Shown: positions 1 to 64,000 of the stretch, in pieces
Layout of the letters: each line of letters opens with the position of its first letter
Position numbering within the stretch: position 1 is the first letter of the stretch
Assembly (NCBI RefSeq): GCF_964213995.1
Contig: NW_027590197.1
Span: 62,001-126,000, forward strand
DNA length: 64,000 nt
From: Mustelus asterias
Taxonomy: Eukaryota
Direction: 5' to 3'
Translations under genes and position numbers: made by a program
Notes under the pieces: generated by a model
Told to the model about the DNA's origin: nothing
Database searches by the model: none
What the model saw: only the letters and a program-made list of their open reading frames with translations

Positions 1-1384
1 ATCGGTGTGTTTAAAGGTCGTGATGGAATTTATGAACTGAGAAAATATGTGAGAGCAAAGAAATCAATCTCGAAAATTGTAGTCACTTCACGGTGTTCCA
101 GGAGAAGTGGCGTCTGGTTGTGGAGATGTCAGGTTTTACACAGCACATGGTCATTCTGAATGGAGAATCTCTGAGTTGTACAATTCACATCATTCAGGGG
201 CCAGATTGTCTGCTCAGAAAGAGGAAGGTTTCTGTGACACCAATGAAAAGCAACACACGGACTCACAGACACCCTCACACACACAGAGTCTCACACCCTG
301 CAAATTATCTCCTGTCACTTTATTGTTTTTAGTCTTTTTGAAATAAATCCTGAATGAACTATAAAATCATACATAAGTACTTGTTGAGATTCCCCTGAAA
401 GGCATCGACACTGTTCATTTCACTCCCTGTAGTTGTGATTTCCATATTCTCGCCACTCTTTGTGAAGAGAAATTTATCCTGGATTTCCGATTGGATTTCT
501 TAGTGACTGTTTCATATTGATTGTCTCCAGTTTCCCAGTAACTTCACTGCAGTGTTAATCTAAGCCTACTTGTGACTAATAAATAAACTTTACTTTTTGC
601 TCTTCCCCACAAGAGGAAACACTATTTCTGTATCTAAGCATTTTATAAATTTGAGGACCTCTGCTCAGGTTACCCCTCAGCCTTCATTTCTCAAGAAAGA
701 AGAACTAGCCTGTCAATCCTTTCCTGATAAAAAAACCACACACGTTTTGAAAATCATTTATGGGATGTGGGCATTGCTGGCTTGGCCAGCATTTATGGCT
801 AATCCCTGATTGCCCTTGAGAAGGTGGTGGTGAGCTGCCTTCTACATTAAAATCTCATCATTAAAATCTTCTCTGCACCCTTTCCAGTGCCTGGATAGGG
901 ATATTTTTTAATAATACGGTGACCAGAATGGTATGCAGTAGTCAGGAAGATTCTTGATCAGAGAGTCACAGATTTTCCCAAAGTGGTTTGAGCTTATCCA
1001 TGGTTTTAAATTAGATTCTTAGGAAGTAACAATTTAAAAATGATGCATAATAAACAGGGGGAAAAAAACAAGACCCATGGCAGGTGAGTAACCGAGGCCC
1101 CAGCACTGATCCTGCGTTACCCAAATAGTCACTGCCTGCCAGTTGGAAAAAGACCCGTTTAATCCTACTCTTTGTTTCCTGTCTGCCAATCAGTTTTCTA
1201 CCCATCTCAGTACAACAGCCCCAATCCCATGTGCTTTACTTTTTGTGAAGAAGTTGCCGAGTTGGCGGACGGGGGGAATCGGGTTCACGTTATCTATCTC
1301 AGGGCATAATCATCAACAACTTGTATTTACACAGAGTGTTGTGGGGCTGGAGGAGGTTACTGAGATACTGAGGAACTTTTTAAA

Positions 1385-1728
1385 GTTCATTTTTACGGAA
1401 TGTAGGCGTCACTTGCTGGGCCAGCATTTCTTTCCCATCCCTAACTGCCCTCCATTTCAGAGGGCATTTGAGAGTCAACCACATTGCTGGTCTGGAGTCA
1501 CATGTAGGCCAGACCAGGTAAGGGCGGCAGGTTTCCTTTTCTAAAGGGCGTTACTGAATCAAATGGGTTTTTACGACAATTGATTAAAGGTTGAGGTTTG
1601 TCATTAGACTTTTAATTGAAGATTTTAATTGAATACAACTTTCACCATCGACTGTAGTGGAATTTGAACCTGGGTCCCCAGAGCCTTACCCTGAGTCCAG
1701 TGATAATTCCACTGTGCCGCTGCCTCCC
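1385..1728 (-). mobile_element. tRNA-headed SINE, family 2 (LINE-derived 3' tail)
   Basis: Same body (gagtcaaccacattgct..ggagtcacatgtaggccagacc..ggcag) recurs at 10.1, 15.2, 34.0, 53.7 and 58.4 kb; B-box-like head on the minus strand. Confidence 0.7.
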
Positions 1729-1791
1729 CTATTCATCCAATTGTTATTGTTTATCTCAGGGCGCAGAAACAACAGAATCCAACGTTGCCGG

Positions 1792-3063
1792 TCACACATG
1801 AAGTCGTCTATGTTTCAGCAGGCTGTAATACTGATTAAATCCCTTCCCACACATGGAGCAGTTGAAAGGTTTTGCCCCAGTGTGAACTCGCTGGTGTCTC
1901 TGCAGGCGGGATGGATCAGTGAATCCCTTCCCACACAGGGAGCAGGTGAAGGGTTCTGTCGCAGTGTGAGCTCGCTGGTGTTTCAGCATATAGGATGAAT
2001 CAGTGAATCCCTTCCCACACACAGAGCAGGTGAACGGCTTCTCCCCGGTGTGAATGCGTTGGTGTCTCAGCAGGCCAGACGACTGAGCGAATCCCTTTCC
2101 ACACACAGAGCACAGGAACGGCCTCTCCCCGGTGTGAATGCGATTGTGTTTCAGCAGATCATCACTTCTTTTAAAGGTCTTATTGCATTCTGAGCATTGA
2201 AAAGGTCTCTTGTCAGAGTGAATGTGTTGGTGTTGATTGCAGTAGGAAAACTGAGCAAATCTTTTGCCGCAAATGGAGCAGGAGAACGGCTTCTCCCCTG
2301 TGTGAATGCGGCGGTGTCTCCGGAGGCTGGATGACTCCGTGAAAGCCTTCCCACACACGGAGCAGATGAATGCCTTCTCCCCGGTGTGAATACGCCGGTG
2401 ACTCAGCAGATGCTGCAAACAAGTAAATGTTTTCCCACACACAGGGCAAACGTATGGCCTCTCCCCAGTGTGAGTGCCCTGGTGTCTCAGCAGACTAATC
2501 CTTCTTTTGAAGGTCTTCTCACATTTAAAGCATTTAAAATGTCTCTTCTGAAAATGAATCTGTTGGTGAACGGTGCAGTGGGAGGACTGAGTGAATCTCT
2601 TCCCACACTGGGAGCAGCTGAATGGCCTGTCCTTGGTGTGAACTTGTTGGTGCTCAGTGAGATGCACTGAGTCGCTGAATGACTCCCCACAGTGAGAGCA
2701 GCTGAACGGTCTCTCGTGTGTGTGAAGGAGCTGGTGCTCTGCAAGGCGGGAGGACTGGCTGAACCTCTTCCCGCAGTGGGAGCAGCTGAACGGTCTCTCG
2801 TCAGTGTGAAGGAGCTGGTGTTGGGCCTGTTCCTCAGAGGTTTCAATGCTTTGCCCAGAGTCAGAGCTTTGAAGAGGCTTCTGAATAATGTGATCGAGTT
2901 GGTGAGCCAGCAGGTTGGACGAACACATGAATTTCTTCCCACACACGGAGCAGGTGAATGAACTCTCACTGTTGCGAGCTCGCTGTCGTGTCAGCATGTT
3001 TTCCAGCTGTATCAATCCCTTCCCACAGGAGGAGCAAGGAAACAGATTCTCACCAGTTTCCAA
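1792..3063 (-). CDS. C2H2 zinc-finger protein ZNF-1 (13 intact + 2 degenerate fingers)
   Basis: Tandem Cx2Cx12Hx3H repeats with TGEKPF-type linkers. The ORF opens at TTG 3063; first ATG is at 2997. Cluster-type splice acceptor (ttattttgcag) at 3181-3182. Confidence 0.9.
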   Translation of the reverse strand: METGENLFPCSSCGKGLIQLENMLTRQRARNSESSFTCSVCGKKFMCSSNLLAHQLDHIIQKPLQSSDSGQSIETSEEQAQHQLLHTDERPFSCSHCGKRFSQSSRLAEHQLLHTHERPFSCSHCGESFSDSVHLTEHQQVHTKDRPFSCSQCGKRFTQSSHCTVHQQIHFQKRHFKCFKCEKTFKRRISLLRHQGTHTGERPYVCPVCGKTFTCLQHLLSHRRIHTGEKAFICSVCGKAFTESSSLRRHRRIHTGEKPFSCSICGKRFAQFSYCNQHQHIHSDKRPFQCSECNKTFKRSDDLLKHNRIHTGERPFLCSVCGKGFAQSSGLLRHQRIHTGEKPFTCSVCGKGFTDSSYMLKHQRAHTATEPFTCSLCGKGFTDPSRLQRHQRVHTGAKPFNCSMCGKGFNQYYSLLKHRRLHV

Positions 3064-3209
3064 CTGAGATGGTCAATTAAATCCCTTCAGATGTACAAAT
3101 CTTCAGATCCCAATGAACCGATTGACTCTGTCTGACGTGAGATTGGTTTGTCCAGACTGCAAATCCTCCTCTTCTATTTCCTGCAAAATAAGTTTACAAA
3201 GAATTACGT

Positions 3210-3642
3210 GGCTGGCACGGTGGCACAGTGGTTAGTCCTCCTGCCTCACAGCGCCAGGACCTGGGTTCGATTCCGGCCTTGGTTACCTGTCTGTGTGGAG
3301 TTTACACAGTAAGGAGTCTAACAACACCAGGTTAAAGTCCAACAGGTTTATTTGGTAGCAAACGCCACTAGCTTTCGGAGCGCTGCTGTGTGGAGTTTGC
3401 ACATTCTCCACTTGTCTGCGTGGGTTTCCTCCGGGTGCTCCGGTTTTCTCCCACAGTCCAAAGATATTCAGGTTAGGTGGATTGGCCATGCTAAATTATC
3501 CATTTTCTCCCAGGGTGTGTAGGTTGGGGAGATTAGTGGGGTAAATAAGTTGGGTTATGTTGTTGGGGCCTTGGTGGGATGCTCTGTCGGAGAGTTGATT
3601 TGATGGGCCAAATAGCCTCCTTCCGAACTGTGGAATTCTATG
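3210..3642 (+). mobile_element. HE1-like V-SINE with CR1-type tail
   Basis: Head ggcacggtggcacagtggttag..gggttcgattcc (A/B boxes), V-domain tgtgtggagtttgcacattctcc, tail gatgggccaaatagcctccttc..ttctatg. Confidence 0.85.
3308..3385 (-). mobile_element. ~78-bp Penelope-like terminal fragment inserted in a V-SINE
   Basis: Matches the terminus at 43247-43325; flanked by a 17-bp duplication ctgtgtggagttt(a/g)cac at 3291-3307 and 3386-3402. Confidence 0.8.
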
Positions 3643-4604
3643 AATATATCTATCCTGGACTGACAGTGATGACTTTTGTAAATTCCCTTTACAGGGTATT
3701 GGAAAGGAGGATTTACAGCAAGAAAACACAAACCAAACATCACGTTGAGATCTGACAGTCACTCGGATCATTAGGAGCTGATTGTTATTGTCTTTGAACA
3801 GGGAAGGAGAATTGTTTGTTCTGTCTGTGACAATACACAAACAGGCCATTCGGTTTATCGAGTCTGTACTGGAGTTTATCCTCCACATGAGTCTCCTCTC
3901 ATTCTGATCACCACATCTCAGCTGTTCAGTTGATTTTTCCAATCCCTTTTTTCTCATAGGCTCGTATATTTTCCTTTTGAAAGCATCTAAAGTATTTGTG
4001 TCAACCACTTCCAGTCGCAGTGAGTTCCAAATTCTAACAACTGTCTGAAGAAAGAAACATCTCCTATTTTCCTGTTTGATTTATTTGTTGTCTGTTCATG
4101 GTTCCCAGTAATGGAAGAACCAACAAGTGGAAACATTCCATTCACATCTACCTACTTGTCCCATTCAGAAAGCCCGTATCAGAAGAGACAACATTTTCTC
4201 TTGGTTTGAGCTTGTTGTGTGTAAATCCTCCCTTTCTAACCCCCTGTAAAAAAAAAAGTGTTCAAAATCCATCACGATAGAAAATCCAGGTACAAGTAAT
4301 TCAGAAAGCTATTATTTGTTATGAGGGGAATGGAGTAAAAGCAGTGAAGTTATGTTTCAGTTGCACACAGTGAGTCTGTATCTGGAGCAATGTCTACATT
4401 ATCGATTTCCTTATTTAAGGAAAAATATAAATGCATTAGAAGTTCATAGTAGGTTTAGTAGACTAATACCTGGAATAGGTGGATTGTCTGATGAGGAGCA
4501 GTGAGACAGTCTCTGCTCGAGTTTAGCTTTTGCTCGAGTTTAAAAGAGTAAGAGGCAACTTAATTTAAACCTTTCACATCCTGAAAAGTCTTGGATGTGG
4601 AGAG

Positions 4605-6040
4605 GTTCATAGAGTCATAGAGGTTTACAGCATGGAAACAGGCCCTTGTCCATGCCGCCCCTTTTTTTAACCCCGAAGCTAGTCCCAATTGTCCGCATTT
4701 GGCCCATATCCCTCTAAACCCTTCTTACCCATGTAACTGTCTAAACGCTTTTCAAAAGACAAAATTGTACCTGCCTCTACTACTACCTCTGGCAGTTTGT
4801 TCAAGACACTCCCCACCCTCTGTATGAAAATATTGCCGCTCTGGACTCTTTTTATCTCTCCCCTTAAACCTATGAACTCTAGTTTTAGACTCGCCTATCT
4901 TTGGGAAAAGATATTGACTATCTAGCTGATCTATGCCCCTCATTATTTTATAGACCGCTATAAGATCATCCCTATGCCTCCTGCGCTCCAGAAAAAAAAG
5001 TCCCAGTCTATCCAGTCTCACCTTATAACCATCAAGTCCCGCTAGCATCCTACTAAATCTTTTCTGCACTCTTTCTCATTTAATACCATCCTTTCTATAA
5101 TAGGGTGACCAGAATTGCACACAGTATTCCAAGTGTGGCCTTACCAATGTCTTGTACAACTTCAACAAGATGTATCCTGTATTCAATGTTCTGACCAATG
5201 AAACCAAGCATGCCGAATGCCTTCTTCACCACTCTGTCCACCTGTGACTCCACTTTCAAGGAGCTATGAATCTGTTCCCCTAGATGTCTTTGTTCTATAA
5301 CTCTCCCCAATGCCCTACCATTAACTGAGTAAGTCCTGCCCTGGTTTGATCTACCAAAATGCATCACTTTGCATTTATCTAAATTAAACTCCATCTGGCA
5401 TTCATCAGCCCACTGGCCCAATTGATCAATATTCCGTTGCAATCAGGGATAATCTTCTTCACTGTCCACTATGCCACAATCCTGGTGTGTACAAACTTAC
5501 TAACCGTGCCTCCTAAATTCTCATCCACATCATTCATATAAATGATAAAAAGCAGTGGGTGCAACACCAATCCATGAGGCACACCGCTGGTCACAGGCCT
5601 CCAGTTTGAAAAACAATCCTCTACAACCATCCTGTCTTCTGTCATGAAGGGGCAGTGCTCTGAAAGCTTGTGGCTTGTGCTACCAAATAAACCTGTTGGA
5701 CTTTAACCTGGTGTTGTGCGACTTTTTCTGTCATCAAGCCAATTTTGTACCTATTTGGCCACCTCACCCTGGATCCCGTGAGATTTAACCTTATGCAACA
5801 ACTTACCATGTGGTATCTTGTCAAAGGCCGTGCTAAAGGTCATGCAGAGAAGATCAACTGCACTGCCCTCATCTACCTTCTTGGTTACCCCTTCAAAAAA
5901 CTCAATCAATTTTGTGAGATATGATTTTGCACTCCAAAGCCATGCTGTCTCTAAATGCCACTCACATGACTGTCTCTAATCAGTCCTTGTGTCTCTAAAT
6001 GCCGTAGATTCTGTCTCTCAAAATACCTTCTAAAAACTTG
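4605..6040 (-). mobile_element. CR1 LINE, degenerate 3' part (RT + tail)
   Basis: ORF pieces QWADECQMEFNLDKCKVMHFGR and RFSRMLAGL..LGLFFLERRR; ctatga-type tail near 4605. Confidence 0.9.
5646..5725 (+). mobile_element. ~80-bp Penelope-like terminal fragment inserted in CR1
   Basis: gaaggggcagtgctctgaaagcttgtgg..aataaacctgttggactttaacctggtgttg; TSD ttctgtcat at 5637-5645 and 5726-5734. Confidence 0.8.
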
Positions 6041-6369
6041 TTAGAACTGTTGTTTACTCTTATGGGAGAATCTTGGGGTCACGATTCATAAAACAGTGCT
6101 GCCCATAGAGACAGAGATGAGATGTTTTTCTCTCAGTGGGTCATGACTCTTTGGATCTCCGTTCCTCAAAAGTGGAAGTAGAGCCTGATTTCAATTCGAT
6201 ATATCTCTTGGGGCTAAAGGGATATTATGGGATGGGGGATGGGATGAGGGTATTGAATTTGAGGATCAGCCATGACTATAATGAATGGCAGGGAATGCTC
6301 AAAGAGCTGAATGGTCTACTTCTGCTTCTATGTAAACATGAGGAGCCTGGGGCTGAAGTGTAACCAAAA

Positions 6370-6775
6370 GACTATAAGACATAGGAGCAGAATTGGGCCA
6401 TTCGGCCCATTGAGTCTGCTCCACCATTCAATCATGGCTGATATTTTTCTCATCCCCATTCTCCTACCTTTTCCCCATAACCCCTGATCTGCTTATTAAT
6501 CAACAACCTATCTATCTCTGTCTTAAAGACACTCAATGACCTGGCCTCCACAGCCTTCTGCAACAAAGAGTTCCACAGATTCACCACTCTCTGGCTGAAG
6601 AAATTCCTCCTCATCGGTTTTAAAGGATCATCCCCTTAGTCTGAGGTTATACCCTCTGGTTCTAGTTTTTCCTACTACTGGAAACATCCTCTCCACGTCC
6701 ACTCTGTCCAGGCCTCGCCGTATCCTGTAAGTTTCAATAAATTCCTCCTCAACCTTCTAAACTCCAACGAGTACA
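6370..6775 (-). mobile_element. CR1 3' fragment
   Basis: Reverse-strand CR1 tail (ataagacataggagcagaattgggccattcggccc) followed by C-terminal ORF2-like sequence. Confidence 0.7.
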
Positions 6776-6959
6776 AAAGCTGTGTAACCGCTTCATGTCA
6801 GTACTCTGGGATGCAACTCCTCACACTGAATATGTACATGACCCATAAACTTCTCTCGGCTGCAAACGTGAGGTGCAGCCTGGGAGTGGGTGAAGCTGTT
6901 TGAAAATCTATTGCTCATTGTTGGTATGCATAAATACCCGAAGGGTACACTAGGACCCG

Positions 6960-7560
6960 GGGGGAGCAGAAACACAAAGGCCCGCCCACTCACGGTTGCG
7001 TCACCAAGACACCAACGCATGCGCTCTGCTCCCCGCTGAATCAAGATGGCGGCCGTTAACCTGAGGTTCGTCTCGGGAAAAAGACCCGAAGCTGCAATCA
7101 CGGGACCTACGGGCTCATATTCGATGTTTGAGGCCTTCACCAGATATTTAGAAACCCTCTACGTCCATCCGCCGGTTCCATTGCTCCCTCTCTATTTCTG
7201 AATCCTTACCGGCTGCTGATGAGACACAGGAACTTCTCTCCAATTGCTGTCACCCGCACTGTGAACGCCGTTGCTTACTGCGCATGTGCATCTCTCCGAC
7301 GCAGTGAATAGGGAACGCTTCCTATTGGTCCGGGCCCTCATTCACTCCGATTGGTTGGAGGACCAGCCGCTCCCGCTCGGTCCTCCAGTCCCGCCCCTCA
7401 TTCACTCCGATTGGTTGGGGGACCAGCCCCGCCCCCTCTTCCTATTGGTCCGGAGCTGCCGTCAATCAGTACCCAAACATTGTGATGTGGAGCATGCGCA
7501 GTGTCATTGCTGTCCTTGGCGCTTGTTTGTCCCGGAGAAGCGGAGTCAGCGTTAGGCGGT
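6960..7560. promoter_or_regulatory. CpG-rich bidirectional promoter module
   Basis: NRF1-like gcgcatgc motifs (~7016, 7280, 7492), YY1 caagatggcggc (~7042), CCAAT/GC-box units 7320-7450; paralogous to modules at 21.9, 30.3 and 42 kb. Confidence 0.65.
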
Positions 7561-7920
7561 GGCTGGGAGGATTTGGAAACACTTTGTGGATCCGCAAACC
7601 CTTCAGAATCATTGTCAGCTCCCTGGTTTGCAGCTGCGGGGCTTCTCCCTCCCTCCCTCCCGGGAACAGGCCCAGGTTAACGGCCCCATCCTGGCTCAGC
7701 CACTGGAGGATGGTTCACATCAGAGGATGGGGGAGGGGGACAATAAATAAGAGGTTACACTTTGGCCTCAAATCAATGAGGACTCTGATCTCTGGGAAGG
7801 AAGGAAACCCTGGGAGGTGGGCGGGGAGGATTCACAAACACCCGCTGGAGGCCCCAACACCCCCAATAAGAGCCATTGGTTTTATTGTCAGTCTGCAGAC
7901 AGGAGCTGGAGAACTGAATC

Positions 7921-8250
7921 CATGATGTGGAGATGCCGGCGTTGACTGGGGTAAACACAGTAAGAAGTTTAACAACACCAGGTTAAAGTCCAACAGGTTT
8001 ATTTGGTCGCAAATGCCACTAGCTTTTGGAGCGCTGCCCCTTCGTCAGGTGGAGTGGAGAAATGCTCACTAATAGGGTATACAGAGACACAAACTCAATT
8101 TACAGAATAATGATTGGAATGCAGTCTTTACAGATCATCAAGTCTTAAAGGTACAAACAATGTGAATGGAGGGAGCATTAAGCACACGTTAAAGAGATGT
8201 GTATTGTCTCCAGACAGGACAGCCAGTGAGATTCTGCAAGTCCAGACAAG
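7921..8250 (-). mobile_element. Penelope-like terminal repeat with mutated hammerhead motif
   Basis: Reverse complement of 43030-43362 and 61700-62027; core reads ctgacga..gctcc-aaaa (GAAA lost). Confidence 0.8.
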
Positions 8251-8251
8251 C

Positions 8252-8442
8252 TGTTCGGGTCAATGCGTCTAACCAGCACGTCTTTCAGAATGTGGGAGGA
8301 AACCGGAGCACCTGGAGGAAACCCACGCAGACACGGGGAGAATGTGCAAACTCCACACAGACAGTGACCCAAGCCGGCAATCAAATCTGGGTCCCTGGCG
8401 CTGTGAAGCAGCAGTGCTAACCACTGTGCTACCGTGCCTCCC
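8252..8442 (-). mobile_element. HE1-like V-SINE (3'-truncated)
   Basis: Reverse-strand head (cagcagtgctaaccactgtgctaccgtgcctccc) and V-domain. Confidence 0.85.
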
Positions 8443-8890
8443 AAAACATTAAATCTGTTTCTCTCGCCAGAGGTGCTGTCAGACCCACGTGTTTTTACAG
8501 CACTTCCTGTTTGTATTTATGAGTTCAAGAGTCAGGCCAGAAGGAAATTTAAAGACAGTTTGGCCCGGTGGGCGAATGGAAGAGAGGGAAGGAGCAGAGA
8601 CAGCTGATCAGATTGTCTCAATCTTGGTGACAAAGAAGCTCCATGAGCTCCTCACACTTGTTGGAGGTGAGGATGGAGGAGACGGGAGAGGGGGAAGCCC
8701 TTCAAATGGAACTAACATGTTTGAGGTATTAAAAGCATTCATCACACTGTGTTGAACATAAAGCTTGTGTATTTAAGTTCCACCCAAAATATAAACCTTC
8801 CAACTGGGCTAGGATTTATCAGCAGAAACAGACACCAATGAAAATAGTCAGGACCTTGACGTGATTAAGAGCAAAATCCGGTCCTTGCAG

Positions 8891-9760
8891 TCACTCGTGA
8901 ACACGCTGGTGTTTCAGCAGGTGAGGTGACTGAGTGAATCCCTTCCCACACACGGAGCAGGTGAATGGCCTGTCCCCAGTGTGAATTTGCTGGTGCTTTA
9001 CCAGGTTGGATGATTGACTGAATCTCTTACCACACTCAGAGCAGGTGAACGGCCTCTCTCCGGTGTGACCTCGCTGGTGTTTTAGGAGGTTGAATGATTG
9101 AGTGAATCTCTTCCCACACTCGAAGCAGATAAATGGCCTCTCCCCATTATGAATTCTCTGGTGTTTCAGCAGGTCGGATGAATCAGTGAATCCCTTCCCA
9201 CAATCAGAGCAGGTGAACGTCCTCTCTCCAATGTGAACTCGCTGGTGTTTCAGCAGGATAGAAGAGGTAGGGAATCCCTTCCCACACTCAGAGCATCTGA
9301 ATGGTCTCTCTCTAGTGTGAACTCTCTGGTGTGTCAGCAGGATTGATGAGGTAGCAAATCCCTTCCCACACTCATGACAGTTGAATGGCCTCTCCCCAGT
9401 GTGAACCCACCGGTGTTTCAGCAGATGGGATGAACAAATGAATCCCATCCCACACTTGGAGCAGGTGAACGGTCTCTCCCCAGTGTGAACTCGTCGGTGT
9501 GTCAACAAGATGGATGAGGTAGTGAATCCCTTCCCACACTCAGAGCAGGTGAATGGTCTCTCTCCAGTGTGATTGTGTCGATGAGTTTTCAGTTCAGATG
9601 GAAATCTGAATCTCTTCCCACAGTCTCCACATTTCCATTGTTTCTCCCTGTTGTGACTGCATTTATGTTTCAACAGGCCAGATGATCGGCTGAATGTTCG
9701 TCCACACACAGAACACGTGTACGGTTTCTCTCCACTGTTAACCGTGCTTTCCCCTTCCAT
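8891..9760 (-). CDS. C2H2 zinc-finger protein ZNF-2 (10 fingers)
   Basis: ATG-initiated 289-aa [19 protein letters not shown]...; 10 intact fingers; acceptor at 9870-9871. Confidence 0.92.
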
Positions 9761-10109
9761 GTTTGAAACCCAATGATATTCAGATTACACTAATTTAGGC
9801 GATAGCGTCAGATCCTGATGCGATGTTTGGTTTGAGTTTTCTCCCTTCCACTCCTGCACTTCTAATATCCTGTAAAAAAAAAGTCCAAAGTTAAAAATTG
9901 AAGCAAATATTTCTCTTGGTTTGAGTTTACTGTGTGTAAATCCTCCCCTTCTCACCCTCTGGAAAAGGAGACTCCAAAATCCATCAATGTCAGTCCAGGA
10001 TAGAAATTCACATTTTCTCACAGGGACAGTGATAACCGTGCCTGTGTCCTGCCCCCGAGAAAGATGACAGCCATTAACCCAAGTCTATCAGTGTTTCTCC
10101 TTCACTATT

Positions 10110-10402
10110 TCATGTGATGTGGGTTTTATTGCCAAGACCAGAATTTATTTCCTGCCCCTGAGGAGGGCAGTTAGAGACTGAATCGCATGTTGACAAGTCT
10201 ATGGAAAGACAGCAGATTCCCATGAATAAACAGGATGGGTTTTTAAAATTGTTCACAGCTGTAATGGTTACTCAAGTGAAATTATATTCCAGATTTTCCA
10301 GCGTTTTGTGAATTCTATTTAAACCCCCCCAGCTCCATGATGGGACTTGAACCCCTGTCCCCAGAACATGAGGCTGTGTCACTGATATTACCACCACCTC
10401 CC
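10110..10402 (-). mobile_element. SINE family 2, degenerate
   Basis: Diverged match to the 34020-34376 copy. Confidence 0.55.
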
Positions 10403-10700
10403 CGATTGTAGAGGTGCTGCAATTACCCCCCGGGTCGGTGCAAACTCGGGCCCGGGGGTTCCTTATTCTGGGTTTGAGGCCTCCTCCACTGGCTGTTTCT
10501 GAAGCCTCTGCACCCACTTCCCCGCCTCCCTGCAGCTCCAGCACCCACACTGCGCATGGGCCAGTCCGAATCCGCACAGCGCATGCTCCACTCAGAATCA
10601 GGTACTGCGCCTGCGCAGGCGGCTGCTATTGTGACAATACGGCACATTCTCTCTCGCTGCGAATGCTGGGTAAGAGGACCGCCATAGGAAGGAGATAATG
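10400..10700 (-). promoter_or_regulatory. CpG-rich promoter of ZNF-2
   Basis: Several tgcgcatg / gcgcctgcgca NRF1-like motifs; paralogous to 18730-19110 (shared gaatgctgggtaaga). Confidence 0.55.
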
Positions 10701-11114
10701 TTCAACACAAAATTGTATTTTGTCATCCAATTACGATCAGAACTACAGGGTTAATATATAAAATTATTAAATAAATTGATACATCTACCAATGTGCATGG
10801 TGGGATTGTTACTGGACGAGTATTCCAGAGACCCAGGGTCCTTTTATAGTCTACCCCACTCTGTTGTAGGTTGCAGCAAGATATAGTTGGGTTGGTCACA
10901 TGGGCAGAACAGTGATAGACTTCGAAATATATCACCATTCCTTCACAGTCACTGGGTCAAAATCCTGGAATTCCCTCCCGAACCGCATTGTAGGTAAACC
11001 CACAGCACATATACTGCAGCGATTCAAGAAGGTAGCTCACCACCACCTTCTCAAGGGCAACTAGGGATGGCCAGTGAGCGACGCCCATGTCCCACAAATT
11101 AATAAAAAAAATAT

Positions 11115-11900
11115 GGTATTTAATCTTGATAAGTGCGAAGTAATGCACTTTGGAATAAGTAACAAGACAAAGAAATAATGAATGAATGGAAGGACACGAG
11201 GTAAAATCAGAGGAGCAGATGGGGATCTTGGGGTACTTATTCACTTAAGGTAACAGAGCAGCTGAATAGAATAGATAAGAAGGCATATGAGACACTTGCT
11301 TTTATCAGTCATGGCATACAGTATAAGAACAAGGAGATAATGTTGGAGCTGTACTGAATGTTGGTTAGTCCACAGCTGGAGTATTGTGTGCAGTTCTTGT
11401 CACCTCACTATAGGAAGGATGTGATTGCACTGGAGGGGGTACAGAGGAGATTCACCAGGATGTTGCCTGGGATGGAACATTTGAGCTATAAGGAGACTGG
11501 ATAGGTTTAGAGTGTTTAGAGCAGAAAAGGCTGAGGGGGACATGACTGTGGTGAATAAGATTATGAAGGATATGGACCGGGTGAGTAGAACCCTTGGTTG
11601 AGAGGTCAATCATGAGGGGACATAGTTTTAGGGTACCTGGCAAGAGATTCAGAGGGAAGTTGAGAAAAAAAAAATCAGAGGGTGGTGGGAATCTGGAATA
11701 AACTGCCTGGGAAGGTAGTGGAGGCTGGAAACGTAACAACCTTTAAAAAGTATTTGGATGAGCACTTGAAATATTATAGCATTCAGATAAGGATATGGGA
11801 CAAGTGCTGGAAAATGGGATTAGCATGGGAGTTAGTGGTAGCTATTGGTGGTGCAGACTCGATGGGTCGAAGGGTGTTTTCTGCACTGTATGACTATGAC
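11115..11900 (+). mobile_element. CR1 LINE 3' fragment, degenerate
   Basis: RPQLEYCVQF and RRFTRMLPG coding remnants, WNKLP motif, tatgactatgac tail. Confidence 0.85.
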
Positions 11901-13603
11901 TGTAAATCTCACTCAGTCTCTTTCACTCGAACAGTCTTTGTCTCTATCTATTTCCCTCTTTTGGTCTTTGTTCTATTTGCTCACTGTCTTTGTGCAACTA
12001 AATTTCACTGGATTGATTCCTGAGATGAGGCGGTTGTCCTTGGAGGGCATTCAGTGGGATGAGTCTGTCCTCTCTGAAATTCACAACAATGAGAAGTGAT
12101 ATAATTGAAAAGGGAGGGAAAAGGAAGGATCAGGAAAGCAGCAAACACTTGATGTTGTTCCAGGAAAAGTGGGGTCTGGTGGTGTGGATGTCAGGTTTTA
12201 CACAGCACACGGTCAGCCTGTGGATTCACCCAGGATGAAGAATCTCTGAATGATTCTGTTCAAATCACCCAGAGAGGAACCTTTGAGACAAACCACCTAA
12301 GAAGGAGCAGCACATAAAGATATCCAAACACAGAGATCCAAACACACTCTCTCTCCCCGTCTCTTACACAGAAATGGGCAAACATAGAGACACACCCACA
12401 ACCAGACAGACATCTTCATTCATAGACACACACCCACACAGATAATTCCAGCCCTATCACGTGGAGAATACAGCCCATTCTGACTAATACTGGAGATGAA
12501 ATAACAGTGTCTTTACAAACCACAATGTTTGAGAAATTTAAGTAACCATTACCCTCCAGGGACTGTGAGAGTTCTGATTACCCATTTCCACTCCTTTCTC
12601 TAAACTTGAGTCTACGTTGAACAACATCTGGAACAGCAGCAATGACAAATCACGAACACTGAGCTGCCTCTTGTCAGCCTGGGTGAAGAGCCCTGCTGGG
12701 GGATAGTGTAAATTACAGAACAACATCCCTGGGTAATCAGTGTCTCTTGGTTCTGGAATTACAGAAGATGCTAATTCCCCTCACATTGATGGTCCAGTTA
12801 ATGAAGAGAATTCTAAGACAGGTTTCAAGCATAAAGAATATAATGTTGTTTTGACTCTGTCATCCTGGCCTCATTCATTACTGCTCCAATGTCCTGGGAA
12901 ATGTGCTGCACCACATCCAGCAGGTACCACAGACACTATTCATCTTTTTCAAAATGTGGATTCGAATCCGGGTCCCCAGAACATTAGCTGGGTTTCTGGA
13001 TTAATAGTCTATCGATAATACCATTAGGCATCGCCTCCCCCAAATTTGTTCCCTTTGGAACAAAGAAGCTGAAATGGAGATTTCATGGATCTGTTCAAGA
13101 TTATCGGGGTGGGGACGGGTGGTTTGATAGAGCAGGTCGGGAGAAACTGTTCCACTGATGCGGGTCAGTAACCAGAGGACTGGGATTGAAGATAATTAAA
13201 GAAAGACAGACTGGCATTAATATCGCACATTTCCCGACCAGCAGGAATCACAATGAGATCATTGTTATAATGAAGGCTGAATGGCCGAATGCTGCTCCTA
13301 CGGCTTATGGTCTATTCCTTAGTTCCCTCGAAACGGGGATAATCCCAGCCTCCCAAATGAAGATGCAGTCATTCAAAAATTAAAACAAAGTTGATTTTTA
13401 AAATTTTTTAAATCCAGAATACTAATATCTAAATCTGCACTGGATATTGTTAACATCAGACCCCAATAAATATAGTTCAGTTCTGGATGTGATTAACAGC
13501 AAACTCCAATCTGACTGGTGTGTCAGCACGTTGGATGACTGATTGAATCCTTTCCCACACTTGAAGCAGATGAATGGTTTCTCCCCAGTGTGAACTCGCT
13601 GGT

Positions 13604-14449
13604 TTACAGTGAGAGGAGATGATTGTCTGAACTCAGTCCCACAGTGAAAGCATCCGAACGGACTCGAGTGTGAACCCGTTGATGGGTCATCAAGTTCCCA
13701 AAACTTTTAAAGCACTTTCCACAGTCTGGGCATTTAAAAGGTCTCTCGTCAGTGTGAATCCGTTGATGGCAGATCAGGTTCGAAGAGTTAGCGAATTTCT
13801 TCCCACATTTGGAGCAGGTGAACGGGTTATCCTCAGTGTGAATCCGCTGGTGTGTCAACAGTTCTGTTGATGTAATGAATGCCTTCTCACACTCAGAGCA
13901 GGTGAATGGTCTCTCTCCAGAGTGAATTCGCTGGTGAATCAGAAGGTGAAACGACCGGCTGAATTTCTTCCCACACTCGGAGCAGGTGAATGGTCTCTCC
14001 CCAGTGTGAACTCGCTGGTGTGTCACCAGGTGGGTTGACTGAGTGAATCCCATTTTGCACTCGGAGCAGGTGAATGGTCTCTCCCCAGTGTGAACTCGCT
14101 GGTGTGACACCAGGTGGGCTGACTGAGTGAATCCCACCTTGCACACAGAGCAGGTGAATGGTCTCTCCCCAGTGTGAATTCGCTGGTGTCTCACCAGGTG
14201 GGACAACTGAGTGAATCCCTTCCCACACTCGGAGCAGGTGAACGGTCTCTCCCCAGTGTGACACCGTCGATGAATTTCCAGCTCTGATGGGGAACTGAAT
14301 CCCTTGCCACAATACTCACATTTCCACAATTTCTCTCCGTTGTGACTGCATTTATGTTTTGACAGGCCAGATAAACGGCTGAATCCTCGTCCACACACGG
14401 AACACGTGTACAGTTTCTCCCCACTGTGAGCGGTGCTTTTTCCTTCCAT
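13604..14449 (-). CDS. C2H2 zinc-finger protein ZNF-3 (9 fingers, frameshifted C-terminus)
   Basis: ATG at 14449 ([16 protein letters not shown]...); 9 intact fingers; two more finger remnants out of frame at ~13510-13660; acceptor at 14559-14560. Confidence 0.9.
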
Positions 14450-15844
14450 GTTCAAAATCCAATGATACGCATATTACGATAAATTGGGCGACTCTGTCTG
14501 ATCCTGATGTGATGTTTGGTTTCAGTTTTCCGACTGCAAATCCTCACCTTTGAATATGCTGTGAAATTGATTTAAAAAAGAAAAAAAGAGAGTGAGAGAG
14601 AACCCACAAAAACACAAAGGCAGGTTGTGAAATTGAGCTGAATGAATCTGGTAATTTGTGGGGCCGGCACTGGGAAAAAGAGACCAAGAAAACTGATGGA
14701 TTGTCACAAAAACCCAACTGGTTCACTAATGTCCTTCAGGGAAGGGAACCTTTGAGCCAGTCTGAACCTATACAAGACCAGAGCTTCAATGTGAAGAGGC
14801 AGCGGATGGGCGGGATTAAGAGATGTGGGAGGAGAAGAGGTGAAGGAGTGGATACATCTACAACCAGACAGAAACTCCCAAACCCTCAACCTCCACCATT
14901 TAGAAAGACCAGGTTCACAGGTGAATGTGAACATCATCACCTCAAAGTCACACAGCATCGCGACTGGACTGAGATCCTGTCCTGGATTAGGAGAAGTTTC
15001 CTCCATTTAAAGAGTGAGAAACATGAAACAATTGTCTTCAGTCCACGCTACAAACTCCACCCCGTGGACACTGACACCATCCCACTCTGATGCTGAAGCA
15101 GGCTGTTTACAACCAGGTTCAAATATTTATTTTCTAAGTCTGACTTTGCAGGGTCGACAAGGCTGTTTCCCGTGCCAAGGCCTATGCCTGGTCTGCCCAT
15201 TTCCATACCTTTTTAGTAACTTTGTACCAGTTGGGTATAACTGAGTGGCTTGCTGTGTCATATCAGAGGGAATTTAAGATTCAACCACATTGCAGATCTG
15301 GAGATACATGTAGGCCAGACCAGGTGAAGATGGCAGATTTGTTTTTCCCTAAACAGCACTAGTGAACCCAATGGGCTTTAATGATAATCAATAATGGTTT
15401 TTTGCTCATCATTAGCTTTTCAAATTTAAACTTTTATTAAATGTAAATTCCACCACCTGCCGTGGCAGGATTTGAACCTCGGTTCCCAGAACATTACCCT
15501 GGGTCTCACCCCCTCGATGCCCTTCCAACCACACACCTGTCCCATCTCCAAGAATGGGTTTCCATCGGTGAGGGGGCTGGGACCTCACACTGCATACTTC
15601 TTTGAAAACATGTATTGATATCCTCATAGCTATTTCTAAAATTATTAAAATGGGAGAAATAGCTGAATCTGTGAGTGTCTCTGACCCCTGAACAAATGGA
15701 GCAATCTGGGAGACACAAAGAAACTCACACCTCATTCTCCCAAAAGCGACATTTTGATTCTGGATCATGTGAAACACAATTGTTCTCTGTGATCTCTGCA
15801 CTGTAAATCTTTCCTTTCTCTGTCCATCTTCTATGTATGAATGT

Positions 15845-17403
15845 ATCCATCATTATGAAGTGCTTCAAAAGGTTAGTCATGGCACAAATCAGTCCGGCCT
15901 CCCAGACTGCCTGGATCCACTACAGTTCACTACTGCCACAACAGGTCCACAGCAGACACCACCTCCCTGGCCCTGCACTCAACCCTGGAACCACCTGGAT
16001 AACAAAGCACCTATTTCAGACTCCTGTGTATTGACTACAGCTCAGCCTTCAACACCATTATTCCTACGAAACACATCTCCAAATTCCGTGGCCTGGGGCT
16101 TAGCTCCTCTCTCTACGACTGGATCCAAGACTTCCGAACACACAGACTGCAATCAGTAAGAATAAGCAACAACACCTCCTCCACAATCATCCTCAACACC
16201 GGTGCCCCAGAATGCTGTGTCCTCAGCCCGTTACTATACTCCTTATACACCTATGACTGTGTGGCCAAATTCCCCCGCAACTTGATTTTCATGTTTGCTG
16301 ATGACACCACCGCAGTGAGTCATTTCTCAAACAATGATGAGACAGAGACAGGAATGAGACAGAGAATCTGGTGAACTGGTGACAATAATCTCTCCCTCAA
16401 TGTCAACAAAATGAAGGAGATAGTCATCAACTTCAGGAATCGTAAAGGAGAACATGCCCCTGTCTACATCAACAGGGATGAAGTGGAAATGGTCGAGAGC
16501 TGAGTTTCTAGGTGACCAGATCCCAACAACCTGTCCCGGTCCCTCCATGCCAATGCTACAATTACGAAAGCCCACCAATGTCTCTGCTTTCTCAGGAAGC
16601 TAAGGAAATTTGGCATGTCCGTTATGACTTTCAACAACTTTTATAGATACACCATAGAAAGCATTCTTTCTGGTTGTATCACAGCTTGGCGTGGTTCCTG
16701 CTCTGTCCAAGAACGCAAGAAACTACAATGGGTCATGACCGAAGCCTAGTCCATCACGCAAACCAGCCTCCCAACCATTGACTCTGTCTACACTTACCGC
16801 AACCTCAGAAAAGCAGCCAGTATAATCAATGACCCCACACACCCCGGACATTCTCTCTTCCAACTTCTTCCATCGGGAAAAAGATACAAAAGTCTGAGGT
16901 CCCGTACCAATCGACTCAATAACAGCTTCTTCCCTGCTGCTGTCAGACTTTTGAATGGACTTACCTTACATTAAGTTGATCTTTCTCTACACCCTAGCTA
17001 TGACTGTAACACAACATTCTGCACTCTCTCCTTTCTTCCTCTATCTATGGTATGCAAGAAACAATACTTTTCACTTCATACTAATACATGGTGGCACAGT
17101 GGTTAGCACTGCTGCCTCACAGCACTGGGGACCCAGATTCGATTCCCAGCTTGGCTCACTGTCTGTGTGGAGTTTGAATATTCTCCCTGTGTCTGCATGG
17201 GTTTCTTCCGGAAGCTCTGGTTTCCTCCCACAGTCCAAAGATGTGCAGGTGAGGTTAATTGGCCGTGCTAAAATTCTCCCTCTGAACAGGTGCCAGAGTG
17301 TGGCGACGAGGGGATTTTTACAGGACCTTCATCGCAGTCTGAATGTAAGCCTACTTGTGACTAATAAATAAACTTTGTGTGACAATAATAAATCAAATCA
17401 AAT
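15845..17403 (+). mobile_element. Rex1/Babar-clade non-LTR retrotransposon, degenerate 3' half
   Basis: Encodes DYSSAFNTI, GAPECCVLSPLLYSLYT and FADDTT motifs; tail aataaatcaaatcaaat; interrupted by a V-SINE. Confidence 0.8.
17088..17376 (+). mobile_element. V-SINE with alternative tail, nested in Rex1
   Basis: Head atggtggcacagtggttagcactgctgcctcac; tail gtaagcctacttgtgactaataaataaacttt. Confidence 0.85.
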
Positions 17404-18079
17404 GGTGCAACATTGAGTTACCACATTTGGAGTGTCTGTGAGTAAACTAAAGTTAATTCTCACTTAGAGTCATAGAGGTTTACAGCATGGAAACAGGCCC
17501 TTCGGCCCAACTTGTCCATGCCACCCCTTTTTTTAAACCCCTAAGCTAGTCCCAATTGCCCGCATTTGGCCCATATCCCTCTATAGCCATCGTACCCATT
17601 TCCTTCCCTAAAGGACATTAGTGAACATACATACGGATGTATGAATTACGAGCAGGAGTAAGCCTTGAAGTATTGGGCCGTATGCCACTGCTTATAAAGG
17701 ACGAATCAAATCAAAAACATCTTTCTGGTCACAGACAGATGTGAGATGAGAAATCAATGTGGAATAAGTTACCTTCCACCCCTCCTGTAGATAACATATC
17801 CCCCTAACATGGCTCACCCTGGCCCTGTCTTAGTGTTGTTTCTGAAAATTTCATGCATTCCCTCCTGACTTGACTGGACAGCCTCATCTATTCATTACCA
17901 ACTTGAGTTTCGCTAAATCCCTGTCTCAGCTGAGGTTTCTAGAACTTTCATTCATTCCTTTATTTTCTTTAGACTTGACTGTCAGTGTCCCTCATTTAAC
18001 CCATGAAAAACGTTGCTGTATATAAACCCCTGTCCTCTGCATCAAGTCCCACACACTCACCCATCACCATGTCCTCACC

Positions 18080-18323
18080 ATGGGGCTGCAGTGGTTAGCA
18101 CTGCTGCCTCACAGTGGGTTCAATTCATGGCTTGGGTGACTGTGTGTGTGGAGTCTGCACATTCTTCCCATGTCTGCATGGGTTTCCTCCCACAGTCAGG
18201 AAGGCTTGCTGGTTAGGTGCATTGACCCGAACAAGTGCCGGAGTGTGACAACTAGAGGAATTTTACAGGAACTTGCAGTGTTAATATAGGCTAAGCCTAC
18301 TTGTGACACTAATAAATAAAGTT
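18080..18323 (+). mobile_element. V-SINE with alternative tail
   Basis: gtggttagcactgctgcctcacag head; same tail as the 17088 copy. Confidence 0.8.
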
Positions 18324-18729
18324 TAAAACACTGACCCACACAGGCTCCCAGTTAAACAACTCAATTTAAAACATTGCATCTTTTTTTGCAAATCCTTCCA
18401 TGACATTATTGTTCCGTATTTCCAGTCACACAGATGTTTGAATCTTTTTCTACAGACACACTTACAATCAGGTTCTGATGAATGGAGTGACTCTGGCAGG
18501 TTTTGATCTGATGTCTGGTTTGAGTTTCCCTTCAAATTTTGTCGTCAAATTTCCTGTAAAAAAAGATCATCACTGTCAGTCAAGAATAGAAATTAAGTGA
18601 GAAACATTTCTCTTGGGTTGAGTTTTGTGTGTGTAAATCCTCCCCTTCTAACTCCCTGTAAAAGGAGTTTCCAAAGTCCATCCCTGTCAGTCCAGGAGAG
18701 AAATTCACAACATTCTCTCCTCCTGCTGA

Positions 18730-19110
18730 CAGGGAGCAGCGCGCATGCGCGCTATTGCCCATCGCTCCGAGAAAGATGGTCTCCGTCAACTCGGGGCCTC
18801 CAAATCAGGCATCTGTGGTCGCGGCCCCGAATGGTTGGAACGCGGCACTGAGCAGTTATTATTCGGGTTCTCCTGTCTCCACTGGGTGCTTATGAAGCCC
18901 CCCCCATCCACCCCACCGCCTGCATTACCCTCCAGAATAAGCCGTTTCCCTGGAAACCCGGAGCCGATATAACCGCCCTGCTGCTACTGCGGCAGCAACA
19001 TCCACTGCGCATGCACTTTGGATCTACAATGCGCGTGCGCAAAGTCTGTTGTAAGGATAGATCATATTCTGATTCACTGTGAATGCTGGGTAAGATAGCC
19101 ACCATTGAAG
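18730..19110 (-). promoter_or_regulatory. CpG-rich promoter, probably of ZNF-3
   Basis: gcgcgcatgcgcgc (~18739-18752), tgcgcatgca and tgcgcgtgcgca motifs; paralog of 10400-10700; followed on the minus strand by two acceptor modules (~18656, ~18554). Confidence 0.55.
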
Positions 19111-19335
19111 TATGTTATTGCATATTAAAAAATTATGTTTTGTGATTCAATTACAACTGAAGCCAAAGCACCAAGGTATAAAATGCAAATAACTAATACA
19201 GCAGCTAATGTCAACAGGCACCACAGCTCTGTCCTGAGTTTAATTAATAGCGGAACAAACGTCTACATCTGAAGATGAACTCCTTGGAGTGTCAGCTGGT
19301 GTAACAAACTGATTGATTTACCATCCACCCCCTCT

Positions 19336-19336
<1 letters not shown>

Positions 19337-19368
<32 letters not shown>
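19337..19368. repeat. (CA)16 microsatellite
   Basis: Direct read. Confidence 0.95.
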
Positions 19369-19372
<4 letters not shown>

Positions 19373-20094
19373 CTTGAAAATAAGAATGAACTCATGGTTG
19401 ATCAAATCCTTTGAACTTTTAAATATGTTAACAGAAGGGGAAAATGAATAAATCCATTTACACACACAACATACCTGAATGGTCTCTTTCTGGTGTGGCT
19501 GTGCTGCTGTAAATAGGATAACTGACCACTTACATTCCAGAACTGACTGGGTCAGCACTGCCCTATTTCCAAGACCAACATTGAGGGGCAGCTGTTTCAC
19601 AGCGCCTGGGACCCGGGTTCAATTCCCAGCTTGGGTCACTATCTGTGTGGAGTTTGCACGTTCTCCCTGTGTCTATGTGTGTTTCCTCTGGGTGCATTCA
19701 CCATTGTTCTTCCTGACTCTAAACACAGTTGTGAAGGAGCTTCTGTTCCGTGTCTCGGAGCTCTGAACCATGGAAAAGAACGACTGGGACACATTTCTTA
19801 CACTCCTCAGGATTCACCCACACGGGGACTTTGTTGTCAGTGAAAAGTGACGAAAAAGAACAAAGTGCTGTTTGTCCCTCTCAGCGTGACCCTGAAGGAC
19901 TGTGTCAAGAATGAAGTTCTGTTCCTACTGTATGATCCTCCCTCAGATTTCCCTTTCTGAGCTCCAGCCTGGTGACGTTAAACACTCAAATGGAAAAGAC
20001 AAAAATTGACAACAATGATTCAATCAAATGTCTATTTCACATTTATTCAGAATATCAAACCTCAACAGAAGAAAAAAGTCAGAGTGAACATGAT

Positions 20095-20907
20095 TCAGAC
20101 CTGGATATGATTAACAGCATCAATAAGTGTAGAATCCAAACCTTGCAGTCGTTTGTGAACTCGCTGGTGTGTTAGCAGGTGGGATGACTGAATAAATCCC
20201 TTTCCACAGACGTTACAGGTGAATGGCCTCTCCCCAGTGTGAACTCGCTGGTGATTCAATAGATTGGATGAACGAGTGAATCCCTTCCCACACACGGAGC
20301 AAGTGAATGGCCTCTCCTCACTGTGAACCTGCTGGTGTGTCAGAAGGTTGTATGAACGGGTGAATTTCTTCCCACATCCAGAGCAGGTGAACGGTCTATC
20401 CCCTGTATGGAGCTGCTGGTGTATCAGAAGATTGGATGAATTAATGAATCCCTTCCCACAGTCTGAGCAGGTGAAGGGCCTCTCCCCAGTGTGAATTCTC
20501 TGGTGGTTCAGTAGGCCAGATGGGCGGCTGAATCCCTTCCCCCACACACAGCAGGTGAATGGCCTCTCCCCAGTGTGAGTATATTGGTGCGTCAGCAGAT
20601 CTTTTTTGCATTTAAAACTCTTCTCACAGTCAGAACATGGAGACAGTCTCTCATCAGTGTGAACAACTTGGTGTGTCACAATGTGGGATGAGCGAGTGAA
20701 TCCTTTCCCACAGACAGGGCAGGTGAACGGCCTCTCCCCAGTGTGAACCCGTTGGTGAGTCAGAAGGTTGTATGAATGGGTGAACCCCTTCCCACAAACA
20801 GAGCAGGTGAACGGTCTCTCTCCAGTGTGACTGCGCCGATGAACTTCCAGTTGTGATGGGAAACCGAATCCTTTCCCGCACTCCACACATTTCCACGGTT
20901 TCTCCAT
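20095..20907 (-). CDS. C2H2 zinc-finger protein ZNF-4 (9 fingers, one with Cys->Trp)
   Basis: caccATGG Kozak start, MEKPWKC; inverted paralog of 31425-32405; acceptor at 21266-21267. Confidence 0.9.
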
Positions 20908-21829
20908 GGTGCTGGTGCCCTTGTGTTTCTCCAGGTTGGATGATCAGTTCAAGCCTCATCCACACACACAACACACACGTAGTTTCACCCTGCTGTGAAC
21001 TGTGATGTTTTTTCAGGCTGTGTAACTGGTTAAAGATCTATCCACATGCAGTTCACTGGAACACTCTCACTCGGGTGTGTGTTTGTCTCGATGCTTTTCC
21101 AGTCACAGTGATGTTTAATTTCTTTGCCCACAGGCAGAACAGACAAATATTTCTCTTTCCAAATTCAAAGACCGATGATATTCAGCTCTGAAGGAACTGA
21201 ATGACTTTGCCAGTTATGATGTTCGGTTTGAGTTTTCTGTCTGCCATTCTTTCACTTCCAATATCCTGTAAAAACAGTTCAGAAAAGTCATCACTGTCAG
21301 AACAGGATAGAAACTCTGAACAGACAATTCTAGTTTGTCAGAAACATTTTTTCCTCTCTTGTTCCCCCAAATCTGTAAATCTCCGTCCCACACACTCTCC
21401 CTCCTCCCTGGGCTGAAATCCAAACCCATCTCACCATCTCTTTCCTCCACTCCCAGTTTTCTCCCTCCCTCTCCTCTGTCTGGGTTCAGTTCTCCAGCTC
21501 CTGTCTGCAGACTGACAATAAAACCAATGGGTCTTACTGGGGGTGTTGGGGCCTCCAGCGGGTGTTTGTGAATCCTCCCCGCCCACCTCCCAGGGTTTCC
21601 TTCCTTCCCAGAGATCAGAGTCCTCATTGATTTGAGGCCAAAGTGTAACCTCTTATTTATTGTCCCTCTCCCCCATCCTCTGATGTGAACCATCCTCCAG
21701 TGGCTGAGCCAGGATGGGGCCGTTAACCTGGGCCTGTTCCCGGGAGGGAGGGAGAAGCCCCGCAGCTGCAAACCAGGGAGCTGACAATGATTCTGAAGGG
21801 TTTGCGGATCCACAAAGTGTTTCCAAATC

Positions 21830-22317
21830 CTCCCAGCCACCGCCTAACGCTGACTCCGCTTCTCCGGGACAAACAAGCGCCAAGGACAGCAATGACACTG
21901 CGCATGCTCCACATCACAATGCCCGGGGACTGATTGACGGCAGCTCGGACCAATAGGAAGAGGGGGCGGGGCTGGAGGACCGAGCGGGAGCGGCTGGTCC
22001 TCCAACCAATCGGAGTGAATGGGGGGCGCGACCTGAAGCATGCGCAGTGCCGGTAATGGCGACGGATGGATGGTTTTGACTCGGAACCGAGATCAATACG
22101 AGGTAGAGGGCGGCGTGCGGGGAATGATAAATGTGGCGGGTGGGTGGAGAGACTTTGTAAACATGTTGTTCAAACCCAAACCCCGGAAATGAACTTCCCG
22201 GTTCCCCCCCTTTGTACCCAATGGAGCGGCAGCTTGTAGTGTTAGACCCGGGCTGACTGCCGCCATTGAGGCTGCATGTGGGAGACCGGCAGGGATTGTG
22301 ATCGGAGAGTGAAGCCC
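21830..22317. promoter_or_regulatory. CpG-rich promoter between head-to-head ZNF-4 and ZNF-5
   Basis: Two NRF1-like motifs flanking a CCAAT/GC-box unit; ETS-like ccggaa (~22183); left part nearly identical to 30177-30500 in inverted orientation. Confidence 0.65.
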
Positions 22318-22477
22318 TGACGTCACAATGGAATGGGTGAGGGTGTGACATCACAATGGAATGGGTGAGAGTGTGACATCACAATGGAATGGGTGAGAGT
22401 GTGACGTCACAATGGAATGGGTGGGAGTGTGACGTCACAATGGAATGGGTCGGAGTGTGAGGTCACAATGGAATGGG
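22318..22477. repeat. 28-bp minisatellite (~5.7 copies) carrying CRE palindromes
   Basis: Unit tgacgtcacaatggaatgggtgagagtg starting at 22318, 22346, 22374, 22402, 22430 and 22458. Confidence 0.95.
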
Positions 22478-24590
22478 AAAAGATATTGACTATCTCGCTG
22501 ATCTATGCCCCTCATTATTTTATAGACCGCTATAAGGTCACTACAAAGCCTCCTACGCTCCAGAGAAAAAAGTCGCAGTCTATCCAGCCTTATAACTCAA
22601 ACCATCAAGTCCCGGTAGCATCCTAGTAAATCTTTTCTGCACGTTTTCTTGTTTAATAATATCCTTTCTACAATAGGGTGACCAGAACTGGACACAGTAT
22701 TCCAAGTGTGGCCTTACCAATGTCTTTTACAACTTCAACAAGACGTCCCAACTCCTGTATTCAATGTTCTGACCAATGAAACCAAGCATGCTGAATGCCT
22801 TCTTCACCATTCTGTCCACCTGTGACTCCGTTTTCAAGGAGCTATGAACCTGTACTCCTGGATCTCTTTATTCTATAGCTCTCTTCAAGTCCCACCATTA
22901 ACTGAGTAAGTCCTGCCCTGGTTCGATCCACCAAAATGCATCACCTTGCATTTATCTAAATTTAACTCCATCTACCATTCATCAGCCCACTGGCCCAATT
23001 GACCAGGATCCTGTTGCAATCCTAGATAACCTTCACTGTCCAATATGCCACCAATCTTGGTGTCATCTGCAAAATTAATAACAATGCCTCCTATATTCCC
23101 ATCCAAATCATGAATATAAATGGCAAATAACAGAGGACCCAGCACCGATCCGTGAGGCACACTGCTGGTCACAAGCCTCCAGTTTGAAAAACAACCCTCC
23201 ACAACCACCCTCTATCTTCTGTCATCAAGCCCATTTTGTATCCATTTGGCTACCGTACCCTGGCTCCTGTGAGATTTAACCTTCTGCGACAACCTACCAT
23301 GTGGTACCTTGTCGAAGGCCTTGCTAAAGTCCATGTAGACAACATCAACTGCACTGCCCTCATCTACCTTCTTGGTTACCCCTTCAAAAATATAATATCA
23401 AGGGTAAGACTCTTAGCAGTGTAGAGGATCAGAAGGACCTTGGGGTCCGGGTCCATAGGACTCTTAAATCGGCCTCGCAGGTAGAGGAGGTGGTTAAGAA
23501 GGCGTATGGTGTGCTGGCCTTCATCAATCGAGGGATTGAGTTTAGGAGTTGGGAGATAATGATGCAGCTTCATAAGACCCTCGTCAGACCCCACTTGGAG
23601 GACTGTGCTCAGTTCTGGTCACCTCATTACAGGAGGGATGTGTAAATGATTGCAAGGGTGCAGAGAAGATTTACAAGGATGTTGCCTGGATTGGTTGGCA
23701 TGCCTTATGAGGATAGGTTGAGGGAGCTCGGTCTTTTCTCCTTGGAGAGTCGAAGGATGAGAGGTGACCTGATCGAGGTGTACAAGATGTTGAGAGGTAT
23801 AGATCGAGTGGATTCTCGGAGGCTTTTTCCCAGGGCTGAAATGGCTGCTATGAGAGGATACAGGTTTAAGGTCCTGGGGAGTAGCTACAGAGGAGATGTC
23901 AGGGGTAAGTTCTTCACTCAGAGGGTGATGGGTAGTGGAATCGGCTGCCGTCAGGGTGGTGGAGGCAAACTCGATAGGGTCTTTTAAGAGACTTCTGGAT
24001 GAGTACATGGGACTTAATAGGATTGAGGGTTATAGGTAAGCCTATATATAAGCCTAGGTAGGTAGGGACATGACCGGCGCAACTTGTGGGCCGAAGGGCC
24101 TGTTTGTGCTGTATTTTTTTCTATGTTCTAAGTTCTAAAAAACTCAATCAAATTTGTGAGACATGATTTTCCACTCACAAAGCCATGCTGTCCCTAATCA
24201 GTCCTTGCGTCTCTAAATGCCTGTAGATCCTGTCTCTCAAAATTCCTTCAAGCAACTCAGCCACTACAGATGTGAGGCTCACCCACCGGCCTGTAGTTCC
24301 CAGGCTTTTCCCTGCAGCCCTTCTCAAACAAAGGCACAACATTTGCCACCGTCCAATCTTCAGGCACCTCACCTGTGACTATCGATGATTCAAATATCTC
24401 TGCTAGGGGACCCACAATTTCCTCCCTAGCCTCCCACAATGTCCTGGGATCCACTTCATCAGGTCCCGGGGATTTATCTACCTTGATGCACTTTAAGACT
24501 TCCAGCACCTCCTTCTCTGTTACATGTGCACTCCTGAAGACATCACTATTTATTTCCTCAAGTTCCCTAACATCCATGCTTTTCTCAACA
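22478..24590 (-). mobile_element. CR1 LINE, older degenerate copy split by a younger CR1
   Basis: ORF pieces DKSPGPDE..PEDWTVANVVPLF and VPHGSVLGPLLF..FADDTK; sequence resumes across 23390/24137 (compare 5890-5910). Confidence 0.9.
23391..24136 (+). mobile_element. Young CR1 3' fragment nested in an older CR1
   Basis: Highly similar to 45750-46468 and 47405-48133; ttctatgttcta tail; inserted in an A-run. Confidence 0.9.
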
Positions 24591-24597
24591 AAGGATT

Positions 24598-25000
24598 CCT
24601 CAAAGGATTGTGAATGAAGCCCAGTCCATCACCCAAACCTGCCTCCCATCCATTGACTCTGTGTACACATCCGGGTGCCTCGGAAAAGCAGCCAGCATAA
24701 TCAACCCTCGCACCCCGGACATTCACGCTTCCACCTATTTCCTTTGGGAAATGAAACAAAAGTCTGAGCTCACGTACCAACCAACTCAAGAACAGCTTCT
24801 TCCCTGTTGCCATCAGACTTTTGAATGGACCTACCCCGCACTAAGTTGATCTTTCTGTCCACCTTAGCTATGACTGTAACACTACATCCTGCACTCTCTC
24901 CTTTCCTTCTCTATGAACTGTATGCCTTGTCTTGATAGTGTGCAAGAAACAATTCTTTTCACTGTATACTAGTACATGTGACAGTAATAAATCTAATCAA
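24598..25000 (+). mobile_element. Rex1/Babar 3' end fragment
   Basis: Matches 16725-17090 plus tail. Confidence 0.75.
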
Positions 25001-25861
25001 GTGCATCCTCTGATCTTGTGGGAGTCTGGGGAAGAAATTGCAGAGGCTCTTGCAGAAATATTTGCTTCATCCCTTTCCACTGGTGAAGTTCTGGAAGACT
25101 AGAGTGTGGCTAATGTTATTCCATTGTTGGAGAAGGGTTGCAAAGAGAAGCCTGGTAATTACAGGCCGGTGAACCTGACAACAGTGGCGGGTAAGTTACT
25201 GGAGAGGATTTGGCCAACCTTTGGGTAATCAAGGTCTGGTTAGGGAGAGTTGTCAGAGATCCTGGGTACCAGCAACTTTAAGCATTCTTAGTCAACTTGA
25301 GTACAAACAGCACTGGACACCAGGCATAATCCAATGTGGGCCCTTTAATAACTTGTGCACAAGGAGAAACCCTGTGCAGCTGTCCCGCAAGTGGTTCTGA
25401 TGTTACAGAAAAATAACTTGGCAATAATAGTCAATTACAGCAAATCAGAAACCAGGAATGTTTCTAATCCTTCATTGACGGACATATTCGCCAATTAAAT
25501 CCTAGCTTTTCGCCCTTTCGCGTTCAAAATTGACTTCTGCTAATCTTTTATTTGCATAGCATATCCCCATATCTCGCCTTTGGTATTTGTTATGGAGAAA
25601 TCTGGTCTTGCTCACCCTCTGGTGAAGGCCGAAAAGCAGAATGTTCTGGGGCCTACGTCAGTGAAGATTAGCCTGTTCATGCTGAAATAGCAGACACTGA
25701 CTCCTTTGAAGGTCTGCAAGCCGATAAACATTTTCACTCGCTGTTAAAGAGAAGGCAGGAAACTTTAATCTGAGCATTTCCACATAGTCAGCACTGCTTC
25801 GTGCATGTGTTAGAGTGGGCCAAGGCTGAGGCAGCTGTCGTATATATATTTATAGAGTGAG

Positions 25862-26035
25862 AATAGACTAACATTTCGAGTCTGGATGACCCTTTGTCAG
25901 AACTCTGATGAAGGGTCATCCAGACTTTAAACGTTGGCTCTATTCTCTCTCCACAGATGCTGTCAGACCTGCTGACATTTTCCAGCATTTTCTGTTTTTG
26001 TTTCAGATTCCAGCATCCGCAATATTTTGCTTTTA
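25862..26035. mobile_element. Penelope-like family 2 terminus with an inverted pair of hammerhead-like motifs
   Basis: Perfect 16-bp arms 25879-25894 / 25911-25926; right half matches 39609-39705. Confidence 0.6.
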
Positions 26036-27088
26036 TATATATTTATATATCCAAATGTGCTATGTTAACAAAATGGGCAGTTACTAACCGAAATATAAAG
26101 CATCATGTGATTTAGCTGACTTGACCATATTCCTATAGTTATTCAGTCATTAAAGACACAGTCATGGAGCATTAAACTTGCCTCGCAGGGCCCCTCGTAT
26201 CAACACACAGGCAGCTGCTTTGTGAGACTGCGAGCAGCACAGACAAGTCAGAGATAAGAGTGTCCTGAGAAGAGAGATTCATTGTGAAGGCTCAGGGACA
26301 GTTGATAAGATGTATTAATTCTATGATTCTCATGAACATTTTTTCCCCTCTCATTCCCAAAAGCTGTAAATCTCCATCCCACACACTCTCCCTCCATTCT
26401 CACTCTGCTGTATCTAATATTCACCCTCCCAATTCTCCTGAAGGTGCTGATTGAGGCTGATTGACAGATCCATGCTCACTGCTTCCTGTCCACGACTCAG
26501 AAATCATAATAGGAGCTGCAGTTGGCCATTCAGCCCATTGAACTGCCTCAACCATTCATTGAGAATTGGCTGATCTACCGCAGCATCATTTCCCACGCTA
26601 TCCACCAGATAGAGAGAGAATAGAGCCAATGTTCTGAGTCTGGAGAGAGGAAAGAATGTTCCATAGAAACTAGAATTGTGTGTTCTGAATTTCTATCCTG
26701 CACTGACACTGATGACTTCTGTAAACTTGTTTTACAGGATATTGAAAGAGGAATCACAGGCTGAAATCTCAAACGTCACATCTAGATCTGACAGAGTCAT
26801 ATTCCTTGGGACCTGAATATCATCGGCCTTTGTATCTTGAAGGAGAAATTGTTGTCTGGTCTGTCAGTTTGAAAAGATTTCAAACATTAGTGTGACTGGA
26901 AAAGCACCAACACACGGCCACACTCGAGTGAGAGTCTTCCAGTTCACAGACTCAAGAGCTTTAACCAGTTACATAGCCTGAATAAATATCACACCATTCA
27001 CAGCGGGGAGAGACTGGACACGTGTTCTGTGTGTGGACGAGGCTTCAACTGATTGTCCACCCAAGAGAGAGGCAAGGACACCTGCACC

Positions 27089-27511
27089 ATGGAGAAACCA
27101 TGGAAATGTGCGGACTGTGGGAAGGGATACGGAGCCCCTTCAGAGCTGGAAGTTCATCGGCGCAGCCACACTGGGGAGAAGCCATTCACCTGCTCTCAGT
27201 GTGAGAAGGGATTCAGTCAGTTATCCAACCTGCAGAGACACCAGCGAGTTCACACTGGGGAGAGACTGTTCACCTGCTCTCAGTGTGGGAAGGGATTCAC
27301 TAATTTATCCACCCTGCGTAGACACCAGCGAGTTCACACTGGGGAGAGGCCGTTCACCTGCTCTCAGTGTGGGAAGGGATTCAAAGTTTCATCCCGGCTG
27401 CTGAGACACCAGCGAGTTCACACTGGGGAGAGACCGTTCTCCTGCTCTGTGTGTGAGAAGATATTCAGTCTTTTATCCCAGCTGCTGAGACACCAAAAAG
27501 TTCACGAGTGA
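27089..27511 (+). CDS. C2H2 zinc-finger protein ZNF-5 (5 fingers)
   Basis: gcaccATGG at 27089, [10 protein letters not shown]; 5 intact fingers; acceptor at 26736-26737; paralog of 49661-50335. Confidence 0.88.
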
Positions 27512-27764
27512 TTCCAGGGGTTGGATTCTGCTGTTATTGTTTCTGCTCTCAATTACATCCAGGACTGCATTTTGTTCATTCTCACAGTTGGTCAATGGGG
27601 AGGGTCAGAGGGTTTCTTTCTGCTGGACTGGCCGGTCTCATGACTTTGTCTCCAGTGGGCTGATGCTCTTTGAGTCTTGTTGCGAATACCTGGTTTCAGA
27701 TTTCACACGGATCACAGAGTGACAGGGTGTTAGGAAGTTCAGAGTCACTATTTCTGTTTGAAAC

Positions 27765-28055
27765 CTCCCAATGCCCATCCAATTTCCTTTGTAATTGTTT
27801 ATTGTCTCCACTTCCTCCACCCTCGTAGGCAGCGAGTTCCAGGTCATTACCATTCGCTGCATCAAAATATTCTTCCTCACATCCCTCCTGCATCTCTGAC
27901 CCAAAACCATAAATCTGTGTCCCCCTCGTCCTTGTCCGTCAGCTAATGGGAACAGCTTTTCTTTGTCCACCTTATCTAAACCTGTCAGAATCTTGTCCAC
28001 CTCTATCAAATCTCCCCTCAACCTCCTTTTCTCCAAGAGGAACAACCCCCAGCCT
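27765..28055 (-). mobile_element. CR1 fragment shared with 50585-50885
   Basis: LEKRRLRGDLIEVDKIL..EKLFP..WNSLP; present in both duplicated ZNF 3' flanks. Confidence 0.8.
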
Positions 28056-28819
28056 GACATTGACAATAAAGAACAAACTAACAGAATATGTTAATACCTG
28101 AAATCAAATGGGAATGTTTAATTTCTGTTTTAAAGAAATCATGAATATATTGTCCCGTACAATAAAGGGATTTGAATAACTCAGCTTGGGTGCAGTTGAA
28201 TGAAATGTATCAATCTCGTATCCACCCACAGTCTAGAGGAAGTGTGGAATGTGTAGCTGGAAATCCCTCCCTAACAGTACTGTGGGTGTACTTACACCTC
28301 AGGCATTGTAGCAGTTCAGGAAGGCAGTGTTGGTGCTGATCGTGGCCGAGGCAGCTACAGACAGCCACATATCCTGTTATAACTGAAGGACTGCAGATTA
28401 AATGCGAGGCATTGTGGGACATGACTATCTTGACCACATTCCTGTGACTGCTCAGTTTCTGCAATCATGAACCATTAAAGCTGCTTAGCAGGGCTCTGAA
28501 AGAGGACCTGGTGAGAATATTTACTCATAATGAGTTAGAATTAAACTTATCCCAGGACCGGCTGGTGTTCAGTGGCTGAGATTCCTGAATGTGTAAAAAG
28601 GGGGTCTGATCAATCAACAAACAGTGGTAGGTAGTTAGTTAAGAAGCGTTCTCATGCATTATTTGAATTATTTTATCATAAATTTGTGATCAGAACTGTG
28701 AGGGACTTGTAACCCAATAGTTGTTGAATTGACGGTAAACTCCAAGTAGCACTGGACTGAAAAGGGGGTCTGACCAAGAAGTGAAGTGATCTCAAGGCAT
28801 TGTTTAAATTACATCATCA

Positions 28820-29270
28820 TTGGCCAACTTCCCCTTTGTGACGTCACAGTGGAGCCATCCTTGAATCAGCCAATGGGAATCACTGTGCTCCGCGGTGACG
28901 TCTCCGGGTTCCAGTGCGCAGGCCCGGGCGCGCGGACCCGGGAGCCCCGCCCCCACCCATTGTTCCCCTCCCCCTACACCACATCGAGCCACGGTTTCCA
29001 GGCAACCGGCTGGCGGCTCCGGCCAGAGCGAGAAGCCGCTCGGTGAGCTCCCCCTCCCCCCGGCCCGGGACTGCGCAGGTCCAAGGGAGGGGGAAGCTGT
29101 GAATTGCAGGGCAGATCCTGCCCCCTGACCTTCTGAGGTGTTGATTAATAGGAAGAGTTGGAGGACCGGAAGGACTCTGGTTCTCCAGCTGATCAGAGCG
29201 CGGGCTTTGCGTGAATGAAGATTGAGCTTCAGACAGACTGAAACTTCCTCCTGTCTCCAACATCAGAGAG
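28820..29270 (+). promoter_or_regulatory. CpG-rich promoter module (inverted paralog of 59310-59820)
   Basis: CRE gtgacgtcac (~28838), CCAAT, GC box, tgcgca motifs; colinear with the reverse complement of 59.3-59.8 kb. Confidence 0.6.
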
Positions 29271-29273
29271 GTT

Positions 29274-29346
29274 GTTTCTGTCGTGAAGTGGTTGTCATGT
29301 TTGCCTGACACGCAAAAGGTCCCCGGGTCAGAACCGGGCAGGAATG
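29274..29346 (+). tRNA. tRNA-Val-derived sequence with GAC anticodon (probable pseudogene)
   Basis: 73 nt colinear with vertebrate tRNA-Val(AAC/CAC); acceptor stem GTTTCTG/CAGGAAT pairs; anticodon GAC at 29307-29309; T-loop/B-box mutated (GGGTCAGAACC). Confidence 0.8.
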
Positions 29347-29364
29347 TTAATTTGTTAATTCCAG

Positions 29365-30176
29365 CATCTGAAAGTGGGAAGGGGGAGGAAGGTGAGCTGT
29401 TGCCTGCCTGCCTGCTGTCGTCTGGCCTGCCTGTCGTCTGGCCTGCCTGTCTTCCGTCCGTCCGCCCACTGGAGGGTGCTCTCTCCCTGGAGGGAGAGAG
29501 GACACGGAGTGACTTTCTTTCTTTTTTCTTTCCATCTCTGGGAGGGAGGACTGCACGTTTCAACATCGAGGGACTGAGTGGTTGGGCTGGTGCCCTCATC
29601 ATCAGAAGGTCGGTGCCTGAAAGGGATGGGGGGGTGAAGTAAATTCAGACTGTTTTTTCCATCGGCGGGCGGGCGGGCGAAGACACCCCGGACTTGAACT
29701 GTTTGCGCCCAAAAGGGCTGGAGGAGTAAAGTCCCCCACCCACTGCTGCTGCCCCCAACACCGGCACCCCCTCCCCTCTTTCCCCCTGACTGGGGCACCG
29801 GCCCCCCCTCCGTGCCTTGTCCCTCGTCCTCCCTCCTGCTCCTCCGACCTCCTCTCTCCTCTCTCGCTCCGGGGAGAGAGCACCTAGATCCCCATCCACC
29901 TACCCTACCCTCCCTTATTTTTCCCTCCTCTTATACGCCCTGCCGTGGCAGAGCCTTCTCGGCCCACCTATGCGGGCGTGGCAGCTACCAGAGCCCCCGC
30001 CGCTCCCAAGGCCCTGCCACCTTTTTCGTTGCTCACGCGGCAGCTCGGGGTTAAGTGCTACGCCCACCCCGACATGTCCATCGAGGCCTGTGTCAAGGCA
30101 ATGGCTGGGGTTGTCGGCCCCTCAGCCATTGTCGCGGCCTCTAAGATGTACGGCCGGGCCGTATTCTTTTTGAAGG
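29365..30176 (+). mobile_element. Tx1-like (L1 clade) retrotransposon 5' UTR and ORF1 N-terminus, 3'-truncated
   Basis: YAGVAA..LTRQLGVKCY..SIEACVKAMAGVVGPSAIVAASKMYGRAVFFLK resembles the Tx1 ORF1p N-terminal domain (recognised from memory); GC-rich leader with gcct/gtcc short repeats. 5' boundary approximate. Confidence 0.7.
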
Positions 30177-30610
30177 CCACCCACCCGCCACATTTATCAT
30201 TCCCCGCGCGCCGCCCTCTACCTTGTATTGTTCTCGCTTCCAAGTTGAAACCGTCCGTCCGCCGCCGCCATTACCCGCACTGCGCATGCTTCAGGTCCCG
30301 CCCCTCATTCACTCCGATTGGTTGGAGGACCAGCCGCTCCCGCTCGGTCCTCCAGCCCCGCCCCCTCTTCCTATTGGTCCGGAGCTGGCGTCAATCAGCT
30401 CCCGGGCATTGTGATGTGGAGCATGCGCAGTGTCATTGCTGTCCTTGGCGCTTGTTTGTCCCGGAGAAGCGGAGTCAGCGTTAGGCGGTGGCTGGGAGGA
30501 TTTGGAAACACTTTGTGGATCCGCAAACCCTTCAGAATCATTGTCAGCTCCCTGGTTTGCAGCTGCGGGGCTTCTCCCTCCCTCCCTCCCGGGAACAGGC
30601 CCAGGTTAAC
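30177..30610 (+). promoter_or_regulatory. Promoter / putative first exon of ZNF-6
   Basis: NRF1-CCAAT-GC-CCAAT-NRF1 module; near-identical copies at 7335-7680 and 21720-22147 (inverted). Confidence 0.65.
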
Positions 30611-31424
30611 GGCCCCATCCTGGCTCAGCCACTGGAGGATGGTTCACATCAGAGGATGGGGGAGGGGGACAATAAATAAGAGGTTCCACTTTGGCCTCAA
30701 ATCAATGAGGACTCTGATCTCTGGGAAGGAAGGAAACCCTGGGAGTTGGGCGGGAAGGATTCACAAACACCCGCTGGAGGCCCCAACATCCCCAATAAGA
30801 CCCATTGGTTTTATTGTCAGTCTGCAGACAGGAGCTGGAGAACTGAACCCAGACAGAGGAGAGGGAGGGAGAAAACTGGGAGTGGAGGAAAGAAATGGTG
30901 AGATGGGTTTGGATTTCAGCCCAGGGAGGAGGGAGAGTGTGTGGGACGGAGATTTACAGATTTGGGGGAACAAGAGAGGAAAAAATGTTCCAGACGAACT
31001 AGAATTGTCTGTTCAGAGTTTCTATCGTGTTCTGACAGTGATGACTTTTCTAAACTGTTTTTACAGGATATTGGAAGTGAAAGATTGGCAGACAGAAAAT
31101 TCAAACCGGACATCACATCTGACAAAGTCATTCAGTTCCTTCGGAGCTGAATATCATTGGTCTTTGAATATAGAAAGAGAAATATTTGTCTGTTCTGCCT
31201 GTGGGCAAAGAAATTAAACATCAGTGTGACCGGAAAAGCATCGAGACAAACACACACCCGAGTGAGAGTGTTCCAGTGAACTGAATGTGGAAAGAGCTTT
31301 AACCAGTTACACAGCCTGAAAAAACATCACAGTTCACAGCAGGGTGAAACTACGTGTATGTTGTGTGTGTGGATGAGGCTTGAACTGATCATCCAACCTG
31401 GAGAAACACAAGGACACCCGCACC

Positions 31425-32405
31425 ATGGAGAAACCGTGGAAATGTGTGGATTGTGGGAAGGGATTCGGTTTCACATCACAACTGGAAGTTCATCGGCGCA
31501 GTCACACTGGGGAGAGACCGTTCACCTGCTCCGTCTGTGGGAAGGGATTCACCCATTCATACAACCTTCTGACTCACCAACGGGTTCACACTGGGGAGAG
31601 GCCGTTCACCTGCCCTGTGTGTGGGAAGGGATTCACTCGCTCATCCCACATTGTGACACACCAACTTGTTCACACTGATGAGAGAATGTTTACATGTTCT
31701 GACTGTGAGAAGAGTTTTAAATGCAAAAAGGATCTGCTGACACACCAACGAATTCACACTGGGGAGAGACCGTTCACCTGCTCTGTGTGTGGGAAAGGAT
31801 TCATTCAGTCATCCCACTTGCAGACACATCAACTTGTTCACTCTGATAACAAACTTTTTAATTGTTCCCACTGTGAGAAGAGCTTTAAAAATAAAAAGGA
31901 TCTGCTAACGCACCAATATGCTCACACTGGGGAGAGGCCATTCACCTGCTGTGTGTGTGGGAAGGGATTCAGCCGTCCATCTGCCCTATTGAACCACCAG
32001 AGAATTCACAGTGAGGAGAGGCCCTTCACCTGCTCAGACTGTGGGAAGGGATTCACTCGTTCACCCAACTTATTGAATCACCAGCGAGTTCACACTGGGG
32101 AGAGGCCGTTCACCTGCTCTGTGTGTGGGAAGGGATTCAGTCAGTCATCCAACCTGCTGACACACCAGAAAGTTCACAGTGCGGAGAGGCCATTTACCTG
32201 CTCTGTCTGTGGGAAGGGATTTTCTCATTTATCTTATCTTCTGAAACACCAGCGAGTTCACACTGGGGAGAGGCCGTTCACCTGTAATGTCTGTGGAAAG
32301 GGATTTATTCAGTCATCCCACCTGCTAACACACCAGCGAGTTCACAAACGACTGCAAGGTTTGGATTCTACTCTTAATGATGCTGTTAATCATATCCAGG
32401 ACTGA
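31425..32405 (+). CDS. C2H2 zinc-finger protein ZNF-6 (11 fingers)
   Basis: caccATGG start, 326 aa, 11 intact fingers; acceptor at 31065-31066. Confidence 0.93.
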
Positions 32406-33335
32406 ATCGTGTTCACTCTGACAGTCTTCATCCGTTGAGGTTTAATATTCTGAATAAATATGAAATAGACCAGCTTTGTTTTTTAAAATTGTTGTCGATT
32501 TTTGTCTTTCCCACCTGACCCCACATCACCAGGCTGGAGCTCAGAAAGGACAATCGGGGGAGGGTCATATGGCAAACAGGACGCAGTCCTTCAGGGTCAC
32601 AGAGAGGGACAAACAGCACTTTGCTCTTCCTCATCTCTCTTCACGACAGCAAAGTACCCGTGTGGTTTAATCCTGAGATGTGCAAGAACCTCAGTCGCTC
32701 CCTTCTATGTTTCAGCGCTCCTAGACCAGGAACAGAAGTTCCTTTACAACTGTGTTTAGAGTCAGGAAGAACAACAGTGAATGCTGGTAGGATGCTGCTA
32801 AATCAGAGATTGGTGCAAAACTCGGACCTGTTCCTGACTGAGAGTGAAACGGCAGGATTAGATTTCCAGACTGAAAATGCAGAAAAGTCTAAAATATTTT
32901 AATGTGTTTGTGTCAGTGCCAGTTTATTGAACAGAAACCAGTTTAAAATAAATTGGTTAAAGTCTGCATTAAAGTAGCAGCTGGAGAGTTCAAAGGAACC
33001 TGTTATCTGCTGGGACAATTAGACAACAATTTGATTCCCAGATAAAAAGGAGTTACAGCGTGTCCAAGAATTCCCAGTTTTATTGATGAGGCTTCCCACA
33101 CACTGTCCTTTTAAATAAACCTCACTCCTATCAACCTTTAACCATTATAAACAGAATAGAGAGAAGAGTGAAGCTGTGCCTGTCCCTTTAACTGGAAACT
33201 GAACAGCATCAAGCCCCAACTGTCCCTTTAAGAATGAATGATGTGTTCAGCTGAAGATTCCTATTGGTAGTTTTCTGGGTGATCTCCTTATTTTGGATTA
33301 TTCTCAGTGATCCTCAGTTGTGTGAACCTCTTCTC

Positions 33336-33717
33336 ACTCACTTAATATCTCTCCTCTCTGTCAGATACTCACTTAATATCTCTCCCCTCTGTCAGGTACT
33401 CACTTAATATCTCTCCTCTCTGTCAGATACTCAATATCTCTCCTCTCTGTCAGGTACTCACTTAATATCTCTCCTCTCTGTCAGATACTCAATATCTCTC
33501 CTCTCTGTCAGATACTCAATATCTCTCCTCTCTGTCAGATACTCAATATCTCTCCTCTCTGTCAGATACTCAATATCTCTCCTCTCTGTCAGATACTCAC
33601 TTAATATCTCTCCTCTCTGTCAGGTACTCACTTAATATCTCTCCTCTCTGTCAGATACTCAATATCTCTCCTCTCTGTCAGGTACTCAGTTAATATCTCT
33701 CCTCTCTGTCAGATACT
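33336..33717. repeat. 27/31-bp minisatellite, 13 copies
   Basis: Unit actca(ctta)atatctctcctctctgtcag(a/g)t. Confidence 0.95.
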
Positions 33718-34019
33718 GACTCACTTAACATCGCTCTCCTCTCAGACACTCATTTCACTTACCTTCCACCTCTACACTCAATTAAACACGCTCCTTTCAC
33801 TCCCTTACCTCTCTCTCAAATACTGTCTCAGTCACGTAACCTCTATCTTTCTCTCAGACACTCATTCATTTAACTTTTTTATGTCAGATAGTGCTGAAAC
33901 TCACTTAATTTTTTTATTCTCTGGTTATCTCTCTCTAAAAAAGCACCAAACACCTTCAATCTCTCTTCTCTGTCTGAGACAACATCGAATTTACAGAGAC
34001 TCAATCTTCTCTCTCTGTT

Positions 34020-34376
34020 TTTTTTATTCATATGTGGGACACAGGTGCCGCTGACTGGCCAGCATTTATTACCCATCCCTAGTTGCCCTTGTTCAGAGGG
34101 CAGCTGAGAGTCAACCACATTGCTGTGGCCCTGGAGTCACATGTAGACCAGACCGGGTAAAGACAGCAGATTTCCTTCCCTAAAGGACATTAGCGAACCA
34201 GATGGGTTTTTCTGACAATGGTTTCATGGTCATCACTCGATTCTTAATTCCAGATGTTTTGAATTGAATTCAAATTCCACCATCTGCCATGGCGGTATTC
34301 GAATCTGGGTCCCCAGAAAATTTGCTGAGTTTCTGCATTAACATCTAGCGATAATACCACGAGGCCATTGTCTCCC
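34020..34376 (-). mobile_element. SINE family 2, full length
   Basis: Head to tail present; reverse complement of 58391-58690. Confidence 0.8.
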
Positions 34377-35366
34377 CACTTCTCTCTCCCACTTCCTCTG
34401 ACAGGCCCTGACTCACTCTCATTTTCTGATCACCCTCTTTGGGGGAAACTCATTCCTTTCTATAATTTCCCCTCATCTCTCCCAGTGATGACCCTCAGTC
34501 CATCTCCCAATTCATTGACTGTTAAAAACCCAAATAATCTTTGTTTATTGTTTAACATGGGAATGGAGATGAATGTAATGCTGAGAGCGGCAGCAATCTG
34601 TGTGGTTGTTCTTGATGCTGTCAGAGTGAGTTCACCCTCACAGACAGGAAGAATATTCACGGTGATAACATCTCAAACTGATGTCGCCTGTTTCACTCTC
34701 AGGAAATACAACTTCCTGTTTCTCTGCTGCCAGTTGCAAACCGCGCATCTCACTTCTGGGCAAAAAATAAATCCAGGGGCCACAATCTGGTGAGAACATG
34801 TATCAGTGCGGCCTATATCCATCCACAGAGACAGGGCAGAGTCACACAGGATCACATTGCAGTGACATTTACAAATGAGTCTGTTATTTCTGTTCAGAGT
34901 CTCCATTCCCGGATATAACGAGCTGTATTTGTGGATCAGTCACTGAGTTCCCTCTGCTCCCCATAGCTGGGGACTGATAGCCTGCTCCCTTATATTGTAT
35001 ATCATTCTCTCTGTATTGCTTGTTTCCTCTGTTTCTCAGCTTTTATCTCTGACCACCTCATCTTTCTGTTTTTTAAAATCTCTCTCAATGTTTCTGTCTT
35101 TCTGTCTCTCCTCTGGATCTCTCTCAGTCTCTGTGTGTTCCTATTTAACCGAGATGTTCAGCATCATGAAGGGTTTCTGATTGATTATAGAAGGAAAAAC
35201 AGGGAAAAAAGCAGAAAAACTCAGCAAGTCAGAGAGAAACAGTTAACATTTTGAGTCCATATGATTCTTCAGGGCAGGAAAAACATGGGCTTTTCTGTCT
35301 TAGATCAGGGTACGTGATGGGGAGGTTTAATAGAGATGTTTAAAATGACAAACGATTTATGATAGT

Positions 35367-35600
35367 GTCAATGGAGAGGAACTGTTTCCCAGAAGCAGGA
35401 GGGTCTGTCGATGGGGAGAAACTTTCCCAGGTGCAGAAGGGTCTGTCGATGGGGAGAAACTTTCCCAGGTGCAGAAGGGTCTGTCGATGGGGAGAAACTT
35501 TCCCAGGTGCAGAAGGGTCTTTCGATGGAGAGAATCTATTTCCCAGGTATTGGAGGGTCTGTCGATCGGAAGAAACTGTTTCCCAGGTGCAGGAGAGTCT
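35367..35600. repeat. 38-bp minisatellite (~6 copies) inside a CR1 fragment
   Basis: Unit gtcgatggggagaaactttcccaggtgcagaagggtct at 35407, 35445, 35483, 35521 plus degenerate end copies. Confidence 0.9.
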
Positions 35601-35736
35601 GTACACAGAGGGGATACAGAGATTTAACATTATTGACAACTTAACTGGAGAGGGTGATGAGGATGATTTTTTACACAATAATTTGATGCAATCTGGAATG
35701 TACAAACTGACAGGTGCGAGAAGCAGATTTCAAGTA

Positions 35737-35998
35737 AAGTTTATTGGTCACAAGTAAGGCTTACATTAACACTGCAATGAAGTTCTGTGAAATTCCCCGT
35801 GTCACCACAGTCCGGCACCTGTTTGGGTCAATGCATCTAACTAGCACGTCTTTCAGAATGTGGGAGGAAACCGGAGCACCCGGAAGAAACACACGCAGAC
35901 ACGGGGAGAACGTGCAAACTCCACACAGTGACTCAAGCCGGGAATTGAACCCGGCGCTGTGAAGCAGCAGTGCTAACCACTGTGCCGCCGTGCTGCCC
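35737..35998 (-). mobile_element. V-SINE with alternative tail
   Basis: Reverse-strand head cagcagtgctaaccactgtgccgccgtgctgccc. Confidence 0.85.
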
Positions 35999-36869
35999 AG
36001 CCACCGTGCTGCCCAATTTAATAGTAAATTTCAAAGAGAATTGGATAAATACTTGCAGAGGGAATTTGGCAGAACGATGGTAAATGGGATTAATTGACAG
36101 TTCACTCGTCTTTGTGACATTCTGAATGTTTCTCTCCTGAGGTTTTAACATTTGATCTTTTCACAATGTGTCTCAAACAGAAGATCAAAACATTGGGTTT
36201 GATGAGCTGTCAGATCTGTTTCCCATGTGACTGTAACTCAAGAATTGCAGATAAGCATGAGAAGGAACTGATTATTTTCAGTTCCTCTCACAGGTACACC
36301 TCAATATCAGAAATCTCTGGAGTTCCCCATGTCCTCATTATTCTCCCCTTGAGCATAACAGCTCTCAGTCAAGTAGAGTCAGTAACACATGTCTCTGCCA
36401 TGATGTTTGCATTCCTATTTTACCACTCACCTCCCAGTGACACTCAGCATAACACACAAACCTCAAACTATCATTGCCCCCTTACATCTTGTCCTCCTCT
36501 TACAAGCAAATATTTGTTGGGCCTCTTGTCTCCCTTAATGTCAGGTTACCTGCAGGCAAAATGACCTCAGCGACACTGGAACCGATCTTTGTGATTATCA
36601 TTGTTACACCAGATTCCAATCAGCCCCAGGACCTGCAGTTGTAAAATGCAGTAACATTTTAATATCAGGCAGGTTATTGTCAAATAGTAAGTGGCAGAGT
36701 GACAAATAACAGAATTGGAATATATTATATCAATAGACCATGACTCACTCGCTATCAAATGAGACCCAAACTTTGGTTATGGTGCACGAGATATTGACTG
36801 TATTATCATTACATTGGATCCCCGGGCCTAGAATACCCGACGCTAAAATGCCACCCTGACTACCTTCCA

Positions 36870-38390
36870 TGGGAGTTCACCTCTGTTAGCCTGACAGCAG
36901 TTTACGTCCCACCCCATGCAGGCGTGAAGACGCCATTGGATGAAATATACACCACCACAAATAGCCTTGAGACGAGGCCTTGTCCTGAGGCCTTGTTCAT
37001 CGTAGCCGAAACTTCAATCAGGCCAAGCTCAAGGGTGTTCTACCAAGGTACCTGCAACACATCTCCTGTTCCATCAGAGGCCCAAACATCCTAGACCACT
37101 GCTATACAAATATCAAAAATGCCTACTGCTCTATCACCAGCCCACACCTTGGAAAATCAAGTCTGTGCTCCTGCTCCCAGCTTAAAAGCAAAAACTGAAA
37201 TGGGAGAATCTGCCAAAGAAAGTCGTGCAATATTGGTCTGAGGAATCGGATGATCTCCTACTAGACTGCTTAGAGTCAGTAGATTGGTCAGTATTTAAAA
37301 ACTCTGTGACCAGCCTGAATGAGTCCTCCACTACAGTAACTGACTCATTAGTAAGCGTGTAGAAGACTGTGTGCCAAAGAAGCAAATCCATGTGTTTCCC
37401 AACCAGAAACCATGGATGAACAGGGATATCCACTGTCTGCTGAAGTTTAGATCTGAGACGTTCATGTCAGGCGACACTGACCTATACAAGACAGCCAGAT
37501 ATGATCTATGAAGATCCATCAAAGATGCCAAAAGACAGTACCGGATCAAGCTAGAATCCCAGGCTATCCACATGGATTCCCGTCGACTATGGCAAGGTCT
37601 GCAAGACATAAAAGGCTACGAGATTAAGGCAGGTAAAATCACCGGCTCCAATGCACCCCTCCCCACTGAGCTTCACACATTCTATGCCCGTTGTGAGCAA
37701 GAGGTCAGCGAGAGCACGCCCTCCATCCCAGAAGCCTCGAATGATTCTGTATGTTAGGTCACCAGTGCAGACATCAGAGTAGCCTTCTCAAAAGTCAACC
37801 CATGGAAAGCAACTGGCCCAGACGGGGTACCCCAATGAGCACTGAGGTCCTGCGTGGATCAGCTGGCAAGGGTATTCACAGACATCTTCAACCTCTCATT
37901 ACAACAATCTAAGGTCCCTACCTGCTTCAAGAAGAGGACCATCATCCCGATACCAAAGAAAAGCCAGGGCAGCGTGCCTTAATGACTATCATCCGGTGGC
38001 TCTGACAAACCATCTTTTTGTGATTCATGCACAAGGACACCCAGGTCCCTTTGCGCAGCAGCATGCTGCAATTTATTACCATTTAAATGCATGGTTGGGG
38101 ACCCCGCGCACCCCCGACATTCTCTCTCTCACCTTCTTCCATCGGGAGGGGGATGCAGAGGTCTTGGGGTCGCGTGCCGACCGACTCGAGAGCAGCTTCT
38201 TCCCGTGCTGCTGTCGGACTTTTGGGTGGGCCTATCTTGCATTGGGTTGGTCTTTCTCTGCACCCTAGCTGTGGCTGTGGCACTGCATTCTGCGCTCTCT
38301 CATTTCCTTCTCTATGAACGGTATGTTTTGTCTTTATAGCGCAGAAGAAACAATACTTTTCATTGTATGCTAAAACATGTGACAATTAAA
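36870..38390 (+). mobile_element. Rex1/Babar-clade element, degenerate with internal deletion
   Basis: AVYVPP endonuclease motif, [27 protein letters not shown]; 3' UTR matches 16840-17090. Confidence 0.75.
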
Positions 38391-38531
38391 AAAAATAGTC
38401 CATTTTGCTGTTATTCCTACCAAAATGGATGACCTCACATTTACCAACATTGTACTCGATTTCTGTTGGCAAAATAGGTTGCATGCTTACTTTTTAATTA
38501 TACAATGTTCAGAGCACTAAATTTGACACAC

Positions 38532-38800
38532 AGAATCATAGAATCCCTGTAGTGCAGAAGGAGGCCATTCGGCCCATCAAGCCTGCACCGACAACGATCC
38601 CATCCAGGCCCTATTCCTGTAATCTCATGCCCCAACATGAAAGGGGCAATTTATCATGGCTAATCCACCTAACCTGCACATCTTTGGACTGTGGGAGGAA
38701 ACCCACGCAGACACGGGGAGAATGTGCAAACTCCACACAGTAACCTGAGGCTGGAATTGAACCCAGGTCCTTGGCGCTGTGAGGCAGCAGTGCTGACCAC
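38532..38800 (-). mobile_element. V-SINE with CR1-type tail
   Basis: Reverse-strand tail catagaatccctgtagtgcagaaggaggccattcggccc and V-SINE head. Confidence 0.85.
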
Positions 38801-38929
38801 ATGTGACCAATAACCAAGGACATGGCAGACATGACCAGTGTGTGAATTGCTGATGAATGGTCTTGTCCCTGTTGTTCCAATCTGTGTCCACAAAGGTACA
38901 ATCCAATGGCAGAGCCATTGCCCAGCATT

Positions 38930-39265
38930 CACTGCGGGAGCTGCTGCGCAGGCGCACTGTTAGGTTGTGATTGGAGCATGCGCGGTGCGGGTGCTGCAGC
39001 TTGATGGAAGGGCGAGGCGGTCGTGTGGCTTTCGCAACGGGTGAAATAAAACACCCAGTGTGGATGGGGAACGGAGCCGGTGGGTGGAGAGATTTCATTA
39101 ACACCGGACTCAGCTCGCAAAGTTCGAGTAAAAATCTAACGGTCCCCAATTTGGACAGAGAGGATTGTTCGGTAGTTCTCTCGGTGTGGGGCCTGGCTCA
39201 CCGATCGCCATCTTTATAAGGGGCAATGTTCCGGTAAGGACGCTGCCATCTTTATAGGGGGCAAT
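38930..39265 (+). promoter_or_regulatory. CpG-rich promoter, probably of ZNF-7
   Basis: tgcgcaggcgca and gcatgcgc NRF1-like motifs, attgg, two YY1-like gccatctt motifs (~39207, ~39245); similar to 42220-42340. Confidence 0.55.
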
Positions 39266-39608
39266 ACCAGTAGCAGGAGAGAACTTTATGCATTTCTATG
39301 TTAAAAGCAAAATACTGAGGGTGCTAGAAATCTGAAATAAAAACCGAAAATGGTGGATTGCTACCCTTGGCTGACAGTAATGCATTTACAGGATACGCAA
39401 AAGAGAGAATTCACAATTCAAAACATTGCATCTAGATTCAGTCGATTCATCAAGATCATTGACCTTTGCATGTGCAAAGAAGCTGTTCTGTCTGTGGGAA
39501 ATGATTTCAGCTATCAATGCGTCTGGTATTTGAAAATAAGAATGATAATTTCAAAATCAAGATTCCGCTTGACTGGAAATCATGGCAAAGTACTGCAGAT
39601 GCTGAAAT

Positions 39609-39705
39609 CTGACGAAGGGTCATCCTGACTCGAAAAGTTGGTTCTATTCTCTGTCCATGGATGCTGTTAGACCTGCTGAGAGTTTCCAGCATTTTTTGCT
39701 TTTGT
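39609..39705 (+). mobile_element. Penelope-like family 2 terminus with hammerhead core
   Basis: CTGACGA-a-GGGTC-atcct-GACTC-GAAA at 39609-39635. Confidence 0.6.
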
Positions 39706-40241
39706 TGTGACTGGGAATCAATGTGGGTGAGCAGGCACTGAGATCTTGGGGCTAACTGGACTTGCTGTCATAGAGTCACACAGCACAGAAAGAGATTCTT
39801 CAGCCCATAAGGGAACAAGCGAAGAAAAGATGTTCCACAGAATCAGAATTGTCTATTCAGAATTTCTGTCCTGTACTTACGAGGATTAATTTTATAAACT
39901 CCTTTTACAGGCTCTGAGAAAGGGAGGAATTCCAAACAACAACATCAAAACAAACATGACATCCAACATCTACTCACTTGATTCATCAGCGCTTGAATAT
40001 TGTGGACCTTTGAATGTGGAATGAGAAATGTTTCTCTGTTTCTGTCTGAGGATTTCAAACTGAAAGTTTTGAAACAATTGACTGGAAAAGCACCGAGTGA
40101 GAGTGTTCCAGTGAACTGACTGTGGAAAGAGCTTTAACCAGTTATACAGCCTGATAGAACATCACAGCATTCACAGCACGGAGAAACCATACAGGTTTCA
40201 ACTGATTGTCCAACTTGGAGAGTCACAAGGACACTGGCACC

Positions 40242-40913
40242 ATGGAGAAACTGTGGAAATCTGGGGACTGTGGGAAGGGCTTCAATTACCCAACGCTGAA
40301 AACACATTACCATTGTCACACTGGGGAGACACCATTCACCTGCTCTGTCTGTGGGAAGCGATTCACTCAGTCATCCCATCTCACTGACCATCAACTTGTA
40401 CACAGTGATCAGAGACCTTTTAAATGTTCTGATTGTGAGAAGAGGTTTAAAAGCAAGAAGCATCTGGTAGCACATCAGCTTGTTCATACTGGGGAGAGGC
40501 CGTTCCTCTGCTCTGTGTGTGGGAAGAGATTCAATCGGTCATCCCACCTTCTGACACATCAGCAAGTTCACACTGGGGAGAGACCATTCCTCTGCTCTGT
40601 GTGTGGTAAAGGATTCATTCAGTCATCCCAACTTCTGAGACATCAGCGAGTTCACACTGGGGAGAGGCCATTTACCTGCTCTGAGTGTGGGAAAGGATTC
40701 AGTCAGTTTTCTGACCTTCTGGTACACCAACGGGTTCACACTGGGGAGAGGCCATTCACCTGTTCTGTGTGTCGGAACAGCTTTGCTCAGTCATCTACTC
40801 TTCAGAGACACCAACGAGTTCATACTGGAGAGAGGCCATTCACCTGCTCTGAGTGTGAGAAGGGATTCATTCAGTTATCCGACCTTCTGAGACACCAGCG
40901 AGTTCACAAATGA
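40242..40913 (+). CDS. C2H2 zinc-finger protein ZNF-7 (7 intact + 1 degenerate finger)
   Basis: caccATGG at 40242; first finger has Cys->Ser; acceptor at 39909-39910. Confidence 0.9.
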
Positions 40914-41426
40914 TTGTAGAATTTGGAGTTTGTCATTGTTGCTTTTAGAGACATCCAGGACTGAACATGTGGCTGTGTAAGCTGAGGTGTGTAAGAAATG
41001 TGTCCCAGCCACGCTCTTCCATGGTTCAGAGCTCTTAGAGACAGAACAGAAGCTCCTTTACAACTGGGTTTAGAGTCAGGAAGAACAACGGTGAATATTG
41101 GAAATGTGATGTCAAGTCAGAGATTGGTGTTAAATTGGGATCTGTTCCAGACTGAGACTCTGACAATAAATAGAAATGTGGAATGAACATTTAAAATGTT
41201 TGTGTGATATTCTTGATCAGACAATAACAGCACTCTACATTTTTATTGTCTCTTTAACACAGTAAATGTGAGAACTGACACTGTTTTCAGATGATGTCAT
41301 TGATGGGAATATGTTCATGAGAAATAAGAGGCCAAGCCTCTGGAGACACCAGAGGTAAGTGTGGGAATGGGAAGCGAAGATATTATCAGTGATTCTCTGA
41401 CTCTGATTGAAGAGAGAATAGTTTTA

Positions 41427-41725
41427 AAGTTTACTTATTTATTAGTGTCACAAGTAGACGTACATTAACACTGCAATGAAGTTACTATGAAAATCCCCTG
41501 GTCGCCACATTCCTGCACCTGTTCAGGTACACTGAGGAGAATTTAACATGGTCAATGCACCCTAACCAGCACATCTTTTGGACTGTGGGAGGCAACCAGA
41601 ACATCCGGAGGAAACTCACGCAGACAAGGGGAGAATGTGCAGACTCTGCACAGACAGTGACCCAAGCCGAGAATCATACCCGGGTCTCTGGTGCTTGTGG
41701 CAGCAGTGCTAGCCACCGTACCACC
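41427..41725 (-). mobile_element. V-SINE with alternative tail
   Basis: Reverse-strand tail, V-domain and head all present. Confidence 0.8.
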
Positions 41726-41975
41726 CATATAGATCCAGGAGAGAGCAGCCCCACCCAGCTGCACAACAGTGGAGAGGGATGGAGCAGGATGATGTGGGCG
41801 ACCTTGTCAAAGGCTGCAAATAGGTCGAGGATGAGAAGGGAGAGTTTATCTTTGTCGCAGTCACATAGGATGTCAGTGCGGACTTTGATAAGAGCTGTTT
41901 CAGTAATGTGGCAAGGCAGAAACCTGATTGAAGAATTCAAATATGGAGTTCTGGGAAAGATGGCCTTGGGTTTTG
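41726..41975 (-). mobile_element. L2-clade RT fragment
   Basis: HITETALIKVRTDIL..SLLILDLFAAFDKVAH resembles the L2 RT motif HSTETAL..LLDLSAAFDTVDH. Confidence 0.75.
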
Positions 41976-41996
41976 GGACATGACAAAACATTCAGT

Positions 41997-42785
41997 GTGA
42001 ATGAGGGGGCGGGGCTGGAACACCAATGAGAGCGGCGGGTCCTCCAACCAATCGGAGTGAATGAGGGGGCGGGGCTGGAGGACCGAGCGCGAGCAGCGAG
42101 TCCTCCAACCAATCGGAGTAAATGAGGGGCGGGGCTGGAGGACCGAGCGAGAGCGGCTCGTCTTCCAACCAATCGGAGTGAATGAGGGGCGGGGCTGACG
42201 GCGAGTTGCACTGTGGTGATCTGGAGCATGCGCAGTGCCGATCACTGAGGATTGAGGCGGTTGTGGAAATATTCAGTCCACGCGATAAAACGGGTAAATC
42301 AGGAATGAGTGATGGAGCCGGTGGGTGGGCGGGCTTGGAGGCTTTATAAAAATCCCGTGTACGCCTCAAGTCCCCAATAGGAAGCTCGGATTCGATATTT
42401 GAACCGTTGACAACTGCTCGGGCTTTTTCCCCGATTCAGGCCCGGGTGAACGACCGCCATCTTGACAGTGTGTCGCCGAGCGCACGCGCAGACAGAGGGA
42501 GCTCCAGGCTCAGCCCCGCCCCTCATTCAGTCTGATTGGTCGGAGGACCAGCCACTCCAGCTCGGTCCTCCAGCCCCGCCCCCTCTTCCTATTGGTCAGA
42601 ACTGCCGTCAATCAGTCCCCGGGCATTGTGAGCTGGAACAAACCCTTCAGAATCATTGTCAGCTCCCTGGTTTGCAGCTGCGGGGCTTCTCCCTCCCTCC
42701 CGGGAACAGGCCCAGGTTAACGGCCCCATCCTGGCTCAGCCACTGGAGGATGGTTCACATCAGAGGATGGGGGAGGGGGACAATA
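41997..42785. promoter_or_regulatory. Bidirectional promoter with ~60-bp CCAAT/GC-box tandem repeat (3.3 copies left, 1 inverted copy right)
   Basis: Units start at ~42001, 42061, 42122; NRF1-like motif ~42226; YY1 gccatcttg ~42456; likely drives ZNF-8. Confidence 0.65.
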
Positions 42786-42929
42786 AGTTATACAATCCCG
42801 ACAGTGCAGAAGGAGGCCATTCGGCCCAGTGAGTCTGCACCGACCACAACCCCATCCCTCACTGTTTGTATGTTCCCACAATTCTGGGAGACGCCAGCCT
42901 TACACAGCCTGACCTCAGTTCTGGCAAGA

Positions 42930-43362
42930 CCCAGAGTTGCTGAGCAGAAACTGATAGCCAAGTTTCGCACACATGAGGACGGCCTCAACCGGGATCTTGG
43001 GTTCATGTCACACTATCTGTAACCCCCACGACTTGCCTGGACTTGCAAAATCTCACAAATTGTCCTGTCTGGAGACAATACACATCTCTTTAACCTGTGC
43101 TTAACCCTCTCTCCACTCGCATTGTCTGTACCTTTAAGACTTGATTACCTGTAAAGACTCGCATTCCAATCATTATTCTGTAAATTGAGTTTGTGTCTTT
43201 TTATGCCCTGTTTGTAATCAGAACTCCCACTCACCTGACGAAGGGGCAGCGCTCCGAAAGCTAGTGGCGTTTGCTACCAAATAAACCTGTTCGACCTTAA
43301 CCTGGTGTTGTGAGACTTCTTACTGTTTTTACACCAGTCCAACGCCAGTATCTCCACATCAT
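42930..43362 (+). mobile_element. Penelope-like element 3' end and terminal repeat
   Basis: RVAEQKLIAKFRTHEDGLNRD (GIY-YIG C-terminus) matches 61598-61688. Confidence 0.85.
43231..43267 (+). ncRNA. Minimal type I hammerhead ribozyme motif
   Basis: tcac-CTGACGA-a-GGGGC-agc-GCTCC-GAAA-gct-a-gtgg: intact core, stems I and II, palindromic AGCT in place of stem III. Confidence 0.7.
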
Positions 43363-43399
43363 GACATTTAAGGGGACAGTAAAAAAAAAAAAAAAAAAA

Positions 43400-46300
43400 G
43401 ACGGGTGGCACTTGAATCCCAGGGGGACCAATATCCTGGCGGGAAGGTTGGCTAAGGCTACTGGTGAGACTTTAAACTAGAAAGGTTGGGGGGAGGGAAT
43501 CGAAATGAGGGGACTGAGAGCGAGGAGGTTAGCTCGCAAATAGATAAGGAATGTAGACAGGGTAAGAGGGAGGTTAGACGAGTGAGGGAGAAGGGAAGTG
43601 CTCAGGCTGAAGGTCTGAGATGTGTCTATTTTAATGCCAGGAGTGTAGTGAATAAAGTGGATGAGCTTGGAGCGTGGATTGCTGCTTCGAATTGTGATGT
43701 GGTGGCCATTACGGAGACTTGGATGTCTCAGGGACAGGACTGGGTGCTTCAGGTGCCGGGTTTTAGATGTTTCAGGAAGGACAGGGAGGGAGGCAAGAGA
43801 GGGGGGGGAGTGGCACTGTTGATCAGGGATAGTGTCACGGCTGTAGAGAAGGTGGACGCCGTGGAGGGACTGACTACGGAATCTCTGTGGGTGGAGGTTA
43901 GGAACAGGAAGGGGTCGGTAACTTTGCTGGGTGTTTTCTATAGGCCGCCCAATAGTAACAGAGATGTTGAGGAGCAGATGGGGAAACAGATCCTGGAGAG
44001 ATGTAGGAATAACAGAGTTGTCGTGATGGGAGATTTTAATTTCCCAAACATAGATTGGAATATCCCTAGGGCTAGGGGTTTGGATGGAGAGGAGTTTGTT
44101 AGGTGTGTCCAGGAGAGTTTCCTGACACAGTATGTGGATAAGCCTACTAGAGGAGAGGCTGTTCTTGATCTGGTGCTGGCTAATGAACCTGGACAGGTGG
44201 AGGATCTCTCGGTGGGTGAGCATCTTGGGGATAGCGATCATAATTCTATCTCCTTCACGATAGCATTGGAAAGAGATAGGGTCAGGCAGGCTAGGAAAGT
44301 GTTTCTCTGGAGTAAAGGGAAATACAGTGTCATCAGGGAGGAAATTAGACGGGTAAATTGGAAGGAGGCATTCTTGGGGAAAAGTGCCGAAGGAAAGTGG
44401 AGGATTTTCAAGGAATGTTTGTCTGGAGCTCTGCATGACAACGTTCCGATGAGACAGGGGGGTGTTGGTAGGGTACGGGAACCGTGGTGCACGAAGGTTG
44501 TGATGAACCTGGTAAATAAGAAAAGAGAGGCGTACAGAAGGTTCAGAGAGCTAGGAGGTGTTAAGGATTTAGAGGAGTATACGCGATGTAGGAAGGAGCT
44601 TAAGAAGGAAATTAGGAGAGCGAGAAGGGGTCATGAGAAGACCTTGGCGGGTAAGATTAAGGAGAATCCCAAGGCTTTCTACAAATATGTCAAGAGTAAA
44701 AGGATGAGATGTGAAGGCATAGGACCCTTAAAAGGTGAAGGGGGAAAAGTTTGTGCGGAACCGTTAGAAATGGCGGAGGTGCTTAATGAATACTTTACCT
44801 CGGTATTCACGGTGGAAAGGGATCTGGGTGGTTGTACTGCTGGATTGCGGAGGACAGAAAGGATCGAGCATGTGGACATAAAGAAAGAGGATGTGTTGGA
44901 ACTATTGAATGGCATCAAGGTTGGTAAGTCGCCGGGACCGGATGGGATGTACCCCAGGTTACTGTGGGAGGCGAGGGAGGAGATTGCGGAGCCTTTGGCG
45001 ATGATCTTTGCATCGTCGATGGAGACGGGAGAGGTTCCGGAGGATTGGAGGATTGCGGATGTGGTCCCTATATTCAAGAAAGGGAACAGGGACAGCCCGG
45101 GAAATTACCGACCGGTGAGTCTAACCTCAGTGGTTGGTAAGTTGATGGAGAGGATCCTGAGAGACAGGATTTATGATCATCTAGAGAAGTTTAGTATGAT
45201 CAACAGTAGGCAGCACGGCTTTGTCAGGGGCAGGTCGTGCCTTACGAGCCTGGTTGAGTTCTTTGAAAATGTGACCAAGCACATTGACGAAGGAAGAGCG
45301 GTGGATGTGGTCTATATGGACTTCAGCAAAGCGTTCGATAAGGTCCCCCATGCAAGACTTCTTGAGAAAGTGAGAGGGCATGGGATCCAAGGGGCTGTTG
45401 CCTTGTGGATCCAGAACTGGCTTGCCTGCAGAAGGCAGAGAGTGGCTGTGGAGGGGTCTTTCTCTGCATGGAGGTCAGTGACCAGTGGAGTGCCCCAGGG
45501 ATCTGTTCTGGGACCCTTGCTGTTTGTCATTTTCATAAATGACCTGGATGAGGAAGTGGAGGGATGGGTTGGTAAGTTTGCTGACGACACCAAGGTAGGT
45601 GGTGTTGTGGATAGTTTGGAGGGATGTCAGAAGTTGCAGCGAGACATAGATAGAATGCAGGACTGGGCGGAGAAGTGGCAGATGGACTTCAACCCGGATA
45701 AGTGTGTGGTGATCCATTTTGGCAGATCCAATGGGATGGAGCAGCAGTATAAAATGAAGGGTACCATTCTTAGCAGTGTAGAGGATCAGAGGGACCTTGG
45801 GGTCCGGGTCCATAGGACTCTTAAATCGGCCTCGCAGGTGGAGGATGCGGTCAAGAAGGCGTATGGCGTACTAGCCTTCATTAATCGAGGGATTGAGTTT
45901 AGGAGTCGGGAGATAATGCTGCAGCTTTATAGGACCCTGGTTAGACCCCACTTGGAGTACTGCGCGCAGTTCTGGTCACCTCATTACAGGAAAGATGTTG
46001 AAGCCATTGAAAGGGTGCAGAGGAGATTTACAAGGATGTTGCCTGGATTGGGGGGCATGCCTTATGAGGATAGGTTGAGGGAGCTTGGTCTCTTCTCCCT
46101 GGAGAGACGAAGGATGAGAGGTGACCTGATAGAGGTTTACAAGATGTTGAGGGGTCTGGATAGGGTGGACTCTCAGAGGCTATTTCCAAGGGCTGAAATG
46201 GTTGCTACGAGAGGACACAGGTTTAAGGTGCTGGGGGGTAGGTACAGGGGGGATGTCAGGGGTAAGTTTTTCACTCAGAGGGTGGTGGGTGAGTGGAATC

Positions 46301-46468
46301 GGCTGACGTCGGTGGTGGTGGAGGCAAACTCGTTGGGGTCTTTTAAGAGACTTCTGGATGAGTACATGGGATTTAATGGGATTGAGGGCTATAGATAGGC
46401 CTAGAGGTGGGGATGTGATCGGCGCAACTTGTGGGCCGAAGGGCCTGTTTGTGCTGTGGCTTTCTATG
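43400..46468 (+). mobile_element. Young CR1 LINE, 5'-truncated within ORF1, ORF2 intact
   Basis: ORF1 C-terminus DGWHLNPRGTNILAGRLAKATGETLN* (esterase DGxH motif), full ORF2, ttctatg tail; preceded by an A-run. Confidence 0.95.
43486..46398 (+). CDS. CR1 ORF2 protein (APE endonuclease + reverse transcriptase)
   Basis: 970 aa uninterrupted: YFNARS, ITETW, GDFN, SDH endonuclease motifs; DFSKAFD, PQGSVLGP, FADD RT motifs. No ATG before 43723. Confidence 0.95.
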   Translation: MGGGNRNEGTESEEVSSQIDKECRQGKREVRRVREKGSAQAEGLRCVYFNARSVVNKVDELGAWIAASNCDVVAITETWMSQGQDWVLQVPGFRCFRKDREGGKRGGGVALLIRDSVTAVEKVDAVEGLTTESLWVEVRNRKGSVTLLGVFYRPPNSNRDVEEQMGKQILERCRNNRVVVMGDFNFPNIDWNIPRARGLDGEEFVRCVQESFLTQYVDKPTRGEAVLDLVLANEPGQVEDLSVGEHLGDSDHNSISFTIALERDRVRQARKVFLWSKGKYSVIREEIRRVNWKEAFLGKSAEGKWRIFKECLSGALHDNVPMRQGGVGRVREPWCTKVVMNLVNKKREAYRRFRELGGVKDLEEYTRCRKELKKEIRRARRGHEKTLAGKIKENPKAFYKYVKSKRMRCEGIGPLKGEGGKVCAEPLEMAEVLNEYFTSVFTVERDLGGCTAGLRRTERIEHVDIKKEDVLELLNGIKVGKSPGPDGMYPRLLWEAREEIAEPLAMIFASSMETGEVPEDWRIADVVPIFKKGNRDSPGNYRPVSLTSVVGKLMERILRDRIYDHLEKFSMINSRQHGFVRGRSCLTSLVEFFENVTKHIDEGRAVDVVYMDFSKAFDKVPHARLLEKVRGHGIQGAVALWIQNWLACRRQRVAVEGSFSAWRSVTSGVPQGSVLGPLLFVIFINDLDEEVEGWVGKFADDTKVGGVVDSLEGCQKLQRDIDRMQDWAEKWQMDFNPDKCVVIHFGRSNGMEQQYKMKGTILSSVEDQRDLGVRVHRTLKSASQVEDAVKKAYGVLAFINRGIEFRSREIMLQLYRTLVRPHLEYCAQFWSPHYRKDVEAIERVQRRFTRMLPGLGGMPYEDRLRELGLFSLERRRMRGDLIEVYKMLRGLDRVDSQRLFPRAEMVATRGHRFKVLGGRYRGDVRGKFFTQRVVGEWNRLTSVVVEANSLGSFKRLLDEYMGFNGIEGYR

Positions 46469-46496
46469 TAAATTAATATAGGACAGATGTAGGACA

Positions 46497-48133
46497 CTGC
46501 GGGCGTGCGGTGGACTGAAAGGATTGAGTATGTGGACTTTAAGAAAGAGGTTGTGCTGGAATCTTTGAATGGCATCAAGATAGATAAGTCGCCGGGTCCG
46601 GATGGGATGTACCCCAGGTTACTGTGGGAGGCGAGCGAAGAGATTGCAGAGCCTCTGGCGATGATCTTTGCGTCGTCGATGGAGACGGGAGAGGTGCCGG
46701 AGGATTGGAGGATTGCGGATGTGGTTCCTATTTTCAAGAAGGGGAATAGGGATAGCCCAGGTAATTACCGACCGGTGAGTCTAACCTCAGTCGTTGGTAA
46801 ACTGATGGAGAAGATCCTGAGGGACAGGATATATGAGCATTTAGAGAGGTTTAGTATGCTCAAGAATACTCAGCACGGCTTTGTCAAGGGCAGATCGTGC
46901 CTTATGAGCCTGGTGGAGTTCTTCGAAAATGTGACTAAACACATTGACGAAGGGAAGGCGGTAGATGTGGTTTATATGTATTTTAGCAAGGCGTTCGATA
47001 AGGTCCCCTATGCAAGGCTTCCAGAAAAAGTAAGAGGGCATGGGATCCAAGGGGCTGCTGCCCGGTGGATCCAGAACTGGCTTGCCCAAAGGAGGCAGAG
47101 AGTGGGTATAGATGGGTATTTTTCTCAATGGAGGTCGGTCACCAGTGGTGTGCCCCAGGGATCTGTTCTGGGATTCTTGCTGTTTGTCATTTTCATAAAT
47201 GACCTGGATGAGGAAGCGGAGGGATGGGTTGGTAAGTTTGCCGATGACACGAAGGTTGGTGGGGTTGTGGATAGTCTGGAGGGATGTCAGAAGTTACAGA
47301 GGGACATTGATAGGATGCAAGACTGGGCGGACAAGTGGCAGATGGACTTCAACCCAGATAAATGCGTCGTGGTCCATTTTGGTAGGTCAAATGGGATGAA
47401 GGAGTACAATATAAAGGGAAAGACTCTTAGTACTGGAGAGGATCAGAAGGACCTTGGGGTCCGGATCCATAGGACTCTAAAATCGGCCCCACAGGTGGAG
47501 GAGGTGGTTAAGAAGGCATAAGGTGTGCTGGCATTTATCAATCGAGGGTTTGAGTTTAGGAGTCCGGGGATAATGATGCAGCTATATAAGACCCTCGTCA
47601 GACCCCACTTGGAGTACTGTGCTCAGTTCTGGTCGCCTCACTATAGGAAGGATGTGGAAAAGATTGAAAGGGTGCAGAGGAGATTTACAAGGATGTTGCT
47701 TGGATTGAGTGGCATGCCTTATGAGGATAGGCTGAGGGAGCTCGGTCTTTTCTCCTTGGAGAGACGAAGGATGAGAGGAGACCTAATAGAGGTGTATAAG
47801 ATGTTGAGAGGCATAGATCGGGTGGACTCTCAGAGGCTTTTTCCCAGGGTGGAAATATCTGCTACGCGAGGACACAGGTTTAGGGTCTGGGGGGTAGGTA
47901 CAGGGGAGATGTTAGGGGTAGGTTTTTCACACAGAGGGTGGTGGGCGAGTGGAATCGGCTGCCGTCAGTGGTTGTGGAGGCGAACTCAATAGGGTCTTTT
48001 AAGAGACTCCTGGATGAGTACATGGGTCCTAATAGGATGGAGGGTTGTTGGTAGGTCTAGAAGGTAGGGATGTGTTCGGCACAACTTGTGGGCCGAAGGG
48101 CCTGTTTGTGCTGTAGTTTTTCTATGTTTCTAT
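46497..48133 (+). mobile_element. Second CR1 copy, 5'-truncated and inactivated
   Basis: RT ORF 46505-47521 ends in a premature TAA; frameshift near 47890; ttctatgtttctat tail. Confidence 0.93.
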
Positions 48134-49660
48134 ATGTCTAGTGTATATGGTACCCAGATTAGATATTTATGTTGCTGTAATAAAATACATTTATTATTAT
48201 TTCTTGCATTGTAATATAAGGCTGCAGCGATGTTATACATTTCCAGTCATAAAGTCATTACAGCACAGAAGGAATCCATTTGGTAACTCGAGTCCATTCT
48301 GACTCTCTGCATAACATTCCAGTCCCATTCTCACTCTATATCCCATTCTCCTGAAAGTTTATTTCCTTCAAGTGCCCATCCACTTTCATTTTTAAATAGA
48401 ATCCATAGATATGGATGGAGATTTACAACTTTTTGGGAATGAAATAGGAAAGAATGTTCCATAGAAACTAGAATTGTCTGCTCTGAATTTCTATCCTATA
48501 CTGACTGTGATGACTTTTACAAACTCATTTCATCGGATTTTGAAGGAGGAATCACAGGCAAAAATCTCAATCGTCACGTCTAGACAGAGTCATATTCCTT
48601 GGGATCTGAATATCTTGTAATATGGAACTGTAGCTCCGTTATATATTTCCAGAAATCTCTTCCCTCAGAGGGTTGTTAGTCATTTGGATTTCTCTTCCAC
48701 AGGGACCAGTGGAGGCTGAGGATCATTGAATATATTCCAATTAGACAGATTTTTGACTGACAAGGGTGTTGAGGGTTATGGGGAACAGACAAGAAGATGG
48801 AGCAAAAGCTAAGATGTGAGGGGATTTCTTCACTCAAGGATCTGGTGAAGCTTTGGAATTCTCAACCCCTGAGGACAGTGAAGCCTCAGTCATCAACTAT
48901 TTTCAAGAGAGAGATTGATTGGTTTCTAGATATTGAAGATATCAAGGGATATGGGTTTAGTGTGGGGAGAATGATGCTGAGGTAGATGAACGAATTATCT
49001 CATTGAATAGTTTAAAAGGCTCGATGGGCCAAATGGCCGACTGCAGCTCCTATTTGTAATGGTCTCTGTGTCCAGGACAGGAAGCAGTGAGCATGGATCT
49101 GTTAATCAGCCTCAATCAGCACCTTCAGGAGAATTGGGAGGGTGAATATTAGATACAGCAGAGTGAGAATGGAGGGAGAGTGTGTGGGATGGAGATTTAC
49201 AGCTTTTTGGGACTGAAATAGGAAAGAATGTTCCATAGAAATTGGAATTGTCTGTTCTGAATTTCTATCCTGTACTGACACTGATGACTTTTATAAACTT
49301 GTTTTACAGGATATTGAAAGAGGAATCACAGACTGAAATCTCAAACGTCACATCGAGATCTGACAGAGTCATATTCCTTGGGAGCTGAATATCATCGGCC
49401 TTTGAATCTGGAAGGAGAAATGATTGTCCAGTCTGTTGATTTGAAAAGATTTCAAACATCAGTGTGACTGGAAAAGCACGAACACACTGCCACACTCGAG
49501 TGAGAGTGTTCCAATGCACTGACTAAAGAGCTTTAACCAGTTACACAGTCTGAATAAGTATCGCAACATTCACAGCGGGGAGAGACTGTAATCTTGTTGT
49601 GAGTGAAGACGAGGCTTCAACTGATTGTCCACCCAAGAGAGCGGCAAGGACACCTGCACC

Positions 49661-50335
49661 ATGGAGAAACCATGGAAATGTGGGGACTGTGGGAAGAGAT
49701 CCAGAGCCCCATCAGAGCTGGAAGCTCATCAGCGCAGCCACACTGGGGAGAGACCATTCACCTGCTCTCAGTGTGGGGAGGGATTCACTCAGTCATCCAG
49801 CCTGCAGACACACCAGCGAGCTCACACTGGGGAGAGGCCATTCACCTGCCCTCAGTGTGGGAAGGGATTCGCTTGTTCATCCAACCTGCGGGCACACAAG
49901 TGGGTTCACACTGGGGAGAGGCTGTTCACCTGCTCTCAGTGTGGGAAGGGATTCACTCGGCCTTCCAACCTGCGGACACATGAGCACATTCATTCTGGGG
50001 AGAGGCCATTCACCTGCTCTCAGTGTGGGAAGGGGTTCACTCGGTCACATGACCTGCAGAAACACCAGCGAGTCCACACTGGGGAGAGGCCATTCACCTG
50101 CTCTCAGTGTGGGAAGGGATTCACTCAGTCATCCCACCTGCACAAACACCATCGTGTTCACACTGGGGAGAGGCCGTTCACCTGCCCTCAGTGTGGGAAG
50201 GGATTCTGTGATTCATCCAGTCTGCGGATACACCAGCGAGTTCACACTGGGGAGAGGCCGTTCACCTGCTCTGTGTGTGAGAAGAGATTCAGTCTTTCAT
50301 CCCACCTGCGGAGACACCAGCGAGTTCACAAGTGA
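49661..50335 (+). CDS. C2H2 zinc-finger protein ZNF-8 (8 fingers)
   Basis: gcaccATGG at 49661; 8 fingers; acceptor at 49308-49309. Confidence 0.9.
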
Positions 50336-50584
50336 TTCGAGGGGTTGGATTCTGCTGTTATTGTTTCTGCTCTCAATTACAGCCAGGACTGCATTTTGTT
50401 CATTCTCACAGTTGGTCAATGGGGAGGGTCGGAGGGTTTCTTTCTGCTGGACTGGCCGGTCTCATGACTTTGCCTCCAGTGAGCTGATGCTCTTTGAGAC
50501 TTGTTGCGAATACCTGGTTTCAAATTTCACACGGATCACAGAGTGACAGGGTGTTAGGAAGTTAAGAGTCACTATTTCTGTTTG

Positions 50585-50885
50585 AAACCCCCTCAAATGC
50601 CCCTCCAATTTCCTTTGTAATTGTTTATTGTCTCCACTTCCTCCTCCCTCGTAGGCAGCGAGTTCCAGGTCATTACCATTCGCTGCATCAAAATTTTCTT
50701 CCTCACATCCCTCCCCTGCATCTCTGACCCAAAACCATAAATCGGTGACGCCCCTCGTCCTTGTTCCATCAGCGAATGGGAACAGCTTTTCTTTGTCCAC
50801 CTTATCTAAACCTGTCAGAATCTTGTCCACCTCTATCAAATCTCCCCTCAACCTCCTTTGCTCCAAGAGGAACAACCCCAACCTG
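50585..50885 (-). mobile_element. CR1 fragment shared with 27765-28055
   Basis: LEQRRLRGDLIEVDKIL..EKLFP. Confidence 0.8.
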
Positions 50886-51216
50886 ACATCGACAATAAAG
50901 AACAAACTAACAGAATATGTTAATACCTGAAATCAAATGGGATTGTTGAATTTCAGTTTTAACGATATTGTAAATATCTTGTCCTGGACAATAAAGGAAT
51001 TGGAATAACTCACCTTGGGGGGGGTGTGGTTGAATGGAATATATCAATCTGCTATCCACCTATAGTTAGTGAAAATCTGGAATGTGTAGCTGGAAATCCC
51101 TCCTTATGGGTGTACTTACACCTGAGGCATTGTAGCAGTTTAAGAAGGCAGTGTTGGGGTTGACCATGGCCGAGGCAGCTACATACAGCCACATATTCTG
51201 TTACAATTGAAGGACA

Positions 51217-51540
51217 GTGAGAGTTTTAACAACACCAGGTTAAAGTCCAACAGGTTTATTTGGTAGCAAATGCCATTAGCTTTCAGAGCGCTGCTCCTTC
51301 ATCAGTTGGAGTGGAAATCTGCTCCCAAACAGGGCACAGAGACACAAAATCAATTTACAGAATACTGATTAGAATGTGAATCTCAACAGCCAACCAGGTC
51401 TTAAAGATACAGACAATGTGAGTGGAGGGAGCATTAAGCACAGGTTAAAGAGATGTGTATTATCTGCAGACAGGACAACCAGTGAGATTCAGCAAGTCCA
51501 GGAGGCAAGCTGTGGGGGTTACTGATAGTGTGACATAAAG
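51217..51540 (-). mobile_element. Penelope-like terminal repeat with hammerhead motif
   Basis: Minus strand reads ctgatga-a-ggagc-agc-gctct-gaaa-gcta at ~51277-51305. Confidence 0.8.
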
Positions 51541-51758
51541 CCAATTTATCTTTCAAGGGGTGAGTGTCTCTGAGAGGTATGCAACTGGAAAACATTTTCC
51601 ATTCACCTCCTGCGTTGCTGCAGTATATGGATATTGTTCTCACTCTGCCAGCAGGGCTGTGGGATTAATTATTCAGATCTTAAAGACAGCCCGACTGGGC
51701 AGGATGTGCCAAATGGTTTCCATCTGTGATGTATCGTTCCACAAAACAGAATATTCAG

Positions 51759-53052
51759 CATAGAACAGTACAGCACAGAACAGGCCCTTCGGCCCACGAT
51801 GTTGTGCCGAGCTTTATCTGAAACCAAGATCAAGCTATCCCACTCCCTATCATCCTGGTGTGCTCCATGTGCCTATCCAATAACCGCTTAAATGTTCCTA
51901 AAGTGTCTGACTCCACTATCACTGCAGGCAGTCCATTCCACACCCCAACCACTCTCTGCGTAAAGAACCTACCTCTGATATCCTTCCTATATCTCCCACC
52001 ACGAACCCTATAGTTATGCCCCCTTGTAATAGCTCCATCCACCCGAGGAAATTGTCTTTCAACATTCACTCTATCCCCTTCATCATTTTATAAACCTCTA
52101 TTTAGTCTCCCCTCAGCCTCCTCCGCTCCAGAGAGAACAGGCCTAGCTCCCTCAACCTTTCCTCATAAGACCTACCCTCCAAACCAGGCAGCATCCTGGT
52201 AAATCTCCTCTGCACTCTTTCCAGCGCTTCCACATCCTTCTTATAGTGAGGTGACCAGAACTGCACACAATATTCCAAATGTGGTCTCACCAAGGTCCTG
52301 TACAGTTGCAGCATAACCCCACGGCTCTTAAACTCCAACCCCCTGTTAATAAAAGCTAACACACTATAGGCCTTCTTCACAGCTCTATCCACTTGAGTGG
52401 CAACCTTTAGAGATCTGTGGATATGGACCCCAAGATCTCTCTGTTCCTCCACAGTCTTCAGAACCCTACCTTTGACCCTGTAATCCACAGTTAAATTAGT
52501 CCTACCAAAATGAATCACCTCACATTTATCAGGGTTAAACTCCATTTGCCATTTTTCAGCCCAGCTTTGCATCCTATCTATGTCTCTTTGCAGCCGACAA
52601 CAGCCCTCCACCTCATCCACTACTCCACCAATCTTGGTGTCATCACCAAATTTACTGATCCACCCTTCAAACCCCTCCTCTAAGTCATTAATAAAAATCA
52701 CAAAGAGCAGAGGACCAAGCACTGATCCCTGTGGCACTCCGCTAGCAACCTGCCTCCAATCCGAAAATTTTCCATCCACCACCACCCTCTGTCTTCGATT
52801 AGACAGCCAGTTACCTATCCAATCGGCCAACTTTCCCTCTATCTCACACCTCCTCACTTTCATCATAAGCCGACCGTGGGGGATCTTATCAAACGCCTTA
52901 CTAAAATCCATGTATATGACATCAACTGCTCTACCTTCATCAACACACTTAGTTACCTCCTCAAAAAATTCAATCAAATGTGTGAGGCACGACTTGCTCT
53001 TCACGAATCCGTGCTGACTATCCCGGATTAATCCGCATCTTTCTAAATGGTC
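51759..53052 (-). mobile_element. CR1 LINE, 5'-truncated RT region
   Basis: ORF 52102-53091 with QHGF, DFSKAFD, PQGSVLGP, FGDD; reverse-strand tail catagaac. Confidence 0.92.
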
Positions 53053-53662
53053 TAAATAAAGGGTCTGAAGGCAGAGCTGGTTAAGCCACACAAAATAAGG
53101 GACATTTGATATTTTGATCTTTGATTTGTTTTGAATTATTGTTATTGCATATTGTTATGATCCTGGTTGGGACTGTTGAGAGAGAAATTTGAACACCCAG
53201 TGAGTAACAAAGAATTACGCCACAAAATTCTATGCATGTAAACAAAAACAAACTTTATTGGATATGAAAAACAAAAGAAAATTAAAAACCAATACGACAA
53301 ACAGAACACTGTAGTTTAGAAAGACTACATTATAAACTCAGTTCTACTTTTTAACTTCTACCCCCAAGATTTCCCTTCTAAACGATATCTTGAAGGTTCA
53401 TTCAGTTCTGTTCCTGTGAACATATGGAAGGTACGTCAAAGCTCCCCAGAATTCACTTTAATTCTCCTCAGTATTCCAGCTATTTTCCAAGATTTCATGG
53501 GGGTCTTTTCATTAACTTTTGACTGAACAACCCTCCAACTTTCCTTCAAGGTCTCAAAACTATGGAACTCCTCAGTCCAAGCCTGAGCTTCACTGCCTTC
53601 TTGCTGAGGGATTTAAACATTCGGAACAGCCCTGGTCCCTCATGATCCTCGAGGCTTCTAGT

Positions 53663-53732
53663 CCCACAGCTGGTTCACAGCTCCCGCTCCCACAGCTGGT
53701 TCACAGCTCCCACTCCCACAGCTGGTTCACAG
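53663..53732. repeat. 26-bp tandem repeat, 2.7 copies
   Basis: Unit cccacagctggttcacagctccc(g/a)ct. Confidence 0.9.
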
Positions 53733-53734
53733 TG

Positions 53735-54103
53735 GGAGTGTCATTGGCCGAGTAATGCAGAGACCCAGCAAAGGATCCGGGGACAGGCAGCTGGTGGGAT
53801 TTGAATTCAGTGAATCAATCTGGAATTATATAAAGTTAGTCTCAGTAACGGTGACCATGAAACTATCATCGATTGTTGTAAAAACCTGTCCGGTTCACCC
53901 TATTAATGCTCCCTATTAGGGAAGGAAATCTGCCATCCTTACCCGGTCTGGCCTACATGTGAATCCAGACCCACACAGCGATGTGGGTGACTCTTAACTG
54001 CCCCTCTGAAATGGCCGAGCAAGTCACTCCGTTCAGGGGCAATTAGGAGCTGAGCAACGTGTGCTGGGGCTTTGCCAGCAGTGTCCACATCCCAGGAAAG
54101 AAT
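53735..54103 (+). mobile_element. SINE family 2
   Basis: ggaaatctgccatccttacccggtctggcctacatgtga body and tail. Confidence 0.75.
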
Positions 54104-54749
54104 AAAGAATATTCCACGGAAAGTGATGGGTGATTTGAAATGAATTGAAAGTAGGTCAGGAGGTGCTCGTATCGTCCAGAGCTGCTTTTCAATGGATCCT
54201 CCTGTTTAAAATAAAAACACATCAGTGTGCCCCTTTCCCAGACACACTGACCTTGGAATATCACAATGCTGTTTTTAAACATTCCTATGTTAAAGAATCA
54301 GTCATTTAGAATTGTGAAACAGACAGAAATTAAATGTTCCATTTTTCCTGGGATCCTCCTGTGCCTGGCACCGGTGTCCTGAACAAGGTTATTAACATTC
54401 TCTGGGTTAAAGGTTCCTCCTGGTTCTTGCTGTCTGTTGTGTCCTTTGTCACAGTCGGTACCAGGACATTTCTATTGAAAGGTTGTTAAGAAATTCCAGT
54501 GAATTCCAGCCCCTTGTGTAACGTTCCATTTGGTGTGCGTCAGATTCAGAGATGTCCACGTGTGTGTGAAAAGGGTTCTGGGTAAGGGTTTTAACCCTTC
54601 TTTCCCCGTTAGTAACAATGAGCCCTGTATTCAATTCTAAAGTATAAAGTCCTCATTAGATATCAATTCTACCTGTTATCTACATTTCACCAACCAGTCT
54701 ATATTTTCATCACAGGACTGCAGTGGGAGCACCGTCAACATCTTACTGA

Positions 54750-55922
54750 CTGGATCGATTTTATCGAGGAGGTGACGAAGGTGATCGATGAGGGTAGAGC
54801 AGTGGATGTTGTGAACATGGATTTTAGTGAGGCTTTCGACAAGGTCCCTCATGGTCGGCTCATCCAGAAGATTAAGATGCATGGGATTCACGGTCACTTG
54901 GCCACTTGGATTCAGAATTGACTTGCCCATAGAAGTCAGGGAGTAGTGGTGGAGGGTGTTTTTCTGACTGGAGGTCCATGACTAGTGGTGTTCTGCAGGG
55001 ATCCGTACTGGGACCTGCGCTATTTGTGATATATATAAATAACTTGGATGAAAACGTGGATGGGTGGGTTAGTAAGCTTGCAGATGACACAAAACTAGAT
55101 GGAGTTGTAGATAATGTCAAAGGTTGTCAAAGGATACAGTGGGATGTAGATCAGCTGTAGATATGAGTGGAGAAATGGCAGATGGATTTTAATCCGGGCA
55201 AGTGTGAGGTGCTGCACTTTGGGAGATCAAATATTAAGGATAAGTATGCAGTTCATGTACAGAGGTCTTGGGGTTCAAGTCCAGAGCTCCCTGAAATTAG
55301 CCACACAAATATTTATCGGTAAAGAAGGCATATGGCATGCTGGCCTTTATTGAGTACAAGAGTCAGCGTGTCATGTTGCAGCTTTATAAAACTTTGTTTG
55401 GGCCGCACTTAGAATATTGTGTTCAATTCTGGTCGCCACATTACAGAAAGGATGCAGAGGTTTTGATGAGGGTGCAGAAGAGGTTTCCCAGGATGCTGCC
55501 TGGATTGGAGGGTGTGAGCGACTGACAAACGAGGGTTGTTTTCTCGAGAGCGGTGGAGGGTGAGGGGAGATCTGATAGCAGTCTATAAAATGAGAGACAT
55601 AGAATCTTTTCCCTCAGAGTTGATATGTCTAATACCAGGGAGCATGCACTTAAGGTGAGATGGGGAAAGTTCAAAGGAGATGTGAGAGGTAAGGTTTTTA
55701 CACAGAGAGTGGTAGGTGTCTGGAATGCGCTGCTCGGAGTGGTGGTGGAGGCAGATACGATAGGGGCGTTTAAGGGGGTTTTAAATAAGCACATGAATAT
55801 GCAAGGAATAGAGGAATATGGACCAAGGGCAGGCAGAAAGGAAGAGTTTAATTTGACATCATGTTCGACACAACATGGTGGGCTGAAGGGTCTGTTCCTG
55901 TGCTGTACTGTTCTATGTTCTA
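54750..55922 (+). mobile_element. CR1 LINE, degenerate 3' part
   Basis: [31 protein letters not shown] pieces with frameshifts; ttctatgttcta tail. Confidence 0.9.
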
Positions 55923-56387
55923 TTTGTGATCTCCATTTAGAAAAAGGAAACAGAGGCACTGGAGAAGGGGCAAGAAAGATTCACAAGAATAATCCCAGAA
56001 CTGTCATCACTTCTGAACTCACTGGTGTTTCACCAAGTTTGCTGACTGAGTGAATCCCTTCCCAGTCAGAGCAGGTGACCAGCCTCTGCCTGGTGTGAAC
56101 TCACTGGTGGGACATTAGTTCCCGAGAGCTTTTGAAGCCGCGCCCACATTTAAAGGGTCTCTCCTGGGTGTGATGATGTTGTGTCTGGGCAGGCTGGATA
56201 ACTGAGTAAATCCTTTCGCACACACCGAGCAGGTGAATGGTTTCTCCCCGGTGTGAACTCACTGGTGTTTCAGCAGTGTTGGTGATATTCTAAACCTCCT
56301 TGAACAGTGAGAGCAGCTGAACGGCTTCTCCCCGGTGTGAATGTGCTCGGGGATCATCAGTTCCTGAGAGCTTCTGAAGCCGGCCTC

Positions 56388-57089
56388 TCAGGCAGAGCAT
56401 TTAAAGGGTCTCTCCTTGGAGTGAGTGGCTTTGTGTCTCAGCAAGCTGGATGAAGCAGTGAATCGCTTCCCACACACAGAGCAGGGGAATGGTCTCTCCC
56501 CGGTGTGAACTCGCTGATGTATCCGCAGGTTGGATGACGTTTTAAACCTCTTTGAGCAGTGAGAGCAGCTGAACGGTCTCTCCTCAGTGTGAGTGCGCTG
56601 GTGGGACACCAGATCCTGAGAGCTTTTGAATCCGCTCCCACAGTCAGTGCATTTAAAGGGTCTCTCATTGGTGTGAGTGAGATTGTGTGTGTGCAGGTGG
56701 AATGACTGAGTGAATTCCTTCCCACACACAGAGCAGGTGAATGGTCTCTCCCCAGTGTGAACTCGCTGGTGTCTCTGCAGGTTGGATGAAGTTCTAAATC
56801 TCTTTGTGCAGTGAGAGCAGCTGAACGGTCTCTCCTCAGTGTGAATGCGCTGGTGGGACATCAGTTCTCGAGAACGTTTGAATCCACTCCCACAGTCAGA
56901 GCATTTAAAGGGTCTCTCCTGGGTATGAGTGACCTTGTGTTTCTGCAGGCTGCATAAATGAATAAATCCCATCCCACACACAGAGCAGGTGAACGGTCTC
57001 TCCCCAGTGTGACTGCGTTGATGAATTTCCAGCTCAGATGGGAACCTGAATCCCTTCCCACAGTCTCCACATTTCCATGGTTTCTCCAT
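56388..57089 (-). CDS. C2H2 zinc-finger protein ZNF-9 (8 fingers, premature stop in the 9th)
   Basis: caccATGG at 57089; TGA replaces the second Cys of finger 9; eroded fingers continue to ~56010; acceptor at 57440-57441. Confidence 0.9.
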
Positions 57090-58390
57090 GGTGCGGGTGT
57101 CCTTGTGACTCTCCAGGTTAAACAATCAGTTAAATCTCACACAGAACACGGGTACAGTCTCTCCCCACTGTGAATGCTGCGATGTATTTTCAGGCTGTGT
57201 AACTGGTTAAAGCTCTTTCCACACTCAGTGCACTGGAACACTCTCACTCGGGTGTGTGTATCTCAGTGCATTTCTAGTCACAGTGATGTTTACAATCTTT
57301 TGAAGCCAAGAGGCCAAACAAACATTTCTCCTGCTCGATTCAAAGGCCGATGATATTCAGGTCCCAAGAAATCGAGTCACTCTGTCAGATCTAGATGTGA
57401 TGTTGGAGATTTCTGTCTGATTTCTCCTTGTCTAATATCCTGTAAGTCAATTTAGAAAAAACATCGCAATTCAGAATACGATCGAAATTCAAATCTACAT
57501 TTCTAGTTTCTATGGAGCATTCATTAAAGACACAGTCATGGAGCATTAAACTTGCCGAGCAGGGCCTCCCGTATCAGCACACAGGCAGCTGCTTTGTGAG
57601 ACTGCCAGCAGTACAGACAAGTCAGAGATAAGGGTGTCCTCAGAAGTGGGATTCATTGTGAAAGCTCAGGGACGGTTGATAAGATGCAGCAATTCTATGA
57701 TTCTAATGAACATTCTTTCCTCTCCCATTCCCCAAAAGCCGTGAATCTCCATCCCACACACTCTCCCTCCATTCTCACTCTGCTGTATCTAATATTCACC
57801 CTCCCAATTCTCCTGAAGGTGCTGATTGAGGCTGATTGACAGATCCATGCTCACTGCTTCCTGTCCAGCACAGAAATCAGAACAAATAGGAGCTGCAGTC
57901 AGCATTCGGCCCATCGAGTCTGCTCAACCATTCATTGAGATTATTGGTTGATCTACCTCTGCATTATTTTCCCCACACTGTCCCCCATATCCATCGATAT
58001 CTTCAATATCTGGAAACCTATCAATCCCTCTCTTGAAAAATCTTGATGACTGAGGCTCTATAGTCCTCTGGGGTAGAGTATCCAAAACATCACCACATCC
58101 TTGAGTGAAGAAATCCTTCCTCATCTGAGCTTTCTCTCCATTTTCCAGCCTGTTCCCAATAATTATTGACTCCCTTGTCATTCAAAAACTGTCTAACTCA
58201 TCCTTGAATATATTCAATCCCTCCACTGGTCCCTATGGAAGAGAAATCTAGATACTAACAATTCTCTGAGGGAAGAGATTGTTGGAAATATATAATATAG
58301 CTGCAGTCCAAAATTACACAGCCAGATATAATAAGTGTATTTTATTACAGAGCTATAAATAATATATCTAATCTGTACCATATAACAACA

Positions 58391-58690
58391 GGGGAGCTGA
58401 TAGCCTTGTGGTATTATCGCTAGACTATTAATCCAGAAACTTAGCTAATGCTCTGGGGACTCAGGTTCGAATCCTGCCACGGCAGATGGTGGAATTTGAA
58501 TTTAAGGGAAGGAAATCTGCCGTCCTTACCCAGTCTGGCCTACATGTGACTCCAGAGCCACAGCAATGTGGTTGACTCTCAACCATCCTCCGAAATGGGC
58601 CAGCGAGCCATTCAGTTCAAGGGCAATTAGGGATGGGCAATAAATGCTGGCCCAGCCGGCAATGCCCGTGTCCCAAGGATGAATAAAAAA
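58391..58690 (+). mobile_element. SINE family 2
   Basis: Head ggggagctgatagccttgtggtattatcgctagactattaatccag..ggttcgaatcc; A-rich tail. Confidence 0.8.
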
Positions 58691-59217
58691 AACCCAACAT
58701 CAGACATTTCTCTGTCCTATATTAGTTTACTGTCCCCTTTAATATATATCAGAAATTAGATGGGCACATGAAGGAAATAAAGTTGCAGGGGAAAGGGAAT
58801 ATAGAAAGGGAATGGGACTGACTGGATTGTTCTACAAAGAGTCGGGATGGACTCGAGTTACTGAATGGACTCCTTCTGCGCTGTAATGACTCGATGAGTG
58901 GAAATATATAACATAGCTTCAGTGCTACATTACAAGATGAGAAATAATAATAAATGTACTTTGTTACAGAACCATAAATAATATACTAAATCTACAATAT
59001 AACAACACTAAGCATATCTCTGTCCTATATTAATTTATTGTTCTATTAAATGTCAGCCATCCCCTGGGGAAACCAGCCCTTTAATTGTGAACATTAGGAA
59101 AGGGACCATCCTTTCAACCAGACAAATCAATGTGTCAAGCTGAGGGAGCAAAGGATGTCAATGTCTTTAAGAGAGAGAGAGAGACCTGGGCCAACCTTTC
59201 CAGAGTCTGCAGCCTCC

Positions 59218-59965
59218 CTGGATTCACTTCCTTTCCCTTCAGTTGCTGCAAGTCCCCAATTTCCCCCAGAATGAAAAAAGAAATGGAAAGGGGGATAAAA
59301 GAAAGTGTTTTACTCACAGATGTGGGAGACAGAAGGAAGTTTGAGTCTGTCTATAGCTCAATCTTCATTCGGCGAGAACAGCAGCAGCAGCTTTCCGGGT
59401 GAACAAGCTCATTGTCTGGTTTCCGCATTCAGACAATGGGGGGGCTCTGGTTGGCTGCAGGAGAAAGGTACTTCCGGTCCTCCAACTCTTCCCATTGGTC
59501 AATACCTCTGCGTGCTGGTGGGAAGGGGCGGGCAGCCCTCCGCACATGCGCATCTGCCCCTCTCCCTTGGACATGCGCAGTCCTGGGCTGAGGGGAGGGG
59601 GAGATCACCGAGCGGGTTCTCGCTCTGGCCGGAGCCGCCAGCCGGTTGCCTGGAAACCTTGGCTCGAGGAGGTGCAAGGGGAGGTGAACAATGGGTGGGT
59701 GCGGGGCTCCCGCGTCCGCTCGCCGAGCCTGCGCACTGGAACCCCAGGACGTCATCGCGGAGCAGGCTGATGTCTATTGGCTGATTCAGGCAGGGCTCCG
59801 TTGTGACGTCACCGTGGGGACGTTGTCCAATGAGCTTCAGAGTGAAACTTCCTCCTCTGGGCAACATCTGGGAGGAAATCAATGTTTCCCCCTTTCCATT
59901 TCTTTTCTCATTCTGGGGGAAATTGGGGACTTGCAGCAACTGAAGGGAAAGGAAGTGAATCCAGT
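59218..59965. promoter_or_regulatory. Bidirectional CpG promoter flanked by inverted arms
   Basis: catgcgca x2, CRE ~59802, CCAAT, ETS cttccgg; arms ~59218-59360 and ~59831-59964 are inverted copies; minus-strand donor gtgagt at ~59312-59317. Confidence 0.7.
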
Positions 59966-60489
59966 CTGTACATTCCACACATTGTTAGTCCAGTCAGATA
60001 GACATATATCTGTCTGGCCGCCTGCATGGAGATTTTCAGTTCTCTGTGTCCAGGACAAGCGATTCCCTTCTTTTTGAGGTCTGCCCTTTTGATCTGTCCC
60101 TCATTTAATTTAATTTGGTTTACTTGTTTTGCCAAAAAGATGAACAGAATAGTTAATGATTTATTTCAAGTTTAATTGTTTTGCCAAAAAGATTAACAGA
60201 ATGTTTATTTGTCCCTCAGTTGATTTGATTTAGTTTAATTGTTTTACCGAAAAGATTGACAGGAAGCAGTGAGCACGGATCTGTCAATCAGCCTGAATCA
60301 GCACCTTCAGGAAAATTGGAAGGATGAATATTAGATACAGCAGAGTGAGAATGGAGGGAGAGTGTGTGGGATCGAGATTTACAGCCTTTGTGGAATGAGA
60401 GAGGAAAGAATGTTCTATAGAAACTAGAATTATCTGTTCTGAATTACTATCTTGTACTGAGTGATGACTTTTGTAAACTCCTTTTACAG

Positions 60490-60803
60490 GATATCAGGTG
60501 ATGAGGATTTACAGACAGAAATCTCAAACCAAACGTCCCGTCCTCACTCAATTCATCAGGATCTGATTATCATTGGCCTTTGAATCCAGAAGAAGAAATG
60601 TTTCTCTGTACCGTCTGCTTCAGAAAGTTTTAAACATCGATGGGAGTGGCAAATCACCGAGACACACACATACTCGAATGAGAGTGTTCCAGTGCACTGA
60701 CTGTGGAAAGAGCTTTAACTAGTTACACAGCCTGAAAAAATATTATAGCATTCACAGCGGGAGAGACTTTACTCATGTTCTGTGTGTGGATGAGGTCTCA
60801 ACT
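60490..60803 (+). pseudogene. Truncated ZNF exon (leader and fossil fingers only)
   Basis: Acceptor at 60488-60489, then VFQCTDCGKSFN*LHSLKK-type sequence; broken at ~60803 by SINE, Penelope and CR1 sequence. Confidence 0.75.
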
Positions 60804-60861
60804 TTGAATCAAAACAATTCTGTGATTTATTCATTCGTGGGACATGGGCATCGCTGGCTGG

Positions 60862-62027
60862 CCAGGACAAGCCCTCCGAATACACAGGATCTGCTCGGAT
60901 GAGGAGGATCGCAACAGACACCTCCAGACACTGAAAGATGCCCTCATAAGAACAGGATATGGCGCTCGACTCATCGATCAACAGTTCCGACGCGCCACAG
61001 CGAAAAACCGCACCGACCTCCTCAGAAGACAAACACGGGACACGGTGGACAGAGTACCCTTCGTCATCCAGTACTTCCCCTGAGCGGAGATGCTACGGCA
61101 TCTCCTCCGGAGCCTTCAACATGTCATTGATGAAGACGAACATCTCGCCAAGGCCATCCCCACACCCCCACTTCTTGCCTTCAAACAACCGCACAACCTC
61201 AAACAGACCATTGTCCGCAGCAAACTACCTCGCCTCCAGGAGAACAGTGACCACGACACCACACAACCCTGCCACAGCAACCTCTGCAAGACGTGCCGGA
61301 TCATCGACACGGATGCCATCATCTCACGTGAGAACACCATCTACCAGGTACACAGTACATACTCTTGCAACTCGGCCAACATTGTCTACCTGATACGCTG
61401 CAGGAAAGGATGTCCCGAGGCATGGTACATTAGGGAGACCATGCAGACGCTATGACAACGGATGAATGAACACCGCTCGACAATCACCAGGCAAGACTGT
61501 TCTCTTCTGTGGGGGAGCACTTCAGCAGTCACGGGCATTCAGCCTTGGATCTTCAGGTAAGCGTTCTCCAAGGCGGCCTTCACGACACATGACAGCGCAG
61601 AGTCGCTGAGCAGAAACTGATAGCCAAGTTCCGCACACATAAGGACGGCCTAAACCGGGATGTTGGATTTATGTCACATTATCAGTAACCCCCACAGCTT
61701 GCCTCCTGGACTTGCAGAATTTCACTAGCTGTTCTGTCTGGAGACAATACACATCTCTTTAACCTGTGTTGAATGCTCCCTCCACCCACATTGTCTGTAC
61801 ATTTAAGACCTGGCTGGCTGTAGAGATTCGCATTCTAATCAGTATTGTGTAACTTGATTTCTGTGTCTGTTTGCACTGTTTGAGAACAGATATCCACTCC
61901 ATCTGATGAAGGAGCTGTGCTCCGAAAGCTTATGGTATTTGCGACCAAATAAACCTGTTGGACTTTAACCTGGTGTTGTGAGACTTCTTACTGTGCTTAC
62001 CCCAGTCCAACGCCGGCATCTCCACAT
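60862..62027 (+). mobile_element. Penelope-like retroelement, 5'-truncated (RT thumb, GIY-YIG endonuclease, terminal repeat)
   Basis: QALRIHRICS.., PCHSNLCKTC, NIVYLIRCRKGCPEAWYIRET; several stops; nested in a SINE tail that resumes at ~62028. Confidence 0.92.
61899..61935 (+). ncRNA. Minimal type I hammerhead ribozyme motif
   Basis: ccat-CTGATGA-a-GGAGC-tgt-GCTCC-GAAA-gct-t-atgg; perfect stems I and II. Confidence 0.7.
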
Positions 62028-62177
62028 CAGCATTTATTACCCATCCCTCGTTGAGTCAGAAGGTTTTGTTTTAGTTTAGTTAGGGCATCATGATCGGTAC
62101 ATCATAGAGTATATATGGGAGAAGGAAAGCAGAGGGATTCAATGTAGAAGTATTGAACAATCTGGAATCAGTGCTTA

Positions 62178-63615
62178 TAAGAACATAAGAACTAGGAGCA
62201 GGAGTAGGCCCTCTGGCCCCTCGAGCCTGCTCTGCCATTCAATAAGATCACGGCTGATCTTTTTGTGGACTCAGCTCCACTTACCAGCCCGCTCACCATA
62301 ACCCTTAATTCCTTTACTTTTCAAAAATTTATCTATCTTTGGCTTAAAAACATTCAACGAGGTATTTATTTTGTTTGAGACTCTCCCACTCGTGAAAATA
62401 TCTCACCATCTACCCTGTCAAGCCCCCTCAGGATCTTATATGTTTCAATGACCCCTTTGTCTTCAAAACTTCAAGGAAAACAGACCTTGACAATTTACTT
62501 CCTCTTGATAGGACAACCCTCCCATCCAGGTATTAGCCTGGTGAATGTCCTTTGGCCTAAGTCCAATATTACTATATCCTTGTTTAGGTAAGGGGATCAA
62601 AACTGTATGCACTATTCCAGGTGAGGCATCACCAACACACTGTACAGTTGCAACAAAACCTCCCTGTTTTTAAACTCCAACCCCTTTGCAATAAATGCCA
62701 AAATGCCATTTTCCTTCTTACCTAGTGTGGGACCTGCCTGCTAGCTTTTTGTGATTCATGCACAAGAACACCAAGATCCAGCTGTACTTCGCTCACCGGC
62801 AGCCTCTCTCCATTTAGATAATCTCCCTGTTGATTCCTCCGACTGAAATACATGACCTCACACTTTAAACTCCATTTGCCATGTTTTGAAGACAGAGGGG
62901 TGACTTTATTGCATCTTCCCCAACTCTTGACTCATCTTTCCCAGGCCCTATCCCTGTAGCCCCACATTTTCACCCCACTAATCCACCTAATCTCCATCTA
63001 TAGGGACACAAAGGGGCAATTTAGCATGGCCAATCAATCTAACCCACACATCTTTGGACTGTGGGAAGAATCTGGAGCACTCAGAAATCCACACAGACAT
63101 GGAGAGAATGCACATACTCCACACAGACTGTCACCCAAGGCTGGGATTGAACCCGGGTCCCTGGCACTGTGAAGCAGCAGTGCTAACCACTGTGCTGCCG
63201 TGGCGCCCTTTTTAAATAAACTACAAGTACAGATTTCTCTCAATCTACCCTCCTTCTTACATCCTCAAACAATTCAAGCAAATTTGTCAAACATGATTTA
63301 TCTTTCATAGAAGCATGTTGACGAGGTTTGATTATATTCAGCTTTCCTAAATGATTAGCTATTTGCTCTTTGATTGTTGACTCCAGCGTCTTGCCAATAA
63401 TAGATGTTAAATTAACTGACCTATAGTTCTCTGCCTTCTGCCTTCTCCCTTTTTGACCAAGGTCGTCACATTGGCTGATTGCCAATCTTCTGATACTCTC
63501 CCGGAATCTAGCGAGTTCCGAAAAATTTCAACAAAATTCTCCACAATCTCTTCAGCAACCTCCATTAAAAAGTTAGCGTGCAGTTCATTGGGTCCTGGTG
63601 ACTTGTCCACCCTTA
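62178..63615 (-). mobile_element. Degenerate CR1 with a nested V-SINE (~62940-63207)
   Basis: DKSPGPNE, NYRSVNLTS, KSCLTNLLELFE pieces; reverse tail taagaacataagaact; V-SINE head at ~63150-63207. Confidence 0.85.
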
Positions 63616-63731
63616 GCCACTGAAGGGAAAGGAAGTGAGCCCAGTCTGTATATTTCAGACATTTTTGGTCCAGTCATATTGACATATATGTGTCTGGCAG
63701 CCTGCATGGAGATTTTCAACTCTCTGTGTCC

Positions 63732-64000
63732 AGGACAGGAAGCAGTGAGCATGGATCTGTCAATCAGCCTGAATCAGCACCTTCAGGAGAATTGGGAGGG
63801 TGAATATTAGATACAGCAGAGTGAGAATGGAGGGAGGGTGTGTGGGATGGAGATTTACAGCTTTTGAGGAATGAGAGAGGAAAGAATATTCCATAGAAAC
63901 TAGAATTGTCTGTTCTGAATTTCTATCCTGTACTGACATTGATGACTTTTGCAAACTCATTTTGCAGGATATTGAAAGAGGAATCGCAGGCAAAAATCTC
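63732..64000 (+). other. Intron module, acceptor and start of another ZNF-type exon running out of the window
   Basis: Same module as 49075-49340; tactgac branch point, AG at 63966-63967, exon starts gatattgaaagaggaatc. Confidence 0.75.

Follow-up and report, generated by a model that had tools for sequence, protein, structure and literature searches.

How is the second open reading frame (ORF2) of a LINE retrotransposon translated if it opens only at the very end of ORF1 and its first AUG lies inside the endonuclease region? This question is raised by an element on the plus strand of a 64,000-nt stretch of the Mustelus asterias genome (NCBI RefSeq assembly GCF_964213995.1, contig NW_027590197.1, positions 62,001 to 126,000; hereafter the window, to which all coordinates refer). 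The ORF1 remnant (43400-43480) consists of the last 26 codons (43400-43477), which encode the esterase end with the D-G-x-H-L motif, the last helix and a terminal Leu-Asn, and of the stop codon TAG (43478-43480). Its final codons, ACT TTA AAC TAG, place the heptamer T TTA AAC (43471-43477), the predicted site of a -1 shift, in X XXY YYZ phase directly before the stop. In the -1 frame a TGA (43465-43467) closes ORF2 one codon upstream of the heptamer, and the frame is then open from 43468 to 46398 (976 codons). The linker from the shift site to the first endonuclease motif (43477-43626) comprises 50 codons without stop or AUG and is followed by the intact ORF2 body (43627-46398) with APE-type endonuclease and reverse transcriptase (PF03372 and PF00078, both above the Pfam cut-off). 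The first in-frame ATG of ORF2 (43723, codon 86) lies downstream of the YFNARS motif and of Glu83, which aligns with Glu43 of the human L1 endonuclease, presumably a catalytic residue of that enzyme. The first-pass annotation, which had read this junction as a -1 programmed ribosomal frameshift, proved correct in the positions of the TGA, the heptamer, the TAG, the opening of ORF2 and the first ATG, in the phase of the heptamer, and in its argument that a start at 43723 would lose a needed part of the endonuclease. The word TTTAAAC alone is common, with 21 matches on both strands of the window, and it is because of position, phase and codon-level conservation (see below) that we regard this occurrence as being beyond chance. 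Readthrough of the ORF1 stop was rejected as an explanation, since frame 0 runs into more stops downstream.

The copy in the window is 5′-truncated and contains neither the 5′ UTR nor the ORF1 start. The truncation point is marked by an A19 run (43381-43399), at a place where intact copies have a 6-A run inside ORF1. The ORF1 assumed earlier is therefore present in the window with respect to its end, but not as a full reading frame, as only 26 codons follow the A19 run. In other, full-length copies ORF1 has 305 codons and encodes an N-terminal zinc-finger-like Cys motif and an SGNH esterase; PF13472 was above cut-off in the ORF1 of the full-length copy L005, and a profile of tetrapod-type and related ORF1s matched the ZfL2-1 esterase 4C1B with an E-value of 6e-29. 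Over 3,076 nt the window copy is 99.7% identical to a full-length copy. Its 3′ UTR (46399-46469), with a GGGCC-GAA-GGGCC hairpin and a TTCTATG end, matches that of the full-length copy L250. CR1 elements are characterized by a 3′ hairpin with short tandem repeats, the lack of a poly(A) tail, and dispersed, 5′-truncated copies. The element has such a 3′ end without poly(A), its copies are dispersed and 5′-truncated, and together with the APE- and RT-encoding ORF2 and the SGNH-type ORF1 this identifies it as a CR1 LINE of the esterase-ORF1 type. In an ORF1 tree the family of the window falls among the tetrapod-type ORF1s (support 97), apart from a group with a D-G-x-H-P motif, and its named ORF1 relatives, with 51-73% identity, are from rays and skates. 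One relative with 54% identity (P0019) carries the NCBI label of an SGNH hydrolase from Pseudomonas aeruginosa, which is likely due to contamination by host DNA. Among 845 candidate copies, 40 were scored, and all 40 were identical over 360 nt spanning the junction. The family is therefore very young, and its AUG-free lineage was amplified recently.

Because ORF1 ends on a slippery heptamer and a stop, and ORF2, shifted back by one base, has no usable start codon, we consider it very probable that the ORF2 of this CR1 family is produced by -1 programmed frameshifting, which would yield a fused ORF1-ORF2 protein of approximately 1,280 residues. According to this model, most ribosomes would terminate at the UAG and release the 305-aa ORF1 protein, while in a minority of them the tRNA-Leu and tRNA-Asn bound to the heptamer would slip back by one base (tandem -1 slippage). 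The slipped ribosomes would then read a linker of 44-76 codons and continue through endonuclease and reverse transcriptase, giving a fusion of 305 plus 973 residues. The window would contain a truncated copy of its family's signal.

To analyze the conservation of the junction, five divergent ORF1 proteins, a partial ORF1 and a distant endonuclease served as queries for fetching copies from the genome, and the copies were anchored at the D-G-x-H-L motif, 21 codons upstream of the ORF1 stop. This gave 239 anchors, of which 226 belonged to eight families; 220 copies were counted after dropping six places fetched twice. Outside the count are nine anchors from the same genome in small clusters (including one TTTAAAG TAA junction and two truncated ends), four metagenomic anchors, which were treated separately, four bacterial loci, the locus L008, which was missed by the anchor though the site is present, and nine of 30 endonuclease-anchored loci in which no ORF1 end was found. 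TTTAAAC followed by TAR was kept in 212 of the 220 copies, in families with 45-77% protein identity. The endonuclease frame was -1 in 181 copies, 0 in 14 and +1 in 12, and was unscored in 13. The ORF2 frame, on which the earlier reading depended, is thus predominantly -1, and indels in those deviating copies that were inspected, which are a subset, suggest that the 26 copies in frame 0 or +1 and the 13 unscored ones are decayed. In family A, 29 copies had been fetched by identity of the junction itself, so that their agreement is circular, but 21 had been fetched by the endonuclease and are non-circular; all of these 21 possess the heptamer. The ORF1 queries end in Leu-Asn, which biases the search toward these residues, not toward their codons.

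Some deviating copies showed features of their own. In family C (L061-L090) the length of the G-run downstream of the stop varies among copies, as in a mutable homopolymer, and this explains several of the copies with the endonuclease in frame 0 or +1. In L103/L148, which represent one place, a deletion removes heptamer and stop and fuses ORF1 to ORF2 in frame 0, and L230 has an open frame of 785 codons with no stop near the anchor. Both are single copies that were not amplified within the sample.

Codon-level conservation was analyzed with one real copy per family (n = 8), picked among open copies, by aligning the last 140 codons. Four-fold third positions of these representatives are on average 49% identical (24-73%). 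Among 22 invariant columns with four- or six-fold degenerate codons, the terminal TTA was the sole invariant codon, although TTA accounts for only 13 of 113 Leu codons, and among ten two-fold columns the invariant codons were AAC and one Glu codon. The synonymous variation in the Leu-Asn codons that would have spoken against a shift site is thus absent from the eight representatives. The codon upstream of TTA encodes R, T, G, S or D, yet ends with T in all eight. An invariant third base was found in six of 57 variable columns, and in the five besides the pre-TTA codon this base is G. The linkers have modal lengths of 44, 44, 47, 49, 50, 50, 59 and 76 codons in the eight families, with -1 phase in all, and the ORF1 stop is TAG or TAA in 12 of 12 lineages. 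The eight families share ancestry; as judged from the codon comparison, the heptamer is conserved beyond what ancestry or protein need would explain. A codon-position comparison of the endonuclease was set aside, as it gave no codon pattern, probably owing to an indel in the family F copy, and in the linker 12 of 26 differences were at third positions, a number too small to use.

These data bear on the idea that the heptamer was kept for another reason, be it the Leu-Asn protein end or a signal for packaging or transcription in RNA or DNA, and that the -1 layout was inherited and is unused. Leu-Asn does close the last esterase helix, and its distance from the D-G-x-H-L motif is fixed, at 26 residues in 29 of 37 cases. 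However, a protein constraint cannot fix the codons TTA and AAC or the T before them, the solved chain of the ZfL2-1 esterase (4C1B) ends two residues past the last match, whereas the CR1 profile has four, and five of six relatives of the D-G-x-H-P type do not end in Leu-Asn. ORF2 would need a start regardless. We regard this explanation as scarcely credible.

Another way to obtain ORF2 would be a start of its own at a linker AUG or a near-cognate codon, by leaky or internal initiation or from a spliced or subgenomic RNA. Such AUGs exist: in open copies a linker AUG was found in 28 of 28 members of family B (codon 23), 17 of 18 of family E (codon 46) and 15 of 49 of family A (codon 36), and in the metagenomic loci L091 (codon 61), L094 (codon 26) and L095 (codon 36); moreover, the near-cognate codons TTG, ATA, GTG and CTG are present in the linker of the window. 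In contrast, no open copy has an AUG before the endonuclease motif in families C (0/15), D (0/37), F (0/5), G (0/13) and H (0/3), and in the lineage of the window an AUG upstream of this motif is likewise absent. The description of ORF2 as AUG-less thus holds for the family of the window and for families C, D, F, G and H, but not for B, E, the sister lineage of the window's family and the three metagenomic loci. This sister lineage has a linker AUG, and both lineages, with and without AUG, were amplified. Since the AUG positions are unshared and sister lineages of both kinds were amplified, the linker AUGs appear to be internal residues, although reinitiation might occur in the AUG-bearing lineages. 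Furthermore, each representative (chosen among open copies) has a -1 frame that stays open as far back as the heptamer, whereas only 0.06-12% of base shuffles are open. A search for spliced joints in four runs gave none, which is a weak argument, as it covered contigs and three of the runs are merely guessed to be RNA. Taken together, an independent start of ORF2 is very unlikely, and frameshifting at the heptamer remains our preferred explanation.

A metagenome scan provided five loci of more distant relatives, four of which contain the junction. In L091 and L092, ORF1 ends with G GGA AAC TAG at the same place and in the same phase; L094 has G TTA AAC TAG, likewise in this place and phase, and L095, after a premature stop, has T TTA AAC TAA in this position. 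In L091, L094 and L095 the -1 frame runs open into the endonuclease; L092 is too short to show ORF2. Linkers of 38, 46 and 68 codons occur among the metagenomic loci, all in -1 phase. In the M. asterias genome, the G GGA AAC form gave 21 pattern matches compared to 50 for a reversed control, none of them at an intact ORF1 end, and therefore no such family was found there. Of 148 cluster representatives of related ORF1 proteins, 74 include the esterase end, which is Leu-Asn in 37, Gly-Asn in seven, another residue plus Asn in six, and otherwise in 24. In 36 of the 37 Leu-Asn representatives the preceding residue has a codon that ends in T, and Gly-Asn is preceded by Gln (6) or Ala (1), both of which permit a G-ending codon. 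The names in seven looked-up Leu-Asn clusters include a snake, turtles, a frog, a swallow, a monitor lizard and an eel, and rays also carry named Leu-Asn ORF1 ends. In a quick tree of 80 esterase ORF1 rows, calculated with the tails left out, the vertebrate-type clade (support 97) has Leu-Asn in 32 of 36 rows, and a clade of 18 rows (support 95) contains all nine Gly-Asn rows. Further clades, including the D-G-x-H-P group, have neither end, and because this applies to 28 of the 80 rows, the junction signal is not universal among esterase LINEs. The esterase ORF1s P0149, P0132, P0141, P0124 and P0145 end with Lys-Asn, Glu-Asn or Ser-Asn and lie amid the Gly-Asn and Leu-Asn clades; judging from the protein ends, Lys-Asn may correspond to A AAA AAC, which would be a slippery heptamer of a third kind. 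No relatives were found in viral contigs, in which the 15 loci picked up by pattern scans had neither an esterase end nor an endonuclease motif, or in plasmids. A search of prokaryote genomes returned just four bacterial SGNH genes, which were dropped.

The exchange of heptamers is relevant for a third explanation, AUG-independent termination-reinitiation as proposed for mammalian L1, by which ribosomes would resume translation in the -1 frame at the UAG or close to it and make a separate ORF2 protein, with heptamer and G-run serving as the reinitiation signal. The stop abuts the heptamer and no classical stimulator was found, both of which would suit such a mechanism; in the parts considered here, a recoding review favours AUG-independent initiation for mammalian LINE ORF2 (Atkins 2016, PMC5009743), and L1 is reported to tolerate replacement of the first ATG by other sense codons (PMC1965478). 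The same section of the review lists U_UUA_AAC and G_GGA_AAC among the heptamers on which mammalian ribosomes shift most readily. Reinitiation leaves unexplained why one recognised heptamer should be swapped for the other in exact X XXY YYZ phase, and why a third-position T is kept under five different amino acids, and we consider it unlikely. The gag-pol-like fusion suggested by the first-pass annotation, by contrast, gains support from the conservation of the heptamer and from its swap in a distant clade, both of which are consistent with a function in frameshifting.

Further examples of the junction come from the supplement of a published survey (PMC13343379), whose rows hold 400 letters per cell. 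In the part covered, 17 of 20 matches to heptamer plus stop lie at an ORF1-like end as judged by eye and three elsewhere, a circular search for which the denominator is unavailable. The matches are from alligator, crocodile, frog, coelacanth, bowfin, chimaera, rays and sharks and include one element labelled Crack. A G-run was seen by eye in about 12 of these 17 rows, and several are without one.

As stimulators of the shift, a G-tract region and a small hairpin had been put forward, and both are present in the window. The longer G-tract spans 43484-43512 and contains the first G-run, a G6-A-G3 motif (43488-43497) located 10 nt past the heptamer, which is conserved and a candidate stimulator. 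The 5-bp gcgag/ctcgc hairpin (43520-43537, with arms 43520-43524 and 43533-43537) was rejected, as it starts 42 nt past the heptamer, much farther than the spacer of 5-8 nt given in PMC3919603, and is not common to other families. A motif of at least four G, followed by 1-4 nt and GGG, a pattern defined after the data had been seen, is present in 157 of 167 open copies, where it begins 5-9 nt past the stop. It is also present in all four metagenomic junctions, 4-9 nt past the stop, with a background of 24 occurrences in 23,805 nt. In L094 and L095 it stands in another codon phase, and the constraint therefore looks nucleotide-level. A four-tract G-quadruplex was predicted in five of 12 representatives. 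A conserved local fold was not detected in the 70 and 120 nt past the stop (z-scores -1.6 to +2.4, cross-family consensus energy 0.0), and folding z-scores, consensus energy and long-range duplexes gave no base-paired stimulator 5-9 nt downstream. In the search for a long-range partner of the G-run, the best duplexes lay at differing places in nine of ten longer loci, while one locus gave no junction, and two C-rich spots in coding sequence that recurred near -430 and +460 were unconvincing as partners. We suppose, with less certainty than for the slippage itself, that the G-run 7-12 nt past the heptamer and the adjacent stop might supply the pause, the G-run possibly acting by binding a protein or by forming a small G-quadruplex rather than a pseudoknot.

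The proposed organization resembles retroviral gag-pol and coronaviral 1a/1b, in which likewise a structural ORF is followed by a polymerase ORF. In contrast to these sites, no conserved pseudoknot or hairpin was found for CR1, no protease domain was seen in ORF2, and the stop abuts the site. A stop codon directly after the shift site also occurs in RSV and luteoviruses. Human L1 and SART1 share with CR1 a bicistronic LINE RNA and low-level ORF2. SART1 ORF2 uses a UAAUG stop-start. L1 differs from CR1 in that its ORFs do not overlap and AUG-independent initiation is thought to be used, according to the sections considered of PMC5009743 and PMC1965478. A LINE precedent is provided by the APE-type non-LTR elements TRE5-A and TRE3-A of Dictyostelium, for which a figure legend in the review PMC5911963 states that a -1 frameshift is required for ORF2; CR1 is therefore not the first LINE with a claimed -1 frameshift. 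The TRE elements differ from CR1 in host kingdom and element family, target tRNA genes and are poly(A)-tailed. Regarding the stimulator, two comparable systems have been described: PRRSV nsp2, with a short, C-rich, protein-bound motif 11 nt past the shift site and no RNA structure (PMC7939443), and synthetic reporters, in which a G-quadruplex 5-8 nt past UUUAAAC caused up to approximately 7% -1 shift (PMC3919603). The CR1 motif, a candidate signal, differs from these in being G-rich and in having just two long tracts in most lineages.

Vertebrate CR1 elements with esterase ORF1 were described previously (subgroup 7, ORF1 type IVB, PMC4120745; survey PMC13343379) and have the same Cys motif, SGNH ORF1 and APE- and RT-encoding ORF2. 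In the main texts of both papers and the examined part of the supplement, the word "frameshift" does not occur, and in the passages considered no mode of ORF2 translation is proposed; CR1 is likewise not mentioned in the examined part of the recoding review PMC5009743. No report of CR1 frameshifting was found in the portion of the literature covered, which does not extend to Haas 1997, Kajikawa 1997, Kapitonov & Jurka 2003 and Repbase, and novelty is therefore claimed provisionally. A broader generalization, for which we see slightly less than an even chance, is that CR1 elements, the predominant LINEs of birds, reptiles and sharks, and some esterase LINEs of non-vertebrate type make a gag-pol-like fusion by -1 frameshifting, that the stop and a G-run about 10 nt downstream constitute a new, structure-free stimulator, probably read by a protein, and that this signal predates the split of the lineages. 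Production of LINE ORF2 is usually explained by L1-type reinitiation. If frameshifting applies, the CR1 enzyme would be a fusion carrying the ORF1 coiled-coil and the esterase, which would account for its entry into the RNP and would fix the ORF1:ORF2 ratio. CR1 ORF2 proteins annotated from the first Met would lack catalytic residues, expression constructs for CR1 would need to include the junction, and a natural -1 signal without apparent pseudoknot would be added to those known.

In the neighbourhood of the element, a second, 5′-truncated CR1 ORF2 fragment with 86% protein identity (46493-48045) is located directly behind the 3′ end of the first copy. Back-to-back CR1 copies are also present in L002, and L102, L114 and L072 have two ORF1-end anchors each. 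The sequence just before the insertion (42930-43360) resembles the end of a Penelope-like element, in our estimation, and its part 42930-43022 gave no Pfam match. Positions 41997-42197 contain 3.3 copies of a 60-nt unit, with similar words in reversed orientation near 42500-42610; the unit includes what we take to be a GC box and a CCAAT-like word, and presumably represents a promoter region. A C2H2 zinc-finger array (40206-40913, seven Pfam stretches) lies 2.5 kb upstream of the element. Finally, the flanking sequence provides an ATG (43361) that shares the frame of the ORF1 remnant through the A19 run. The resulting mini-ORF of 39 codons (43361-43480) terminates at the slippery site and, were it transcribed, might deliver ribosomes to the intact ORF2 of the window copy; this arrangement depends on the length of the A-run and is probably due to chance.
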